DNA from: Prosthecobacter sp.
GTDB taxonomy: Bacteria > Verrucomicrobiota > Verrucomicrobiia > Verrucomicrobiales > Verrucomicrobiaceae
Assembly: GCF_021733925.1 (NCBI RefSeq)
Contig: NZ_JAIPJY010000022.1
Direction: 5' to 3' (one strand)
DNA length: 64,000 nucleotides
A program made the translations under genes and the position numbers. Of the stretch, positions 1 to 64,000 are shown piece after piece. Under the pieces are notes generated by a model. The model saw only the letters and a list, made by a program, of their open reading frames with translations, had not been told where the DNA came from and made no database searches. The first letter of the stretch is position 1. Every line of letters starts with the position of its first letter.

Positions 1-2
1 AT

Positions 3-1343
3 ATCGACAAGCTCGCAGCCACAGGGCGGCGGTTTGACGAGGCCATTCTCGTGGCAAGCAGCTGCAGCCCAAGCCGCTCCAGCATCATCACCGGACGCTA
101 TCCGCACAACAACGGCCGTGCATCGGAACTGCACCAGCCCATCGCCGCCCATCTGCCATGGTTCCCGCGTCTGCTGCGTGAGGCCGGCTGGTACACCGCC
201 CTCGTGGGCAAGCACCACATGACCTCCGACAAACTGGCAGAAGGCGAACAACCGCAGCCTGCGCCCTTTGATCTCGTGGACAGCGGCAACGCCCCCGGCA
301 ACAAAGGCGGTCACGCCACCTGGGTGAAGACCGTGCAGGAGCGCCCCAAAGACAAACCCTTCTTCTTCTGGTTCGCCTCACTGGATGCCCATCGCGGCTG
401 GGATGCAGACAAAGACTGGGAGGAAAACCTCTACGGCCCCAAACACGATCCCGCCAAGGTCATCGTGCCTCCGTATTTAAACGACGATGCCGCAACTCGC
501 GACGATCTCGCCTCCTACCACAATGAAATCACGCGCTTCGATTACTTCATCGGCCGCGTGGTCGCCGAACTGGAGCAGCAAGGCACGCTGGATGACACCC
601 TCATCATGGTCATGGCCGACAACGGCCGCCCCTTCCCCCGCGCCAAGACCCGGCTGCATGACTCCGGCATGAAGACCCCATTTGTCGTGCACTGGCCCAA
701 AGGCATCGCCAAACCGGGCACCGCTTCCCAGAGCCTCATCAGCGCCATCGACATCGCACCCACCGTTCTCTCCCTAGCTGGTGTCGCCGTCCCTCCCACA
801 ATGCAGGGCCTCAGCTTTGCCCCCATCCTCGCCGATCCCATCGCCACCACGCGGAAGTACGCCTTCTCCGAACACAACTGGCACGACTACGAAGCCCATG
901 GCCGCTCCGTGCGCTCGGAGGGCTTTCTCTACATCGTCAACGCCCGCCCGCAGCTCGCGTGGCAGGGGCCCGCAGACTCCGTGCACTCCCCCTCCTTCCA
1001 GAGCCTGCGCGCCGTGCGCGATTCCGGAAAACTCACCCCCGCCCAGGCCGACGTCTTCCTCGCTCCTCGCCCCGTGGCGGAACTCTACCGCACCGACGCC
1101 GATGCGCTCCAGCTCCACAATCTCATCGACGATCCCAACTACGCCTCCGTCAAAGCACGCCTCGCCAAGCTCATGAGCGAATGGACCGAGACCACCGGCG
1201 ACTCCGCCCCCGCCGAACTCTCCAAAGATTCCTTCGATCGGGAAACCGGCGACAAGCTCAAACTCAAGGAGCAGGACTACCGCCGCACCCCCGCCGGCTG
1301 GGACAAGGACGCCAGTCACATCAACGCCCCGGGGCCGCGTTGA
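3..1343 (+). CDS. Sulfatase, N-sulfoglucosamine sulfohydrolase-like (5' end outside the window)
   Basis: Open frame from the window edge: IDKLAATGRRF..SSCSPSRSSIITGRYPH (CxPxR formylglycine motif), GKHH, MADNG, HDSG. Confidence 0.9.
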   Translation: MDKLAATGRRFDEAILVASSCSPSRSSIITGRYPHNNGRASELHQPIAAHLPWFPRLLREAGWYTALVGKHHMTSDKLAEGEQPQPAPFDLVDSGNAPGNKGGHATWVKTVQERPKDKPFFFWFASLDAHRGWDADKDWEENLYGPKHDPAKVIVPPYLNDDAATRDDLASYHNEITRFDYFIGRVVAELEQQGTLDDTLIMVMADNGRPFPRAKTRLHDSGMKTPFVVHWPKGIAKPGTASQSLISAIDIAPTVLSLAGVAVPPTMQGLSFAPILADPIATTRKYAFSEHNWHDYEAHGRSVRSEGFLYIVNARPQLAWQGPADSVHSPSFQSLRAVRDSGKLTPAQADVFLAPRPVAELYRTDADALQLHNLIDDPNYASVKARLAKLMSEWTETTGDSAPAELSKDSFDRETGDKLKLKEQDYRRTPAGWDKDASHINAPGPR

Positions 1344-1345
1344 AA

Positions 1346-2947
1346 TCAGTTCGTGGCTTTAACAGGCTCCTTTTTCTGAGTGGTCACCGGCTTCACAGGG
1401 GTTTCTTCGACAGCCGGTTTCGGTTCGCTTTTCCAAAGCCTCCAAACAGGAATGAGTCCGCTTTGCACGACCTCTGTAGCTGGCTTGGCACGTTCTTGGA
1501 TCGCCACAAAATCCATACTTTCCTTCGTGAGACTTTGCATTTGCATGCTTTCTTGGCCGGACTTTTGCACTTTTTCGCCAACAGCTTTCTCCCGCAAAAC
1601 TTGTCGGTGGGCAATGAATTCATCCACCAGTGCATCTAGGAAAACCCGGGCGTATTTCCCGCTCTCAGAGAGCGCCTGCACGCGAAAACTGGTCGAGTCC
1701 TTGATCTGCGCCGCGTGGATTTCGACATCCTTTTCTTCCTGATCTGGATACAAGGCTCTGACTCGTTCCAAAGCCCGGCGTTTCATTTCGGCCGACTCAA
1801 GAGTTTCAATGATCGCAGCGTAAACATCCATGCGCCGAATCTGCCCGTTTACCCCTGCATCTTTGGGGCCAGCAGCCACCAGCTTGGCCTCACTCTGATA
1901 CAACGGTGGCTTCGGCTTGAACTCAACCTTCGTCGCCGCGAGCACTGCCAAGACCACCGCCACGACGGCGATCAAGCTCATCGCGCCGATGCCGATGCGC
2001 CCGCGCCATTGATTCGTCTTCATCAGCTCCCGCACCCGCTGTTGGATGGACTCCCCACCGAACATGGTGACGCCTGCCGTAGGACGCAGCCGCCCAGGAA
2101 TGCCGGCGGCAATCTCAACCAGTGTACGGGCATACTCACGCGTGTCGCCACTTGCCAAGACCGCCACATCATCTGCCGCCTGCTCGGTTTCGAAGCGCAG
2201 GCAACGCTGTGCCAGCCATGCCAGCGGCTGCCACCACCACAGGCACACAGCACATTGCGCCAGCCATTTCCAGCACACGTCCAAACGATGATAATGCGCA
2301 AGCTCGTGATGCAGCACAGCATCCAGACGTTTCTCATCCCAGTCAGCAGCTTCCACTGGCAGCCAGATCACCGGCCTGCGCCAGCCTGTCAGCATGGGTG
2401 AATGCAGTTGCTGCGCCAAACGGCAGCGCATGGTGGATGGTGCCCCAACCCCTTCGGCCTGCTGATCGATCCGCCTCGGTGTTGGTTCACTGTGCTTCCT
2501 CAACCAAACCAGTCCCGCGAACGCCCTTGCCAATTTCCACAGCAGCAGAGCACCGGCTACACCCAGCCAAAGCCTCAGTCCCCAGCTCTCCAGCCACATC
2601 AAACCAAGCTGCGACCAGCTTTTCTCCGGCAGAATCAGCACAGGCCTTTCCGGCACAGCAATGGGGGCCACATTGATCTGAGGTGCCCGCATGGTCACAC
2701 GCCACTCCATCACGGCCACGGGAGGTGCCGCCTGCGGCATCAGCCGCCACACAGCCACCACCAGCAGCATCGCCATCGTGATTCTCCACACAAGGCTGCG
2801 GGCACGCGCGGAGCGCCGTTGCAGTTGCAAGGCCATGGCCCAGGCCACACACACCACCGCTGAACTGGTGAGTAGTGCCGATACCAGCAGGCCCAGATTT
2901 GGATTCCGCGTGAGAAAGCGCAGCAGGTCTTCCATGAAATCGTTCAT
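1346..2947 (-). CDS. M56 family (BlaR1/MecR1-like) membrane metallopeptidase with a non-penicillin-binding C-terminal domain
   Basis: N-terminal TM helices; SPMLTG..PVIWLP, HELAH zinc motif, WWWQPL..EQAADD; overlaps the BlaI-like gene stop by 4 nt. Confidence 0.9.
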   Translation of the reverse strand: MNDFMEDLLRFLTRNPNLGLLVSALLTSSAVVCVAWAMALQLQRRSARARSLVWRITMAMLLVVAVWRLMPQAAPPVAVMEWRVTMRAPQINVAPIAVPERPVLILPEKSWSQLGLMWLESWGLRLWLGVAGALLLWKLARAFAGLVWLRKHSEPTPRRIDQQAEGVGAPSTMRCRLAQQLHSPMLTGWRRPVIWLPVEAADWDEKRLDAVLHHELAHYHRLDVCWKWLAQCAVCLWWWQPLAWLAQRCLRFETEQAADDVAVLASGDTREYARTLVEIAAGIPGRLRPTAGVTMFGGESIQQRVRELMKTNQWRGRIGIGAMSLIAVVAVVLAVLAATKVEFKPKPPLYQSEAKLVAAGPKDAGVNGQIRRMDVYAAIIETLESAEMKRRALERVRALYPDQEEKDVEIHAAQIKDSTSFRVQALSESGKYARVFLDALVDEFIAHRQVLREKAVGEKVQKSGQESMQMQSLTKESMDFVAIQERAKPATEVVQSGLIPVWRLWKSEPKPAVEETPVKPVTTQKKEPVKATN

Positions 2948-3330
2948 GACTCGCGCGCCTCCTCGATGAGTTGAATCAGTTTTTCCGCCTCTTCCTTGGA
3001 GAGCTTCAAGTTCTTCTGCCCCAGCAACGCCATCGCCGCCTCCCCCGCGGAATTCTCAAAGAACCGGCTCACAAAACTCTGCAGCGCGCTCACCCGTGCT
3101 TTTTTAGGCGACACCGGCAGCGAGAACCAGTCGCGCCCGTCCGCCTGAGTTTTAAGGAGAAGCCCCCGCTCCACCAGCAGCCGCAGGATGGACCTCACAG
3201 CCGAGTACGTTGGCGCGTCCGGCAGCTTCTCTTCAATTTCACGAGCAGAAAGCCGCCCATGCTTCATCACGATCTCGATCACCTGCCGCTCGCGGCGGCT
3301 GAACTCATTGGAATATTTGTCGTCCCACAT
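2944..3330 (-). CDS. BlaI/MecI/CopY family transcriptional repressor
   Basis: FSRRERQVIEIV..YSAVRSILRLLVERGLL..FVSRFFENS winged-helix pattern; coupled to the M56 gene; start chosen at ATG 3330. Confidence 0.9.
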   Translation of the reverse strand: MWDDKYSNEFSRRERQVIEIVMKHGRLSAREIEEKLPDAPTYSAVRSILRLLVERGLLLKTQADGRDWFSLPVSPKKARVSALQSFVSRFFENSAGEAAMALLGQKNLKLSKEEAEKLIQLIEEARES

Positions 3331-3371
3331 GGGTGCTGATTTTTCAACACCTTCATGCATTCGTCAAGTCC

Positions 3372-3393
3372 GCATGTTGAAATTTCAACATGC
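3372..3393. promoter_or_regulatory. Perfect 22-bp palindrome, probable operator of the BlaI-like repressor; degenerate second copy at 3334-3349
   Basis: GCATGTTGAAATTTCAACATGC; TGCTGATTTTTCAACA matches the 16-bp core at 13/16 and lies just upstream of the ATG. Confidence 0.65.
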
Positions 3394-3461
3394 ACTTCAC
3401 TGAAATGTTCACCGCGACCGAAATTTCACCCTTCCTGCTCTGGCCCCTCACTGAACCACCC

Positions 3462-3860
3462 TCACAGCCCCAGCAGCTGCCGCATCCGTTCTTTCGGGAT
3501 GCCTCCCACAACACGTCCCGTCTCGCGCCCAGATTTGAACGCGATGAAAGTGGGAATGCCGCGCACTCCATGCTCGCGGGAAAGAGACGGGTCTTCATCG
3601 ACATTGATGCGAATCACCAACGCCTGGCCCTTCAGTTCCTTCGCGAGCTCTTCTACCATCGGGCCGACGACCTTGCACGGGCCGCACCAGTCGGCGTAAA
3701 ATTCCACCAGCACGGGCACCTTGGCCGTGCGCACGGCGCTGATGGATGTCGTGCTGCCCACACCACCGCCTGAGGCCGGACGCAGCATATCGAATGTGAT
3801 CCAGCCGATGTACAGCAGGACGGCTCCGGCAATCCAGAGGGGGAGGTTTCCTTTGTTCAT
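3462..3860 (-). CDS. Thioredoxin with N-terminal hydrophobic anchor
   Basis: [25 protein letters not shown]; N-terminal [16 protein letters not shown]; real start is internal to the 406-aa ORF. Confidence 0.9.
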
Positions 3861-4022
3861 GCAGTACCATCTGGGGCAGATTTCATTCTGGCAAGTAGGG
3901 ATGACGTCCGAATCGCCCCAGTTTTCGACCTTGAAACCGCCCCCTGCGCCAGTAAGAAAGACATCCCGCGCTTGGCCGCATCTCGCGCTTTTCCGACCCT
4001 CATTGCCCCTGAAACCCTCGAC

Positions 4023-5999
4023 ATGAACAATACCCTCCTCGCTCAAGCTGCCAACGAAGCCCGTGGTCTCGCCATGGATGCCGTGCACAAGTGCTCCTCC
4101 GGCCATCTCGGCCTGCCCCTCGGTTCCGCCGAAATCGGCGCTGTCCTCTTCGGTGAAACCCTTCAGTGCGATCCCGCCGACCCCAAATGGCTGAACCGCG
4201 ACCGCTTCATCCTCAGCGCCGGCCATGGCTCGATGTTCCTCTACTCCTGGCTCCACCTGAGCGGCTACGCGATCACGATTGAAGATGTTTCCAATTTCCG
4301 CGTGCTGCATTCCATCACCCCGGGGCATCCGGAGTTCCACGAAACTCCCGGCGTCGAGTCCACCACAGGCCCGCTGGGCCAGGGCATCGGCAATGCGGTG
4401 GGCTATGCGCTCTCCGGCAAGATGGCGGCGGCAAAATACAACACCGCCGAGCACAAGATCATCGACAACCACATCCTCGTCCTCGCTGGCGACGGCTGTC
4501 TGCAGGAAGGCGTGGCCCGTGAAGCCGTGGCCTTCGCCGCGCACAACCACCTCGACAACCTGATCCTCATCTATGATTCCAACGATGTGACGCTGGATGC
4601 GATGGCCAAGGTCACGCAGGACGAAGACACCCAGGCGCTTTACACCGCACTCGGCTGGAACGCCGTGACAATCGACGGCCACGACCTCGATGCCGTGAAG
4701 AACGCCATCGAAACCGCCAAAAAGAGCGACAACGGCAAGCCCTCCCTAATCATCGCCAAGACGATCATCGGCAAAGGCATCCCCGAAGTCGCAGGCACGG
4801 CCAAAGGCCACGGCGAAGGCGGGGCCAAGTTCATCGATTTCGCGAAAAAAGGTCTCGGCCTGCCAGAGGGCACCCATTTCTACGTCAGCGACGAGGTGAA
4901 GGCCTACTTCGCCGACTTGAAGAACAAGCGCGCCGCGATCCATGGCGAATGGAACAAGGTCTTCCTCGCTTGGGGTGCTGCAAATCCAGAACTCGCCAAG
5001 CAGCTTGACGCCGCGCGTCATGGCACCCTCAAGGCCGAAGACCTCCTCAAGCTCGTCCCCGAATATCCGGCTGAAGGCAAAGCCGCCACCCGCAACAGCG
5101 GTGGCGAGATCTTCAATCACATCGCCAAAGCGGTGCCGCATATCATCACCGGCAGCGCCGACCTCTTCGGCTCCACCAAGAACTACCTCACCGGCATGGG
5201 CGATTTCAGCCCGACGAACCCAACCGGACGCAACATCTGGTTCGGCATCCGCGAGCACGCCATGGGCGCGATCTGCAACGGCATCGCCTACGACGGCCTG
5301 TTCCTCCCCAGCGGCGCGACCTTCCTCGTCTTCGCCGACTACTGCCGCCCGAGCATCCGCCTCGCCGCACTCGCCAAGCTGCCCGTCACCTACATCTTCA
5401 CGCACGATTCCGTCGGCGTCGGTGAAGACGGCCCAACCCACCAGCCGGTGGAAACCATCAGCGGTCTGCGCGTCATCCCCAATCTCGACGTCATCCGCCC
5501 CGGCGATGCCGAAGAAACCGCAGGTGCCTTTGCCGCCGCCTTCAGCCGCGCCGATGGCCCGACCCTCCTCGCACTCAGCCGCCAGGATCTGCCCCATCAG
5601 GGCATCGCCAGCACGGCCACCCGCCGTGAAGGCACGCTCAAAGGCGGCTACGTTCTCGTGAAGGAAACCGCAGCGCTGGAAGCCATCGTCATCGCCACCG
5701 GTTCCGAAGTGCAGTGGGCCGTCGAAGGCGCCAAGGGCAAGCCCGGCGTTCGCGTCGTCAGCCTGCCATGCTTTGAGCGCTTTGACCGTCAAGACGCCGC
5801 CTACCGCGAATCCGTTCTTCCGGCCGCCTGCACCAAGCGCGTCGCCATCGAAGCCGGCGTCTCCGGCCTCTGGTGGAAATACGTCGGCACCCAGGGCCAG
5901 ATCATCGGCATCGACCGCTTCGGCATCAGCGCCCCTGGCAACACCGTCTTCAAGGAACTCGGCATCACCGCTGAAGCTGTGGCGAAGGCACTTGCCTGA
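4023..5999 (+). CDS. tkt: Transketolase
   Basis: [55 protein letters not shown]. Confidence 0.97.
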
Positions 6000-6031
6000 G
6001 CTGACCGCCGCGAACTGATCTAAAACTCACG

Positions 6032-6061
6032 AAGAGAGGCTGGCAACAGCCTCTCTTTTTT
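6032..6061 (+). terminator. Intrinsic terminator after tkt (possibly bidirectional)
   Basis: AAGAGAGGCTG-GCAA-CAGCCTCTCTT followed by a T run, between convergent genes. Confidence 0.85.
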
Positions 6062-6075
6062 GTGGCAGCGATGGA

Positions 6076-6825
6076 TCACTCAAGACTTTGCAGAGTCTTG
6101 CGCCCGCGCTCCTTGGTCCCCGGATCATCCTGGTCACGATTCGGCATCGCGAGTCCTTTTTCGATGAACTGCTTCGCTTCCGTTTTGCGTCCCATAACCG
6201 CGTAGGTGCGCCCAAGTTCGACGTAGTGGATGAGACGGTTCGGATTGAGCGCGATGGCTTTCTCAAAACACTTCACCGCTTCGTCATAGGACGCGCTGGG
6301 CAGAGATCCGTACACAATCATGGCCACGGCACGCGTCATGCCACCGATCTGCGCCAGCTCCTGATTCCAGCGCCCGAGCAGATGCCACGCAAAGTCGTCT
6401 TTGGGGTTGAGCTTGGCCGCCGTTTCCGCCTCCGTCTTGATCTTGTGTGAAGCCTCGATGCTTTCTTTGTTGCCAACCAGGGGTGAAAGTTTACCAAGGC
6501 AGATGGCAACAGCGAGATGCGGATCAGAATCCTTGGGAGCAAGCTTCACCGCTCGTTCAGAATAATCGAGTGCAGTGCGCCCTGACTTGAGTTGCTCGGC
6601 CTTAGAGGACAGGTCCTCCATGCGATACACATACTGCCGTGCGATCTTCACCAGCAGAGACGCATCATTGGGATTCAGCTTTTCCGCAGGCAGATAGGAC
6701 TGCAGAGCCATGTCTGGCTTGAACTTGGCATCATACACATCTCCCTGCCTCACGAGTTCTGCGAAGTCGCCCAATGCATGTCCCGCCATGAGCATGGCAG
6801 CCAGAATCGTCAGTGTCGTTCTCAT
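6076..6825 (-). CDS. Exported TPR protein, RMDN/PTPIP51-like
   Basis: Signal peptide MRTTLTILAAMLMAGHALG; ALDYSERAVKL..AICL..LNPKD..HLLGRW..PSASYDEA..F..A..LNPN resembles the RMDN TPR domain; ATGA overlap with the upstream methyltransferase. Confidence 0.7.
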   Translation of the reverse strand: MRTTLTILAAMLMAGHALGDFAELVRQGDVYDAKFKPDMALQSYLPAEKLNPNDASLLVKIARQYVYRMEDLSSKAEQLKSGRTALDYSERAVKLAPKDSDPHLAVAICLGKLSPLVGNKESIEASHKIKTEAETAAKLNPKDDFAWHLLGRWNQELAQIGGMTRAVAMIVYGSLPSASYDEAVKCFEKAIALNPNRLIHYVELGRTYAVMGRKTEAKQFIEKGLAMPNRDQDDPGTKERGRKTLQSLE

Positions 6826-7859
6826 GATTTGATGAAACGGTAGTGAGAAACAATCCATTCCTCACCGCCGCGATACCCCCACAGTTCAGCGCAGGCGAGA
6901 AAAAACAAGCGCCACCAGACCCACCACTTGGTCACCTGGTCTTTGCCGTACGTCTCAGCAAACAGCGGCAGAATCTCCGCCTTGTGTGCATCCATGTTCG
7001 CCAGCCAGGCCTCGCTCGTCTTCGAGTAATGCTGACCGCTGACACACCAGTGATCTTCGATCTTCAAGTCGTCTTGGAAGTAGAGCAGCAGATCATCGCT
7101 CGGCATCTGGCCACCGGTGAAGAAGTATTTCGCCATCCAGTCGTCCTCGCTACGCACCTCGTAATGATACGCGTATTCGCGATGGGTGAAGATATGCACG
7201 AAGAGCTTGCCACGCGGCTTCAACCAGGTGGAAACACGCCGCAAAAGTTCCTGGTAGTTCTTCATGTGTTCAAACATCTCCACCGAGACACAGCGGTCGA
7301 AGACGCCTGCTCCGACCCCTTCAAAGTGGATCATGTTCGCCGTGATGATCGTCAGATTTTTCAACCCGCGCTTCGCCGCCTCACCATCGATAAACAGCTT
7401 CTGCGTACGCGAATTGGAAACGCTGGTGATCTGCGCATTCGGATAATGCTCCGCCATCCAGAGTGACAGCGAGCCCCAGCCGCAGCCGAGTTCAAGAATG
7501 AGCTGCCCATCCTGCAACTCAGCGCGCTCACAGGTCAGTTGCAGCATGGCGGCTTCGGATTCATCAAACGTCGTGCTCTCATCCGGCCAGTAACCCGAGC
7601 TGTACTTCAAATGCTTGCCGAGTACGAGCTGATAGAAACGTGTGGGCACCTCATAGTGCTGCTCGTTGGCCTCATCCGTCGCGATGGCCACGGGCATCTG
7701 CTTGAGGTCCTGCACGTAGCGCATCAGAGCTGCACGCTGGGCTTCAACAGTGGGCTCTTTATTTTCCCGCAGCGTCTCGGCCAGCCGCTGGCGGATGCCG
7801 AGACGGATCATGGAGTCAGGCAGGATGTTCTTGGCGAGAATGGAGTTGATGGTGCTCAT
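6822..7859 (-). CDS. SAM-dependent methyltransferase, Cfa/coclaurine-N-methyltransferase-like (COG2230)
   Basis: NEQHYEVP, HLKYSSGYW, LELGCGWGSL, SVEMFEHMKN. Confidence 0.88.
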   Translation of the reverse strand: MSTINSILAKNILPDSMIRLGIRQRLAETLRENKEPTVEAQRAALMRYVQDLKQMPVAIATDEANEQHYEVPTRFYQLVLGKHLKYSSGYWPDESTTFDESEAAMLQLTCERAELQDGQLILELGCGWGSLSLWMAEHYPNAQITSVSNSRTQKLFIDGEAAKRGLKNLTIITANMIHFEGVGAGVFDRCVSVEMFEHMKNYQELLRRVSTWLKPRGKLFVHIFTHREYAYHYEVRSEDDWMAKYFFTGGQMPSDDLLLYFQDDLKIEDHWCVSGQHYSKTSEAWLANMDAHKAEILPLFAETYGKDQVTKWWVWWRLFFLACAELWGYRGGEEWIVSHYRFIKS

Positions 7860-7899
7860 GCAGTTTGGTGAGTTGTGCGACCTTCGATGGAGACTGGAT

Positions 7900-8691
7900 T
7901 CAACTTTTCGGCGGCCACGGCACAAAGGCACTCGTGGTGCGCTGATACTCGCGGTAGGCGTCGCCTTTGCTCTTCACGGCGCATTCTTCCGTGAGCGGAA
8001 TGCCGGTGACGCGCAGTAGAAAATACAAGATCAGTGCCGGCGCATACACGGTGGCCCAGCCCCACGGAGAACCGCAGGCAACCAGCCAGAAACCCCACCA
8101 CACGACGGACTCGAAGAAGTAATTCGGATGTCGCGAATAGCGCCAGAGACCGACCCGACAAACCTTGCCCTTGCTCGCAGGGTCTGACTTGAACCGCTGC
8201 ATCTGTGCATCGCTCAAGCCCTCGCCACAGATTCCGACCAGCCATATGACCGCACCCACGATCTCGATGAGACTCAACTGAGGTGCAGGATTCAAACACG
8301 CGAGCAGCACGGGCACCGCCAGCAGCACAATAAGCAAAGCCTGCGCCTGAAAGAAAAAGAAGAAGTTCTTCGCCAGTCCATCTTTCCATTTCTCACGCAG
8401 CACAGCGTACCTCACATCCTCATGGGGATGGTGACTTTTGACGCGGAAAAAGAGATACGTCCCAAGTCTCACACTCCATATGACTGCCATCGTGACCGCG
8501 ATGATTTTGCGCTGCGTGAATCCACCACCCAGCAGCGCGTAGATCGGCGCAATGACTGCGAGCGCATAAGACCACGTCACATCGACAAAGCTGAAGTTGT
8601 TCAGCTTCAAGCTGAGCAGCCAGGTGAGTGCAAACAGCACAAACGCCACCGCTGTGCCAATGCCGATTAGGAACCAGAAATCATGTGTCAT
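7900..8691 (-). CDS. DUF1295 family membrane protein (steroid 5-alpha-reductase-like)
   Basis: SFVDVTW, WSVRLG, EDVRY, GLWRYSRHPNYFFE. Confidence 0.88.
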   Translation of the reverse strand: MTHDFWFLIGIGTAVAFVLFALTWLLSLKLNNFSFVDVTWSYALAVIAPIYALLGGGFTQRKIIAVTMAVIWSVRLGTYLFFRVKSHHPHEDVRYAVLREKWKDGLAKNFFFFFQAQALLIVLLAVPVLLACLNPAPQLSLIEIVGAVIWLVGICGEGLSDAQMQRFKSDPASKGKVCRVGLWRYSRHPNYFFESVVWWGFWLVACGSPWGWATVYAPALILYFLLRVTGIPLTEECAVKSKGDAYREYQRTTSAFVPWPPKS

Positions 8692-9181
8692 GTCGTGCGA
8701 ATTTGAGGTGTTTGGCGAGCTTCTCGATGAGTGGCTTGCTAATAAAATAAACCACGCCGAGGAGCAGCGGCGCGAGAAGCAGCCACACGACCACACCGTA
8801 GAGACCGATCATGCCGTAATCGGCCATGAACTGTCCTGGGCTGGCAAAGAACCGCTCCATCATCATGGGAATGGAAAGCGGCACATGCTCAGCACCAAAC
8901 AGCGACTCCCCGGCGCGCATGAAGAGCAGAAGGCTGGCAAGGTGCAGCGGATAAGTCAGCTCACGAAACACCTGCAGCACCGGCTGATTGAGCTTCAGCA
9001 TGAAGCCCACAGCCAATGCAAGCACCGTCGTGGTTCCCAGCAGCGGAAAGACCCCTGTCGTGACCCCGAATGCAATGGCCTGCGCGATTTTGGCGGGAGT
9101 CGTGCCCTGCGCCAGCTGCGCAACGACCGGCTTCACCACCCAGCGCCGCCAAAGTGATTCACGCTGGACGGGTTCAGTCAT
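8681..9181 (-). CDS. DUF2062 family membrane protein
   Basis: QGTTPAKIAQAIAFGVTTGVFPLLG..LKLNQPVLQ pattern. Confidence 0.7.
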   Translation of the reverse strand: MTEPVQRESLWRRWVVKPVVAQLAQGTTPAKIAQAIAFGVTTGVFPLLGTTTVLALAVGFMLKLNQPVLQVFRELTYPLHLASLLLFMRAGESLFGAEHVPLSIPMMMERFFASPGQFMADYGMIGLYGVVVWLLLAPLLLGVVYFISKPLIEKLAKHLKFARHDT

Positions 9182-9510
9182 GCCTTGCGCAGGAGAAGGT
9201 CTTCCATGCGCGAATTCGTCGGCAAGCGGGAGAGCAGGATGAGCATGTACACCGCCATCGCGATGTTGCCGAGCAGCAGAATGCCAAGCAGCCAGCCTAT
9301 GCGGCCAAGCCACGAACGTTCCTTATAGGCGACCCAGCAGTAGAAGGTGAGAAAGCCCCAGTAGGTGTCAAACAACGTGGCAATAAACCATGGATGACCA
9401 CCCACAGAACCCGGAATGGCCCACAGCGCACACTGCTGCGAAGCCCAGCTCGTGACGCCGAGCATGGACACCAGCACAATGATGAAGAAGAGACGAAGAA
9501 ACCAGATCAT
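9178..9510 (-). CDS. DUF1475 family small membrane protein
   Basis: HPWFIATLFDTYWGFLTFYCWVAYKE..LGNIAMAVY. Confidence 0.75.
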   Translation of the reverse strand: MIWFLRLFFIIVLVSMLGVTSWASQQCALWAIPGSVGGHPWFIATLFDTYWGFLTFYCWVAYKERSWLGRIGWLLGILLLGNIAMAVYMLILLSRLPTNSRMEDLLLRKA

Positions 9511-9515
9511 GAGGG

Positions 9516-10796
9516 TCAAAAGGCTTGATGCAGCGTGGCGTTGTTGGGGCGGGTGTACACGGCCTGCACGACGCTGATGTTCCGCGAGGCAAAGGCGGCC
9601 TCGCAATATTGCAGGTAGAAGTTCCATTTGCGGACAAAGCGGTCGTCAAAGCCGAGCGCCTTCACCTCCGTGACTTTGGCATTGAACCGCTCAAACCACA
9701 CCCTCAGTGTTTTGGCATATGACGCGCCGAGATCTTCCAGACCGTGCATGAACAGCTCGCTGGTACGGTTGATGGCCTCGTTGACACGCCCCACACTGAG
9801 CAGCAGCGAACCGGGGAAGATGTGCTTTTGAATCCAGTCCACTCCTTTGCGCAGGTCCTTGTGCTGGCAGTCGGCCACCGTGATCATCTGGAAAGCCAGC
9901 AGGCCGTCGGGCTTCAGCACTTCAGCACACTTGGCGAAGTAGGTCTCCAGGTACTTGTCACCCACGGCCTCCAGCATTTCGATGGAGGCGATCTTGTCGA
10001 ACTGGCCGGTGATGTGACGGTAATCCTGCATGCGGATTTCGACCTGATCGGACAGCCCTTCACGCGCCACGCGCTCGGTGGCATACTTGTGCTGCTCCTG
10101 CGAGATCGTGACGGCAGTAACACGGCAGCCATGATGCTTGGCCACATGGCAGGAGAAGCCACCCCAGCCGCAGCCGATTTCGAGCACGTGGTCACCCGGC
10201 TTGAGCTGCAGTTTCTGACACAGCGCCTCGTATTTGGAATGCTGCGCATCGGCAAGAGGCTGTCCTGGATGCTCAAACCGCGCAGCGGAATAGGTCATCG
10301 TTTCGTCGAGCCAGAGCGAGTAGAACTCATTCCCCAGATCGTAGTGCTCGGCGATGTTGCGCCGGCTGGTGCTCACGCTGTTGGGCCGCAGCAGATGTTG
10401 GACTCGGTTGACGAAGTTCAGTAGATTAACACAGGCCACCTTGCCGGAGGAACTGCTCGAACCCTGGCTCTTGGAGAGATTCAGAATGAACCACTCGATC
10501 ACCGCTGCGATGTCATCGGTCTCCCAGTCACCATCGACGTAGGCCTCACCAAATCCGACATTGCCAAACAGGGCGCAGCGTTTGAAAAAATCACGACTGC
10601 GGATGCGCATCTCGGCCGTGATTGGAGCCCCATGTTCGCCCAGCACATGCGCACGACCATCGGGGTGCACCATTCTCAGACCGCCATGAATGAAAGGTTT
10701 GAGCGAAAGCATAAAAAGCCGCTCGTAGAAGCCCGGCTTCGCCGCCGCAGGTGTGGAGGCGGGGATCTCGGTGTCGTAAGTGATGCTGTTGTTCAT
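9516..10796 (-). CDS. cfa: Cyclopropane-fatty-acyl-phospholipid synthase family methyltransferase (UfaM-like candidate)
   Basis: VGFGEAYVDGDW, NIAEHYDLGNEFY, LEIGCGWG, SIEMLEAVG, YIFPG-like HIFPG, YLQYCEAAF. Confidence 0.92.
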   Translation of the reverse strand: MNNSITYDTEIPASTPAAAKPGFYERLFMLSLKPFIHGGLRMVHPDGRAHVLGEHGAPITAEMRIRSRDFFKRCALFGNVGFGEAYVDGDWETDDIAAVIEWFILNLSKSQGSSSSSGKVACVNLLNFVNRVQHLLRPNSVSTSRRNIAEHYDLGNEFYSLWLDETMTYSAARFEHPGQPLADAQHSKYEALCQKLQLKPGDHVLEIGCGWGGFSCHVAKHHGCRVTAVTISQEQHKYATERVAREGLSDQVEIRMQDYRHITGQFDKIASIEMLEAVGDKYLETYFAKCAEVLKPDGLLAFQMITVADCQHKDLRKGVDWIQKHIFPGSLLLSVGRVNEAINRTSELFMHGLEDLGASYAKTLRVWFERFNAKVTEVKALGFDDRFVRKWNFYLQYCEAAFASRNISVVQAVYTRPNNATLHQAF

Positions 10797-11593
10797 GGTT
10801 TTTGGGGGGCGATGGATTCGTGGGGACGCAGGACTCCGAGCTGCAGCCCGGCATTGGCTGTTTTGCGGTGCCAGGGAATGCGCTTCAGCCACAGCCGCAG
10901 CGCATGCCAGTGGATGAGAAAAATGACGCGCAGCGTGAGCAGCGGATACTTCACCGCGCAGAGCAGCAGCCCGGCATCTGTCAGCGGTCGCTGTTTGCCC
11001 GTGAGCGCGGTGAGCAGCACGCGGTCATCTTCCTGCCGGTCGTCGATGTGAATCTCCAGCTTCTCGTCCGGCACCTGCAATTTGAAATCGAAGCTCAGAT
11101 CTAGTGCGAAGAAAGGCGACACATAAAAGTGCTTGGGCGTGATCAGGCGAAAGCGCTCGGCACGATCACACTCCTTCAAGATGTACGGCTTCTGCTCGTG
11201 AAAGGTGTTGGTCACCTCCGCCACAGCGCACACCGGCTCGCCGGCAGCATCAAAGGCGTAGTAGAAGCAGACCGGGTTGAAGATGTAGCCAAGCACCCGT
11301 GGAAAGGTGAGCAGGCGTATGCTGGCGATGCGCGTGGTGTCCACCTCGTTCCCCTCCAGATACTTCAGGATATTCGCCTTCAAATCTCCGACACCGAGGT
11401 CGAGATGATCCCGGTCATAAAAAGAGAACAAATTGAAGCGGTTGCGGCTGAAGCAGCGCAGCTTCGAAGCAAGGTCGTCGATGGCATCAAGATCGAGCCA
11501 CAGGTAAAACACATTGTAATTGAACCGATGCACCTTCGGCTGCAGCCGGTGGTGCATCACCGCACATTCGTAGATGGCGGGCTCGGTCTTCAT
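10793..11593 (-). CDS. DUF1365 family protein (UfaO-like candidate)
   Basis: HHRLQPKVHRFNY, LLTFPRVLGYIFNPVCFYY, AEVTNTF, KHFYVSPFF, IHWHALRLWLK. Confidence 0.9.
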   Translation of the reverse strand: MKTEPAIYECAVMHHRLQPKVHRFNYNVFYLWLDLDAIDDLASKLRCFSRNRFNLFSFYDRDHLDLGVGDLKANILKYLEGNEVDTTRIASIRLLTFPRVLGYIFNPVCFYYAFDAAGEPVCAVAEVTNTFHEQKPYILKECDRAERFRLITPKHFYVSPFFALDLSFDFKLQVPDEKLEIHIDDRQEDDRVLLTALTGKQRPLTDAGLLLCAVKYPLLTLRVIFLIHWHALRLWLKRIPWHRKTANAGLQLGVLRPHESIAPQKP

Positions 11594-12870
11594 CACCAAG
11601 GCTCCTTTCCGAGAAGGTCACGACACAAGGCGACGGCTGAGCCAAAGGCGTCCTCATGGAAACCGTGGCGAAAGTAGCTGCCGCAGAAATAGGTGCTCTG
11701 GTCGCGGGAAAGCCGGTTGAGATCAGGCAGCCTCTTCTGCGCATCGATCGCAGCCAGGTCGAAGAGCGGATGCTCGTAGTTGATGCGCTTCAGCACCTTA
11801 TCCGGGGCGATTTCATAAGCCGCGTTGATGGCGACAAAATAGTTCGTCTTGTCTGACACTCCCTGAAGGCTGTTCATCCAGTAATGCGTGCTCGGCTCGA
11901 TGCCACCACCCGCTGTTGGTTTGATACGATAGTTCCACGACGCCCAGCACTTCTTGGATTTGGGCATGAAGCTCTCATCCGTGTGCAGCGTGGCGATGTT
12001 GGGCTGGTATTTGAAACACCCCAGCAGCTCGCTTTCGAGATCCGTCGGCTGGGCCAGCATGCGCAGCGTTTGATCCGCATGACTGGCGAAGACGACCTTG
12101 TCGAAGACCTCAGCCCCGCCATCGCGCGGGAACACCTTCACGCCATCCGCATCCCTCTCCACACGGACCACCGGAGCCCCCAGCCGGATGCAATCCTTGA
12201 AGGGCGCGGTCAGTTTTTTCACATACGAGCGCGCACCATCCGTCACAGTCCGCCAGGGATGCTGCGTGTTCAGGCCGAGGAATCCGTGATTATGCCAGAA
12301 GTGGATCAACGTGAGCGCTGGAAATTCCAGCATCAGCTCCGGCGGTGTGGACCACACGGCGGAACCCATCGGGATGATATAGAGATTGAGGAAATCACTG
12401 CCGTACCCCCTCACCTCCACGTAATCGCGCAGTGTCATACGGGCAAAACGCTCCTCACTCAGCGCCGCCACAGCCTCGGCATTGAAGCGATTGATCTGCA
12501 GGATGAACTTCCAAAATCGCGGACTGATCAGATTGCGCCGCTGGCCAAAAAGATGATTCAACGAGGTGCCATTGTATTCGATGCCGCTTTGCAGATGCGA
12601 CACGCTGAAGGACATCGAGGTCGGCTTCGTCTCCACATCGAGTTCCTTGAACAGGCGGCTCAGCAGCGGATACGTCACATTGTTGAAGACCATGAAGCCG
12701 GTGTCCACCGGCAGCTCGCGGCCTGCTTCATTCACCGTCACGGTGTTGGTGTGGCCGCCAGCATAGTCGTTCTGCTCGAAGATCGTCAGATCAAAATGCT
12801 TCTGCAGAAAGTGTGCACAGCCCAGCCCGGCGACACCCGTTCCTATGATGGCTAGGCGCGGACGATTCAT
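11593..12870 (-). CDS. FAD/NAD(P)-binding oxidoreductase of the cfa cluster (UfaD-like candidate)
   Basis: AIIGTGVAGL, GGHTNT, VDTGFMVFN..TYP, WASWNY, YEHP, HGFHEDAFGS. Confidence 0.9.
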   Translation of the reverse strand: MNRPRLAIIGTGVAGLGCAHFLQKHFDLTIFEQNDYAGGHTNTVTVNEAGRELPVDTGFMVFNNVTYPLLSRLFKELDVETKPTSMSFSVSHLQSGIEYNGTSLNHLFGQRRNLISPRFWKFILQINRFNAEAVAALSEERFARMTLRDYVEVRGYGSDFLNLYIIPMGSAVWSTPPELMLEFPALTLIHFWHNHGFLGLNTQHPWRTVTDGARSYVKKLTAPFKDCIRLGAPVVRVERDADGVKVFPRDGGAEVFDKVVFASHADQTLRMLAQPTDLESELLGCFKYQPNIATLHTDESFMPKSKKCWASWNYRIKPTAGGGIEPSTHYWMNSLQGVSDKTNYFVAINAAYEIAPDKVLKRINYEHPLFDLAAIDAQKRLPDLNRLSRDQSTYFCGSYFRHGFHEDAFGSAVALCRDLLGKEPW

Positions 12871-13871
12871 GCGACAGGATTTTGGGCTGATTGTTTGAGC
12901 TGCGCCGCCTCACGATACACGCTGGGCGGCACTCCCTTGAGATCCCAGATCAGCCCCGTCCACGAAAGCATCTTGAGCACGTAGTAGGACACATCAATCT
13001 CCCACCAGAAGAAGCCCTGACGTGCGGCCCCTGCATAGCGGTGGTGGTTGTTGTGCCAGCCTTCACCCAGCGTCAGCAGCGCCAGCAGCAGACTGTTGCG
13101 ACTGTCATCATCGGTCTTGAACCGCTTGGAGCCGAACACATGAGCCAGCGAGTTGATGAAAAACGTCGCATGCAGCAGGATCACCGTGCTGATGAAAAAG
13201 CCCCACACAAACATCTGCGCACCGTTGGTCCCGAGTCCGGGGGCATAGCGTTCCATCAGCCATCCCGTGAGCCAGAGGAGAGCCCCATAGAGCAGCGGCA
13301 CGATTTGATCATGCCTGTTGAGAAACACCAGCTCAGGAAACTGCTCCAGATCCCGAATGCGGCTGTAGTCCGTGGGGAAGTTTTTGAAGCTGGTCAGCCA
13401 GCCGATATGAGACCAGATGAAGCCGCGCACCCTTGGCGAATGCGCATCCGGCACTTCGTCCGAATGCTGGTGATGGTGGCGGTGCACCGATGCCCACCAC
13501 AAAGCCCCGCGCTGGCAGGAGGTATTGCCCAGCACCGCAAACAGGAACTGCATCAAACGCGAAGTGCGGAAGCTCCGGTGCGAGAAATAACGATGGTAAA
13601 AGGCCGTGATGGCAAACATGCGCACCGCATAGAGCACCAGCGCGGCCACCAGCGCCGTCCAGCTGAATCCGACCCATAGCACGCTCAAACAGCCCAGATG
13701 CAGCACGATGAACGGCAGGCAGCGCCGCCAGTCGATCGCGTCGGTCAGCTTGTCGTCCCCCTCCCAGCCCGGCGGGCGGTAGTCCGAGTCAAACCACTGC
13801 CTCATCATCACGGCAATCTGCCAGATGAGGTTTCGTCGCTTCGGTAAAGTGGGAGGGCTCTCGCTTTTCAC
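12867..13871 (-). CDS. Acyl-CoA (delta-9 type) fatty acid desaturase
   Basis: Three His boxes HRYFSH, HRHHH, HNNHH; INSLAH; GEGW; GTG start uncertain. Confidence 0.92.
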   Translation of the reverse strand: MKSESPPTLPKRRNLIWQIAVMMRQWFDSDYRPPGWEGDDKLTDAIDWRRCLPFIVLHLGCLSVLWVGFSWTALVAALVLYAVRMFAITAFYHRYFSHRSFRTSRLMQFLFAVLGNTSCQRGALWWASVHRHHHQHSDEVPDAHSPRVRGFIWSHIGWLTSFKNFPTDYSRIRDLEQFPELVFLNRHDQIVPLLYGALLWLTGWLMERYAPGLGTNGAQMFVWGFFISTVILLHATFFINSLAHVFGSKRFKTDDDSRNSLLLALLTLGEGWHNNHHRYAGAARQGFFWWEIDVSYYVLKMLSWTGLIWDLKGVPPSVYREAAQLKQSAQNPVA

Positions 13872-14061
13872 GCCTCCTTGTGCGCCTGTCCCTTTCTTCT
13901 GGATTCAAAAAAATGTCGAAAATTCGGTGGCCGGCTTGTGCTGTTCATTTCCGGCGTGGTATGAAGCAGCATGAATGACTCCATCCCCCTCCGGCTCGCA
14001 TGAGTTTCACACCACCCGCCGCCAGGAGCACGAGTCCCCGCTGAAAACGCACCCCATGCCG

Positions 14062-15060
14062 CTAAAGCACGATGCTGCGCAGACGTTCGGCGCAGAGCTC
14101 GGGCCGCATGCTGTTGATGTAGGTTCCGCTGCCGAGTTCAAAGCCGGCCAGCTGGGAGATGCGTGAAACAACGGAAACATACCAGTGAAAGCAACCGGAT
14201 GACACCTCTCCCACAGGCGCGGAACGAATGGTGATGTTGTAGTCCGGCGCACCTGCGCCAGCCCTCAGCCGCCGCAGCAGGCGGCTCAGCATGCCCGCCA
14301 GTGCTTCGATGTCCGCATCGCTGATCTCATCAAAAGACGACTCATGCTTGCGCGGGAAAATCCAGGTGTGAAAAGGCGAAAGTGCCGCATAAGGCATGAA
14401 GGCGACGAAGGCCTCTCCAGCCTCGATGATGCGCTCTTCCGCCAGCAGTTCATCGTGCAACACCGCGCAATACAAACAGCCGCCTTCCAGTTCATGAAAA
14501 CGCCGCGCCTCCTGCAGGCGCATGCACACCTGTGAGGAAAGGATCGGAGCCGCTGTGATCTGGGAATGTGCATGCTCCAGGGAACTGCCCGCTCGCTGCC
14601 CCTGGTTTTTGAAAATAACGATGCTCTCCACCAGAGGATGACCCCGCAGCGCCTGATAACGCTCCCGGTACATGCGCAGCACCAGGACCAGATGCGCGAC
14701 ATCCATCGCACAGGGGTCAAGATCATGCCTCGGGTGCTCCACCACCACTTCATGCACCCCGGCGGCTGTCATGGAGCGAAATGTACCTTGCTTCTTCCTC
14801 TGCAAATCTAGTGAGGCATCAAAGACGGAATACTTGTTGGGAACCACGCGCACCAGCCAGGAGCCATCCGGGGCGCTTATGCGTGCGATTTCCCCTTGAG
14901 TCAGCGCTTCATTGCCTGAGCAGAAGGGGCAGTCGTCACGATGCGCCGGCCGCAACGGATGCTCTGCTCCCTGCCGATGGTAATCATCCGGCCTGAGCGC
15001 CCGGTCCGGAGACATGACGACCCAGTCGAGCGTGATGGGATTAAAGCGCATTTCAGACAT
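14062..15060 (-). CDS. galT: Galactose-1-phosphate uridylyltransferase
   Basis: MRFNPITLDWV..RALRP, CPFC, RVVPNKY, HEVVVE, FKNQG..GSSLEHAHSQ, FELGSG. Confidence 0.9.
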   Translation of the reverse strand: MSEMRFNPITLDWVVMSPDRALRPDDYHRQGAEHPLRPAHRDDCPFCSGNEALTQGEIARISAPDGSWLVRVVPNKYSVFDASLDLQRKKQGTFRSMTAAGVHEVVVEHPRHDLDPCAMDVAHLVLVLRMYRERYQALRGHPLVESIVIFKNQGQRAGSSLEHAHSQITAAPILSSQVCMRLQEARRFHELEGGCLYCAVLHDELLAEERIIEAGEAFVAFMPYAALSPFHTWIFPRKHESSFDEISDADIEALAGMLSRLLRRLRAGAGAPDYNITIRSAPVGEVSSGCFHWYVSVVSRISQLAGFELGSGTYINSMRPELCAERLRSIVL

Positions 15061-15193
15061 GTGGGACAGAATGGGTGGTCCTTTTTCTAACGCATGGAAT
15101 TCTCTTAGCTGACAAAAAAAGCCGCGCAGGTTTCCCTGCACGGCTTGTGATGGTTTGGGCAAAGTAGCTTTGTTGCTGTGCAACGGGCCAGCT

Positions 15194-16414
15194 TTACTTC
15201 GCAGCCTTCTTGAGCGCCTCGGCCTTGTTGGTGAGTTCCCAGGTAAGTTCCGGATCGTCGATCTTGCCAAAGTGACCGTAGTTGGTGGTCTTCGAATAGA
15301 TCGGGCGCAGGAGGTTGAGCTGCTTGACGATGTCGGCAGGCTTGAAGGAGAAGACCTTCAAGACAGCGTCGAGGATCTTGTCGTCATCGATGCTGCCGGT
15401 GCCGAAGGTGTCAACGTGCACGCTCACGGGCTCAGGATGACCAATGGCGTAGGCGAACTGGACTTCGCACTTGGAGGCGAGGCCGGAGGCAACGACGTTC
15501 TTGGCGACCCAGCGGCCCATGTAGGCGGCGCTGCGGTCCACTTTGGACGGATCTTTGCCAGAGAAGGCACCACCGCCGTGACGGCCCATGCCGCCGTAGC
15601 TGTCCACGATGATCTTGCGTCCGGTCAGGCCGCTGTCGCCCTGAGGACCACCAACGACGAACTTGCCGGTCGGATTGATGAGATACTCGGTGTCCTTCGT
15701 GAGCATGTTCTTCGGCAGCACCTTTTTGATGACCTGCTCGATGCAAAACTTCTCGATCTCGGCGTGGCTCACATCCGCAGCATGCTGCGTGGAGATCACG
15801 ACGTTCACGATGCGCGTGGGCTTGCCATCAACGTATTCCACGGAGACCTGGCTCTTCGCGTCAGGGCGCAGCCACTTGGCCAGCTTGCCAGCCTTGCGGA
15901 TGCGTGTCAGCTCACGGCCCAGGCGGTGAGCATACATGATCGGCGCAGGCATGAGTTCCGGCGTGTCGTCACAGGCGAAACCAAACATGATGCCCTGGTC
16001 ACCAGCGCCCTGTTCCTGATGCTTTTTGCCTTCGGCGCCAGCGGCGTCCACACCTTGAGCGATGTCGGGGCTCTGGATGGTGAGGTAGTTGTTGATGAAA
16101 AGCTTGTCGGCGTGGAACACGTCGTCGTCATTGGTGTAGCCAATGCCGCGCACGGCGTCACGGATGACTTTGCCGACGTTGATGACTTCATCGATTGGCT
16201 TGGTGGTGCCGTTCTTCTTGTTTTGAAGCTTCGGGATGGTGATCTCACCACCGACGACGACGACATTGCTCTTCGCAAAGGTCTCGCAGGCGACGCGGCT
16301 CTTCGGGTCGATCGCAAGGCAGGCGTCGAGGATGGCGTCAGAAATGGTGTCGCAAACTTTGTCAGGATGGCCTTCGCCGACGGACTCGGACGAGAAGATG
16401 TAGCTACGGGACAT
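15194..16414 (-). CDS. metK: S-adenosylmethionine synthetase
   Basis: [54 protein letters not shown]. Confidence 0.98.
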
Positions 16415-16477
16415 GATGGTGGTCGTATGGGTTATATGGACGAATCATGATTTGATGATGCGTCTTGGGAAGACGGG

Positions 16478-16505
16478 AGAGTATTCCCCAAACCGGGGGC
16501 GTCAA
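16478..16505 (-). promoter_or_regulatory. Probable sigma70-type promoter of metK
   Basis: Minus strand TTGACG-N16-TACTCT, about 65 nt upstream of the ATG. Confidence 0.5.
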
Positions 16506-16597
16506 TGTGGATTTCACGCCGCAGCAGGGTGGGGTCTGGATAGGTGCAGGCGGATTTAGAGAAGAATGAGACCTGCCATTGGCGCGTTTAGGGGGAC

Positions 16598-17932
16598 ATG
16601 ATGCTTTGCTGCCTTTTCTGTGCACTCCTTGCCGCTCTCCCGGGTCCTGCCATTCCTTTCGAGAATCCCAACATCCTTCTCATTGTCGTGGATGACATGG
16701 GCTGGGGCGATGTCTCCTGCTATGGCGGCCAGGTTCCGACGCCGAATATGGACCGGCTGGCCAAGGAAGGAATGCAGTTCCGGCAGTTCTATGTGGCCTC
16801 TCCCATCTGCTCCGCTTCGCGCTGCGGTATGATCACGGGGCAGTATCCTGCTCGGTGGCGGATCACGAGCTACCTGCAAACCAAGGCGGGCAACCGCGAA
16901 TGTGAGCAGGCGGATTTTCTCGATCCGCAGGCACCTTCCCTGCCACGTGTCTTCCACGAATTCGGCTACGCCACCGCCCACATCGGCAAATGGCACCTCG
17001 GTGGCGGACGCGATGTCACAGATGCGCCCAAATTCGCCGCCTATGGCTACGATCTGGGCCTCGGCACCTATGAAAGCCCGGAGCCTGCCGCAGGACTGGG
17101 TTTGAAAACCACCCCCTGGGAACTCAAGCGCGAGCCCCAGCAGGTGCCTCGACACGAGCGCACGCGCTGGATGGTGGATGAAACGCTCAAATTCATGCAG
17201 CAGCACTCCACCCAGCCACGCTTCGTGAATCTGTGGTTCGACGACGTTCACACTCCCTACCGTCCCGTCGATGCCAAGGACGAGCGCGGCCTCCCGGCGA
17301 AATATCGCGACGTCCTCATCGAAACAGATCGCCAGATCGGCCGTCTCATTGACGCACTTCCTCCCAACACCCTCATCGTCCTCTGCGGCGACAACGGCCC
17401 GGAGCCCACCCTGGAGCACACCCGCACCAAGGGCCTGCGAGGCATGAAATGGAGCCTCTATGAAGGCGGCATCCGTACCCCGCTCATCGTACGCTGGCCC
17501 AGCACGGTGCCGGCAGGTGCCGTGAATGACACCACCGTCTTCAGCAGCGTCGATTTCATGCCCACCCTCTGCGCCCTGGCTCAGATCAAAGCTCCCGTGG
17601 CCGATCAGGATGGCGAAGACATGAGCGCTGCGCTGCGCGGCGAAAAAGTCGTGCGCCACAAGCCTCTCCTCTGGGAATACGGCCGAAAACCCGGTGAAGC
17701 AGGCAAAGTGAAGAACGGCTTCCCCTACCCCAAAGAACCCGACTCCAAATCTCCCAACGTCGCCATCCGCGACGGCGACTGGAAACTCCTGGTGAATGCC
17801 GATGGCACCCAAACCGAGCTCTACCACCTCGGCAAAGACCCCAACGAAACCTCCAATCTCGCTGAGGCCGAAAAAGAGACATCCAAGCGCCTCAAAAAAG
17901 CCGCTTTGGACTGGCGGAAGGCACTGCCCTGA
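16598..17932 (+). CDS. Arylsulfatase-like sulfatase
   Basis: PNILLIVVDDMGWGD, SPICSASR (CxAxR variant), HIGKWHLG, GDNG, LYEGGIRTPLIVRWP. Confidence 0.92.
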   Translation: MMLCCLFCALLAALPGPAIPFENPNILLIVVDDMGWGDVSCYGGQVPTPNMDRLAKEGMQFRQFYVASPICSASRCGMITGQYPARWRITSYLQTKAGNRECEQADFLDPQAPSLPRVFHEFGYATAHIGKWHLGGGRDVTDAPKFAAYGYDLGLGTYESPEPAAGLGLKTTPWELKREPQQVPRHERTRWMVDETLKFMQQHSTQPRFVNLWFDDVHTPYRPVDAKDERGLPAKYRDVLIETDRQIGRLIDALPPNTLIVLCGDNGPEPTLEHTRTKGLRGMKWSLYEGGIRTPLIVRWPSTVPAGAVNDTTVFSSVDFMPTLCALAQIKAPVADQDGEDMSAALRGEKVVRHKPLLWEYGRKPGEAGKVKNGFPYPKEPDSKSPNVAIRDGDWKLLVNADGTQTELYHLGKDPNETSNLAEAEKETSKRLKKAALDWRKALP

Positions 17933-17992
17933 AATTTCCCCTCGCCAGCAGAAAAAATGCCACTAGGATGCGCGCCCCCTTCCCCCCAACCC

Positions 17993-18877
17993 ATGTCCGA
18001 ACCGAAGAACATCCTCCGCCTGGGCCTGCCCAAAGGCAGCCTGCAGGAGCCGACCCTTGAATTATTCAAGCGTGCGGGGTTCAACATCGTCGTCTCCTCC
18101 CGCTCTTACCGCCCCTCCGTGGATGATTCAGAGCTGGAGCTCCGCCTGCTGCGCGCCCAGGAAATCGGTCGTTATGTCGATCATGGCTTCCTGGACTGCG
18201 GCATCACCGGTCGCGACTGGATCGTGGAAAACGGGGCCGATGTCGAGGTCATCACCGACCTGCGCTACAGCAAGGCGACCTCCTGGCCCACTCGCTGGGT
18301 GCTGGTAGTGCCGGATGACTCCCCCGTGAAGAGCGTCAAGGACCTCCAGGGCAAGCGCATCGCCACCGAAGCGGTCGAGATGACGAAAAAATACCTCGCA
18401 GCCAACGGCGTCGAGGCCGAAGTCGAATTTAGCTGGGGTGCCACCGAAGTGAAGGTGCCCGAAATGGTGGATGCCATCGTGGACATCACCGAAACCGGCT
18501 CATCCCTGCGCGCGAACAAGCTGCGCATCGTGGACACGCTGATGGAAAGCTACCCCCAATTTGTCTCCAGCCGACCCGCCGCCCGTGATGAATGGAAGCG
18601 GCAGAAGATGGAGACACTCGTGCTGCTGCTCAAAGGTGCGCTCGAGGCCCGCCACAAGGTGGGTCTCAAAATGAACGTACCCACGAAACAGCTGCAGGAA
18701 GTGGTCGCATGCCTGCCGGCTCAGCGCTCGCCTACCGTTTCAACACTCGCCAGCCAGGATTGGGTGGCAGTGGAAACGGTCATCGACGAAGCCACCGTGC
18801 GGGTCATCATCCCACGACTGAAATCGCTGGGGGCCGAGGGTATTGTGGAATACCCGCTGAATAAAGTCGTCCACTAA
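17993..18877 (+). CDS. hisG: ATP phosphoribosyltransferase, long form
   Basis: [39 protein letters not shown]; C-terminal regulatory domain present. Confidence 0.96.
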
Positions 18878-18908
18878 GATCAACGCCAACACACAGGAGA
18901 ACACGAAC

Positions 18909-19013
18909 ATGGGATCGCTCAAAAAGCGGAGAAAAACGAAGATCAACAAGCACAAGCGCAAGAAGCGCATGCGCGCGAACCGTCACAAGAAGCGTTTGCG
19001 CTACAAGTCGTAA
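18909..19013 (+). CDS. 34-aa basic protein, AURKAIP1/COX24 (bS22/mS38-like) family; absent from the ORF track
   Basis: MGSLKKRRKTKINKHKRKKRMRANRHKKRLRYKS*, AGGAGA RBS at 18895-18900. Confidence 0.85.
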   Translation: MGSLKKRRKTKINKHKRKKRMRANRHKKRLRYKS

Positions 19014-19030
19014 CCGCTAGCCTCCCCGGC

Positions 19031-20866
19031 ATGGCTTCTCTCCTCAGTGCGATTCGATGGTATCGAGACGCAGGAAGCTTTGTCATGCCCGGGTCCGGCT
19101 CGGTTGGCAGGGCCCTGCGGCCCTGTTTGTCGATGGGCTTTGCCGCCTTCTTTGGCTCCCTCCTTCCAGGTTTCGCTGCAACAACAGCCGACCTGTCCTT
19201 GGGGGCTAGAGCGGCAGACGCATCCGACCTGCAGCTTTCTCCAGGCTCTGCCTCCAGGGCAGATGTTCTCGCACATTTCAGTGCGGCTCTCCAGTTTGAG
19301 TCTTCCGGGAAACTGCGCCAGGCCCTGGACCATTATCTGGCCGTTTTCAAAGCAGATCCGAGCAATTCGGATCTGGCTGTGCATACCGCCGGGATTGCCA
19401 TGCAGTTCCAAGGACGTGAGGCTGCGATCAAAATCCTCGAGGATGCCGTGCGCGCAAGCCCACGCACTCCCGCGCCGCTGCTCAATCTGGCGCGCTTCGC
19501 CAGCACCTACCCGCCGGAGGACCTGTTCGTCAAAGACGAGGTGCCTTACAAAGCCGTGGCCGAGGCACTGGCCAAATTTCCCACCCATGCCGAAGTCTAT
19601 GAGATGGCGGTCATGCTGCACCTCACCCACAACGAGCGTGACAAGGCCGTTCAGATCATGGAGCAGGCCGCCAATCAGAACAGCCGCGATCCTCAGTACT
19701 GGCTCGCCACGGGACACACCGCCGAACACGTCTGGCCCCTCGGTCAGGCCGAGTTCGGCGTTGAGTATCGCCAGCGGGTGACCCCGTTTTTTGAGAACGC
19801 CCTCAAAACCGCCAGCAAAGCCGAAGCCGAGCAGGTCACCCTCGAAGTCGCCCGGCAGTACCTCCTGACCAACGATCCTGAACGCGCCCGGCAGCTCTGT
19901 GAAAAGCTGGCGGCCGAATACAACAACCTCGACGCCCGCAAACTGCTCTTTCGTCTGTACGTAGCCGCAGAACAGAAAGACAAGGCGCTCTCCACTCTGG
20001 AACAAATCGTCAAACAAGCACCTGCTGACGCCGAGATGCAGCGCCTGCTGGCCAGTGAGTACGACAGGCTCAAGCAGCCCGAAAAGGCCATTGCCCACCT
20101 CGAAGCCGCCATTCAAAACGGCGGCGGCGAGATCGGTGACTACGTCAAACTCGGCTGGGAGCTCTATCAGACGCAAAAGTTCGAGGACATGGTGCGGGTG
20201 GGCCAGCGCAGCGTTCGTTTGTTCCCCGATCATCCGCTCGTGCACTACCAGCTCGCGATCGCCCATCGTGCCCGTGAAGAATGGGCTCCCTCTGTGCAGC
20301 ACTTCGCCGAAGCCGAGCAGTTCGCCAGTTCCACCCAGAGTGAACTGCTCGACCACCTGTTCTACTATCAGTACGGCATCACACTCGAACGCATGGCACG
20401 CTTCGAGGACGCCTCACGCATGCTGGAAAAATCCATCACGCTGACCCCCCGCGAAGAATCCAAGGCCGCCGCCAACACCATGAACTTCCTCGGCTACATG
20501 TGGCTCGATGCCGGCACGCACTTGGATAAAGCAGGCGAACTCATCGCCAAAGCCAACGAACTGCTGCCCAACCAACCCGCCTACATCGACAGCCTCGGCT
20601 GGTTCCATTACAAAAAGGGCAACTATCCCGGAGCACTCAAGGAATTGCAGCGCGCCGAAACACTCCTGGAGCCCATCGCCCCCGAAGATGCCGAGATCCT
20701 CGAACACATCGGCCTCACCCATCAGGCCCTCGGTGACAAAACCAAGGCCCTCGAGTACCTCGAACGCGCCGTAGCACTCAAGACCCCCGATCTGAAAGCC
20801 CGCAAGCGCATCGAGGATGAGCTCAATAAGTTCAAAAGCGGCAAGCCCGACACCGAAAAGAAGTAA
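19031..20866 (+). CDS. TPR repeat protein, probably exported
   Basis: Many TPRs; MNFLGYMW, AYIDSLGWFHYKKG, EILEHIG; true start may be downstream. Confidence 0.85.
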   Translation: MASLLSAIRWYRDAGSFVMPGSGSVGRALRPCLSMGFAAFFGSLLPGFAATTADLSLGARAADASDLQLSPGSASRADVLAHFSAALQFESSGKLRQALDHYLAVFKADPSNSDLAVHTAGIAMQFQGREAAIKILEDAVRASPRTPAPLLNLARFASTYPPEDLFVKDEVPYKAVAEALAKFPTHAEVYEMAVMLHLTHNERDKAVQIMEQAANQNSRDPQYWLATGHTAEHVWPLGQAEFGVEYRQRVTPFFENALKTASKAEAEQVTLEVARQYLLTNDPERARQLCEKLAAEYNNLDARKLLFRLYVAAEQKDKALSTLEQIVKQAPADAEMQRLLASEYDRLKQPEKAIAHLEAAIQNGGGEIGDYVKLGWELYQTQKFEDMVRVGQRSVRLFPDHPLVHYQLAIAHRAREEWAPSVQHFAEAEQFASSTQSELLDHLFYYQYGITLERMARFEDASRMLEKSITLTPREESKAAANTMNFLGYMWLDAGTHLDKAGELIAKANELLPNQPAYIDSLGWFHYKKGNYPGALKELQRAETLLEPIAPEDAEILEHIGLTHQALGDKTKALEYLERAVALKTPDLKARKRIEDELNKFKSGKPDTEKK

Positions 20867-20951
20867 GCTCAGGCATGAACGGCACTCGGTTAAGGCAGGG
20901 CTTCGATAGTTTTTCCACTCACGGCGCATTGTCCACCGTCCTTGGGATCTA

Positions 20952-21167
20952 CTTGGCAAGCTGCCTCAATCTTTCGCCACTCCGCTCCGCCACACTCCAG
21001 TCCCAACGGGACTGCGCATCATAGCGAAGGGTTGCCGAGCCTTGGCGAGGCTACCCTGGTACCCGCCATCCGCACCGGGAAGCAAACCCATCACTTCGCC
21101 GCACCCAGCGTTCACCAGCAGCGTCTGCAAAAAGTCCCGCCCCCGCTTAGAGCGTGCCGCCAGCTCC
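20952..21167 (+). repeat. About 215-bp dispersed REP-like repeat, copy 1 (copy 2 inverted at 56308-56524)
   Basis: CAGTCCC-AAC-GGGACTG hairpin and GCGAAGGGTTGCCGAGCC..GCGAGGCTACCCTGGTACC shared with copy 2. Confidence 0.85.
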
Positions 21168-21207
21168 AAAACTCACGATCCACCCCCTTCACCAACCGCC
21201 ATTTTGG

Positions 21208-22497
21208 TCAGGCATGCAGCCGTTCTTCGGAGTCGATGAAGAACCAGCACACCCCGCCAACCAAATAGGCCACGGCAAACAGCGCGATGTTCACGCTCCA
21301 GTTGTTATCAGTGGCGGCGAGAACCATTGGCACAACCATCGGCGCGATCGCACCGCCCGCGTTACCCATCATGTTCATGCTGCCCGCCAGCGCCCCGGCA
21401 TGCCGCCCTCCCACGTCCATGCACGCCCCCCACGCACCAGGCATCGCCAGGTCGTTGCACAAAGCGGCAAGACCGATGGCAAGCACCGACGCAAGCGGCG
21501 CTTTCATCAGCATCGAGATCAACAGCATCACCCCGGCGAGCGTCAGGCCGATCACGCCCAGCCAGCGCCGTGTTCGGGCGATGCTGCCAAGCATGCGATC
21601 CAGTCGCGCCGAGAACATCCCGGCGGTCACGCAGCCAATGCCGCCGAAAAACAACGGCACACAGGCCAGCAGCGCACGCTCCATTTCCGTGAGTGTGGTG
21701 AACTGCTCCTTCAGATAAGTCGGAAACCACGTGATGTAAAAGTACCACGCATAGGACATGCAGAAGTACTGCGCCCACAGCATCCAAACCGTGCGCGAGG
21801 CAACCAGTCGCCCCCACGGCATGGCATGGTTGCCCGGCGGTTCGGTTTCACCGATGTGCGCAAGCTCCGCAGCGTTCACCGCAGGATGATCTTTGGGATG
21901 ATCGCGGAACCAGCGGAAGAATGACAGCGCCCACACCACCCCGAGCATCCCGAAAATCAGAAACACCCACTTGTAGTGCAGCCCGAGGCCTGCCTTGCCT
22001 CCGCCGCCGCTCGCAAGCATCCACCCCACCAGCAACGGCGTGAACGCCCCGCCCCACCGTGCACTGAGCCAGAGAATCCCCTGCGCTTTGACGCGCTCGG
22101 ACATCGGAAACCACAGCGTAAACGCTTTGGTCAGATTCGGAAAACACCCCGCCTCACCCACACCAAACAGAAACCGTGACACCACCAGCGAACCAAGATT
22201 CCAGGCCCAGCCAGTGGCGACGGTAAAGATCGACCACATCGAAACCACCCGCATCAGCACCCTCCGCGGCCCGATGCGATCCCCCAGCCACCCGCCGGGA
22301 ATTTCAAACAACGCATACGCCCACCCAAACGCCGCAAACGCATAGCCCATCTGTGTCTTCGACAGCCCCAGTTCCTCCTGCATCAATGGCGCAGCCTGCG
22401 AGATGCAAACTCGGTCAATATAAGTGATCACCGCCAGCGTGACGGCAAAAAACAGCACCACCTGACGGGCGCGGGAAGGTCGGAGGGTGGATTCCAT
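21208..22497 (-). CDS. MFS transporter, anion:cation symporter type
   Basis: VITYIDRVCIS, YALFEIPGGWLGDRIGPRR, RFLFGVGEAGCFP, GSMNMMGN. Confidence 0.93.
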   Translation of the reverse strand: MESTLRPSRARQVVLFFAVTLAVITYIDRVCISQAAPLMQEELGLSKTQMGYAFAAFGWAYALFEIPGGWLGDRIGPRRVLMRVVSMWSIFTVATGWAWNLGSLVVSRFLFGVGEAGCFPNLTKAFTLWFPMSERVKAQGILWLSARWGGAFTPLLVGWMLASGGGGKAGLGLHYKWVFLIFGMLGVVWALSFFRWFRDHPKDHPAVNAAELAHIGETEPPGNHAMPWGRLVASRTVWMLWAQYFCMSYAWYFYITWFPTYLKEQFTTLTEMERALLACVPLFFGGIGCVTAGMFSARLDRMLGSIARTRRWLGVIGLTLAGVMLLISMLMKAPLASVLAIGLAALCNDLAMPGAWGACMDVGGRHAGALAGSMNMMGNAGGAIAPMVVPMVLAATDNNWSVNIALFAVAYLVGGVCWFFIDSEERLHA

Positions 22498-22563
22498 GAG
22501 CGGTTGGGTAAACGCGCATGCTGCCACGCGGCCTGACTCAACGTCAACTCCTCAAACATTCCA

Positions 22564-23400
22564 TCAAGGCTCCCCCACCGTCGGATGCGGCACCACAATC
22601 GCGCTCGCTTTCACCGCCCGTGTCAGCACTTCCTTCGGCTGCTTGCCGCTGGGCACCAGCTCATGCGCCATGCCCTGGTAGCGCAGCGGTTTGTAGCCCA
22701 GCGCCAGCAGCGCATCCAGGGGCGCCTGCTTGAGGCCGGGCTTCCAGTAGTCAGGCGCACCGCCCGTTTCATAGTAGTAGATCCAGGTATGCTGCGGGTC
22801 ATACCATCCAGCGCACAGGATCACGTGCCGATGCGGAATGTTCAGCACATCACCCGGCTGCAGCTCCTGCGCGCTTCCAAGCTCCGTGCACACCGCAGGA
22901 AGCTGGCTGGTATCATGCACGCTTGGCAGTTTTAAACAACGCGACACGAAACCCGAGCAGTCCACTCCTGCGGCCATGCTGCTCACAGCCACATTGTCGG
23001 CTCGGCGTTTTTCCGGCGATGACACATCACCACCCGCGCTCCCACTGGCAATGGCGAGATCAAACGAGGCCGGATCATCAAAGCCTCCCCACTTGTACGG
23101 CACACCGCTGTTCACCTCTCCCGGCACCCACCAACCCTTGCGGTCCTGCTGCGGTTCGTGAGTCACATCCGGCGTGTTGACGAGGACGCCTGCCTTGTCC
23201 TTCCCATGCAGGATGTTGCGCGCAAACGGCCGCCACGCATGATTCGCATACCCTTGGGCAATCGCCATCGCCTCATCCGGCGTGACCTGCGAAGGCGCGG
23301 AGGGATCTCCAGGAATCAGCGTCGGCGCTTCGGCGGCAGGTTTCTGCAGCGATTGGCAGCTCGTCATGAGCAGCAGCAGGACGGGGAGGACACACTTCAT
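22564..23400 (-). CDS. Lipoprotein with NlpC/P60-like domain
   Basis: Lipobox-like LLMTSC; PYKWGG, GVDCSGFVS, PGDVL..HVIL (Cys/His dyad). Confidence 0.72.
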   Translation of the reverse strand: MKCVLPVLLLLMTSCQSLQKPAAEAPTLIPGDPSAPSQVTPDEAMAIAQGYANHAWRPFARNILHGKDKAGVLVNTPDVTHEPQQDRKGWWVPGEVNSGVPYKWGGFDDPASFDLAIASGSAGGDVSSPEKRRADNVAVSSMAAGVDCSGFVSRCLKLPSVHDTSQLPAVCTELGSAQELQPGDVLNIPHRHVILCAGWYDPQHTWIYYYETGGAPDYWKPGLKQAPLDALLALGYKPLRYQGMAHELVPSGKQPKEVLTRAVKASAIVVPHPTVGEP

Positions 23401-23491
23401 CGACGGATGATGCGAGGTCCGCCTGCCGGGTCAACCAATTGCGCCTGTTCATTGAGTTGACCTGCCCGTTCTCGATTGCAGACTGCGCGCC

Positions 23492-24913
23492 ATGCCCTCC
23501 CGCCTCCGCCTCGCGGCCTCCCTGCTGCTGGCCACGTTCGCCCTGCGAACGGATGCCGCACCCGCCAAACCTTCCACACGCACCGCCCTCGTCATCGGCA
23601 ATGCGAAGTACGAAGCCGCCGTGGGTTCGCTGCGCAACACCGGCAACGATGCCAAAGCCGTGGCCAAAACCCTGCGCGACCTCGGCTTCGCGGTGATCGA
23701 GAAACACGACGTCACGCGCGATCAACTGCTGCGCGCCGTGGTGGACTTCCGCGCCACATTGACCAATGCCGAAGTCGGCCTGTTTTACTATGCAGGCCAC
23801 GGCCTCTCCGTGGCAGGCTCCAACTACCTGATCCCGATCAAATCCAGCTACTCAGCCGAAGGTGCCGACGACGTGACCCTGCGCCTGCTGGCAGAAACAA
23901 AACTCTTCAATGTCGAGCAGGCCGTGGCCGACATGAAATCCTCCGGCGCGAGTTGCAACCTCGTCATTCTCGACGCCTGCCGCACCACCGCCGTCGCACG
24001 CACCGGACGCACCCGTGACGCCACCAGTGCCGGCGGTCTGAGCGAGATGAAACCACCCGCCGGATCGCTCATCGCCTTCGCCACCGATGCCGGACAAACC
24101 GCCCTCGATGGCGACGGTGCCAACGGCCTCTACACCGAAGAACTCCTCAAAAACCTGCGCACCCCCGGCTTGACGGTTGAGCAGGTCTTCAAACGCACAC
24201 GCGCCGGTGTGCTCGAACGCTCAGACGGCGGGCAGATTCCCGCCGAATACTCACGCCTCGTCGGGGATGACATCTTCCTCGCCGGTCAGGCTCCTGCTCC
24301 GCCGCCACCACCAATGGCAGCAGCACCTGTGGCCGAATCTCCACCCGCCCCGGTTTCAGCACGCGGTCCAGACTCACCGCCAGCACCACCCTTGCCGACC
24401 TTGAAGGAAATCTCAAAGCTGGCCACCGCAGGCAAGGCCCGGGAATGTATCGAAGCCTTGCAGCAGCTCTCAAAGGCCAAAGGCCCCGGTGATTATGCCT
24501 CGCAACCCATCGAAGTACTGCTGGAGCGCGTCAAAGATGACCTCAAAGACGCCACCACCACATCGCCCACCGTCGAATCCGCCGCCAGCACCTGCGAACT
24601 CATCCTCCAAGCCCTGCGCGACTGCCTGCCACCTGATCACGAGAGTAAGATCCCCTTCACCGCCAAGGCTCTGAACCGTCGCGGCGATTCCCTCCTCCTG
24701 CTCGGCCGCGCGGATGAAGCCCTCGACGCCTACAACGCCGCCCTGCCTCTCACCCCCGACGATTCCTACATCCTCTACAACCGCGGTCGCGCCCACCTCG
24801 CCCTCGGCAGCACCGCCGAAGCCAAAGCTGATTTCACAGAGGCCGCGAGCACGAAGTACCATCAGCTCAAAGCCCGCAAACTTGCTGAAGAAGCACTCGC
24901 GAAACTGAAGTAG
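23492..24913 (+). CDS. Caspase-family (peptidase C14) protein with Pro-rich linker and C-terminal TPRs
   Basis: ALVIGNAKY, LRNTGNDA, FYYAGHG, VILDACR, GSLIAFAT; LYNRGRAHLALG TPR. Confidence 0.9.
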   Translation: MPSRLRLAASLLLATFALRTDAAPAKPSTRTALVIGNAKYEAAVGSLRNTGNDAKAVAKTLRDLGFAVIEKHDVTRDQLLRAVVDFRATLTNAEVGLFYYAGHGLSVAGSNYLIPIKSSYSAEGADDVTLRLLAETKLFNVEQAVADMKSSGASCNLVILDACRTTAVARTGRTRDATSAGGLSEMKPPAGSLIAFATDAGQTALDGDGANGLYTEELLKNLRTPGLTVEQVFKRTRAGVLERSDGGQIPAEYSRLVGDDIFLAGQAPAPPPPPMAAAPVAESPPAPVSARGPDSPPAPPLPTLKEISKLATAGKARECIEALQQLSKAKGPGDYASQPIEVLLERVKDDLKDATTTSPTVESAASTCELILQALRDCLPPDHESKIPFTAKALNRRGDSLLLLGRADEALDAYNAALPLTPDDSYILYNRGRAHLALGSTAEAKADFTEAASTKYHQLKARKLAEEALAKLK

Positions 24914-24919
24914 ATTGTC

Positions 24920-25663
24920 TCACTCCTCCCAGCCGATCTTCTCCCGGTTCGCCAGATAGAGCAGGCCCATGAAACGCGCATGGGCGATCAGAAAATAGGC
25001 TGACACCGAGCTGGCGATCAAAGCACGCACAAACGTGGCCTGACCAGCAGGCAGCGCATGCCACACCGTCTGAAACGACAGCGGCACGAGCACCAGTGCC
25101 GCTCCGCAGAGCATGAAGGACGCACCGCTTTTGATGATCGCCGGCAGGATACGATGCGGCAGAACCTGCGAGAAATTGTTGAAAACCACCAGCGCCAGCG
25201 TGCCCATGCAGAAGTACTCGCAGCCAAGCGCCGCCATGATCTGACAAGCCAGTTCACGCCACTCGGGATAGGACGACATGATCTCACCAACCGCAAAAAC
25301 TGGCACCCATGCGATGCACGCCAGCCCCGCCATGCTAAGAAGTGAGGACCACAGATCATCGGTGTCCACCGAGGTGTTCTGCCACTCCTCCTTGCCCCAC
25401 CCAATCAGCGTGTGTTCAATGATGGTGAAATAGCAGCGCACAATGACTCCGACCAGCGCCAGTGCGGCAAAGATGATACGACCAGAAATCAGCACCCGCC
25501 CGCTTTGGAGAGTGCTGATCGTCACCAGCACCAAAAATCCCGCCGCACACAGTACCACGAGCAAAAACCAGCTGATGCGCGCCAACGGGTAGCGCAAGGC
25601 ATCAACACCAGCTGGAGTCGGGCGTGTTTCTTCGGTCATCAGCGCTTTTATCCAGCGCCTCAC
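24920..25663 (-). CDS. Hypothetical multi-pass membrane protein
   Basis: 247-aa ORF with several hydrophobic helices filling the gap between convergent neighbours. Confidence 0.65.
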   Translation of the reverse strand: MRRWIKALMTEETRPTPAGVDALRYPLARISWFLLVVLCAAGFLVLVTISTLQSGRVLISGRIIFAALALVGVIVRCYFTIIEHTLIGWGKEEWQNTSVDTDDLWSSLLSMAGLACIAWVPVFAVGEIMSSYPEWRELACQIMAALGCEYFCMGTLALVVFNNFSQVLPHRILPAIIKSGASFMLCGAALVLVPLSFQTVWHALPAGQATFVRALIASSVSAYFLIAHARFMGLLYLANREKIGWEE

Positions 25664-25707
25664 GGTTTGTCAGCAGAAATATGACAGGGTCGACTCTCTA
25701 TTCTTAC

Positions 25708-28700
25708 TCATGCCACGTCCTCACCACGCGCTCGATGCCCAGCGCCCTGCCTGCGGCGGCACAGAATCACAGCCGCACCACCCAGCAGCAACAGCAGTCC
25801 GCGGGACGGTTCTGGAACGATAAAGATGATGCCTTTGCTGACAAACAACGAAGTGTCCCAACTGAGGCTGCCGATGTCAGGCAGATCAAGGATCGCATCC
25901 GCCTCGATCTGGGAACCGATGCCACTGAGCGTGGCGAAATCGATGAGATCGAAATACTGGCCGTAGGCATAAGTGGCACCATGGTCCGTGACATGAATGG
26001 TCATCAAACTCGTCAGCTCGAGAGCACCTGAAACATCAAGAGAATCATGCTGCGTGGTGGGATCCTGGTCGGGGAGCGCGTCAATCAGCGCACGCGTTTG
26101 AGCGGGTATGAATACAGAGTTTTCCACTCCCAGCGGAGCACTGAGCTGGAGGGTGATCTGCGAGTTGCTGTTGAAGCTGATGTTGCCGTTGATGTTGAGA
26201 GTTCCCACCCCATTGCCGAGCGCAGCCCCCGGCTGAATGGCACCGTTCACCAGAATGTCGCCCGAAACAGTGCCGTTGCCGCCGAGGGTGCCCGTGCTTC
26301 CCACACTGAGCAAACCGCCCGGTGTGAACGTCTTTTGATTCACATACAAGCCGCCGTCGATTTGATTGAGTGAGGAGAGCTGCACCAGCGTGGCGTTGGC
26401 GCCGGTGAGTTCGACGATGGCAGCCTGGCCGATGGTGTAGATGCCTGAGCTGCCGCCAAACGGCTGCAGGTCGATGGACGCGGTGCCGGTGGTGGTGGAG
26501 TCCGCCTTCCAGGTGCCGCCGGTGAGTGTGCCGCCGCCGTCGTTTTGCACCAGCACGTTGTCGTCAAAGGTGCCAGCCAGCGAGGTGGTCAGACGAAAGT
26601 TTCCTCCCAATACTTCAACGGTGCCCTGATTGTCAAAAGTCCCTACTCCTGCAACGGCCGAAAAACTGCGCCTGGTCGGACGATGTCGTGTTCACGCGCA
26701 CCGTGCCGGTGGCGGCATTCGTGAACGTCGTGCCGTTTTCCATCTGATAGTCGTTGTTGTCGTTGAACGCGAAAAGGCCGTTGTTGATGAACTGTCCGGC
26801 ACCGCTCCAGCCCATGTTGTCCGCTGAGTCGTTGGTGACGTTGTGATTGAGGGTCCCATTGTTGACAAAAGTACCGTCGCCGGTGAACAGGCGGTTGAAG
26901 GCGTTCTCGACATTGAAGGTGCCGTTGTTGGTGTAGGTGGCTCCTGTGCTGATGCTGATGGTGGAGCTGTCGTTCCAGTTCACCGTGCCGCCGACGTCAT
27001 TGGCAAAGACACCATCACCGCTCAGGGTGTGTGTGGAGGCCCCTGCGATGTCCAGCGTGCCTTGATTGTGAAACTCCGCCGGTGCTGCCACGGCAATCGC
27101 GCCTCCTGTCCATGACACGGTACCGCTTGCATCATTGATAAACGATCCGGTGCCTGCGTAGCCCGTCGCCGAAGCTCCCGAGGGGATGAGGAAACTGCCC
27201 TGATTGCGCAGAATGGTGCCGTCCGCAAAGGTGATCGTTCCTTCGAGATGGGTGTAGGTGGCACCCGAAGCATTCACGAATTCACCACCGCCGCTCAAGG
27301 TCTTTGTCCCGGCACCCTTCACCGTGAATATCCCCTCATTCGTCAGCGTATGGGCCTGGGTGTTGATCGCCGACTGGTCCCAGAACATGCCATCTCCGCT
27401 GATATTAAAGACAAGACCTCCAGCACCCACCAGCAGGTCGCTGGCCACACTGCCATTGCCACTGCTGCTCACGCGCACCTGCCCTCCGTTGGCAGACGAG
27501 CCCGCAATTGTCCCGGTCCACTGGCCGGCAATGCCCAGCTGACCGCCATCCGCCGTCCAAACCGCCGCAGCATCACTGGTGCCGCCGGCCGCCACATGCA
27601 GAACGCCGGCGTTCGAACGCAGTTCGCTGCCTGCGGCCGCCACAAACGCGCTGCTCACACCCGTGGCATCGCGGTAGATGAAGCTGGCATCAGCTCCGGA
27701 GACGGTTTTGACGACGAGGCCGTGGTTCTCAAAAGCGCCATTTGAGGTGATCTGGATGTCGCCACGGTTCTGGAAGTCGAAGGTGCCGTTGTTCTCAAAG
27801 GTCGCGCTGCTCGTGATGACGAAGTTGTCATTCGCACCACCGTAGGTGTGGTTGAAGGTGCTGTTGTTAATGAAACGCCCGCTTCCTGTGATCGTCACAT
27901 TGCCGTCCACCGGACTAAACTCGGCGGTGCCGTTGTTGACAAGGTTGTTGCCGGTGAGGGTCAGGGTGCCACCGCTCAGCGAAAGCATGCCCGTGGCGCT
28001 GTTCGTGACCGCCACACTGCCGCTGATCGCTGCTGTGCCGGAGATGTTCATCTGGCCGTTGTTGATGACGGCGGTGTCCGCTTTCAGGGTTCCCGAGGAA
28101 TTCAGCGTCAGGGTTCCCGTCGCGCTGTTGATGACTGACGCCGTGCCATTGATCGTCGTTGTACCGCTGGTGAATGCCATCAGGCCATTGTTCGTCAGAT
28201 CGCCGCCAGTCAGCGCCAGCGTTCCAGCAGTGAGTTGAAAAGTGCCCGCGCTGCCGTTTTCAAAACTGCCCGTCCCCTGCACAGTGGTGGTGCTCGTGCT
28301 GGCCGCAAGCCGCAGCAGCCCATCATTGCGCAGGGTGTTGCCGTTCAGGTCGAGCGTGACCGCCGCGTAGGCCGACGAACCGAGTTGCAACCCGCTGCCG
28401 CTCACCTTGAGGATCGTGGTCGCTGCGGCGGCGGTAAACACGCCCCCTGTGGTGGCAGCGGGGTTCTCGTTGCTGATGATGATCGACCCGCCAGAGCTGG
28501 TGTCCGTCACCGCCGTCAGTTCCGTCCAGCGTCCCGAGAATGACAGCGTCCCCCCCGTCGTCGTGGTGAAGGTGCCTGCGGTGGAGCTCCCGCCCGCGAT
28601 GTTCAGGTGGCCGGCATTCACCGTGATGTTTCCCGTGTTTGAAAAAGTTCCGCCGCTTGAGCTGCTGGCCGGGAAAATATAAGAGGGATCGTTCGAGCCG

Positions 28701-29149
28701 CTCAAGGAGCCGGACGATTTGAGAATCAGCCCCGCGTTGGTGAAGGACGAACCGCTGTTCTGCAACTGCAAGTCGCCGCCGCTGGCAAATTCATAGGTGC
28801 CATTGTTCAGGATCGCCACGGCACCACTGACGACCAGATTGTCGCCACTGGTGGCGGTGGCATGGGAGAAAATGCCGCCGGCATCGATCTGCAAAGTCCC
28901 GGTCGAGTTGCTCGTCAGATTGCGATTGTTCGCCGGCACGAAGTTCAGCGTGGCTCCGTTTGGGACGTTGACCACGGCACCATTGTTGATGCCCAGATTG
29001 CCCGCATCCCAAGTGTCGCCGTCCGCGAGCGTGGTGTTGCTCGTGATTGTCGTGCCGCCTATGTCCGCAGCTTGTGCAAAAGGTGAGGCGCACCATGCCG
29101 CCAAGGCGATGCAGACGGTCAGAGTGACATTGAAGCGTGAGTAAAACAT
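25708..29149 (-). pseudogene. About 1146-aa beta-helix/autotransporter-passenger-like PEP-CTERM surface protein split by a +1 frameshift
   Basis: Signal peptide and G/T/N-rich repeats in ORF 26633-29149; ORF 25708-26610 ends VPEPSRGLLLLLGGAAVILCRRR; removing one base from A5 at 26661-26665 joins the frames (QFSAVAGVGTFDNQG). Confidence 0.82.
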
Positions 29150-29163
29150 GAGGACAACAAAAA

Positions 29164-29188
29164 CATCCTGGCGGTGGCCACCAGGATG
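29164..29188 (-). terminator. Terminator-like hairpin just upstream of the PEP-CTERM gene start
   Basis: CATCCTGG-N9-CCAGGATG with T runs on both strands. Confidence 0.5.
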
Positions 29189-29303
29189 CCGGCATTTTTT
29201 TGCTAACTGAAGGGTTTACAAAAAATGATGCCCACGCCCGAACTGTCAAACCACTAGACCTTTACCTTTCACACTCTCTTGTCCCTAAATCCGCCACAGC
29301 AGA

Positions 29304-30125
29304 TCACTCATGCCACGTCCTAGCGATCCTCTCAATGCTCAACGCCTTGCCCGTGGCAGGATCAATCGTGATCAGGGCGCCATTCACCCGCACCGCTCCA
29401 CTCCCCACACCAAAACGTGTGGGCATCATGCTGTGGAATCGTTCGAGCACCGGCTCGATCTGGCTGCCAATCACACTGTCCATCGGGCCGCACATGCCGG
29501 CATCACTTTGAAACGCGGTGCCTTTCGGCAGCACACGCTCGTCGGCGGTGGGCACATGCGTATGGGTGCCGACGACGGCAGAGACTTTGCCGTCCAAATG
29601 CCAGCCCATGGCGACTTTTTCACTGGTGGCCTCAGCATGGAAATCCACAAAGATCACCGGCGTTTCCTCACGCAGCTTTTCCACGCATGCCGTGATGGCC
29701 GGGAAAGGATTGTCGAGTTGCTGGTTCATGAACGTTCGCCCCTGCAGGTTCACCACGGCCACTTTGCACTTCTTCGATTCCAGCACCACGAAGCCGTTGC
29801 CAGGTGTCCCTTCGGGGTAGTTCATCGGCCGCAGCATGCGCGGCTCATCGGCCAGATAGGGCACGATCTCCCGCTGATCCCAGATGTGGTCGCCGCTGGT
29901 CACCACCGCCGCGCCGGCACGCATGAGGCTGATGGCGATCTTCGGCGTGATGCCTCGACCTCCAGCGGAGTTTTCACCATTCACGACAATGAAGTCGAGC
30001 TTCAGCTCCTCCTTGAGCACCGGCAGCAGCAGGCCGACCGCCTTGCGCCCCGGCTCACCCACCACATCGCCCAAAAAAAGGAGGCGAAAGAGTCCATCCG
30101 CACTGTCAGCCGTGTTGTCATTCAT
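29304..30125 (-). CDS. ymdB: TIGR00282/YmdB family metallophosphoesterase
   Basis: LFLGDVVGEPGR, VNGENSAGG, TSGDHIWD, DFHAEATSEK, GTHTHVPTAD, SDAGMCG. Confidence 0.93.
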   Translation of the reverse strand: MNDNTADSADGLFRLLFLGDVVGEPGRKAVGLLLPVLKEELKLDFIVVNGENSAGGRGITPKIAISLMRAGAAVVTSGDHIWDQREIVPYLADEPRMLRPMNYPEGTPGNGFVVLESKKCKVAVVNLQGRTFMNQQLDNPFPAITACVEKLREETPVIFVDFHAEATSEKVAMGWHLDGKVSAVVGTHTHVPTADERVLPKGTAFQSDAGMCGPMDSVIGSQIEPVLERFHSMMPTRFGVGSGAVRVNGALITIDPATGKALSIERIARTWHE

Positions 30126-30143
30126 CGTGGCGCTACATAGTAG

Positions 30144-31703
30144 ATGATGAAGGCGGGGATCAAGTCTAGGATGCACTTTATGATGATGAAAAGAATGCTG
30201 CGCCGCTTCTCGCTGCCGGTCATGCTCGCGTCCGTAATAACGACGGCGGGCATGGCGCAAACGATCGCGCCCGCACCCATCCCCGCTGCGCCTTTGCCCC
30301 CCGCTCAGGTGACACCGGCCCCCGCGTCGCAAGCGCCGCCCTCTGTCCCCGCGATCCCACCAACACCGACCTCACCTGCGCCGGCAGCCCCACTCAGCCC
30401 CCCGCAAGTGACCCCGGGCCCCATGTCGGCAACGTCCCCATCTGCCCCCGCGATCGAACCAGCTCAGCCCGCCCCGCCTCCGCCCCCACCGGCACGTCTG
30501 GACCGCCTGAGCTCCCTCGGAACTCCGCCCGACTGGCTCAAGCTGCAGTCGTTTCATCAATCACTCACCCGCAGCGAATTCGAAGCCGCCATACGGGATG
30601 TTTACTCCGACGGCTCCCCCTTCCCTCCGCCGTGGAATCTCGAAGTTGATGGGGTGGTCATCAAGACGGGTGATCCCCTCAAACCCGAAGCACGCATCGC
30701 CTTCGCCACCCGCCCCGAAGCACCTCTGACAGGCACACGCACCTGGAGAGCTGCCGCCGAGATGCCCCCGCTCAAAGGCCGGCCCCTGCTCAGCGACATT
30801 CACATTGCCATCGACCCCGGTCACATCGGCGGCGGTTTCGCCCAGATGGAGGAGCGCATGCTCAGCTTTGCCCCGGGCGAATCCATCCAGGAGGGTGATC
30901 TCACCCTTACCACCGCTCAAGTACTCGCCGAACGTCTCAAGGCTCTCGGGGCCTATGTCTCCCTCGTGCGCGACCGTGCCGAACCTGTGACACCTCAGCG
31001 TCCCTCCGATTTCGTCGTACAGGCGCGTCAAATCCTCGTCGATGCCGGCTTTCCGATGCCCCAGGACAATTACAGCGGTGTCACCGGCGATGCAAAAATC
31101 CTCACCGTGCAGTGGCAGAGTGAAAAACTGTTTTACCGCGTGAGCGAAATCCACGCCCGTGGCCAGAAGGTGAACGCCACCATCAAGCCTGACGTAGTGC
31201 TCTGTCTGCACTTCAACGCCGAAGCCTGGGGCGACGCCGCCGCACCGCAGTTTTCACCGATGAATCACATGCATGTGCTCGTGAATGGCTGCTACTCACC
31301 TCTCGAGCTCGAGCAGCAGGACGTGCGCTTCGAAATGTTCCACCGGCTCTTCTCACGCATTCATCAGGAAGAACTGCCGCTCGCAGATGCCGTCGCCAAT
31401 GGCATGCGCCTGGCCACCGGCCTGCCAGCCTACGTTTACACCACGCCCAATGCCCGCCACGTCGGCACGAACTCCTATGTTTATGCACGGAATCTGCTGG
31501 CCAATCGCATCTATGACTGCCCAGTCGTTTACCTCGAACCCTACGTCATGAACAACGAGGAGACCTACCACCGCCTGCTCCGCGGTCATTTCCTCGGCCG
31601 CACCCTCATCGCAGGGCGGCTGCAAACCAGCGCCATCGAGGACTACGTGCAGGGGGTCGTCAAAGGCATCGTTGAATACTATCAAAAGCACCGTCAGCCA
31701 TGA
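30144..31703 (+). CDS. N-acetylmuramoyl-L-alanine amidase (Amidase_3-like) with Pro-rich N-terminus
   Basis: IAIDPGHIGG, EGDLTL, LCLHFNA, VYLEP zinc/catalytic residues; exact start uncertain. Confidence 0.78.
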   Translation: MMKAGIKSRMHFMMMKRMLRRFSLPVMLASVITTAGMAQTIAPAPIPAAPLPPAQVTPAPASQAPPSVPAIPPTPTSPAPAAPLSPPQVTPGPMSATSPSAPAIEPAQPAPPPPPPARLDRLSSLGTPPDWLKLQSFHQSLTRSEFEAAIRDVYSDGSPFPPPWNLEVDGVVIKTGDPLKPEARIAFATRPEAPLTGTRTWRAAAEMPPLKGRPLLSDIHIAIDPGHIGGGFAQMEERMLSFAPGESIQEGDLTLTTAQVLAERLKALGAYVSLVRDRAEPVTPQRPSDFVVQARQILVDAGFPMPQDNYSGVTGDAKILTVQWQSEKLFYRVSEIHARGQKVNATIKPDVVLCLHFNAEAWGDAAAPQFSPMNHMHVLVNGCYSPLELEQQDVRFEMFHRLFSRIHQEELPLADAVANGMRLATGLPAYVYTTPNARHVGTNSYVYARNLLANRIYDCPVVYLEPYVMNNEETYHRLLRGHFLGRTLIAGRLQTSAIEDYVQGVVKGIVEYYQKHRQP

Positions 31704-33151
31704 AGGTTCTCATCGCAGGTTGTGGATTCGTTGGCGAGCGCATCGCCGATCTCCTTCATGCCGCCGGGCATGAGGTCATCGGTCTGACGCATTCGCCCGA
31801 ATCCGCCGCACGCCTCGCCTTGGTCAAACCCTGGTGCACAGAATCGTGCGACATTTCAAACAGCACTGCAGTCATAGCACTCGCTGCCAAGCTCAACGCA
31901 AGCAGCATCGACTCCTTCATCCACTGCGCCAGTTCCGGCCGTGGTGGGGCAGAGATGTACCAGGCCGTCTATGTCGATGGCATGCGGCATCTCACCCAGG
32001 CATTCCCCACCGCCTTTCCGCTCTACACCAGCAGCACCAGCGTTTACCCGCAGGTGAATGGCGAAATCGTCGATGAAACCAGCTTCGCCGACCCTGACCG
32101 CGACACCGGCCGCTTGCTGCGCGAAGCTGAAAACATCGCCCTGAATGCCAAAGGCGCTGTCGCTCGACTCGCCGGCATCTACGGCCCGGGTCGCTCCTTT
32201 GTTCTGAAGAACCTGCTCGAAGGAAAGGCCGCCATCGAAGGTAATAATGGGCAGGGTCGCGTCCTCAATCAAATCCACGCCGATGATGCTGCCGCCGCTC
32301 TCGTACACCTCGTCACGCAGCGCCTGGGAGGCATCTACAACATCGCCGATGACGCCCAGATGACGCAGCGGCAGTGCCTGGAACGTTTGTGCCCGCTCTT
32401 TGGCGTCAAACTGCCAGACACTCGCGAGCCTGACCCCAGTCGCAAACGCGGCTGGAGCCACAAGCGAGTCTCCAACACCAAGCTTCATGCCTCCGGCTGG
32501 GCGCCACTTTACCCAAGCTATTTTGATGCCCTGCGTGACGATCCCGACCTCGCATCCTCCATCCTCGATCTCGTTCAAACCACCGGCGAAGCGCCCCCGC
32601 CCCGCCAGCCCAATATTTTGCTGATCGGCCTGATGGGTTCGGGCAAAACCACCGTGGGTCGCATCGTTGCGCAGATGATCGGCTTCCAAATCGTCGACAC
32701 CGATCACCTCATCGCCGACACCGTCGGGAAAAGCATCCCCGAGATTTTTGCCACGGAAGGTGAGGCCGCATTCCGTCTGCATGAATCCGCTGCGTTGCGT
32801 TCGCTGCTGGGCAAACGTGGCTGCGTCATTGCCACCGGCGGCGGCATCGTCACCCAGCCCCGCAATCTGGCCATCCTTCGTCATCTCGGCTACATCGTCT
32901 GGCTGGACGCCGATCCTGAACGCCTCGCTCGCCGTACGGCGATGAATACCAATCGCCCGCTGCTCAACGGCGAGGAAAATCCCAAGGCCAAGCTCGAACG
33001 CCTTCTGACCGAGCGCAAACCGCTCTACAAAGGCCTCGCCGACCTGCGCATCAAAACCGCTGAACTCACGCCTCAGGAAACCGCATACGGCGTCATGGAA
33101 AGTGCCCGCGTCTTCTTCGCCCGCAGGCAAAAACTCGAATCAGTGGGCTGA
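31700..33151 (+). CDS. aroK: Fusion of NAD-dependent epimerase/SDR (YeeZ-like) and shikimate kinase
   Basis: MKVLIAGCGFVG, TSSTSVY, RLAGIYGPGR, NQIHADD, YNIADD; then NILLIGLMGSGKTTVG, DTDHLI, FRLHE, IATGGG, RPLL. Confidence 0.88.
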   Translation: MKVLIAGCGFVGERIADLLHAAGHEVIGLTHSPESAARLALVKPWCTESCDISNSTAVIALAAKLNASSIDSFIHCASSGRGGAEMYQAVYVDGMRHLTQAFPTAFPLYTSSTSVYPQVNGEIVDETSFADPDRDTGRLLREAENIALNAKGAVARLAGIYGPGRSFVLKNLLEGKAAIEGNNGQGRVLNQIHADDAAAALVHLVTQRLGGIYNIADDAQMTQRQCLERLCPLFGVKLPDTREPDPSRKRGWSHKRVSNTKLHASGWAPLYPSYFDALRDDPDLASSILDLVQTTGEAPPPRQPNILLIGLMGSGKTTVGRIVAQMIGFQIVDTDHLIADTVGKSIPEIFATEGEAAFRLHESAALRSLLGKRGCVIATGGGIVTQPRNLAILRHLGYIVWLDADPERLARRTAMNTNRPLLNGEENPKAKLERLLTERKPLYKGLADLRIKTAELTPQETAYGVMESARVFFARRQKLESVG

Positions 33152-34129
33152 CAAATTCAGCTCCAGCTGATCCTCCGCTCCCAGCGCCCGCGCATCATGC
33201 CCGCGCAGCCGCAGCTCCGCCGCAAATTCACGCGTCGAGCCATGCACCAGATAAATCCGCCGCGGCTTCACCTGCTCAATCGTTTCATGCAGTTCAGGAT
33301 GATCCGCATGATCACTCAGCGGCAGCGCCAGATCGACCCCATACCGATACTTGGCGCTCGGCTGAATGGCCCAGCCCGATAGCATCGCAGTCCGCATCTT
33401 GGGCAGATCGAGTTTTGATCCCGGGGGAAACACCAGCACATGCCCTGCGACCTCGTCGGCCTGGAACAGCCGCCATTGCGGCAGTTTCCCCAGATGCGGC
33501 ACCAGTACCTCCGTGATCTGCGCCACACTCGGATGCACCATCACCGTCAGGCCCTCATCGCACAGCGCGCAGAGAATTTCCTGTGCCTTCCCCAGCGAAT
33601 ACCCCAGCAGCACCGGGATGCCCCCTTCACGCAGCGTGTCACGCACAAACGCCAGCATCTGGGCGATCACATCCTCCGCCGGTGGAAATCGATACTTGGG
33701 CAGTCCAAACGTCGTCTCCATGATCAGCGTGTCCGCCTGCATCAGCTCGCAGCGCTCCGCACTCAGCCCCTGCCGCAGCTTGTAGTCACCCGTATACAGC
33801 AGCGTCGCCCCGTCCGCCTTGCGCGTCAGATGCAGCATCGCCGAACCCGTGATGTGCCCTGCCGGCAGCAGCCTCATCTCCCAGCCCTCCCACTCAAACA
33901 CCTCCCGCATCTGTGGTGACACCACCTTCCCCGATTTCTTCACTGATTTCCGCACCACCATGAGCTGATGCGTGATCTCCGAACAAATCGTCAGCCCATG
34001 CCGCGCCACATGGTCGCTGTGCGCATGCGAAACAAACGCCCGCTCCCTCCCAAAATGCGGATCCAGCCACAAATCCGCCTCCGGCAGATAAATGCCGCGT
34101 GGATGCGTGACTTCGATGAGCAGGGGCAT
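33140..34129 (-). CDS. MBL-fold/beta-CASP nuclease, ligase-associated DNA damage response exonuclease-like
   Basis: FVSHAHSDH, PAGHITGS, YTGDYK, METTFG, YSLGKAQE, LSDHADH, VHG. Confidence 0.85.
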   Translation of the reverse strand: MPLLIEVTHPRGIYLPEADLWLDPHFGRERAFVSHAHSDHVARHGLTICSEITHQLMVVRKSVKKSGKVVSPQMREVFEWEGWEMRLLPAGHITGSAMLHLTRKADGATLLYTGDYKLRQGLSAERCELMQADTLIMETTFGLPKYRFPPAEDVIAQMLAFVRDTLREGGIPVLLGYSLGKAQEILCALCDEGLTVMVHPSVAQITEVLVPHLGKLPQWRLFQADEVAGHVLVFPPGSKLDLPKMRTAMLSGWAIQPSAKYRYGVDLALPLSDHADHPELHETIEQVKPRRIYLVHGSTREFAAELRLRGHDARALGAEDQLELNLSAH

Positions 34130-34189
34130 GAATGCTGAGCAATTTACGCTTGAGCGCCGCCACTGTCGCCACATTCTGCCTCAAACACC

Positions 34190-37100
34190 GTGTCAGCCCA
34201 AACCAGCATCAGCCTCACCCCCAAACAACACGACCTGCTCGTTCGGAGCCTGGAGTTCTTTGAACGGCATATCATCAAGCGCGGCACCCAGTTATTCGCG
34301 CGTCAGGCCGTGCGGCAGGTGGAATGGGTGGAGCCGGACGTCTTTCTGCAGGCAGACGTTCAGGGCGGACAACTCTACACGGTCACACTCGAATTCACCC
34401 CCGACGGCATAGAGACCTCCTGCACCTGCCCTTATGAAGTGGACTGCAAGCACGCCGTCGCCTTGATCCTGCTTCTGCAGGTGCAGTCCGTTGCAAGTGT
34501 CGTCTCTCAAACCAAGACGCCAAAACCGGCCAAGCCGGCCAAAACCACCGTCGTCCAGCCTGATGCGGATTCCTTCGCTGGCCGGGCCGCCGCACGACTC
34601 GGCATCACCCTCACCGCCTCCCAGTTGAAATTTCTCCAGCAGGCATCGGTCTGGTGGGAGCGCAGGCAGAACGTCGTGTCACAGCCGGATCTGTTCAACC
34701 TCTGTGGTCGGCAAAGCTACTGGGGCTATGGCCAGGTGCAGCTCTGGCCCACGAATCATCCACCTGTCGATGAAACCGAATTCTTCGCGTGCCTGGCTGC
34801 GGCGCTGGATGCCTGCCAGCTCTCGATGCCTGCTGCTTTGGCCGGGCTGGTTGATCCAACGGTGTTGCAGCGGCTTCTCCACAAATGGGAGCGTCTCAGA
34901 CAAATCGACGAATGGCGCAAGCGCCTCGGCTCATGGCATGAGCCGCAGTTGCATCTGGCCACCGAGGCTCCGGAACTGCGTCTCATGCTCCATGCCAAAG
35001 GCGCTCTCATCCAGGTGCGCCATCCGGGAGAGGCCGAATTTGGCAAAGCTTCGCAGAAACTGCTCAAGCAGTTTTGGGGGGGCTCCACTCACTACGGCAA
35101 TGGCCCCCAGAACCTCCTCAGCGCCGGCTCCAACCTCGTGCTGAAGGCTGCCGTCCAGCAATATGGAGATCTCCGCTCCACCGACATCGAGCCGCTCTCA
35201 GACTCGCTTGCCAAGAGCCTCGGCCAGCTCATCTCCACGCCGCAGTTGTTTCAAACTCACGTCGTCACCCTCACTGGAGACCCCCTGCCCATCATCGACG
35301 AACCCTTGCGCTGGGATCTGCAGCCCCCCGCCACCTCAGGGGGCGACTACGAGCTGCGCATGTTCGATGAAGAAGGCCGCACCCCGCCGCCACCTCTCGC
35401 CATCGTGCCAGGGTTCCCCATGCGTTACGTCACCCATGAGTCCGTGTTCCCCGTGAATTACTGGCCCTTCGGCCATGACTCCATGCACTGGCCGGTCCAC
35501 ATTCCTGCTGCGGCGCTGGAAACCAAGGAAGGCGTCAGCGCCCTCGCCAAACTCGGCCTGCCTGTGCCACAGCGCCTCGAAGGCCGCGTGAAAATCATCC
35601 GCGCTGAGATTGACGTACGCTGCAAGCTCCACCGTTATCCTCAAACCAGTAGTGACTACCTGCATGTGCATGCGCAGGCCAGATTCGGCGGCGTGCAGAA
35701 TCCAAGCCTCTGGACTGGCACGAACTGGTCCGCCTCCCAACGCTTCAACCAGAGAGAAATACCCCCGTCGGATGAAATCGTGCAGCTCGACAGTTCCCAC
35801 CTGCCCGCCGCTGGCTCATGGCTGGCGCAATGGCCTCTCAGGCCCGTTTACAGTGCCATTAATGACCAGTGGCTTGAACAACGCATTCAAGGCAAGGACT
35901 GGCCGGATCAATTTCTCGCCTGGCTCGACCGTCGTCCCAAAGGCCTCATCGTTGAGCTCGATGCCGAACTCGCCAGCCTGCGTGATGGCAAAGTCGCCGG
36001 TCATGTACGCCTCGACATCGAGGAATCCAAGACCGGCATTGACTGGTTTGACCTCAGCGTCGCTCTGGATGTCAGCGACAGCACCCTGACCCAGGAAGAA
36101 ATCGATCTGCTGCTCAAAGCCAAGGGCAAATGGGTGCGCCTCCCAGGCAAAGGCTGGCGCAAACTCGAATACCAGCTCACCGAGGCGCAGTTGCAGGAAC
36201 TCGCCGAACTCGGTCTCGCCGCGCATGATTTCAGTGCGGAGAAGCAGCGCCTGCACGCCCTCCAGCTCGGCGGTCTCGCCGGGAAGGACACCACGCTGCT
36301 CAGTGCGGAGCGCGTCGCACAGGTGCGCCGCCGCGTTGAGGAAATTCAGACCCGCGTCACTCCGCAGTTGCCAGACGGCATCACCGCCACGCTGCGCCCC
36401 TATCAGACCGAAGGCTTCCACTTCCTCGCCTATCTCACGGCCAACCGCTTCGGCGGCGTGCTGGCAGACGACATGGGCCTTGGCAAAACTCTCCAGACAC
36501 TCGTCTGGATCGCCTGGCTGCGCGGTGAGCAGCAGATGCAGGAGCCACTGCTCGTCATCTGCCCCAAGTCCGTGCAGGACAACTGGCGCAGCGAGGTCTC
36601 CCGCTTCTTCCCCCAGCTCAGCGTCGAGGTGTGGAACCGTGCCAGCGCAGGAAAGACCGGCCTCGATGGCAAAACCGACCTCCTCATCATTCACTATGCC
36701 CAGCTTCGCATCCATGAAGACCTGCTGCGCAAAATCGAATGGGGCGCGGTCATCCTCGATGAAGCGCAGGCCATCAAAAATCCCACCTCCCAAAACGCCC
36801 AGGCTGCATGTGGATTGAAAGCAAGGCACCGCCTTGCCCTTACCGGCACGCCCATTGAAAACCGCCTGCTCGATCTCTGGTCCATCTTCGCCTTCGCCAT
36901 GCCCGGCGTCCTCGGCACCCGCTCCGCCTTCACCAAAAACTTCGATGGCAGGGACGATCCACTCGCCCGACGTCGCCTCGCCGCCCGCACCCGCCCCTTC
37001 CTGCTGCGCCGCACCAAAAACGAAGTCGCCCGTGATCTGCCCGACCGCGTGGAGGAAGATCTCAGCATCGAACTCGAAGGCACCCAGGCCGCCTTGTATC

Positions 37101-37804
37101 AGGCCGAGATCAAACGCGCCCGCGCAGAGCTGTTGAAAGCCGAAACCAGCAAACAGCTCGACAAACTGCGCTTCAACATCCTCACCAGCCTGCTGCGCCT
37201 CCGGCAGATCTGCTGCCATCCGCGCCTGCTCGGCCTTGAGGCCATCGCCACCAAAAAGGGCCGTAAAAAAGCCGCCGAACCCGCCAGCGAGAGCGCCAAA
37301 GTCTCCGCGCTTTTGGAACTGCTCGAACCCCTCATGGAAGAAGGCCAGAAGGTGCTCGTCTTCTCCCAGTTCGTCGAAATGCTCGCCATCATCGAGGCGG
37401 AGATTCAGGAACGCGGCTGGCAGTCCTTCAAGCTCACCGGCCAGACCGAAGACCGCGGCACACTGGTCAATGAATTCCAAACCCACGCCGGTTCCGCCAC
37501 CTTCCTCATCAGCCTCAAAGCCGGCGGCTTCGGCCTCAATCTCACCGCCGCCAGCTACGTCGTCCTGTTTGATCCCTGGTGGAATCCCGCCGTCGAAGCC
37601 CAGGCCATCGACCGCACCCACCGCATCGGCCAGCAGCAGACCGTCTTCGCCTACCGCCTCATCGTGAAAAACAGCATCGAGGAAAAAATCCGCCTCCTGC
37701 AAAAGCAAAAAGGCTCCCTCGCCAACGACATCCTCGGCGAGGAAAACTTCGCCCAGGCCCTCACCCTCAAAGACTTTCAGTTCCTGCTCGGTGGAGAGGA
37801 CTGA
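34190..37804 (+). CDS. SWIM zinc finger-SNF2 family helicase
   Basis: SCTCP..CKHAVA (SWIM); LRPYQ, LADDMGLGKT, DEAQAIKN, LTGTPIEN, SLKAGGFGLNLT, QAIDRTHRIGQ. Confidence 0.95.
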   Translation: MSAQTSISLTPKQHDLLVRSLEFFERHIIKRGTQLFARQAVRQVEWVEPDVFLQADVQGGQLYTVTLEFTPDGIETSCTCPYEVDCKHAVALILLLQVQSVASVVSQTKTPKPAKPAKTTVVQPDADSFAGRAAARLGITLTASQLKFLQQASVWWERRQNVVSQPDLFNLCGRQSYWGYGQVQLWPTNHPPVDETEFFACLAAALDACQLSMPAALAGLVDPTVLQRLLHKWERLRQIDEWRKRLGSWHEPQLHLATEAPELRLMLHAKGALIQVRHPGEAEFGKASQKLLKQFWGGSTHYGNGPQNLLSAGSNLVLKAAVQQYGDLRSTDIEPLSDSLAKSLGQLISTPQLFQTHVVTLTGDPLPIIDEPLRWDLQPPATSGGDYELRMFDEEGRTPPPPLAIVPGFPMRYVTHESVFPVNYWPFGHDSMHWPVHIPAAALETKEGVSALAKLGLPVPQRLEGRVKIIRAEIDVRCKLHRYPQTSSDYLHVHAQARFGGVQNPSLWTGTNWSASQRFNQREIPPSDEIVQLDSSHLPAAGSWLAQWPLRPVYSAINDQWLEQRIQGKDWPDQFLAWLDRRPKGLIVELDAELASLRDGKVAGHVRLDIEESKTGIDWFDLSVALDVSDSTLTQEEIDLLLKAKGKWVRLPGKGWRKLEYQLTEAQLQELAELGLAAHDFSAEKQRLHALQLGGLAGKDTTLLSAERVAQVRRRVEEIQTRVTPQLPDGITATLRPYQTEGFHFLAYLTANRFGGVLADDMGLGKTLQTLVWIAWLRGEQQMQEPLLVICPKSVQDNWRSEVSRFFPQLSVEVWNRASAGKTGLDGKTDLLIIHYAQLRIHEDLLRKIEWGAVILDEAQAIKNPTSQNAQAACGLKARHRLALTGTPIENRLLDLWSIFAFAMPGVLGTRSAFTKNFDGRDDPLARRRLAARTRPFLLRRTKNEVARDLPDRVEEDLSIELEGTQAALYQAEIKRARAELLKAETSKQLDKLRFNILTSLLRLRQICCHPRLLGLEAIATKKGRKKAAEPASESAKVSALLELLEPLMEEGQKVLVFSQFVEMLAIIEAEIQERGWQSFKLTGQTEDRGTLVNEFQTHAGSATFLISLKAGGFGLNLTAASYVVLFDPWWNPAVEAQAIDRTHRIGQQQTVFAYRLIVKNSIEEKIRLLQKQKGSLANDILGEENFAQALTLKDFQFLLGGED

Positions 37805-37893
37805 GGCTCACCGACGAATCAGGGAGGCATGGAAACCAAATGAGGCGCAGGGCATGAAGTTGCAAGGCCGGGCATCCGGCCCCAAGAATGCGC

Positions 37894-39267
37894 ATGGCCT
37901 CCCTCGCCGATCAACTCACCTCTCTTCTCGGTCCTGACCGCGTTTCCATCACGCAAACCGACATCGCCACTCACAGCACGGACAAATGGTTCGCCTCGAA
38001 CCCGCCTGACGTCGTCGTCCATGCCGAATCCACCGCCGAAGTCTCCGAGGTGCTGCGCTTTGCCAACGCAAATAAGATTCCCGTCACTCCCCAGGGTTCA
38101 CGCGTGGGCTATGTCGGTGGCTGCGTGCCCTTGCAGGGCGGCATCGCGCTTTCGGTCGCCCGAATGAACAAGATCAAGGAGATCACCCTCGCAGACGGCG
38201 TGGCAGTGATCGAACCGGGCGTCATCACCGGCCATCTGCAAAGCGAAGTGCGCAAACTGGGCTGGTTCTATCCGCCCGACCCCGCATCCCTCAAAGAATG
38301 CTCCCTCGGCGGTAACATCGCCACAAACGCAGGCGGTCCACGCTGCCTGAAATACGGCGTCACCCGGCACTACGTGCTCGGCCTTGAAGCGGTGCTGGCA
38401 GACGGCTCCATCGTGAAGGCGGGCGGACGCTGCCACAAAAACAAAACAGGCTTCGACCTCGTCGGCCTCATGGTCGGCAGCGAAGGCATGCTCGGTGTCG
38501 TCACCGAGGCCACCCTGCGTCTGATCCCGCATCCGCCCATGCGCGCGATGCTTTCCGCAGGCTTCAACTCCTTCGCCGAAGCCGCGAATGCCGTGCAGCG
38601 CATCCTCGGCAGTGGGTTCCTGCCCAGCGCCCTCGAAATCGCCGACAAGTTCACCCTCCGCGCCGCCCGCGAGTATCTCGGTGCCTCCGTCACCCCGGAA
38701 GGCGATGCGCATCTCCTCGTCGAGATCGACGGCCAGGCCGATTCAGTGAAAGGAGAAATCGACCAACTAGCGAAACTCGTGGAAAGCCTCGGTAGCATCT
38801 GCCTGAACAAAGCCATGGGCGATGAGGCCTGCGAAGCCTTCTGGAAACTGCGCCGTGAATTCAGCTACAGCCTGCGCAACACCGGCCTGATCAAACTGAA
38901 CGAAGACATCGTCGTGCCACGTGGTCGTTTGGTGGATCTGGTCGATTTCGCAGAGACCCTCCAAAGCGAAACCGGCTTCCCCGTCGCCTGCTTCGGCCAC
39001 GCCGGCGATGGCAACATCCACGTCAACATTATGGTCCCCACCATGGACGATCCCGCCATCCGTGAACGCGCCGAGGTCGCTCTCGACAAACTTTTCCATC
39101 AAGTCATCGCCTGGAACGGTGCCATCACCGGCGAACACGGCATCGGCATCGCGAAAAAGCGCTGGTGGCGTGAGGCGGTCACTCCCGCCGCACATGAAAC
39201 CCACCTGCGCATCAAGGCCGCGCTTGATCCCAACGGCATTCTGAATCCCGGGAAGTTTCTCGGCTGA
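37894..39267 (+). CDS. FAD-linked oxidase (GlcD/D-lactate dehydrogenase type)
   Basis: YPPDPAS, GGNIATNAGG..KYG, GSEGMLG, FGHAGDGNIH, GEHGIG, DPNGILNPGK. Confidence 0.93.
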   Translation: MASLADQLTSLLGPDRVSITQTDIATHSTDKWFASNPPDVVVHAESTAEVSEVLRFANANKIPVTPQGSRVGYVGGCVPLQGGIALSVARMNKIKEITLADGVAVIEPGVITGHLQSEVRKLGWFYPPDPASLKECSLGGNIATNAGGPRCLKYGVTRHYVLGLEAVLADGSIVKAGGRCHKNKTGFDLVGLMVGSEGMLGVVTEATLRLIPHPPMRAMLSAGFNSFAEAANAVQRILGSGFLPSALEIADKFTLRAAREYLGASVTPEGDAHLLVEIDGQADSVKGEIDQLAKLVESLGSICLNKAMGDEACEAFWKLRREFSYSLRNTGLIKLNEDIVVPRGRLVDLVDFAETLQSETGFPVACFGHAGDGNIHVNIMVPTMDDPAIRERAEVALDKLFHQVIAWNGAITGEHGIGIAKKRWWREAVTPAAHETHLRIKAALDPNGILNPGKFLG

Positions 39268-39319
39268 AGCCGCAAGCCTGCAAGATCACTCCTTCGAACT
39301 CTGTTCCAATTCAACCACC

Positions 39320-40516
39320 ATGACCAAACTGCTCATCCCGACCCTGCTGCTCGCGCTGCCCTTGTGCGCGGCTGATTTGAAGTTCAAAAAGTTCACCCTG
39401 ACCGAGGAATTTGTAGCCGAAGGCGCGCACTTTGCAGATTTCGATCATGACGGTCAGAACGACGTCTGCTCAGGCCGCTTCATCTGGAAAGGGCCGGAGT
39501 TCAAGGAACGGATTGAGTTCGCCCCCAAGTTCGAAAAAGAGCCCTACGATCCGGCCAAGGGCTACAGCGATTTCTTCCTGACCTACACCTATGATTTCAA
39601 CGGTGACGGCTGGAGCGACATCATGGCCTATTCCTGGCCGGGCAAGGAGACATGGGTGTTTGAAAACCCGCAGAACAAAGGCGGTGAGTGGAAGCGCCAC
39701 ACGATCTTTGATGTCACGGACAATGAATCCCCCGATTTCAAAGATGTGAACGGCGACGGCAAGCCGGAACTCCTCTGCCACACCGGCGGGCAGCTCGGTT
39801 ATGCCGAGATCGACTGGGCGAATCCCTTCGGCAAAGCCCGCTTCCGCCCCATTTCGCCAAAATCTGCCGAGAACGACAAAAAATACTTCCGCTACACCCA
39901 CGGCTATGGCGTTGGCGATGTGAATGGCGACGGCCGCCCTGACATCCTCGACAAGGAAGGCTGGCGTGAACAGCCAGCCGACACCAAGGCCGACAGCGAC
40001 TGGGTGTTTCATCCTCAGCTCTTTACCGTGGCAGGTGGCCGCGGCGGTTCCTTCATCCTCGTTTACGATGTGAACGGCGACAGTCGCAACGACGTGATCA
40101 GCAGCTATGACGCACACGGCTACGGCTTCGGCTGGTTCGAGCAAAACGCCGACGGCACCTTCGCCGAGCACAAACTCATGGGAGCCACCGTCGAAGAAAG
40201 CCCGGTGGGTGTGAAATTCAGTCAGCTCCACGCCATGCAACTCGCCGACATGAACGGCGACGGCGTCATGGACGTCGTCACCGGCAAGCGCCGCTGGGCC
40301 CACGGCCCCCTGAAGGACGACGAGCCGAATGCAGCACCAGTGCTCTACTGGTTCGAAATCAAACGCAGCGGCAAAGAAGCGCAGTTCATCCCGCATCAGA
40401 TCGACGACAACAGCGGCGTCGGCACCCAGGTGACTCCAGGCGACGTCAACAAGGACGGCAAAATGGACGTCGTCATTGGCAACAAGAAGGGCGTCTTCGT
40501 CTTCTTGCAGGAGTAA
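39320..40516 (+). CDS. Exported FG-GAP/VCBS repeat protein
   Basis: Signal peptide; repeated DxNGDGxxD motifs. Confidence 0.85.
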   Translation: MTKLLIPTLLLALPLCAADLKFKKFTLTEEFVAEGAHFADFDHDGQNDVCSGRFIWKGPEFKERIEFAPKFEKEPYDPAKGYSDFFLTYTYDFNGDGWSDIMAYSWPGKETWVFENPQNKGGEWKRHTIFDVTDNESPDFKDVNGDGKPELLCHTGGQLGYAEIDWANPFGKARFRPISPKSAENDKKYFRYTHGYGVGDVNGDGRPDILDKEGWREQPADTKADSDWVFHPQLFTVAGGRGGSFILVYDVNGDSRNDVISSYDAHGYGFGWFEQNADGTFAEHKLMGATVEESPVGVKFSQLHAMQLADMNGDGVMDVVTGKRRWAHGPLKDDEPNAAPVLYWFEIKRSGKEAQFIPHQIDDNSGVGTQVTPGDVNKDGKMDVVIGNKKGVFVFLQE

Positions 40517-40521
40517 TCAAC

Positions 40522-41451
40522 TCAGTGCAACACATCGCCCGCGTGCAGCGGGTGCCCGCGCAGGAAGTCGGCGGCAGACAAACGTCTGCCGCCTTCTATT
40601 TGGACCTCGCTCAAATTGAGCAGGCCGTTGCCACAACTTACCAAAATGCCGTCGGCATTTGCGCTCACAATCATACCCGGTGCCGGACAAACCTCCGCAT
40701 TGGCGATGACCTGCGTACGGTGAATCTTCATCTGCGCCTCCTTGAGCAGGCAGGAAGTTCCCGGCCAGGGGGTGAAGGCGCGAACGAGACGGTCAAGTTC
40801 AATGGCGGGACGCGTCCAGTCGAGTCGGCCGTCCTGACGGGTCAGTTTACGCACGTGAGTGACTTTGGATTCGTCCTGTTTTTCACGCGGTGGGTTTCCA
40901 GTGGCCAGAAGATCCAGCGCTTCTTCGAGCGCGGCAGGGGCCCGCTGCGCGAGCTTGTCATGCAGACTTCCGCCCGTTTCATTGCAAGCAATGGCAAGAC
41001 GATGCATCAGGAGGATGTCGCCAGTGTCGAGGCCTTCATCCATGAACATGATGGTGATGCCGGTTTCGGTGTCGCCGTCACGGATGGCGGCCTGGATGGG
41101 GGCGGCACCGCGATGGCGTGGTAGCAGTGAGGTGTGGACGTTCAGGCAGCCGAGAGGCGGCACATCGAGGACGGCACGGGATAGAATCTGACCGTAGGCG
41201 ATGACGACAGCCACATCGGCGTTGAAGGCTTTGAGTTCCTCCACGGCGTGGCGGATCTTCGGGGGCTGCAGGACGGTGATTCCAGCTGCAAGGGCGCGCA
41301 CCTTGATCTGCGGCGGGGTGAGCACCTGCTTGCGGCCCACGGGTTTGTCGGGCTGGGTGACGACGCCAACCACTTCGTGTTTTGGCGTGCTGAGCAGCCA
41401 TTCCAAGGAGGGAAGGCCGATGTCGCCGGTGCCGATGAAAAGAACGCGCAT
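40522..41451 (-). CDS. fmt: Methionyl-tRNA formyltransferase
   Basis: VVTQPDKPVGR, VIAYGQIL, NVHTSLLPRHRGAAPI, GLDTGD. Confidence 0.97.
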   Translation of the reverse strand: MRVLFIGTGDIGLPSLEWLLSTPKHEVVGVVTQPDKPVGRKQVLTPPQIKVRALAAGITVLQPPKIRHAVEELKAFNADVAVVIAYGQILSRAVLDVPPLGCLNVHTSLLPRHRGAAPIQAAIRDGDTETGITIMFMDEGLDTGDILLMHRLAIACNETGGSLHDKLAQRAPAALEEALDLLATGNPPREKQDESKVTHVRKLTRQDGRLDWTRPAIELDRLVRAFTPWPGTSCLLKEAQMKIHRTQVIANAEVCPAPGMIVSANADGILVSCGNGLLNLSEVQIEGGRRLSAADFLRGHPLHAGDVLH

Positions 41452-41460
41452 GGTCTGCGG

Positions 41461-42096
41461 CTAGACCTTCATTTTTTCGAGCTCTTTCCATGCATCAAGC
41501 TGCATGACGCCACCTATGATGTCATAGAGCACCTTGGCTGGGGCCTGACTGGCGTCGATGTCGAGGATGCGGTCGCCGGCGTAGTAGTCGAGAATGGGCT
41601 TGGTTTCGGCTTCGTAGGTGGCGAAGCGCTGCTGGATGACGGTTTCATTGGCGTCGTCAAAGCGGTTGTCTTTGAGGGCGCGTTTGCGGAGGCGGCGGGC
41701 GAGTTCGGTGCGGTCTGGGCAGGAGAGATGGAAGACTTTCAGGACTTCGATGTGGGGTTCCATGAACTTGGCCTGTTCCACGTTGCGGGGGATGCCGTCG
41801 AGGACGAGGAAGTCGATCTCTGGTTTAAACTGATGAGAATCAATGCGTTGCTCCAGATTGGAATGCCAGAGTTCGACGGTGACGTCGTCTGGGACCAATT
41901 CGCCACGGCTGGAGTATTCGACGAATTTCTGGCCGATTGCGGTGCGGGTGTCGAGGGAGCGAAAGACATCGCCGCAGGCGAGGTGGTGGAAACGGGGGAT
42001 GCTGCCAAGTACCTTGCCTTGCGTCCCCTTGCCGCTGCCGGGGGCGCCGAGGATGAGGAAGGCTCTGATGCGGGCGGTGTGAGGTGCGGTGGACAT
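41461..42096 (-). CDS. adk: Adenylate kinase family nucleoside monophosphate kinase (short LID)
   Basis: GAPGSGKGTQ, GDVFR, GELVPDD, LDGIPRN, RFDD. Confidence 0.88.
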   Translation of the reverse strand: MSTAPHTARIRAFLILGAPGSGKGTQGKVLGSIPRFHHLACGDVFRSLDTRTAIGQKFVEYSSRGELVPDDVTVELWHSNLEQRIDSHQFKPEIDFLVLDGIPRNVEQAKFMEPHIEVLKVFHLSCPDRTELARRLRKRALKDNRFDDANETVIQQRFATYEAETKPILDYYAGDRILDIDASQAPAKVLYDIIGGVMQLDAWKELEKMKV

Positions 42097-42118
42097 GATT
42101 TTTAGTGAAGCTAGCACG

Positions 42119-43012
42119 TTACGATTTTGCAACAACTTGCGCGGCGGCCAATTTCACTTCGTGGACGGACAAATCGGGCATTGAGTGTGTCGGATTCCGC
42201 AAAAACTGCACCCAGGGCTGGGGTGGGGACCAAATGGCGGGATCGGTGGGGCCGAACAGGAGCAGGGAGGGGACTCCGCATGCGGCGGCGAGATGGGAGA
42301 TGCCGCTGTCATGGCCGAAAAAGGCGGTGCAGGTGCTGAGGCGGGTGGCGAGTTCGGTCAGGGGGAGGGCGTGCCAGATGGGATGGCCGGTGGGTTGGAT
42401 GCCGCGTTCTTGTTCGGCTTCGCCGGTGATGAAGATGACCTCATTATTTGGGAATGAGTTGGCGACTTGGAGCCAGTTTTCGAGGGGCCAGTTTTTCTTT
42501 GGGGAGCCGCTGCCGACGTGGATGGCGATGCGGGGGTGGTTGGCGGGTTGGGGCTGGAAGTGGGCGCGGTGGAGGTGTTCGTCTTCGAGGAACATGGCGA
42601 GCTTTTCGAGGCCTTGGGCGAGTTGCTTGGAGGCGTGGGGGCCTTCGGGTTTTACGAGGGGGGAGCACTCGATGAGGGTTTTGACGCCGACGCGTTCGAG
42701 GCTGGCGCGGAAGTGGCCGTCGGGGTCGTAGAGGAAGGAGACGACGAGGTTGAAGCTGCAGAGGTGTTCGGCGAGGGCTTCGTCGATGGGGGCTGTTTTG
42801 GCGAACAGCGGGGCGATGGTGCGGTGCTCGAGGCTGCGGATGGTGTCGGCGAGGCCGGCGGTGCGGGCGAGTTCGGCGATGGCGGGGTAGCCGAGGACTT
42901 CGAGGTGGCAGCCGGGGATGGTTTCGCGCAGGAGGCGGAGGGCCGGGAGCGTGAGGATGAAGTCGCCGATGGCGCCGCCACGAATGACGAGGACACGGGG
43001 CTGGGGGTGCAT
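42119..43012 (-). CDS. Glycosyltransferase family 9 (ADP-heptose:LPS heptosyltransferase-like)
   Basis: IRGGAIGDFILTLP, HVGSGSPKKNW, GHDSGISHLAAA, LFGPT. Confidence 0.9.
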   Translation of the reverse strand: MHPQPRVLVIRGGAIGDFILTLPALRLLRETIPGCHLEVLGYPAIAELARTAGLADTIRSLEHRTIAPLFAKTAPIDEALAEHLCSFNLVVSFLYDPDGHFRASLERVGVKTLIECSPLVKPEGPHASKQLAQGLEKLAMFLEDEHLHRAHFQPQPANHPRIAIHVGSGSPKKNWPLENWLQVANSFPNNEVIFITGEAEQERGIQPTGHPIWHALPLTELATRLSTCTAFFGHDSGISHLAAACGVPSLLLFGPTDPAIWSPPQPWVQFLRNPTHSMPDLSVHEVKLAAAQVVAKS

Positions 43013-43602
43013 CAGTAGTACAGGATGGCCGCTGCGAGGAGGACGACGCCGTAGGCGATGCCGCCGTAGATGGCGAGATTCCAGCGCTGCGGCTTGGCGA
43101 TGAGGGTGTTCACCCAGTCGCGCATGAGGAAGGGCATGCCGATGAAGAACATGCCGACGATGATCCAGACGTAGGCGAGGATGGGGAGGAGCAGGCGGCT
43201 GGTCTGGGGCTGAAGGAAGGCGGCGGTGAGGACGGGGCCGGCGACGAGGAGCATGAGGGAACCGAGGGCGCGGACGGCGAGAAATTCCTTCACGTAGATG
43301 AGGACGCCGACGTAGCCGGCGGCGACGATCATCATGAACTTGTCGCGCATGTTGTAGAACTCACCCATGTCCATGTTGGCGAGGGCGAATTCGCTCCAGA
43401 GAAAGCCGATGGTGAGGAGGATGAGGCCCCAGACGTAGGTGCGGGGGAAGGCTTTGAGGAAGGCCTGGGTTTTGGCGGTGTTTTTGAGGGCCCAGCCATG
43501 GGAGAGGATGAGGGCCAGGGCGACGACGATGCCGGTGCCCTTGAGCGGTATGCCGCCGGTGGGTGCCAGGTGGTAGAGGTAGTCGTAGAGGTCTGGGAAC
43601 AT
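43012..43602 (-). CDS. Hypothetical membrane protein
   Basis: Hydrophobic ORF, TGATG-type overlap with the GT9 gene; start chosen at ATG 43602. Confidence 0.7.
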   Translation of the reverse strand: MFPDLYDYLYHLAPTGGIPLKGTGIVVALALILSHGWALKNTAKTQAFLKAFPRTYVWGLILLTIGFLWSEFALANMDMGEFYNMRDKFMMIVAAGYVGVLIYVKEFLAVRALGSLMLLVAGPVLTAAFLQPQTSRLLLPILAYVWIIVGMFFIGMPFLMRDWVNTLIAKPQRWNLAIYGGIAYGVVLLAAAILYY

Positions 43603-43689
43603 GCGCGGTGGGCTGGAAAAACGGGTGGCACAGGTGGCGCAGACCCTGCTGGTGCGCAAACGCGTTGTTCTGGATGGGGGGATCCGGAA

Positions 43690-44137
43690 TTGGTTGGCCG
43701 CAAAAGGGCGCAAAAAAAGAGGGGAGAAAAAGGGGAGATCCCGAAGGAGTGGTGGTGTTCGGGCGGGGGCCTGTTGAAGCAGGTGCCACCATTCTTGCTG
43801 TGGGGTAAGCGGAGAGATGGGTGGTGCGCGAGCGGAGAGACAGGATTAACAGGATGGCATGATTAACGGGATTAACGGAGTTGGGTGGCCGCAAAAAGGC
43901 GCAAAAACAGAGGGGAGAAAAAAGGGATTCCTGAAGGGACGGAAGTGTTGCGTGGTGGTGATGGAGTTTGGTCGGGGCCTGATGAAGGAGGTGCTGTGAG
44001 GTGAGCGGGAGGGGTGGGTGGTACGTGCGCAGATAGACAGGATTAACAGGATGGCATGATTAACGGGATTAACGGAGTTGGGTGGCCGCAAAAAAGGCGC
44101 AAAAAAGAGGGAAAAGAAAAAGGGGGATCTGGAAGGG
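43690..44137 (+). repeat. Degenerate tandem repeat, three units, period about 191-197 bp
   Basis: TTGG(T/G)TGGCCGCAAAA..GGCGCAAAAA..GAGGG at 43690, 43881, 44078; near-identical GACAGGATTAACAGGATGGCATGATTAACGGGATTAACGGAG block at 43839 and 44036. Confidence 0.9.
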
Positions 44138-44243
44138 ACGCGGGATTCTGCGGCAGCGAGATCTTTTGCTGCTGTTGATGCGTAAATCTTGGATTGAGGT
44201 TGCCTCGGCGCTGGGCAGGGGCAGTTTGAAGGATCGTTCACGC

Positions 44244-44795
44244 ATGAAAGAAAAAAAAGAAACCCTCCCGGCTTGGTACGTGGTGCATACGCGGCCGAAG
44301 TGCGAGCATATCGCGGCTTCGCTGATGGTGGGGCTGGAGGGGGTGGAGACGTACTGTCCGCGCATTCGGTTTCAGAAGAACACGCGGCGGGGCAAGGTGT
44401 GGTTCGTGGAGGCGCTGTTTCCGAGCTACTTTTTTGCGCGGTTCATTCCGAATGATTCGATGCGGGCGGTGAAGTACTCGCAGAGTGTCATTAAGGTGGT
44501 GGATTTTGGGGGGAATTTGACGTCGGTGCCGGACTCGGCCATCGCGGCGCTGAAGGCGGAGATGAAGGACATCGAAATTTGCGAGGTGGAGGTGGGCGTG
44601 AAGGTGGGGGATACGGTGGAGCTGACGGAGGGGCCGATGCGGGGGATGAAGGGGATTGTGAATGCGATGCTGACGGGCGTGGAGCGTGTGCGGATTCTGC
44701 TGGAGTTTTTGGGACGGGAGAATGCGGTGGAGGTGCCTCTGTCGAAGATATTGACGGAGCATACGCCACGGACAGTGCTTGCGGCGTCGCGGTGA
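44244..44795 (+). CDS. NusG paralog (RfaH/UpxY/LoaP-like antitermination factor)
   Basis: WYVVHTRP, EALFPSYFF, KVVDFG..VPD, VGDTVELTEGPMRG (KOW), RVRILLEFLGR. Confidence 0.9.
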   Translation: MKEKKETLPAWYVVHTRPKCEHIAASLMVGLEGVETYCPRIRFQKNTRRGKVWFVEALFPSYFFARFIPNDSMRAVKYSQSVIKVVDFGGNLTSVPDSAIAALKAEMKDIEICEVEVGVKVGDTVELTEGPMRGMKGIVNAMLTGVERVRILLEFLGRENAVEVPLSKILTEHTPRTVLAASR

Positions 44796-44836
44796 CCCGT
44801 TCTTCGCTAAAGCTTCGAAGGGCAAGCTGCGCTTGG

Positions 44837-44899
44837 GTGCCGCTGTCGAAGATTTTGACGGAGCATCAGCCGCGTGCGGTGATGGGGGCGTCGCGGTGA
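44837..44899 (+). other. Diverged duplicate of the last 21 codons of the NusG paralog
   Basis: VPLSKILTEHQPRAVMGASR* versus VPLSKILTEHTPRTVLAASR* at 44733-44795. Confidence 0.9.
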
Positions 44900-44974
44900 G
44901 GGTGGCCTACGGAACACGCGGAACAGACGGAAAATCAGACGAGGGTTGTTCTATTGTCAGTGCTGCTGAAGAGG

Positions 44975-46200
44975 GAGCCGGATTTGAACCACTGATCCAT
45001 TCTCCGTAGCAAGACTGCGAAGGATGAACTGGACACTGACTGACACTGATCTTGAGTCGGAATGCGGAATGTATTCAGGCTGAAGAGCAGATTTTTAACC
45101 ACTAATCGGACGCTAATAAGGCACTAATCAAGGCATTCAGAAATCCGGAATTTTGGATTGGTTTTTTGGGACTGGGCAGCGGGTGGGGGGCTTTGGTTTC
45201 GGCAAAGGAATGACTGAGTTTGGAGCTTGGGGAGGCGGTAGTTTTGCTGCTGTATTGCATACCAACCCCATCTTTCAGAATCTGTGACCACGGATCACTC
45301 GGATTGACACGGATGACTGAGGCTGAGGCTGACCCGCGCAATGGTTTTGATCCGTGCTGCTCGTGCTATCCGTGGTTCCATCTTCCCTGTTCAGTGAATC
45401 ATTCCACCCTGGCCTCATAACTCAATGCTCCGGGAGATAGAGCCGGATTTGAACCACTGACTGGACACTGACTGACACTGATCCTGAGTCGGAATGCGGA
45501 ATGAATTCAGGGTGATGAGCAGATTTTTAACCACTAATCGGACGCTAATAAGGCACTAATCAAGGCATTCAGAAATCCGGAATTTTGGATTGGTTTTTCG
45601 GGGACTGGGCAGCGGGCGGGGGGGGCTTTGGTTTCGGCAAAGGAATGGGTTGGCAATGGAATGCCTGAGTTGAGAACTTGGGGAGGCGGTTGTTTTGGCG
45701 GGAATTTGCAGCCTGGCCCCTTCTTCTCCTTCCAGAATTTCTGACCACGGATCACTCGGATTGACACGGATGACTGAGTCTGAAGCTGACCCGCTTAATG
45801 GTTTTGATCCGTGCTGCTCGTGCTATCCGTGGCTCCATCTTCCCTGTTCAGTGAGTGCCATTTCATTCTGGCCTCATTACTCAATGCTCCGGGAGATAGA
45901 GCCGGATTTGAACCACTGACTGACACTGATGCTGAGTCGGAGTCTGGGATTTTGGGAATGAATTCAGCGGTTTGAGAATGAGGAAGGCAGGAATTCAGGA
46001 ACCGGATTTCTTGGGAGGGGTTTGGTAAAAGATTTGGGGGTAAAAAGATTTTCCCGAACTTTTGGGTTTCTGAATTTTTTACCGCCCATTTTTTACCGCT
46101 TTATCTGGGGATCGAAGGACCACCCCTGTATAGATGAGCCGGATTTTAACGGCTGATCCATTCTCCGTCGCAAGACTGCGAAGGATGAATTGGACGCTGA
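44975..46200 (+). repeat. About 460-bp tandem repeat (2 full units plus 2 partial starts) built from short motif clusters
   Basis: GAGCCGGATTT(G/T)AAC at 44975, 45440, 45899, 46136; units 1 and 2 nearly identical apart from variable patches. Confidence 0.92.
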
Positions 46201-46263
46201 GATGATGCTGATTCAGAATTGGAATCTGGGCGGTGAACGACGGGGATGAGAGGGAAAAGCAGG

Positions 46264-46755
46264 TCAGGAAATTTCGCCGGAGGCTTTCAAGACGATGTTG
46301 CGGAGAGAGGGGCTGATCCAGAAGTGGGCCTCCTGCTCCAGGCGGTCGAGGAGCGGAGCGACTGCGGGAATGAGGGACTGTTCTTTGGCATCTCGAAGAA
46401 CTCCCAGAAGGCCTATCGTTCGAAGTCCAAGGGAAGACGCAGCGGCGCGGCCAGCCTGCTCGTCCATGAGGACGGCATCGGCCTGTCTTTCGACGGCGAG
46501 AGAGAGGGCGGCGACCTCTCCGGCATCCAACCTCGAGGAGGCCGTCAGCGCGGGCAGCAGTTGGAGTGGTGCTGCCTTTTCGATGAAGTGGGGGAAAGCC
46601 AGTCCCTGAAACCGTGCATCCTCTGCAGCGAGCCGCTGAAACTCCACGACGACCATGGTGGGAGCCAGGATCCTTCCATACAAAAGCCGCAGCAGCTCCT
46701 GCTGCCCGATGAGGCAGAGGTTGAGGACGACTGAGGTATCGGTGACGACGGTCAC
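46264..46755 (-). CDS. DUF3368 family PIN-domain protein (putative toxin)
   Basis: VVTDTSVVL, LDAGEVAAL, LMDEQAGR..GLRTIGLLGVL..AK; GTGA overlap with the upstream gene. Confidence 0.85.
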   Translation of the reverse strand: MTVVTDTSVVLNLCLIGQQELLRLLYGRILAPTMVVVEFQRLAAEDARFQGLAFPHFIEKAAPLQLLPALTASSRLDAGEVAALSLAVERQADAVLMDEQAGRAAASSLGLRTIGLLGVLRDAKEQSLIPAVAPLLDRLEQEAHFWISPSLRNIVLKASGEIS

Positions 46756-46991
46756 AGGGTGCGCAGGGCGCGAAGTGATTCCAAATCCTGCGCCCAACGT
46801 TCCTCATCATAAGAAGGGATGTGTCGAGCGAAGAGAGTCTGGTCGAAGGCATGACGGTCCATGCCAGCCATGCGGGCAGCCACGCCCCGTGAGACATGAC
46901 CTGCCGCATAAGCGCCGCAGGCGAGGTCGAGCAAGATTTCGGCCTCGCCCATCTCGGTGAGCGCGGGGTCATCTGGAAGCGTGATGGTCAT
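46752..46991 (-). CDS. UPF0175 family protein (putative antitoxin)
   Basis: 79 aa; LDLA..Y..GHVSRGVAARMAGMDR..F..L..DL. Confidence 0.8.
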   Translation of the reverse strand: MTITLPDDPALTEMGEAEILLDLACGAYAAGHVSRGVAARMAGMDRHAFDQTLFARHIPSYDEERWAQDLESLRALRTL

Positions 46992-47120
46992 GGATTGAGG
47001 ATAATGGAAAAGCAGGCGGAGGCAAGGCAACGTCTGCGGGGCAGGGCGTCGTTCAGGTGGGAATTGCAGGGTGAAGGGCAAGCTGCGCTTGGGGACCCAT
47101 TCTTCGCTAAAGCTACGAAG

Positions 47121-47347
47121 CACCTGAACTCAATGCGGCTGGATTGTTTAACGGAGGATACCCAGATGGAGTTTATTTGGCAGCCGTTTGCACGAACTAA
47201 GCTTCCCAGATTCCGGCTAAAGCCGGGACTACAAAACGTGTTCTGGCTGGTTTCAGATTTGGGGCGATGCGGAGCTTCCGGAACGGGCTAAAGCCCGAAC
47301 TACGTACTCAGAGGAGCCGGAAAAGTGCGAGGATGTTATTCGGGAGG
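47121..47347 (+). repeat. About 220-bp dispersed repeat with two REP palindromes; second copy at about 62487-62701
   Basis: CGAACTAAG..CCAGATTCCGGCTAAAGCCGG..CTTCCGGAACGGGCTAAAGCCCGAACTACGTACTCAGA..TTATTCGGGAG in both copies. Confidence 0.88.
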
Positions 47348-47521
47348 GCAAGAGCCCTTGGTGCGGGGCTGGCGGTGTGATCGCGGTGAAAAAGCGCCCG
47401 GACAGCTCCTGATACCGGACTGCGCTAGTCGTGGGTGTTTGCCATACGCGCAGAGACGGGTGGGCTGTCGCCACACCCATCCTACGTCCGGACGGGCACG
47501 TTAGCTGTTTGTCGCTGATTT

Positions 47522-48691
47522 TCAGCGCTGTTTCATGGCGGCTTGGAGCATAGAGTCGGTGATGGTGAGTTTTGGGGTGGGGCCGGTGTCGGCGAGCATG
47601 GCTTTGGCGAGGAGTTCGGAGAGGGGGCGGAGGATGCTGAAGTGGTCGGCGGCGGGGATCTCGAAGAAACGGACGTGGCGGCGGGAACGGGTTTTGCGCA
47701 TGAGGCGGAGGGCGTCGATGTTGCCGTCTTCGCCTTCGATGATGAAGGTGGGGGAGCTGAGGCCGTCGAGGCAGAGGATGGGGGCGCGGGGGGTGAGCTC
47801 GGCTTCGTTTTCGACATCGAAGGGGAGGATGTCCTGGCCATAGGCGCCGGTGCTGTGGACGGCGCCGAAGGCGACGGTGGCGCGAAGGCCGGTGGTGGAG
47901 CCGGCGACGAGGAGGGCGAGGGTGCCGCCGGTGCTGTGGCCGCCGAGGTAGATGCGGGCGGGATCGATGTAGGGCTGCTGCTTGAGCCAGGCGAGGGCGG
48001 CGATGACGTCGTCTGCCTCGCCGAGGAGGCCTTCTTTGAAGCCGGGGTTCGTATTTCCGCCGCGGAGGGAGGGGTAGAGCATGAGGAGGCCGGCCTGGCG
48101 GAAGGCGCTGGCGGACTGGTCGTTTTCGGGGTCGCCGGGCGGGAGGACGTCGGCGGAGATGCTGTTGCTGAAGCCGCCGATGAGCCAGATGATGGCGGGG
48201 TGCTTTTTGCCGTCTGCGGGATCTGCGGAGACATAGGCTGCCATGTCGCCGAGGGGGCCGGGATAGGTGACGAGCTTCATGCCGGTGTCGGGGGCGGGCG
48301 GGGCGGCGGGTTCGTTTTCGCGGTCTTTGCGGATGAGGTGGGTGTGGAAGGACTGCCGGTCGCGGGCGTGCTGGAGGGCGCGATCTTTTACGGCGGTGTC
48401 GGCCAGAGTGACGAAGTAGGGCTGGAGCATGAGGCCTGCGAGGGCGAGGGACCAAAAGAACACCGCGACGTAGCCGATGATGAGGCCTGAGAGGGCGATG
48501 CCGCTGCCGGTGAGGCTGGCGGCCTGCCTGCGGATGCGGGAGCGGCTGATGTGGCCGATGATGACGCCGATGAGGGCGGGGATGCCGAAGGCGATGAGTC
48601 CGATGATGCTGAGTAGCAGGGAGGCGACGGCGAGCTTGTCGGTGGAGCGACGATGGGCGACGGGCAGCGGGGGTGGGGTGCTGGGGGACAT
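47522..48691 (-). CDS. DUF4190-like N-terminal membrane domain fused to an alpha/beta hydrolase (S9-like)
   Basis: LAVASLLLSIIG..GVIIGHISRSRI..G.GIALSGLIIGY; IYLGGHSTGG nucleophile elbow; IIEGEDGN..ADH. Confidence 0.8.
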   Translation of the reverse strand: MSPSTPPPLPVAHRRSTDKLAVASLLLSIIGLIAFGIPALIGVIIGHISRSRIRRQAASLTGSGIALSGLIIGYVAVFFWSLALAGLMLQPYFVTLADTAVKDRALQHARDRQSFHTHLIRKDRENEPAAPPAPDTGMKLVTYPGPLGDMAAYVSADPADGKKHPAIIWLIGGFSNSISADVLPPGDPENDQSASAFRQAGLLMLYPSLRGGNTNPGFKEGLLGEADDVIAALAWLKQQPYIDPARIYLGGHSTGGTLALLVAGSTTGLRATVAFGAVHSTGAYGQDILPFDVENEAELTPRAPILCLDGLSSPTFIIEGEDGNIDALRLMRKTRSRRHVRFFEIPAADHFSILRPLSELLAKAMLADTGPTPKLTITDSMLQAAMKQR

Positions 48692-48802
48692 TGGATGGCG
48701 TATAAGCTGGTGGGGAGGTTTTGCCCAAACAAAAGGGTGGGGCTCGTGGAGGGGTGGCGGGTCAAACTGCGGCAGGTGACGGAATCTATTTCATGCCTGA
48801 TT

Positions 48803-48822
48803 CCGGCTAAAGCCGGTACTAC
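48803..48822 (-). repeat. GTAG-type REP palindrome, one of 8 co-oriented copies
   Basis: CCGGCTAAAGCCGGTACTAC; relatives at 47213, 47284, 50979, 59215, 59250, 62578, 62649. Confidence 0.85.
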
Positions 48823-49002
48823 AGAACAGCGCTGGGTGAGTCGATGGCTTCGGGGCTTTGAGAGGGGTTCATTCGAATTCAGTGCTGTGCAGATGTCAAC
48901 CCGGCCAAAAGGGAAGGAGGTGGAGTGCTGCGGCATGCTGGGCCTTGCATGTGGCGTGGGGTGGGGTAGCTGATTCTCTGCCCTTTTTTCCTTTTTTCTG
49001 CC

Positions 49003-50613
49003 ATGCTTACTCTTCGCGACGTCACCAAGACCTTTAACGCCCGCACGCTGTTTAGCGCTGCGTCGATGACCATCAACTATGGGGAGCGGGTGGCGCTGGT
49101 GGGGCCGAATGGGGCGGGGAAATCGACGTTGTTTTCGCTGATTTTGAAGACGGACACTCCGGATGCGGGTGAGGTGATCCGGGATGAGTGGACGACGGTG
49201 GGATTTCTGCCGCAGGAGAGTGAGCCGATTGGCAATGAGACGGTGCTGGAAGTGGCGACGGGCAAGGCGGGGGAGATTGAGGCGCTGGAGAAGATTTTGC
49301 GTGATTTTGAGGCTGTGGGTGATGTTTCCAGCCCGGAATACTTTGAGGCGCATGCGAAGCATGATGCGCTGCAGGACCCGCAGACTGAGGCGAAGGCGAA
49401 GCGCATCCTGAAGGGATTGGGATATAAGGAGGAGGATTTTTCGAGGCCGGCGCGTGAGTTTAGCGGTGGCTGGGTGATGCGTGCGCACATGACGCGGCTG
49501 CTGGTGATGGAGCCGGATCTGCTGCTGCTGGATGAGCCGACGAACCATCTGGACCTGCTGTCGCTGATGTGGTTCCGGAATTACCTGAAAAATTATCCGG
49601 GGGCGCTGCTGATCATCTCGCATGACCGTGACTTCATGGATGAGCTGGTGCAGCAGGTGTATGAGATCGAGGAGGGCAAGCTGCAGGCGTACCAGGGGAA
49701 CTACAGTGACTACCTGAAGCAGCGCGAGGAGAATTACGAGCGTGCGATGCAGTCGTACAAGAATCAGCAGAAGGAGATCGAGGCGATTCAGGATTTCATT
49801 GACCGGTTCCGGTCGGTGGCATCAAAGGCGTCCCAGGCGCAGAGCCGTGAGAAGCAGCTGGCGAAGATGGACAAGCTGGACAAGCCGCGGCCGCTGCGGA
49901 AGGGCTTCCGCTTTAATTTCCCGCAGCCGCAGCGGAGCGGGCAGCGGCTGATCGCGCTGACGGACATTCATCAGGCGTATGGGACGAAGAAGGTGTACAC
50001 GGGGCTGGATCTGGAAGTGGAGCGTGGTGAGCGGACGGTGCTGGTGGGGCCGAACGGGAGCGGGAAATCGACGCTGATCAAGATTTTGGCGGGTGAGGTG
50101 CCGTTTCAGAAGGGTGAGCGCAGGCTGGGGACGAATGTGAAGCTGGGGTATTTTTCGCAGCATCGGGCGGATACTTTGGACCCGGACTGCAGTGTGCTGG
50201 AGGAGCTGAAGCGTGTGGCGCCTGAGCTGCGTGAGGATGAGGCGCGGAGCATTCTGGGGAGCTTCCTGTTCAAGCGTGAGGACGTGCACAAGAAGTGCCG
50301 GGTGCTGAGCGGTGGTGAGAAGAGCCGGGTGAACTTGGTGAAGTTCTTGGTGGATCCGCCGAACCTGCTGCTGATGGACGAGCCGACGACGCATCTGGAC
50401 ATCTGGGCGATTGAGGGGCTGATTCTGGCGCTGCAGAAGTTTGAGGGGACGCTGGTGTTCATCAGCCATGACGTGCATTTCATTCGGTCGCTGGCGACGA
50501 AGGTGCTGCATATTGTGGATGGGAAGGTGACGGCGTATTCGGGGGACTATGATTACTACCTGCAGAAGACGGGCGCGGAGGAGAATGCGCGGGCGGCGGT
50601 GGTGGCGGGGTAG
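49003..50613 (+). CDS. ABC-F family ATPase
   Basis: Two NBDs (GPNGAGKST, FSGGW, LLLDEPTNHL; GPNGSGKST, LSGGE, DEPTTHL), interdomain linker, no TM segment. Confidence 0.95.
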   Translation: MLTLRDVTKTFNARTLFSAASMTINYGERVALVGPNGAGKSTLFSLILKTDTPDAGEVIRDEWTTVGFLPQESEPIGNETVLEVATGKAGEIEALEKILRDFEAVGDVSSPEYFEAHAKHDALQDPQTEAKAKRILKGLGYKEEDFSRPAREFSGGWVMRAHMTRLLVMEPDLLLLDEPTNHLDLLSLMWFRNYLKNYPGALLIISHDRDFMDELVQQVYEIEEGKLQAYQGNYSDYLKQREENYERAMQSYKNQQKEIEAIQDFIDRFRSVASKASQAQSREKQLAKMDKLDKPRPLRKGFRFNFPQPQRSGQRLIALTDIHQAYGTKKVYTGLDLEVERGERTVLVGPNGSGKSTLIKILAGEVPFQKGERRLGTNVKLGYFSQHRADTLDPDCSVLEELKRVAPELREDEARSILGSFLFKREDVHKKCRVLSGGEKSRVNLVKFLVDPPNLLLMDEPTTHLDIWAIEGLILALQKFEGTLVFISHDVHFIRSLATKVLHIVDGKVTAYSGDYDYYLQKTGAEENARAAVVAG

Positions 50614-51074
50614 GGCGGAAGCAAAATTGCAAACTGAGAACTGAAAACTGGGAATTGTAAATGAGCCGGAGGGGGAGGTCTTCGCGTGAGCGTGAGGGAT
50701 GCGACTTTGCGGTGGCGCTGGGCTCATCTCGGCGGAGCGAGATGGCTACTGTACCGGGGCGGAGGAGAATGCGCGGGCGGCGGTGGTGGCTGGTTAAGAA
50801 ATGACGAATGAGTAAATCCGAATGACGAATAACGGAGCCGCCAGAAGGCGGAGGAGGTGGACGCAAAGAGGGGCAAAAAGATGGGACTCTTTTTTTGAGA
50901 ATCTGCTTTGCGCTTTTTGCGACTGACTTCCTACGGAAGAACGGGGCGGAAGGGCGGTTGGTGGACGTTCGTCCGGAACCGCCTAAAGGCGGAACTACAA
51001 TACTTACGCTGGGTTTGCGGGGTCGGGGAGCAGGTGTGCGCCTTCGGAAACCGCACACGGAGTGTGCGGACCAC
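50614..51074 (+). repeat. Mosaic repeat region containing a synonymous duplicate of the ABC-F 3' end (50753-50797), two heptamer arrays and three REP-like palindromes
   Basis: AAACTGA-type array 50624-50658; REP 50725-50749; AATGACG-type array 50800-50834; REPs 50979-50998 and 51051-51074. Confidence 0.85.
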
Positions 51075-51140
51075 TTCACGCTGGGTGGGCGGCAGCCGAA
51101 TGATCGGATCCCGGACCTGTTGCGGCGCAACTGGGCTGCT

Positions 51141-54100
51141 TTATTTCGGGAGGGCGGGGACGAGGAGCTTGGCGCGGTCCACGGCGTCGCGGTCTTTGGG
51201 GCGGAAGCGGATGAGTTCGCGGGCGGCGGCGGGGGAGCCCTGCTGTTTGAGGGAATCGAGGTATTCGTCGAAGGACTGGCGCTCGAAGGGGGAGAGAGGG
51301 CGGGTGGAGGCGGTGGCGAGGAGCCAGCGGGCCCAAGTGACGGCGGTTTCTTCGCCTTTGGCGGGGGTTTTGGGGATGGCGGCGACGGCGGCTTCGTAGT
51401 CGTCGAGGGAGACATCTTCGAGGTTGCCTGCGGGATTTAAATGTACGCGGGCGAGGCCTTCGGCGAACTTGAGGAACCACTCGGGCAAGGGGGTGCCTTT
51501 GGGGGGCATGGGGGAGGTGAAGAAGCCGTGGCCGGCAATGCGGAAGAGGACGCTGCTGCCGTCTTCTGAGACGCGGGCGACGACGATGCCTTCTTCGTCA
51601 TCGCTGGTGCGCGGGGTGTCGCGGATGCCGGGGGTGAGGGCGTCTCCGGTGCGGAGTTCCCAGACGCGGAGTTCGCCTTCATCGGTGACGGTGACGAGAC
51701 GCTGATCATCGGGGCTGAGTGCAATCACCGGCACATAGGAGCGATGCTGCATGGTGACGATGTTTTGGCGGGTGGCGATGTCCCAGACGCGCACGGCGCG
51801 ATCGCGGCCGGAGGTGATGAGGAGTTTTTCGTCCTGGGTGAGGGTGACGGCACCGACGGCGGGCGGATGAAGGAAGGGCTTGCCGATGGGCTTGAGGGTC
51901 CTGGCATCGTAGATGAAGACGGTGCCGTCGGGATCGGCGGCGGCGTACATGGTTTTTTTGCGATTGGCGCCACCGGCTTCGGAGAAACGGAGCTGTTCGG
52001 GGGAATTGTCGGGGCCTTTGATGCGGGTGATGAGGTTCTTGTCGAGAACGTCGACGAATTTGCGGCCTGACATGCGCTCGTGGACATCCCAGACCTGGAC
52101 GAAGGGAACGCCGCCGGGAGCGAGGACGAGGAGAGAGCCGTCGCGGGTGAATTTGGCATCCTTGACGGTGTGATCGATGTGGGAGGACACGAGGGATCCG
52201 GTTTGAATGTCGAACACGCTGACATCGCCATGTCTTGAAATGGTGGTGATGAGGCTGGTGTCCATCGCTGGCGTGGCTTTGAGGATTTCACCGTCATGCT
52301 TGCGGATGGGGAAACGAAGCTTGCCGTTGATGGGATTCCAGATGTGGACGTAACCGCCGGCGTCACCGACGACGACGGAGCGGCCATCGGCGCTGAAGGC
52401 CAGGGAAGTCACTGAGGACGGATGCATGAGAGGCAGCTTCATCTCCTCCGTGCGGAAGTTGCCGACAAAGACTTCGCCTGTGTTCATGCCGAGGGCGATG
52501 AGTTCTTGAACGGGCTCGATGGCGACGTGCAGGAGACCTTTGTCCACCTCGATGGGTTTGCCGACGGCTTGTCCGAGACGCAGATCCCAGGTGGTGGCGG
52601 AGCCTTCAGGGCCCGTGGGGTCGATGAGGCTGCCGCTGAAAATGGAGGCGGCAAAGACGCCGTCGTTGTCCACGGCGATCTCGCCGACGACGCCTTTTTG
52701 CTTCATGACGACGGCGGGGTCCTGAGGCTGGCGGAGGTCCCAGAGGTGGATGGAGCCCATGCCCTCCGCATTGGAGGGATCGATCTCGCTGCCGGCGAGG
52801 AGCTTGGTGCCGTTGCCGGAGAAGGCGATGCAGGTGACGATGCTCGGCATGCGCGGCTGGAGATTGCGGCGCTTGCCGTCTTTGAGGGTCCAGAGTTCGA
52901 CGTTGCCGTCTTCGCGTGCGACGACGACCTGCTGGCCGTCGGGGGTGACATCGAGGCAGGTGATCTCCACGCCGGGGGGGACGGGGTGGTCGGTGCGCTC
53001 GCCGGTTTTCATGTCCCAGACGGAAATGACTTCACGCCGAGGCAGCCGAACTGGCACCGGCGTGGCCGTGGATTTGGGCTGGATGAAGGAGGCTGCAATC
53101 ACCTTGTTTGTCTCACGACTGACGGCGACCTTGGCGGCTTCCACGGCGCCTTCAGGCAAAGCGAGGGGAGCGGTGTCGGGACGGATGAGGTGAACGTTGG
53201 CCAGGAGCGAGAGCAGGTTGGTGGAGGAGAGCTCGTTGGCAGGATCGGTGCGCAAGGAGCGGGCGAGGTAGGCGACGGCGTCGTTGTACTGGCCGCGCTC
53301 GGTGAACTGACGGGCCATCTGCTCGTCGGAGCGGCTGAAGGATTTCTTGAGGTTTTCGCGGCCGAGTTCGGCTTCGATACGGTTGTGCTCTGCCTTGACG
53401 TACAAGGCGGTGCTGGTGATGCCGCCGATCAGCACGGCAAGGGAGATGGCCACTGCAGCGGCCACGCCCACACGATGACGGCGCACAAACTTCGTGATGA
53501 GATAACGCCGGCTGGGCGGACGCGCGGTGATGGGCTCGAAGCTGAGGTAGCGAGTGATGTCGTCGGCGAGATCGTCCGCGCTGCCGTAGCGGCGGTCGGG
53601 ATCGCGTTCGAGTGCCTTGAGCGCAATCCAGTCGAGATCGCCCTGCACGGTGGGCTCGATGGTGGAGGGCTTGGGGGGATCTTTTTCCGCGAGATCGCGC
53701 AGCAGCACATGGATGGGCTTGGCAGCGATGTCGGCAGGGGTGATGAGTGCGCGACCGCAAATGAGTTCAAAGAAGACGCCGCCTAGTGCATAGACGTCTG
53801 AGCGAGTGTCCACAAACGAACTGCCGTTTTCGATCTGCTCGGGGCTGATGTAGCCCGGGGTGCCGACGAGTTGATCGACGCCGGTGGCAATGGTGTGGCC
53901 GGAGCCTTCACCTTCCATGACCTTGGCAATGCCGAAGTCGATGACTTTGGGGACGGCCTTGCCCGCCTCGTCCATCACCATGATGTTGCCGGGCTTGATG
54001 TCGCGATGGATGATCCCTTTTTGATGGGCGTGATTCACGGCACGGCAGACGGGAATGAAGAGCGCGAGGCGCTGACGCAGATCGAGGCCGTTCTGCTTGC

Positions 54101-54893
54101 AGTAGCTGGTGATGGAGCGGCCCTTGACCAGTTCCATCACGAAATAAGGCGCACCAATGTCTGTTTCACCCGCGTCCAGAATGCGGGCGATGTTGGGATG
54201 CTCCATGATGGCGAGCGTGCGCTGCTCAATGGCGAAACGGCCGAGGATGTCGGAGGAGGTGACGCCGGCTTTGACGATCTTGATTGCCACGATGCGGTGA
54301 ATGGGCTTCACCTGCTCGGCGCGATAAACGACGCCGAAGCCACCTTCGCCGAGCTTGTCGAGCAGGCGGTAGCGGTCGCCGATCCAGCCGTCGTTGCCGG
54401 TGAGGGACTCCATGTGGGAGCGCGGCTTCGAGGTGGTGCCCATCGAAGCCATGGAACTGGCGGTGGCGGCAGGCAGCCCACCGTGGCTCGGCATGGTCGA
54501 AGCACCGGGAAGTGTGGCGGCACCGGGCAACGGCGCGGACTTGCCGGTCGGGATGGCTATCGTCTGATCCTCCGGACCCAGCGTGATGTTGCCTGTATCC
54601 AAATTCGGCGAAAACTTTTGCTGCGACCCCATCGTCGCCGCTGGCAGGCTGCGGCTTGGATTCGGGATGGCGATGGTCATGTCCTCGGGACCCAGGGTGA
54701 TATTGCCCGTGGGTGTCTCCTCGGCTGGCTCCGGTGTGGCGAGCGGCTTGCCGGGTTTGAGATTGGGGATCGTAATCGTCCTGTCGTCAGGCCCCATCGT
54801 GACCATTCCAGTCGGTGTCTCTTCGGGTGGCATGAACTTTGCATCCTTGTTTTCCGAGGATGGTGGTTCTGGTTGGGCCGGATCAGGATTCAC
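51141..54893 (-). CDS. Hanks-type Ser/Thr protein kinase with TM segment and WD40 repeats
   Basis: LGEGGFGVVY, VAIK, HRDIKPGN, DFGIAK, GTPGYISPEQ, SDVYALG; WD repeats e.g. SGRDRAVRVWD; start could be 54833. Confidence 0.95.
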   Translation of the reverse strand: MNPDPAQPEPPSSENKDAKFMPPEETPTGMVTMGPDDRTITIPNLKPGKPLATPEPAEETPTGNITLGPEDMTIAIPNPSRSLPAATMGSQQKFSPNLDTGNITLGPEDQTIAIPTGKSAPLPGAATLPGASTMPSHGGLPAATASSMASMGTTSKPRSHMESLTGNDGWIGDRYRLLDKLGEGGFGVVYRAEQVKPIHRIVAIKIVKAGVTSSDILGRFAIEQRTLAIMEHPNIARILDAGETDIGAPYFVMELVKGRSITSYCKQNGLDLRQRLALFIPVCRAVNHAHQKGIIHRDIKPGNIMVMDEAGKAVPKVIDFGIAKVMEGEGSGHTIATGVDQLVGTPGYISPEQIENGSSFVDTRSDVYALGGVFFELICGRALITPADIAAKPIHVLLRDLAEKDPPKPSTIEPTVQGDLDWIALKALERDPDRRYGSADDLADDITRYLSFEPITARPPSRRYLITKFVRRHRVGVAAAVAISLAVLIGGITSTALYVKAEHNRIEAELGRENLKKSFSRSDEQMARQFTERGQYNDAVAYLARSLRTDPANELSSTNLLSLLANVHLIRPDTAPLALPEGAVEAAKVAVSRETNKVIAASFIQPKSTATPVPVRLPRREVISVWDMKTGERTDHPVPPGVEITCLDVTPDGQQVVVAREDGNVELWTLKDGKRRNLQPRMPSIVTCIAFSGNGTKLLAGSEIDPSNAEGMGSIHLWDLRQPQDPAVVMKQKGVVGEIAVDNDGVFAASIFSGSLIDPTGPEGSATTWDLRLGQAVGKPIEVDKGLLHVAIEPVQELIALGMNTGEVFVGNFRTEEMKLPLMHPSSVTSLAFSADGRSVVVGDAGGYVHIWNPINGKLRFPIRKHDGEILKATPAMDTSLITTISRHGDVSVFDIQTGSLVSSHIDHTVKDAKFTRDGSLLVLAPGGVPFVQVWDVHERMSGRKFVDVLDKNLITRIKGPDNSPEQLRFSEAGGANRKKTMYAAADPDGTVFIYDARTLKPIGKPFLHPPAVGAVTLTQDEKLLITSGRDRAVRVWDIATRQNIVTMQHRSYVPVIALSPDDQRLVTVTDEGELRVWELRTGDALTPGIRDTPRTSDDEEGIVVARVSEDGSSVLFRIAGHGFFTSPMPPKGTPLPEWFLKFAEGLARVHLNPAGNLEDVSLDDYEAAVAAIPKTPAKGEETAVTWARWLLATASTRPLSPFERQSFDEYLDSLKQQGSPAAARELIRFRPKDRDAVDRAKLLVPALPK

Positions 54894-55046
54894 GAGGAAA
54901 AAAGAAAATACGACGGCACTGTTTCAGAGAACCGCGCTGCGGGCAAGCCTTGTAAGCTGAGAGAAGCAAAAAGGTTGGACCCTTTCATTTGCTTATGTTT
55001 GCATGCAGTCATCTTCTGACGGCAAAGTTTCCCTACGTACATTCCA

Positions 55047-56246
55047 ATGACCCCGCAACTAGGCTACATCTCCCACGGCAGGCTCTATCTCAAATCGATC
55101 GGAGGCGGCGAGGAGGAGATTGTTTCGGAATTCAGCAGCAATTTGAAGAAGAGGCTGCAAAGCGTGCAGGACCGGCAGGGCTTTCGCGGAGGTGGCAGCG
55201 GTGCGGGATTTATGCGGGGAGGAATGCCCACTGGCGAACCGGCCAGTGTCGAGGATACTTTTCACAGCGAGTTTTCCTGCGCAGGCTGTCAGGATGGACA
55301 CATTTGCTATGCGATTGATGCCAATGAAGTGCGTGCCCTGTTTGAATACGATCCGGGCGAAAAGTACGAACGCCGCCTTCTGCATGGCCCGAAACATCGT
55401 TTCAGTTCGATTTCCACACGCCGAAGTGAAGACATGCCGGAATGGCTGCTGGCGGCGGCGCAGGACCATGGTGTGAGCCGCATCTGCCTGTTCAAACCTG
55501 AAGCGGGCGGTGGCGGGTTGATGGAACTTACCGAAGGGGATTCGCTGGACACTTTTCCGGTCTGGGAGCCTGGCACTGCGCGGTCGTTGGTTTATCAAAC
55601 GTGTGGGATCGCCCGCCAGGCGAACACGCATGCGTGGGCAGGGTTGGGACCGGCGACGTTGCATCGTTTGAATCTGGACTCCGGAGCCATGGAAACCGTG
55701 GCGGAGGATGTGCGGTATGATTTTCTATGCCCTTCGTTTTCACCCGAGGGAACGCTGTATTACCTGCGCAGGCCGTATGAGCCCTTTCATACGCCGTCGT
55801 TTTGGAACATCCTCAAAGACATCGTTCTGTTTCCGTTCCGGCTGGTCAGGGCTGTCTTCGGATTTTTGAATGTCTTTTCGATGTTGTTTTCGGGGAAGCC
55901 TTTGCAAACAGCGGGCAAACCACCGCAACCGCAGACGGCTGATCCCAAGGCTGTTTTTCTGCATGGCCGCTGGGTCAACATGGAGAAGGCGATGCGCCAT
56001 GCCGCCCAGGATGAGCTGAGCAATTTTGTTCCGCGCAACTGGCAGCTCATGCGGCATCTGCCGAATGGTGATGCCAAAGTCGTCTGCGAAGGAGTGATGG
56101 CGTATGCGGTAGGAGCGAATGAAACGGTCTATTTTTCCAACGGCTCAGGTGTTTATGTGCAGAAGGATGGAAGTTCCAAACCTGAAAAAGTGAGTGATCG
56201 GAAACTTGTGACGTCGCTGTTTGTGCGTGACACGGCTCGCACTTGA
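55047..56246 (+). CDS. Hypothetical protein with TolB/PD40-like segments and an internal hydrophobic stretch
   Basis: 399-aa ORF; DTFPVW, CPSFSPEGTLYY; function not recognised. Confidence 0.65.
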   Translation: MTPQLGYISHGRLYLKSIGGGEEEIVSEFSSNLKKRLQSVQDRQGFRGGGSGAGFMRGGMPTGEPASVEDTFHSEFSCAGCQDGHICYAIDANEVRALFEYDPGEKYERRLLHGPKHRFSSISTRRSEDMPEWLLAAAQDHGVSRICLFKPEAGGGGLMELTEGDSLDTFPVWEPGTARSLVYQTCGIARQANTHAWAGLGPATLHRLNLDSGAMETVAEDVRYDFLCPSFSPEGTLYYLRRPYEPFHTPSFWNILKDIVLFPFRLVRAVFGFLNVFSMLFSGKPLQTAGKPPQPQTADPKAVFLHGRWVNMEKAMRHAAQDELSNFVPRNWQLMRHLPNGDAKVVCEGVMAYAVGANETVYFSNGSGVYVQKDGSSKPEKVSDRKLVTSLFVRDTART

Positions 56247-56274
56247 AACGGCGGAGGTAATTTAAAACAATATG

Positions 56275-56610
56275 TAATTCTACTTTGGTAAGTTATCGGG
56301 GCTGTGGGGGGCTGGCGGTACGCCCTGAGCGCGGCGGAGCTTCTTGCAAACGCTGCTGGTGGACGTGGTGTGTGGCGAAGGCGCAGGGTTGGCTTCCCGG
56401 TGATTGTCGTCCGGTACCAGGGTAGCCTCGCTGAGGCTCGGCAACCCTTCGCTTTGATGCGCAGTCCCGTTGGGACTGGTGAAAAGCGGAAGGGAATGAG
56501 GAAAGACCATGGCACCCTGCCAAGAGCATTCCACGGCGTAAGATGTGATGCCGCAGGAAAGACATCCCGATGGATTTTAAGCCCTCTGATAACTTACCAA
56601 AGTAGAAGTA
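56275..56610. mobile_element. MITE-like element with 20-bp perfect terminal inverted repeats, enclosing copy 2 of the 215-bp repeat
   Basis: TTCTACTTTGGTAAGTTATC (56278-56297) and GATAACTTACCAAAGTAGAA (56588-56607); TA at both outer ends; no coding capacity. Confidence 0.65.
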
Positions 56611-56660
56611 AGTGGCCCTACAGGCGCTTTCGCCGGAAGGAGCTAAAGCTCCTGAGTACT

Positions 56661-58865
56661 TTACTTGAAGCGGCGGAGGCGGAGGCTGTTTAGAATCACT
56701 GAGACACTGCTCAAGGACATCGCCACGCTCGCGATCATGGGATTGAGCTGCCAGCCGGTGAAGGGATAGAGGATGCCGGCGGCGAGAGGGATGCCGAGGC
56801 CATTGTATAAAAACGCGAACATGAGGTTCTGGCGGATGACCTTCATGGTTGCGTGACTGAGGGCGAAGGCCTGATGCAGGGCGTGGAGATCTCCTTTCAC
56901 GAGGGTGACGGAGGCGCTCTGGATGGCTACTTCGGTGCCGGTGCCCATAGCGATGCCGACATCGGCTGCGGCAAGGGCGGGCGCATCATTGATGCCGTCG
57001 CCGGCGAAGGCGACATGGCGGTCTTTGCCGCGTGCCTGATAGACGTGGAGCAGTTTTTCCTTGGGTGAGACCTCGGCGGCGACTTCGTCGATGTTCAGAT
57101 CTTTGGCGACGCGCTGCGCGGTGGCGAGGGCGTCTCCGGTGATCATCTGCAATTTCATGCCGAGCGCGTGCAGCGCGGCGATGGCGGGCGGGGCGGACTC
57201 CTTGATCTTGTCTTTGATGGCAATGAGGCCGAGCGGCTTCTCGTTGAGCACGACGACCACGACGGTGCAGCCGTCCTCCTGCATTTTGACCGAGTGGGCG
57301 TGGCACTCGGTGCTGACCAAGACGCCGTTCTTTTTCAAGAAGGCCTCCTGACCGATGAAGACCTCACTTTCACCGACATTTCCCAGCACGCCGCCGCCGG
57401 TGACTGACTGGAAATCGGTGACGGCAGCGATGGGGATGCTGCGCTCCTTGGCAGCATTCACGATGGCGGTGGCGAGGGGGTGCTCGCTCATGGATTCAAC
57501 GGCGGCGGCGCAGGCGAGGAGATCGCGGGCGGAGAGGCCGGGGAGTGGGAAGACTTCTGTGACTGACGGTTTGCCCTCGGTGAGGGTGCCGGTTTTGTCG
57601 AGCATCACGATGTCGATGTCGTGCAGGCGTTCGAGAGTTTCGGCGTTTTTGATGAGCACGCCGAGCTGTGCGCCACGGCCGAGGCCGACGGTGACGGCCA
57701 TGGGGGTGGCGAGGCCGAGGGCGCAGGGGCAGGCGATGATGAGGACGGCGACCGCATTGACGACGGCGAAGGCAAACGAGGGCTGCGGACCGAACTGCCA
57801 CCAGAGGAGAAAGGTGAGGGCTGCCACGCCCACGACTGCAGGAACAAACCAGGAGGACACACGATCTGCGAGACGCTGCACAGGTGCGCGGCTGGCCTGA
57901 GCCTTGGCGGTCATTTCCACGATCTGACTCAGGAGGGTGTTCGCGCCGACGCGTTCTGCACGCATGAGGAAGGTGCCGCTGCCATTCACGGTGCCGCCGG
58001 TCACTGCGGCGTTTGCTTCCTTTTTCTGCGGCATGGATTCACCGGTGAGCATGGATTCATCCACGGTGGAGCTGCCTTCGGTCACGATGCCATCGACAGG
58101 AACACGTGAGCCGGGCTTGATGCGGAGGACATCGCCGATTTGGATGTCATCGACCAGAGTTTCGATCTCCTCACCGTCGCGAACGAGCCATGCGGATTTC
58201 GGGGCGAGATTCATCAGGGCGCGAATCGCGGAGCCGGTGGCTTTGCGGGCGCGCAGTTCGAGCAGCTGGCCGAGGAGGACGAGGACGGTGATGACGGCGG
58301 CGCTTTCAAAGTAGAGCACCATGCCCGCGTGTCCGGCCTGGTGCGGCAGCAGGTGCGGTGCCGCGAGCGCCACGGTGCTGTAGAGCCACGCCGCGAGCAC
58401 GCCGAGGCCGATGAGGGTGAACATGTTGAAGCGCAGGGTGCGCAAGGAACTGGCAAAGCGCACGAGCAAGGGCCAGCCGACCCAGAACACCACGGGAGTG
58501 GCCCACACGAACTGCATCCAACCGGAGGCTTCGTGGGGAATGTCGCGAATGACGGGCAGGTTCATGCCCATCGAGAGCAGGACCACGGGCGCGGTCATGG
58601 CGGTGCTCCAGCGCACGCGCCACCAAAGATCGATCACTTCATCATCACCGCCGTCACCACAGCATTCGGGCTCGTTGCGGTGTGCGAGGGGATTTTTTTC
58701 CAAGGCCATGCCGCAGTGCGGGCATGCGCCGGGTTTGTCGGAACGCACGCCCTCGCACATCGGGCAGATGTAGGCTGCCGGTGGCAGGCTTTCCTTCACA
58801 GCAGCGGCTGGCTGCGCCTCTTCCGGGGCGCAGTGCGGGCAGGATTTCGGTGCATTGGGAAGCAT
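56661..58865 (-). CDS. copA: Heavy-metal (Cu+-type, P1B-1) P-type ATPase with N-terminal Cys-rich metal-binding domain
   Basis: YICPMC..PGACPHCGMAL; TGES, IACPCALGLATP, DKTGT, SEHP, GDGIND, YN and MxxSS motifs. Confidence 0.93.
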   Translation of the reverse strand: MLPNAPKSCPHCAPEEAQPAAAVKESLPPAAYICPMCEGVRSDKPGACPHCGMALEKNPLAHRNEPECCGDGGDDEVIDLWWRVRWSTAMTAPVVLLSMGMNLPVIRDIPHEASGWMQFVWATPVVFWVGWPLLVRFASSLRTLRFNMFTLIGLGVLAAWLYSTVALAAPHLLPHQAGHAGMVLYFESAAVITVLVLLGQLLELRARKATGSAIRALMNLAPKSAWLVRDGEEIETLVDDIQIGDVLRIKPGSRVPVDGIVTEGSSTVDESMLTGESMPQKKEANAAVTGGTVNGSGTFLMRAERVGANTLLSQIVEMTAKAQASRAPVQRLADRVSSWFVPAVVGVAALTFLLWWQFGPQPSFAFAVVNAVAVLIIACPCALGLATPMAVTVGLGRGAQLGVLIKNAETLERLHDIDIVMLDKTGTLTEGKPSVTEVFPLPGLSARDLLACAAAVESMSEHPLATAIVNAAKERSIPIAAVTDFQSVTGGGVLGNVGESEVFIGQEAFLKKNGVLVSTECHAHSVKMQEDGCTVVVVVLNEKPLGLIAIKDKIKESAPPAIAALHALGMKLQMITGDALATAQRVAKDLNIDEVAAEVSPKEKLLHVYQARGKDRHVAFAGDGINDAPALAAADVGIAMGTGTEVAIQSASVTLVKGDLHALHQAFALSHATMKVIRQNLMFAFLYNGLGIPLAAGILYPFTGWQLNPMIASVAMSLSSVSVILNSLRLRRFK

Positions 58866-59034
58866 TGCAGCGGTAAGGTAGCCGCACAAACAACGCCATC
58901 TCCAGCCGATTCTTGGCGAAAGGTGGTTGATGGACGGGGTTATAGGTGAGGTAGACTGCCGCAGGCAACACGAAGGGCGAGCGCCGTGGGCCAAGGGTTA
59001 GGGGGCAGCCCATCCTGGCGGAGGGTGTCTGTCG

Positions 59035-59269
59035 CCCCCTCACCCCGGCCCTTTGACTTCGTCTATCTCCGCTGCGCTCCGGTTCCCCGAAGAAAAAGAT
59101 TTGTTATTGTCGTCTTGTCAGGGGCGGGGAGAGGGAGAACCGCTTTGGCTGCCCTGAATTTATCGGACACGGTCAGCGTTCACGAAGGGAACAGCATAAG
59201 TCGGAAGCCCAGAACGGGCTGAGGCCCGAACTACGTACAAAGAAGCGGACCGGCTAAAGCCGGGACTAC
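59035..59269 (+). repeat. Mosaic of repeat remnants plus two REP palindromes
   Basis: CCCCCTCACCCCGGCCCT (59035-59052) and GGGGAGAGGGA (59126-59136) split by about 70 bp; REPs at 59215 and 59250. Confidence 0.6.
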
Positions 59270-59342
59270 AATACATGCGCTGGATTGGCGGATGTCTGCT
59301 GCGTTTGAGAAAGCTTAATCGGCCCTTATATTTGTTGATGCG

Positions 59343-62300
59343 TCAGCCTTTGGTGATGCACTCGTCGAGATTGAGGATGGCGCTGGCGACGGCGTACCAG
59401 GCGGCGAATTCGGCGGGGGGGAGGTTTTTGGGGAGTTCGAGGCCGGTGGTGAGCTCTTTGGTGGCGGGGGCGTCTGCTTTGGCGGATTCGAACTGGGTTT
59501 CCCAGAGGGTTTTGAGGACGGCGAGTTCCTGCGGCTGTGCGGAGCGGGAGAGGGCGAGGCGGAAGGCGTGGCGGAGGCGGGAATCGAGGTCGGTGCTGGG
59601 GGATTCGGCGACGATGCGTTTGGCGAAGGCCTGGGTGGCTTCCACGTAAACGGGATCGTTGAGCAGGGTGAGAGCCTGCAGGGGGGTGTTGCTGCGGGAG
59701 CGGCGGACGACGCAGGCCATGCGGGCGCTGGCGTCGAAATTCATGAAGCTGGGATAGGGTGAGCCGCGCTTGAGAACGACGTAGAGGCCGCGGCGGTACT
59801 GCTCGGCTCCGGGACTGACGACGTAGTTGTACTGCTGGCCGCCGACTTTCTTCCAGAGGCCTTCGGGCTGAGGTGGGCGGATGGGGGTGCCGCCCTGTTT
59901 GAGATTGAGGAGACCGGCGATGGCGAGGGCGTTGTCGCGGATGGCTTCGGCATCGAGCCGGAAACGAGGGGAATGCCAGAGGAGGGAGTTGGAGGGGTCG
60001 AGGGAGGAGGCGGAGGGATTTATGATTTTTGATTTATGATTTATGATTTCCGGAGGCGGAGCCTGGGTGGCCAAAGCGGGGATGGAGCTGGTTTGTTGAT
60101 AGGTGGCGCTGAGGACGATTTTTTTGAGGAGGTGCTTCATGTCCCAGCCGCTGTCGATGAACTCGGTGGCGAGCCAGTCGAGGAGTTCGGGGTGGGTGGG
60201 GGGTGCGCCTTTGATGCCGAAGTCTTCGAGGGTGGAGACGATGCCGGTGCCGAAGAGTTCGGCCCACCAGCGGTTGACGGTGACGCGGGCGACGAGGGGA
60301 TTTTCGCGACTGACGAGCCATTTGGCGAGGGTGATGCGATTGGGCGGGCCTTTGAGCGGGGTGTTGAAGATGGCGGGGACGGCGGCGGTGACGGGATCGG
60401 CGGGATCGGTGTAAACGCCGCGTTTGAAGATGGCGCTCATGCGCGGCTGGGGCAGTTCGCGCATGACCTCGGAGGTGGGAGGGGCGAGGGCAGTGATCTG
60501 CTTTTGCAGTGCGAGTTTCTGCTTTTCGAGATTGGCGAGTGCGGGGTCTTTGGAAAGCGGTGCGGGTGCGGCTTTGCCTTTGCGATCTTTTTTGGCGACG
60601 GGTGCGGGCTCCTCCACTTCGGGCAGGCAGGAAGCGACATTTCCTGTGATGCTGGAGATGCGCAGGCAGCCGATGACGAGGCCGTTGCCGAAATTTTGCG
60701 CCATGTGAATGCTGAGCTTTGTACCAGCGGCGATGGTCACAGGCTGCTTGAGTTCGAATGCGGCCCAGTGCGGTTCATGAAAACGCTGGCCGATGGCCCA
60801 CGCGCTTTTGCCGGTCTTGGTGACCAGGCTGGTGACTTCGTAGCCTTTTTGCGAGTAGTCGGCGTAGGCGGTCTTGAAGATCAGCGGCTGCGTTTTGCCG
60901 TCGGGGGTGGTGAGGGTGCAGTCGAAGGAGTGGAGGACGAAGTTGGGGCGATTGACCCCTCCCCTGCCCGGCCCATCGCCGGGGATGGAGGTGTGGGTGA
61001 GGGTGTCGAGCATGAGGCCGCTGAGCTCTCCGGCGCTGAGTTCGGTTTCGAAGGTGTAGGTGTCTTTGTCGGGCACAGAGCCGGTGAGAAGGACGCTGCC
61101 ATCGGGCTGGAGTTCGGACTCGGCTTCGCTCTCGGTGATGAAGGTGGTGGGCTTGAGGGGTTTGAGGGCGTTTGATGAGGCGATTTTGTCTGCGGGTGCG
61201 CCGGTGGTGGCGAGCTGATTTTGGCGGGCTGATATTTGCGCCACCAGGGTTCTCATTTGAGCTGCGAGCTGCTGGCGCTGAGCTTCGCCTGCGGGGTCGC
61301 TGAGTTTGTAGGGCGAGCCTTGGAACTGGATGGAGCCGGGGGTCTTGGGGTTGGTGCGCTCGGCCTCTTTCTCGGTGTTGTTGTAGTAGGCGAGGAGTGA
61401 GTAGTAGTCGCGCTGGCTGATGGGGTCGTATTTGTGATTGTGGCACTGGGCGCATTCGAGCGTGGTCCCGAGCCAGACGGCGCCGGTGGTGTTGACACGG
61501 TCAATGACCTGATTGATGCGGCTTTCCTCGGGCTCGGTGCCGGCTTCGACGTTGGTGGGGGTGCAGCGATGAAAGCCGGTGGCGATGATTTGTTCAGGGG
61601 TGGCGTTGGGCAGGAGATCGCCGGCGATTTGTTCGAGGGTGAACTGGTCGAAGGGCATGTTGGCATTGAGCGCATTGACGACCCAGTCGCGCCATGCCCA
61701 GACTTCGCGCAGGTCATCGCGCTGAAAGCCATGTGAGTCCGCGTAGCGAGCGAGATCGAGCCAGGGGCGGGCCCAGCGAACGCCGAATTGCTGCGAGGCG
61801 AGGAGGCGGGTGGCTAGATGCTCGATGCTGGATGCTGGATTCTTGGAGTGCTCTTTGAGGAAGGCATCGACTTCGGCGGGAGTGGGGGGGAGGCCGGTGA
61901 GATCGAGGGTGAGGCGGCGGATGAGGGTTTCGGGAGTGGCGGGGGGAGATGGGGAGAGCTGTGAGGCTTCGAGTTTGGCAAGGATGAAGCGGTCGATCTC
62001 GTTCTTGGGCCATGCCTGGTTTTTGACAGAAGGGAGAGCGGGGCGCTGCGGGGGGAGGTAGCTCCAGTGCTGGTGGGTTTCGAGCTTGTCGGGCCACTGG
62101 GCACCGGCGGTGATCCAAGCGCGGAGGTGGTCGATCTCGGTGGCGGTGAGGCGATTGCCGCGTTTGGGCATGGCCTCTTTGTTTTCTTTTGGCAGGGCGA
62201 CGCGGCGGAGGAGATCGGTGCCGATTTTGAGGTGCTGAGGCGAGGCGGCGTCAAGGCGGAGGTCGCCTTTGTGTTTTTCAGGGCCGTGGCACTCGAAGCA

Positions 62301-62399
62301 GGCGCGCTGGAGGACGGGATAGACATCGCGGGAGAAGTCGGTGCCTGCGGCGTGAAGAGTGGCTGTGGTGAGCAGCGCGATGAGGGCGAAGCGAAGCAT
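59343..62399 (-). CDS. Planctomycete-type cytochrome c / DUF1549 / DUF1553 (PSD1) protein
   Basis: ACFECHG, WLDLARYADS, TLEQIAGDL, LECAQCHNHKYDP, RVTVNRWW, RLDAEAIRD, NTPLQALTLLN. Confidence 0.95.
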   Translation of the reverse strand: MLRFALIALLTTATLHAAGTDFSRDVYPVLQRACFECHGPEKHKGDLRLDAASPQHLKIGTDLLRRVALPKENKEAMPKRGNRLTATEIDHLRAWITAGAQWPDKLETHQHWSYLPPQRPALPSVKNQAWPKNEIDRFILAKLEASQLSPSPPATPETLIRRLTLDLTGLPPTPAEVDAFLKEHSKNPASSIEHLATRLLASQQFGVRWARPWLDLARYADSHGFQRDDLREVWAWRDWVVNALNANMPFDQFTLEQIAGDLLPNATPEQIIATGFHRCTPTNVEAGTEPEESRINQVIDRVNTTGAVWLGTTLECAQCHNHKYDPISQRDYYSLLAYYNNTEKEAERTNPKTPGSIQFQGSPYKLSDPAGEAQRQQLAAQMRTLVAQISARQNQLATTGAPADKIASSNALKPLKPTTFITESEAESELQPDGSVLLTGSVPDKDTYTFETELSAGELSGLMLDTLTHTSIPGDGPGRGGVNRPNFVLHSFDCTLTTPDGKTQPLIFKTAYADYSQKGYEVTSLVTKTGKSAWAIGQRFHEPHWAAFELKQPVTIAAGTKLSIHMAQNFGNGLVIGCLRISSITGNVASCLPEVEEPAPVAKKDRKGKAAPAPLSKDPALANLEKQKLALQKQITALAPPTSEVMRELPQPRMSAIFKRGVYTDPADPVTAAVPAIFNTPLKGPPNRITLAKWLVSRENPLVARVTVNRWWAELFGTGIVSTLEDFGIKGAPPTHPELLDWLATEFIDSGWDMKHLLKKIVLSATYQQTSSIPALATQAPPPEIINHKSKIINPSASSLDPSNSLLWHSPRFRLDAEAIRDNALAIAGLLNLKQGGTPIRPPQPEGLWKKVGGQQYNYVVSPGAEQYRRGLYVVLKRGSPYPSFMNFDASARMACVVRRSRSNTPLQALTLLNDPVYVEATQAFAKRIVAESPSTDLDSRLRHAFRLALSRSAQPQELAVLKTLWETQFESAKADAPATKELTTGLELPKNLPPAEFAAWYAVASAILNLDECITKG

Positions 62400-62834
62400 G
62401 CTTCTGTATGAACGAGGCGCGGAGGGCAGACTTTCGGGATCTGGAGGGGGGAGCGTGTTCTGGAGCCACTGATTTACACCGCAGAGCACCTTAACTCAAG
62501 CTGGCTTGATTGTGGAACGCAAGGTAACTGTCGGGAGTTTGCTTGGGCGTCGTATGCGCGAACTAAGTTTCCAGATTCCGGCTAAAGCCGGTACTACAAA
62601 ACATGCGCTGGCTGATTTTAGATCTGGGGTGATGTGGGGCTTCCGGAACGGGCTAAAGCCCGAACTACGTACTCAGAATAGCCGGGAGAGTTATTCGGGA
62701 GATTCGGAGAACGCAGAGAATATCTTTGAACTCGGAGCTTTGTGGTTTTGTGTTGAAGTGGATAGGCTGGGAGGATTTGCAGGGTCTCTTTTTGGCAAAG
62801 GAATGGTGGGCAAAGGCGGTCAAAGAATGGCGGC

Positions 62835-63320
62835 ACCAGCCCGCTGATCCCAAGGCCAGGGCGCGTCGTCACATCGTGGTGCGCAAGCAGATCAGCCGCC
62901 GGCCGCTGGCTGGAGGCAAGCTGCTCTTTGAGGATCTGCCCGACTACCGCCTCAGCCTGCATGTGACCAATCTCGACCTGCCGCTCGATCAGATTTGGAA
63001 GATCTACAACAGCCGGGCCGATTGCGAAAACCGCATCCGGGAGTTGAAGCAGGACTTCTGGGCCACTGAGGCGTTGTTCCGTTTTATCATAGTGGCCTAC
63101 AACCTGATGAGCCTGTTCCGGCATTTTGGGCTCAACAGTCACAACCAGGCTACTTTGGCGACGCTGCGATCCTATTGCTTGGCAACAGGCGGCTGGGTCA
63201 GCCAGCACGCCCGCAAGCGAGTGCTTCACTGCCCCGCAAAAAACGCCCCTGGATGGACTCCATCTTCAGCCAAATTGAAGCCCGCCCCCACCGTTTAGCA
63301 ATTCCAATGCATACTCCGGG
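62835..63320 (+). mobile_element. IS1380-family transposase remnant (3' part only, frameshifted) with probable right end
   Basis: ARRHIVVRK, VTNL, YNSRADCENRIRELK, WATEA..AYNL; frame change before RKKRPWMD; TGCATACTCCGGG at 63308-63320 as candidate end. Confidence 0.78.
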
Positions 63321-63655
63321 TTTATTCAGTGATTTCCTAGCTCGGAGTGGCAGGGGATGGCGGACCGCCGCACAGGGGATTGCTTTGGCGCGCTTCGCGA
63401 GGTGCGGACCCCTTTGCTGGTGCAGATAGCATTTTAAATTATTTTATAGCCTTCTGGGCTCATTACATCATACGAGCACAAAGCCAACCCCTCTCCCCGA
63501 AGAAAAGGATTCGATGTCTTCAGTTCGCATGGAGGTGAGAACGCGGGCACCCCGCCGCGCCCTCGCACCGTGATCACACACCGCTCCAATACCACCCACT
63601 CCCGCCACCCTTCTTTCCTTGCATTCCCCGGCAAGCGGTGAACCATCCGCGCCAT

Positions 63656-64000
63656 ATGGCGAAGGTGACTCTCGGCCTGGTTCAAAGCCGGGCATTCTCA
63701 AGCAAAGACGAAAGCGTGCAGCAGCATGAACGGCTCATCCGTGATGCGGCGGCCCGTGGCGCGCAGATCATTTGCCTGCAGGAGCTCTTCAACACGCCCT
63801 ACTTCTGCATCACGCAGGACACGGAACTTTTTAACCTCGCCGAAGCCGTTCCCGGCCCCACCACCGACAGACTGGCCCCGCTCGCCAAGGAACTCGGCGT
63901 CGTCATCATCGTCCCACTCTTCGAAAAGCGCGCCCCCGGCCTCTACCACAACACCGCCGCCGTCATCGACGCCGACGGCACCGTGATGGGCAAGTACCGC
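63656..64000 (+). CDS. Carbon-nitrogen hydrolase (nitrilase superfamily; AguB/beta-ureidopropionase-like), 3' end outside the window
   Basis: MAKVTLGLVQ, GAQIICLQELF..YFC, PLFEKRAPGLYHNTAAVIDADG..GKYR. Confidence 0.9.
   Translation, partial: MAKVTLGLVQSRAFSSKDESVQQHERLIRDAAARGAQIICLQELFNTPYFCITQDTELFNLAEAVPGPTTDRLAPLAKELGVVIIVPLFEKRAPGLYHNTAAVIDADGTVMGKYR

What the first reader, a model, noticed from the sequence alone, without database searches (positions are those of the whole stretch)
44975..46200. 460-bp tandem units made of 'empty' paired inverted motifs
Units start at 44975, 45440, 45899 and 46136. Each full unit strings together distinct short clusters: ACACTGAC, CCACTAATCGGACGCTAATAAGGCACTAAT, CGGAATG x2, GGCAAAGGAAT, and CCACGGATCACTCGGATTGACACGGAT (45288-45314) facing ATCCGTGCTGCTCGTGCTATCCGTGG (45350-45375) across only 35 bp. 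A further pair, GGTAAAA(A)GAT x2 versus ATTTTTTACC x2, lies at 46024-46097. From memory, and unverified here, such doublet inverted motifs flank GxxExxY nuclease-like genes, and heptamer arrays flank four-helix-bundle genes, in PVC and Bacteroidota genomes. Here they would be gene-less scars or landing pads. Units 1 and 4 share a 33-bp GTAG-containing hairpin insert missing from units 2 and 3.
Basis: partly seen in the sequence, partly recalled or inferred. Interest (0 to 1): 0.7.

Follow-up and report, generated by a model that had tools for sequence, protein, structure and literature searches.

The report
Empty arms of small nuclease cassettes
This 1.3-kb gene-free stretch is a tandemly duplicated pile of the short repeat-built "arms" that elsewhere in the genome bracket tiny nuclease (GxxExxY) or four-helix-bundle genes, so it shows the gene-less side of a widespread and apparently undescribed kind of small mobile cassette.

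Summary
In detail: coordinates, motifs and tandem units (about 432-459 bp) are as stated. One correction is needed. Only two motif kinds (CACGGAT, GGTAAAA) form inverted pairs. The other kinds are solo arms, all on the + strand. A second array lies at 43685-44124.

Each motif cluster is a 25-32-nt arm. Most arms have an outer end shared between kinds (CCGGATTTGAACCAC) followed by 2-3 copies of a kind-specific heptamer every 9-11 bp.

In this Prosthecobacter-like genome:
- Seven of the nine arm kinds have one copy next to an intact gene: six next to a GxxExxY (PD-(D/E)XK nuclease) gene, one next to a four-helix-bundle gene.
- Each kind also has a few to about 25 gene-less copies, as tight palindromes, solo arms or 100-bp tandem arrays.

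Across the phylum, homologues of three of these genes carry the same architecture. The heptamer changes between elements but agrees among the copies within one element.

Orthologous sites in the genus show no element, a full element, a solo arm or an empty palindrome. The window's locus has different module content in close relatives.

Best reading: these are gene-less derivatives (MITE/REPIN-like copies and deletion scars) of small IVS-type cassettes, amplified by unequal recombination. Mobilisation by the nuclease is inferred, not shown.

The parts
43685..44124 (+). Upstream sister array: three units of about 195 bp. Each carries a CGCAAAA x2 arm (43699, 43890, 44087). Two carry a GATTAAC x3 arm (43844-43876, 44041-44073).
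   Evidence: (D3, D4). The same arm kinds flank the GxxExxY genes at G000:C23:100264-100710 and C123:6087-6494.
44909..44934 (+). Solo ACGGAAC/GCGGAAC/ACGGAAA arm, a relative of the CACGGAA kind.
   Evidence: A near-identical copy lies at C78:688-712.
44975..45439 (+). Tandem unit 1 (full, 465 bp).
45440..45898 (+). Tandem unit 2 (full, 459 bp).
45899..46135 (+). Unit 3, a short variant: CACTGA arm followed by the GGTAAAA palindrome.
   Evidence: This unit type is triplicated in relative G001.
46136..46262 (+). Unit 4: only the unit start, with a degenerate CACTGA-type arm (CGCTGA, no CACTGA) that carries the 33-nt insert.
   Evidence: (D8).
44986..45050 (+). CACTGA x3 arm (outer end GAACCAC), interrupted by the 33-nt hairpin insert at 44996-45028. 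Intact copies lie at 45451-45482 and 45910-45930.
   Evidence: The inverse arm lies right after the GxxExxY gene at C65:42429-42842.
45058..45071 (+). CGGAATG x2 contiguous heptamers (also at 45490-45503).
   Evidence: The same heptamer array, in both orientations, flanks the four-helix-bundle gene at C59:2482-2847.
45096..45128 (+). CACTAAT/CGCTAAT x3 arm (also at 45528-45560).
   Evidence: A palindrome of this arm kind abuts the C65 GxxExxY gene. Empty palindromes lie at C65:37973-38052 and C64:44684-44764.
45637..45662 (+). GCAAAGGAAT / GCAATGGAAT arm. Unit 1 keeps one copy at 45202-45211.
   Evidence: The same arm lies 7 bp from the GxxExxY-fusion gene at C6:16927-17718.
45285..45378 (.). 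Empty CACGGAT palindrome: left arm of 3 heptamers, 35-bp loop, right arm. The second copy is at 45742-45835.
   Evidence: The same unit forms tandem arrays of about 100 bp on C33 (with a GxxExxY gene inside), C55 and C60.
46024..46097 (.). Empty GGTAAAA palindrome (2 + 2 repeats).
   Evidence: fold z = -3.6. No gene-bearing copy was found in this genome.
44996..45028 (+). 33-nt hairpin inserted into the CACTGA arm (second copy at 46157-46189).
   Evidence: A third copy sits in the same arm kind at C97:176701-176734. Copies of 33-41 nt (94-100% identical) lie at unlinked sites in several relatives.

Best explanation
The region is a gene-less, fast-evolving pile of terminal arms from small cassette elements. 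The full forms of these elements carry one small gene between two inverted arms. That gene is either a roughly 125-aa GxxExxY nuclease with a RecB/Cas4-like PD-(D/E)XK fold, or a four-helix-bundle protein.

An arm of the GxxExxY type has an outer end shared by several kinds (CCGGATTT(T)GAACCAC), followed by 2-3 copies of an element-specific heptamer spaced one helical turn apart.

Shown here:
- Seven of the nine arm kinds in the window have a copy next to an intact gene elsewhere in the genome.
- Each arm kind has one gene-linked copy and several to many gene-less ones.
- All heptamer copies within one element agree, while elements differ from one another.
- Elements, empty palindromes and solo arms are present or absent at orthologous sites.

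Inferred:
- The encoded protein recognises its own heptamers, and it moves or copies the cassette and, in trans, the gene-less palindromes. This would resemble a transposase acting on MITEs, or a RAYT acting on REPINs.
- Solo arms are deletion scars.
- Several kinds landed next to or inside each other in this convergent intergenic spacer. Unequal recombination between same-orientation arms then duplicated the composite into units of about 450 bp.
- The array itself probably has no host function.
For: - Arm-to-gene match within the genome.
- Flank inverted repeats exceed the 99th percentile of random intervals at 12 of 17 loci.
- Census: 8-27 clusters per kind against 0-4 in shuffles for the eight specific patterns, with one gene-linked locus per kind. 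Empty palindromes are listed.
- All 19 loci holding relatives (50-94% identical) of the C33 protein, from Prosthecobacter, Opitutaceae, Akkermansiaceae, Limisphaerales and one Anaerolineales record, show CAC(G/A)(G/A)AT-type heptamers in their flanks, in different genomic contexts. An automated search scored a clean inverted arm pair in 13 of the 18 it could analyse.
- 22 loci of the C47 clade show 3+3 heptamers that differ between loci (CACGAAA, CACAGAA, CGCGAAT, CGCAGAT and others) but agree within each locus.
- Four-helix-bundle homologues are flanked by heptamer arrays across the phylum.
- Arms are in-register inverted repeats: identity 0.85 against 0.59 when shifted by one period.
- In 23 CACGGAT units the heptamers are invariant, spacers and loops vary freely, and no pair shows a compensatory change. 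This points to sequence-specific recognition rather than hairpin stability.
- The protein model has pLDDT 94. Its best structural matches are Cas4, lambda exonuclease and RecE. D, K and QxxxY are nearly invariant.
- Presence/absence at orthologous sites.
- The window's locus has different module content in G001 and G002.
- Genomes with the C47-type gene hold more CACGGAA arms, a mean of about 18 against about 4.
Against: - No transposition, excision or binding has been shown.
- No target-site duplication could be defined.
- G002 and G345 hold 21-24 CACGGAA arms, but no cognate gene was found there.
- Two unrelated protein families share the architecture. The arms might therefore serve something other than the encoded protein.
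- A 125-aa nuclease core is not a known transposase.
- Most arms in the window are solo and could not move as pairs.
- The position-specific match of left and right arms is also what pairing in RNA or single-stranded DNA would give.
- Heptamer labels cluster only modestly on the protein tree: 20 changes against 24-28 in the ten shuffles inspected.
Confidence: 0.55

Rival explanations
1. RNA-level element, like the intervening sequences (IVS) of 23S rRNA. The two arms pair in the transcript and RNase III cuts the stem. The arms exist to excise or regulate the small gene's mRNA. Gene-less palindromes would act as REP-like RNA hairpins (stabilisers or terminators) kept by the host. Spread would occur by ordinary recombination.
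For: - The Coxiella IVS carries an ORF annotated as hypothetical ribosomal S23 protein (S23p) between 28-bp terminal inverted repeats that RNase III cleaves (PMC4990558). From my own knowledge, not tested here, S23p belongs to the four-helix-bundle family (Pfam PF05635 / TIGR02436).
- Arms are in-register inverted repeats.
- Compact elements sit in the sense orientation inside operons with no room for a promoter. The ribosome-binding site merges with the innermost heptamer, so a stem would mask it.
- Some palindromes fold very well, for example C118 with z = -9.7.
Against: - This reading does not explain the threefold heptamer repetition within an arm, or why each element has its own heptamer.
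- CACGGAT units have unpaired spacers, no compensatory changes and only weak folds (z = -1.6 to -1.8).
- Most arms in the window have no partner to pair with.
- No terminator-like sites are found.
- Presence/absence patterns still need a DNA-level mobility mechanism.
Confidence: 0.17
2. Landing pads. Empty left-loop-right units are the recognition and cleavage sites of the cognate nuclease, which acts as a homing endonuclease. The gene is copied into an empty unit by break repair, and arrays are reservoirs of target sites.
For: - The C33 gene lies inside an array of more than 10 empty units.
- Genes in relatives sit next to empty units.
- In most loci the gene lies exactly between a left and a right arm, where an empty unit has its loop.
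- G004 and G341 carry empty units on both sides of the gene.
Against: - At the C47 site, 15 of the 22 genomes whose spacer was recovered have no arm at all, rather than an empty pad.
- In Prosthecobacter the C33-type gene lies between units, not inside one.
- Empty palindromes themselves appear and disappear at otherwise arm-free sites, so the pads must spread by another route.
- Most arms in the window are solo.
Confidence: 0.15
3. Host-serving protein-binding array. The periodic heptamers would be operator, iteron or nucleoid-organising sites kept for a chromosomal function, for example control of the adjacent NusG paralogue.
For: - The 9-11-bp periodicity puts the sites on one face of the helix.
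- Arrays flank the NusG-paralogue gene on both sides, and an array persists at this locus in G001 and G002.
Against: - Module content at the locus is not conserved between genomes whose flanks are about 92% identical.
- The same arms occur at dozens of unrelated intergenic sites and at contig ends.
- No promoter-like sites are found.
- Nine different heptamer kinds in one spacer fit no single regulator.
Confidence: 0.05

Closest known systems
REP / REPIN - RAYT systems and BIME arrays (PMC3116915, PMC3337134)
   Same: - One protein gene is flanked by its own short palindromic repeat, alongside a population of gene-less copies of that repeat in intergenic spacers.
- Several such systems, each with its own repeat, coexist in one genome.
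- Palindromic units also occur as tandem arrays.
   Different: - The flanked gene is a PD-(D/E)XK nuclease (or a four-helix-bundle protein), not a Y1/HUH transposase.
- The genome's RAYT-like genes carry other repeats.
- Arms are built from 2-3 spaced heptamers plus an AACCAC end, not a GTAG/CGTC-tagged G+C hairpin.
23S rRNA intervening sequences with an S23p ORF (Coxiella, Leptospira; PMC4990558)
   Same: - A small ORF (S23p, by my knowledge a four-helix-bundle family member) lies between terminal inverted repeats of about 28 bp.
- Distribution is sporadic and horizontally transferred.
- It has long been suspected to be a mobile element whose ORF aids mobility.
   Different: - Here the elements lie in intergenic spacers and operons, not in rRNA.
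- Arms are heptamer arrays specific to each element.
- A second gene family (GxxExxY) uses the same layout.
- Gene-less copies and arrays are abundant.
MITEs and their parent transposons with subterminal repeats
   Same: - Terminal inverted repeats with repeated internal binding-site-like motifs.
- Short non-coding derivatives outnumber the coding parent.
- Nested insertions and solo ends occur.
   Different: - No recognised transposase is present.
- No target-site duplication could be found.
- The parent is only about 0.5 kb and has no promoter of its own.

Membership tests
GxxExxY / four-helix-bundle inverted-arm cassette | Arms of the same sequence kind as those bracketing an intact family gene | tested here: met
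   Seven of the nine arm kinds in 43685-46250 have a copy at a gene in G000: C33, C65 (two kinds), C23, C123, C6 and C59. The ACGGAAC and GGTAAAA kinds have no gene-linked copy in G000.
GxxExxY / four-helix-bundle inverted-arm cassette | A TIGR04256 or TIGR02436 gene lies between the arms | tested here: not met
   There is no significant tblastn or HMM hit in 43600-46300. The loops are 35 bp or less. The window therefore holds derivatives, not cassettes.
GxxExxY / four-helix-bundle inverted-arm cassette | Left and right arm in inverted orientation | tested here: inconclusive
   Met for CACGGAT (two copies) and GGTAAAA. The other kinds are solo + strand arms.
REP/REPIN-RAYT | The cognate Y1 (RAYT) transposase gene is flanked by the same repeat | tested here: not met
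   21 Y1_Tnp matches were found in G000. The six best are flanked by other sequences, several of them palindromes of other kinds, and none by these arms.
REP/REPIN-RAYT | Short dispersed extragenic palindromes, often as inverted doublets | tested here: met
   Tight palindromes lie at C118, C37, C65, C64, C66, C111, C12 and C73.
MITE | Terminal inverted repeats plus a target-site duplication | tested here: inconclusive
   Inverted repeats are clear. The boundaries at the polymorphic sites are too diverged to show or exclude a duplication.
MITE | Insertion polymorphism between related genomes | tested here: met
   The CACTAAT palindrome is present in G000 and G014 and absent from G012, G002 and G006 at one site. 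The C47 site shows four states among the 22 genomes whose spacer was recovered.
23S rRNA intervening sequence | Located in helix 9, 25 or 45 of the 23S rRNA gene and excised by RNase III | tested here: not met
   The region lies between a NusG-paralogue gene and a toxin-antitoxin pair, with no rRNA match. RNase III processing cannot be tested here.
CRISPR array | Constant repeats alternating with unique spacers | tested here: not met
   Whole units of 99-459 bp repeat, 'spacers' included.
Integron attC array | Adjacent integron integrase and attC core sites | not tested
   No integrase search was made. The arm ends (GTGGTT) were not compared with attC cores.

The most novel reading that the evidence does not exclude
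GxxExxY proteins are minimal nucleases of about 125 aa, each tuned to its own heptamer. They mobilise their own cassette and its gene-less palindromes. This would be a new class of prokaryotic mobile element, running in parallel with a four-helix-bundle version, and the classical ORF-bearing 23S rRNA intervening sequences would be a special case of it. The many natural protein-heptamer pairs would then amount to a readable recognition code.
Probability: 0.3. Interest if true: 0.85.

Novelty: new variant of a known kind. Interest (0 to 1): 0.66.

Why it matters
GxxExxY (TIGR04256 / PF13366) and four-helix-bundle (TIGR02436) genes are very common small genes of unknown role. About a third of 300 sampled genomes of this phylum hold a close relative of a single paralogue of each.

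The origin and mobility of ORF-bearing rRNA intervening sequences has been open since 1993 (discussion in PMC4990558).

The pattern found here gives both questions a concrete, testable model. That pattern is one gene, its own heptamer arms, concerted change of all heptamer copies, many gene-less copies, and site polymorphism within a genus.

It also explains a practical nuisance. Contigs of these genomes break at such arrays (C33, C60, C115, C97).

I found no paper describing this architecture in six full-text searches. That covers only the searchable library and does not prove the architecture is new.

Tried and rejected
- Rfam (E up to 1) gave only a chance miRNA hit. There are no tRNAs and no promoter or terminator consensus in the array.
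- The search for related loci with the alignment of six paralogues failed because no stretch was conserved enough. A single protein was used instead.
- An exact 7-mer doublet-pair scan found about 30 loci but missed imperfect arms. Kind-specific patterns replaced it. The CACTGA and ACGGAAC patterns were too loose (shuffled 17 and 9) and were kept only at 24 nt or longer.
- A PDB search by sequence gave nothing useful. A fold search was needed.
- Target-site duplications could not be defined.
- The gene-versus-arm-number correlation across the genus is positive but imperfect, and the genomes are not independent.
- Heptamer labels on the protein tree showed 20 changes against 24-28 in the ten shuffles inspected, which is only a modest signal.
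- Covariation in the CACGGAT hairpin: no pair varies on both sides, so the test is silent on pairing. The spacers are plainly unpaired.
- Rejected readings: CRISPR-like array, RAYT REPs, remnants of a decayed gene in the window, and assembly artefact. The last is excluded because the array lies inside a 107-kb contig and an array sits at the same locus in relatives.

Full report
**1. Observation**

The region 44900-46262 is intergenic. On one side lies a NusG-paralogue gene (ATG 44245, stop 44795, + strand; Pfam NusG). On the other lies a DUF3368 (PIN-like) / UPF0175 toxin-antitoxin pair on the - strand (46264-47123).

Every coordinate and string in the finding was read back correctly. The long direct repeats are:
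- 45028-45170 vs 45460-45602, 97% identical.
- 45272-45397 vs 45729-45854, 94% identical.
- 44975-45039 vs 46136-46200, 91% identical.

These give units 432-459 bp apart. Units 3 and 4 are partial. The 33-nt insert is in units 1 and 4 only.

A motif map shows that only CACGGAT (two copies) and GGTAAAA (one copy) are inverted pairs. The CACTGA, CGGAATG, CACTAAT, GCAAAGGAAT and ACGGAAC clusters are unpaired and all on the + strand.

A sister array of three units of about 195 bp, with CGCAAAA and GATTAAC clusters, lies upstream of the NusG paralogue at 43685-44124.

**2. What the clusters are**

BLAST of the region against the window's own 7.3-Mb genome showed two things.
- The CACGGAT pair recurs as tandem arrays of about 100 bp on C33 (more than 10 units), C55 (7 units) and C60.
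- Composite strings like the window's recur on C97, C115 and C66, often at contig ends.

Inside the C33 array sits a 125-aa gene that matches TIGR04256 (GxxExxY). The genome has 8 GxxExxY loci and 9 four-helix-bundle (TIGR02436) genes.

Their flanks show that nearly every gene lies between inverted clusters of a short repeat, and each gene has its own repeat:
- C33: CACGGAT.
- C65: a CACTAAT palindrome upstream and a CACTGA arm downstream.
- C47: CACGGAA/CACAGAA.
- C23: CGCAAAA.
- C123: CAGGATTAAC.
- C6: GCAAAGGAAT.
- C88: a TTTTACACCGCAGAG-type arm.
- Four-helix-bundle gene C59: CGGAATG. The other four-helix-bundle genes have other 7-8-mers.

Seven of the nine arm kinds in the window therefore have a copy next to one gene elsewhere. 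No gene-linked copy was found in this genome for GGTAAAA or for the ACGGAAC variant.

At 12 of the 17 loci, the best 26-nt inverted repeat between the flanks exceeds the 99th percentile of 300 random intervals.

**3. Census**

Kind-specific patterns find 8-27 clusters per kind, against 0-4 in shuffled sequence for the eight specific patterns. The CACTGA and ACGGAAC patterns were too loose to count and were kept only at 24 nt or longer.

For each kind, only one locus carries a gene. The rest are of three sorts:
- Tight palindromes, for example C118:29948-30015, C37:969-1036, C65:37973-38052, C64:44684-44764, C66:13791-13936 and C111:25813-25931.
- Solo arms.
- Arrays.

**4. Other genomes**

The names of the nearest records place the genome in or near Prosthecobacter.

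- *C33 clade.* All 19 loci found with relatives of the C33 protein (50-94% identical) show CAC(G/A)(G/A)AT-type heptamers in their flanks. They come from Prosthecobacter, Opitutaceae, Akkermansiaceae, Limisphaerales and one Anaerolineales record. They sit in unrelated contexts, including type I restriction-modification operons and between Fe-S oxidoreductase-like genes. An automated search scored a clean inverted arm pair in 13 of the 18 loci it could analyse.
- *C47 clade.* 99 of 301 sampled genomes of the phylum hold a close relative of the C47 protein. In 22 loci examined, three heptamers precede the gene and three inverted ones follow it. The heptamer differs between loci (CACGAAA, CACGGAA, CACAGAA, CACGAAT, CGCGAAT, CGCAGAT), but the copies within a locus agree.
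- *Shared site.* Five genomes of one family carry the element at the same site, between an ABC-transporter ATPase gene and its permease gene, with different heptamers (L056, L061, L066, L070, L072). The copies therefore change in concert.
- *Four-helix-bundle genes.* Homologues of the C59 protein are flanked by heptamer arrays across the phylum, again element-specific.

**5. Anatomy of an arm**

- Arms of the CAC-type kinds share an outer end CCGGA(A)TTT(T)GAACCAC, with its inverse on the other side. The heptamers follow at a spacing of 9-11 bp.
- Left and right arms match in register: identity 0.85 against 0.59 when one arm is shifted by a period (Wilcoxon p = 1e-7). One caveat applies: the window was chosen for the best in-register match. 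The arms are thus true inverted repeats and not merely runs of one heptamer.
- In 23 CACGGAT units the heptamers are invariant. Spacers and loops vary freely and do not pair. None of 18 predicted pairs shows a compensatory change.
- The window's two CACGGAT units fold only slightly better than shuffles (z = -1.6 and -1.8). The GGTAAAA unit gives z = -3.6 and a CACGGAA palindrome gives z = -9.7.
- In compact elements the arm starts right after the upstream gene's stop codon. The innermost heptamer runs into a GAAAGG(A/G)G ribosome-binding site a few bases before the ATG. There is no room for a promoter, and the gene is co-oriented with the host operon.

**6. The protein**

An AlphaFold model of the C47 protein, built from a 47-sequence alignment, has mean pLDDT 94.4. 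Foldseek's best PDB matches are Cas4 SSO0001, lambda exonuclease, RecE and the AddA/AdnA nuclease domains, with Hjc lower in the list. D71, K83 and Q95-x3-Y99 are nearly invariant. These correspond to the catalytic Asp and Lys and to the QxxxY motif of RecB-family nucleases (established knowledge).

**7. Mobility**

- *C65 site.* The CACTAAT palindrome is present in G000 and G014. G012 has about 15 bp there with no element. G002 and G006 hold an unrelated palindrome.
- *C118 site.* G000 and G002 have the CACGGAA palindrome. G001, G014, G006 and G012 have other content.
- *C47 site.* The spacer was recovered from 22 of the genus genomes:
  - 11 genomes have a short spacer with no arm.
  - G000 and G330 have arm-gene-arm.
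  - G004 and G341 have palindrome-gene-palindrome.
  - G001, G014 and G325 have a solo arm at the position of the full element's arm but no gene. This is scar-like.
  - G345, G006, G010 and G333 have another small gene and no arm.
- *The window's own locus.* It is an array in G001 and G002 too, but with different content. G001 has three tandem GGTAAAA-type units of about 240 bp and no CACGGAT pair, although the flanking genes are about 92% identical.
- *Gene versus arm number.* Genomes holding an orthologue of the C47 gene at 83% identity or more have 6-31 CACGGAA-type arms. The other 35 average about 4. G002 and G345 have 21-24 arms with no gene found.

**8. Mechanism**

The facts shown are:
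- Arm kinds match genes.
- Each kind has one gene-linked locus and many gene-less copies.
- Heptamers evolve in concert within an element.
- Sites are polymorphic between related genomes.
- The array turns over quickly.

From these I infer the following.
- The specificity determinant is encoded in the element, most simply in the protein.
- The protein binds the periodic heptamers on duplex DNA or on a stem.
- It catalyses or triggers copying of the cassette and of gene-less palindromes.
- Solo arms are deletion products.
- The window's 450-bp periodicity arose by unequal recombination between same-orientation arms after several kinds had accumulated in one convergent spacer.

Two other readings remain open and are partly compatible with this one. 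The first is an RNA-level role of the arms, with an IVS-like stem cut by RNase III. The second is homing into empty units. They are listed as rivals. A host regulatory role is unlikely.

**9. Comparison with known systems**

The system works most like REPIN-RAYT and like MITEs with their parent transposons. It is built like the ORF-bearing 23S rRNA intervening sequences.

It is not a member of REP/RAYT. The genome's RAYT-like genes carry other repeats, and the flanked protein is a PD-(D/E)XK nuclease.

It is also not an IVS in the strict sense, because it is not in rRNA.

**10. Limits**

- All mechanism steps are inference.
- The assembly is a draft that breaks in these arrays, so counts are lower bounds.
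- Relatives are not independent samples.
- The literature check covers only the searchable library.

Noticed in passing
window 44732-44899: The last 64 nt of the NusG-paralogue gene occur twice (44732-44795 and 44836-44899, 83% identical). The two copies are separated by a 34-nt REP-like element (44796-44829, CCCGTTCTTCGCTAAAGCTTCGAAGGGC...) that has 13 copies in the genome. Relative G001 has only the second type of gene end.
   Followed up: partly
window 47096-47352: A dispersed repeat of about 250 bp containing GGCTAAAGCC-type hairpins. It has at least 15 copies in this genome and many in relatives. It is unrelated to the heptamer arms.
   Followed up: no
G000:C47:99540-99650 (L050): The arm next to the downstream host gene lies inside that gene's predicted start region. 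The signal peptide would read MKKLSLILPCILCIPWLS..., encoded through the arm. Relatives without the element have a different N-terminus.
   Followed up: partly
G000:C88:1785-2603 and C6:16927-17718: C88 has two GxxExxY domains fused in one 272-aa ORF. C6 has a GxxExxY domain with a C-terminal extension of about 140 aa. Both still have arm-like flanks.
   Followed up: no
G000 contigs C33, C60, C115 (starts) and C97 (end); also C78, C86: Contigs end inside these arrays. The assembler breaks there, so copy numbers are underestimated.
   Followed up: no
G000:C104:13525-13869, C80:174748-175083, C50:49890-50231, C98:51884-52219: Several RAYT-like (Y1_Tnp) genes are each flanked by their own G+C-rich palindromes. 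Classical REP-RAYT systems therefore coexist with the heptamer-arm system.
   Followed up: partly
L056, L061, L066, L070, L072 and L125, L129, L143, L145, L147: Both GxxExxY and four-helix-bundle cassettes recur in the spacer between an ABC-transporter ATPase gene and its FtsX-like permease gene in one family of the phylum. This is either an old vertical insertion or a preferred site.
   Followed up: no
L089 (G001:C4), orthologue of the C118 site: G001 carries two tandem units of about 190 bp of yet another inverted motif pair (CAGAAAAAT-type) where G000 has a CACGGAA palindrome.
   Followed up: no
window 44996-45028 and 46157-46189: The 33-nt hairpin inserted in the CACTGA arm has only 3 copies in this genome, all in that arm kind. 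Copies of 33-41 nt, 94-100% identical, lie at unlinked sites in several relatives (G012, G007, G008).
   Followed up: partly

Follow-up and report, generated by a model that had tools for sequence, protein, structure and literature searches.

The last codons of a gene encoding an ABC-F family ATPase of the translation-factor type are present twice in a genome of Prosthecobacter sp. (Verrucomicrobiota; RefSeq assembly GCF_021733925.1, contig NZ_JAIPJY010000022.1), and the two copies differ only at silent positions. How can such a pair have arisen, and is the downstream copy of any use as a gene end? We addressed this question for the window, i.e. the whole stretch of 64,000 nt that was analysed, by comparing the locus with those of other members of the genus, by surveying the ends of all long ORFs of the same genome and by relating the arrangement to known insertion systems. 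The genome that holds the window (G000) is a MAG of 127 contigs, in which the ABC-F locus lies on contig C19.

Organisation of the locus

The ABC-F gene (positions 49003-50613, plus strand) is intact and encodes a protein of 536 aa, as seen from the ORF list, the translation and Pfam. This protein contains two ABC_tran domains (2.2e-51) joined by an ABC_tran_Xtn linker (8.3e-33) and no membrane domain, which is the organisation of the ABC-F class, and orthologs were found in 40 of 41 relatives at 80-98 % identity. The gene has a peptidase-like gene and a convergent gene for a kinase with WD40 repeats as neighbours. The latter (51141-54893, minus strand; ORF list, Pfam) forms the conserved far side of the intergenic region, and its 3' end aligns downstream of ABC-F in the closest relative (G001) and in G071.

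The end of the gene, i.e. 14 codons and the stop, is repeated 184 nt downstream. Copy 1 (50569-50613, plus strand) is in frame with the ORF and is the functional terminus; it encodes TGAEENARAAVVAG* and its last codons are GCG GGG TAG. Copy 2 (50753-50797, plus strand), which we regard as a displaced former terminus, finishes with GCT GGT TAA and is identical to copy 1 at 40 of 45 positions, including an exact core of 32 nt (50575-50606, equal to 50759-50790). The five differences (ACG/ACC, GGC/GGG, GCG/GCT, GGG/GGT and TAG/TAA) are all third-position and silent. Copy 2 has neither a start of its own nor an upstream frame, the ORFs that overlap it (50661-50804 and 50686-50811) being in other frames, and the tail is present only twice in the whole 7.3-Mb genome.

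The two copies are separated by a non-coding insert of 139 nt (50614-50752, plus strand), which is missing from the closest relative. Sequence matches within the genome assigned an AACTGA-type heptamer array (50625-50672, plus strand) to a dispersed repeat family of about 48 nt, of which at least 15 copies were found at 87-97 % identity. The right end of the insert is a REP-type hairpin of 39 nt (50714-50752, minus strand), which reads (GT)ACAGTAGCC on the minus strand with the stem CATCTCG/CGAGATG and whose CTAC finishes at 50749. Repeat copies of at least 26 nt with a conserved stem and a GTAG/CTAC end number 43 in this genome, which also has 21 matches to the Y1_Tnp (IS200/RAYT-type) profile; the hairpin with its GTAG end, its dispersed copies and the Y1 transposases in the same genome are the features by which REP/RAYT repeats are recognised. 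Because REP copies at other sites often finish with ...CTACTGTAC, the 'AC' of the first codon of copy 2 may be derived from the REP, and the two differences at the 5' side would then mark a junction rather than a diverged tail. Copy 2 is directly followed by an AATGACG heptamer array (50798-50835, plus strand), the ancestral sequence after the ABC-F stop, which is identical to the post-stop sequence of G001 over 32 of 32 nt.

An earlier note on this DNA, made from its letters alone, had described the duplicated end and this layout. Its coordinates, the insert length and the five silent differences were all confirmed by recomputation, as were the AACTGA-type array, the CTAC end of the REP and the AATGACG array after copy 2. 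We rejected a simple tandem duplication, as the sequences after the two copies are unrelated, and also the insert as one mobile unit, as the array and the REP occur independently in the genome. Among 105 genomes, one full-length relative of the insert was found elsewhere (G017, at an unrelated locus, 78 % identity). An Rfam search of the region matched no known RNA family and a promoter search of the region gave no promoter-like site; the sole terminator-like site of the region is at the far end of the spacer.

Distribution and variants of the tail in the genus

In G001, whose ABC-F gene is 94.4 % identical to that of the window at the nucleotide level, a single tail is followed at once by GAAATGACGAATGAGTAAATCCGAATGACGAA, i.e. 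by the sequence found after copy 2 in the window. Since this single tail runs straight into the AATGACG array, copy 2 sits at the ancestral site, and what was inserted is copy 1 plus 139 nt or, equivalently, 139 nt plus a second tail. The AATGACG context after the stop is also common to G067, G103, G098 and G087. No second tail was found at the 78 other species loci checked.

The earlier note had proposed that the tail variants of orthologs be compared, and both variants turned out to be real termini in other Prosthecobacter species. The end of copy 2, GCT GGT TAA followed by GAAATGACG, is the genuine terminus and context of the gene in G067, and GGT TAA followed by GAAATGACG in G098 and G103; the end of copy 1, GCG GGG TAG, is the genuine terminus in G006, G043, G046, G120 and G063. 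Over the whole tail, the nearest alleles are 1 nt away for copy 1 (G006, G043 and G120) and 3 nt away for copy 2 (G067 and G098), and the distances to the tail of G001 are 4 and 5 nt, respectively. Ortholog tails are 1-13 nt apart and almost all of these changes are silent, the peptide being almost invariant. Comparison of 32 distinct ortholog tails with copy 1 gave 181 silent and 39 replacement changes, the replacements being mostly one V-to-I change when the tail peptides were inspected by eye. Five silent changes are thus the normal distance between two alleles, and with a peptide that varies so little, alleles of different lineages are expected to differ only silently.

For the left part of the insert, a counterpart was found as well. 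The ABC-F stop of G048 is directly followed by an AACTGA array, with homology to the insert through about 68 nt; there is therefore a lineage in which the native DNA after the gene is similar to that part of the insert.

Whether relatives carry the second tail had also been put forward as a check. It is carried by only two of about 105 genus genomes, the present one and G071, and the event in G071 is independent: there, the tail is duplicated with 42 of 42 bases identical around a different repeat element of 102 nt. The duplicated spans are close to each other, from about -41 to +1 (42 nt) in G071 and from about -45 to +1 in the window. This near-identical left boundary would not be expected of random illegitimate joins, except with a hot spot at the G-rich GGCGGAGGAG motif; the sequences hint that this motif, which is common to the local repeats, may be such a hot spot at the ABC-F end, or that something more specific may be at work.

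Survey of gene ends in the whole genome

The last 75 nt of every long ORF of the genome were used as query and their recurrence was sought within 1.5 kb downstream. About 12 clean loci were obtained, in which a stretch of 39-258 nt from the gene end is found again 150-1070 nt downstream and the similarity between the copies ends at the stop codon (-2 to +15 nt). As a control, an internal window of each ORF (-378 to -300) was treated in the same way and returned only tandem-repeat and CRISPR regions, with no clean displaced fragments. Pooled over the roughly 12 loci, the copies show 69 silent and 23 replacement differences for a chance expectation of 23 % silent (binomial P~1e-25 against neutral decay). 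As the loci were picked by nucleotide similarity, the ratio does not stem from the way in which they were selected.

The inserts are of several kinds. Three contain toxin-antitoxin cassettes (one Fic/Doc pair and two PIN/VapC pairs, from Pfam), four contain small ORFs of unknown function and four, including that of the ABC-F locus, consist of repeats only. The displaced copies also differ in their state: that of locus C123 has decayed, with a stop and replacements, and the two copies at locus C75 differ by only 3 mismatches in 77 nt, with an identical stretch of 62 nt that spans the stop codon. At C103:127335, it is the 3' end of a tRNA that is duplicated. Eleven matches to the tyrosine integrase profile (PF00589) were found in the genome, none of them on contig C19 or within about 20 kb of the tail-duplication loci.

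Two loci could be followed in other genomes. For C103, G017 has the gene and a Doc toxin-antitoxin cassette with a single tail, i.e. a donor-like arrangement; in G076 and G007 the gene is followed by the downstream gene, i.e. the site is empty; and the duplicated form of G000 is also present in G043. For C109, the identity to G048 is 96 % in the right part of the cassette and only 85-90 % in the flanking gene, and G048 has no second tail at this locus. The junction between this cassette and copy 2 lies within a 6-nt microhomology, GTGATC: the donor-like sequence of G048 reads ...ACGAAGTGATC|ATGATT, the gene of G000 ...CCAGGTGATC|GAAGAAC and the junction in G000 ...ACGAAGTGATC|GAAGAAC. Such a junction bears the signature of illegitimate recombination. 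In a tree of the 258-nt C109 tails, the two copies as sisters were not rejected (p-AU 0.52).

Origin of the second tail

Taken together, the data make it probable that copy 2 is the old end of the ABC-F gene, pushed 184 nt downstream by recombined DNA of a related Prosthecobacter lineage. From the comparisons described above we infer a donor, a direction of transfer and a recombination pathway for this locus, as follows. The incoming DNA would have brought the ABC-F end of that lineage together with its own downstream repeats, i.e. the heptamer array and the REP. On the left side, it would have paired by homology inside the ABC-F gene; on the right side, it would have been joined illegitimately through a short homology, about 40-45 nt before the stop codon of the recipient. 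This process would correspond to homology-facilitated illegitimate recombination (HFIR) or to a single crossover with a circularised fragment, which is equivalent in topology. The full reading frame would have been kept through copy 1 and the old end left behind as a non-functional relic. The differences would then be silent since both ends had diverged as working termini of orthologous genes, and not from the use of both here: most likely, selection acted on both ends in separate lineages before they were joined.

Of the insert, G048 has only the first ~68 nt next to an ABC-F tail, and among the genus genomes compared there was no donor in which all 139 nt adjoin such a tail. Moreover, the last 164 nt of the gene are 94-96 % identical to the B-type clade versus 90 % to G048 (over 225 nt including the array). 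As the gene just upstream of copy 1 thus looks native, the donor tract would have been very short or derived from a close relative outside the sample. The junction at the ABC-F locus is ambiguous, and its microhomology amounts to 2-4 nt at most, only 'AC' or a run of G being shared. On these sequence grounds, the hallmarks of HFIR would be present in part at this locus and in full at the sister loci.

An unlikely alternative, although the most serious one, is a duplication in situ, in which break-repair or template-switch copied ~45 nt of the target on both sides of the insert. The copies, initially identical, would have diverged later, possibly with the help of homologous exchange with other alleles. 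Such a history fits the layout of the published class of insertions with long target duplication; it would also suit the 42 of 42 identical bases of the tail copies in G071, the few mismatches and the 62-nt identity across the stop codon at C75, and the C109 tree, in which sister copies are not rejected. A non-functional copy should nevertheless change at all codon positions, and the ratios seen are 5:0 at the ABC-F locus and 69:23 overall, against 23 % silent expected. Within the last 9 nt of copy 1, moreover, three silent changes would by chance have to restore an allele found in other species. Copy 2 has kept the G067-type allele.

The independent strike on the same gene end in G071, at nearly the same boundaries, could also be expected if the copies were attL/attR-like, flanking a site-specific cassette that is directed to the 3' end of ABC-F and brings a surrogate gene end with it; in that case, the 139 nt would represent a tiny non-autonomous element or what is left of a larger one. 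Elements that restore gene 3' ends are well known and a tRNA 3' end is duplicated at C103:127335. We nevertheless consider this explanation improbable: an integrase is absent from the insert, from the contig and from the surroundings of the ~12 loci; the repeats vary in length from 39 to 258 nt and the target genes are unrelated; the cargo is a mixture of repeats, toxin-antitoxin pairs and ORFs of unknown function; the insert itself is made of two independent genome-wide repeat families; and the C109 junction is a plain 6-nt microhomology. It is likewise doubtful that a dedicated and still undescribed insertion route makes tiny hairpin or repeat elements and cassettes of 0.7-1 kb, with toxin-antitoxin pairs and small ORFs, home to the last codons of genes, and no less doubtful that it does so with a carried copy of the target's end as guide or homology arm; such a route, if true, would explain why the same ABC-F end was struck twice in the genus.

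The earlier note had taken five silent changes out of five as a sign of selection on both copies as coding termini. The signature itself stands, at 5:0 here and 69:23 at the ~12 loci, and it is the place and the time of the selection that have to be revised: it probably acted on the two tails in separate genomes before they were joined, not in the present one. That both copies are selected in this genome, e.g. with an insert that is gained and lost by recombination so that either copy can serve as terminus, is very improbable, even if the 32-nt exact core would permit the deletion of the insert by recombination or slippage. The allelic origin of the tails fully explains the pattern, copy 2 is at the ancestral position and is without a start or an upstream frame, the displaced copy of C123 has decayed with a stop and replacements, and just two genomes in the genus have a second tail; nothing shows that copy 2 is in use as a terminus in the present genome.

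Finally, an assembly artefact, in which two strain alleles were stitched in tandem during metagenome assembly, is hardly credible: the genome is a MAG of many contigs whose source contig name (k141_...) suggests MEGAHIT, exact-pattern scans of metagenome contigs found neither junction, and an exact protein match retrieved the MAG's own source contig and no independent assembly, but the copies share only 32 identical bases, a length that should fall well short of a k of 141, a real read leading from the REP end into ACCGGGGCGG would be required for a false path, and equivalent structures are present in other assemblies (G071 for ABC-F and G043 for C103).

Relation to known insertion systems

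If the second tail is the displaced end of the recipient's gene, several known systems can be set beside it. The closest in layout is the insertion with long target duplication, a class associated with Nobusato et al. (2000) and Furuta et al. (2010). The ABC-F feature shows every property of this class that was tested. The insert is missing in G001 and at the 78 other species loci, all of which have a single tail; the repeat is 45 nt long (>30 bp) and both of its copies align to one G001 tail; neither the insert nor its neighbourhood holds a mobility gene, and the repeat occurs nowhere else in the genome. The likeness thus lies in the empty site, the direct repeats above 30 bp and the absence of transposase and integrase. 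Published cases have repeats of 45-423 bp that are near-identical and sometimes overlap a gene 3' end, restriction-modification genes as cargo and no mobility gene (Furuta et al. 2010, NAR 38:2428, PMC2853133). Here, unlike these, non-coding repeats of 139 nt make up the cargo, and all differences between the two copies (11 %) are silent, a sign of two alleles and not of one duplicated target. The ABC-F locus is a further case of a known, poorly understood insertion class and not a new system.

For T6SS and Rhs loci, a displacement of the HFIR type has been suggested (Kirchberger et al. 2017, PMC5361080), and work on HFIR and on sequential or C-terminal displacement is credited there to de Vries & Wackernagel 2002, Prudhomme et al. 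2002 and Jackson et al. 2009. The ABC-F locus resembles it in the homologous anchor, which lies in a conserved gene, in the new DNA after the anchor and in the old 3' part orphaned downstream, and a join by microhomology is seen at the sister locus C109. The displaced tips of Rhs, CDI and T6SS loci code for different toxin domains, come with immunity genes and are believed to be under selection, whereas the displaced ABC-F tip encodes the same peptide and belongs to a housekeeping-type gene.

A duplicated end of a homologous gene that flanks inserted DNA is also produced when a truncated circular molecule recombines with the chromosome by a single crossover, as demonstrated experimentally with a plasmid and conjugation in E. 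coli, with gene-end duplications of 109-950 bp (Amarir-Bouhram et al. 2011, PMC3240628). For an insert as small as the present one, the linear HFIR route would be more plausible, because a double-stranded circle of 184 bp is physically unlikely.

With the REP/REPIN-RAYT systems, the locus shares the GTAG-ended hairpin in the right 39 nt of the insert and a genome with many Y1_Tnp proteins. Duplication of tens of target bases is not known for REP/RAYT transposition, and the REP in the insert probably travelled as cargo or was a bystander rather than causing the duplication. A surrogate end beside the gene, with the displaced original end beyond the insert, is likewise left by integrative elements that enter genes at their 3' end and rebuild it, such as e14 in icd and the tRNA-gene islands. 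The present case differs from them by the absence of an integrase and, apparently, of a conserved core, by the variable length of the repeats and by the unrelated targets; the PF00589 search of the genome placed no cognate integrase in or next to the insert.

Conclusions

The duplication at the ABC-F locus, taken alone, is a harmless recombination scar. The displaced end would mark an ABC-F 3' region that was overwritten with the DNA of another lineage, and the silent-only signature offers a simple computational test that separates the joining of two alleles from duplication in situ. For annotators, it is also a reason for caution: a second gene end with silent-only differences need not be functional.

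If two alleles were indeed joined, three expectations follow. Some genomes should have ...GCT GGT TAA followed at once by the AATGACG array, with the insert absent. Some lineage should carry ...GCG GGG TAG GGCGGAAGCAAAATTGC...REP leading into DNA that is not a tail, with a short ACGGGG match at the breakpoint. Lastly, young events with identical copies should be rare, and the junctions arbitrary.

Beyond this locus, about a dozen such scars in one genome, three of them with toxin-antitoxin cassettes, suggest that one-sided homologous recombination is routine in Prosthecobacter (Verrucomicrobiota) and that small cassettes may be gained in this way without transposases or integrases.

Gene-end duplications across the genome

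Duplication of a gene's last codons around an insert was found at further loci of the genome holding the window (contigs denoted by C-numbers). At locus L053:961-1814 (contig C103, 65260-66113), a gene encoding 404 aa has a second copy of its final 61 nt lying 793 nt downstream, and the insert contains an antitoxin-like ORF and a Fic/Doc toxin gene. The two copies differ at four positions, all of them silent. This duplicated structure is common to this genome and the relative G043; at the equivalent locus, G017 carries the cassette with a single gene end, and G076 and G007 show an empty site, i.e. no insert.

A longer duplication was detected on contig C109 (82430-83731; locus L059), where a gene encoding 655 aa is followed by a second copy of its final 258 nt; the two copies flank a 780-nt insert encoding two small membrane-like ORFs that are paralogous to each other. 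Differences between the copies comprise 16 silent and 3 replacement changes, and the junction sits within GTGATC microhomology. When compared with the relative G048, the right part of the insert displays 96% identity and the flanking gene 85-90%.

Nine additional loci were classified according to their cargo: two enclose a PIN/VapC toxin-antitoxin pair (C75:173098-174043 and C14:9212-10046), three hold a single uncharacterised ORF and the remainder only repeats. Besides the two PIN/VapC loci, they are C14:77151-78177, C80:33823-35050, C66:140932-142003, C108:9453-9743, C88:20090-20420, C76:57700-58000, in which a unit made of the gene tail and an AACTTTA heptamer array is present three times in tandem, and C123:14668-15008, whose displaced gene end is decayed, with a stop and replacement changes.

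The ABC-F gene end was also duplicated independently in the relative G071 (L043:448-644). There, two identical 42-nt copies enclose a 102-nt repeat element whose left end (GGCGGAGGAGA) is similar to the start of the duplicated tail; a second copy of this element lies 325 nt downstream.

Within the window (44733-44899), the end of a NusG-paralog gene, VPLSKILTEHTPRTVLAASR plus stop, recurs as VPLSKILTEHQPRAVMGASR plus stop after a 41-nt palindromic insert. The layout is that of the ABC-F tail duplication, but the NusG-paralog copies differ by replacement changes.

Heptamer arrays and other repeats

In Prosthecobacter genomes, arrays with a 7-nt period lie directly 3' of stop codons, both in the window (50625-50672 and 50798-50835) and at many other places in the genus, e.g. 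L045, L035 and L040. They fall into several distinct families: AACTGA(G/A), AATGACG, ATTATGAAGGATGA, AACTTTA and GGTTAGAGGCCTGCG. The same gene can be followed by different families in different species. An Rfam scan of window 50300-51300, the sole array region scanned, gave no match.

Elsewhere in the genome, a CRISPR-like array (C9:~11880-13530) comprises at least 12 copies of a 36-nt repeat (GTCTCCAGTGCCTTTCGGCGGGTGTGTGCTGAGGAC) spaced by ~73 nt. A 59-nt direct repeat (C103:127335-127393 and +305 nt; copies identical) contains an apparent tRNA 3' end (GGTTCGAATCC...), judged by eye, and is a classic footprint of an integrative element, or of what remains of such an element.

Genome-wide, 21 matches to Y1_Tnp (IS200/RAYT-type transposase) were retrieved, several being short stand-alone frames of 140-170 aa, the size expected of a RAYT. 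This agrees with the many intergenic REP families of this genome.
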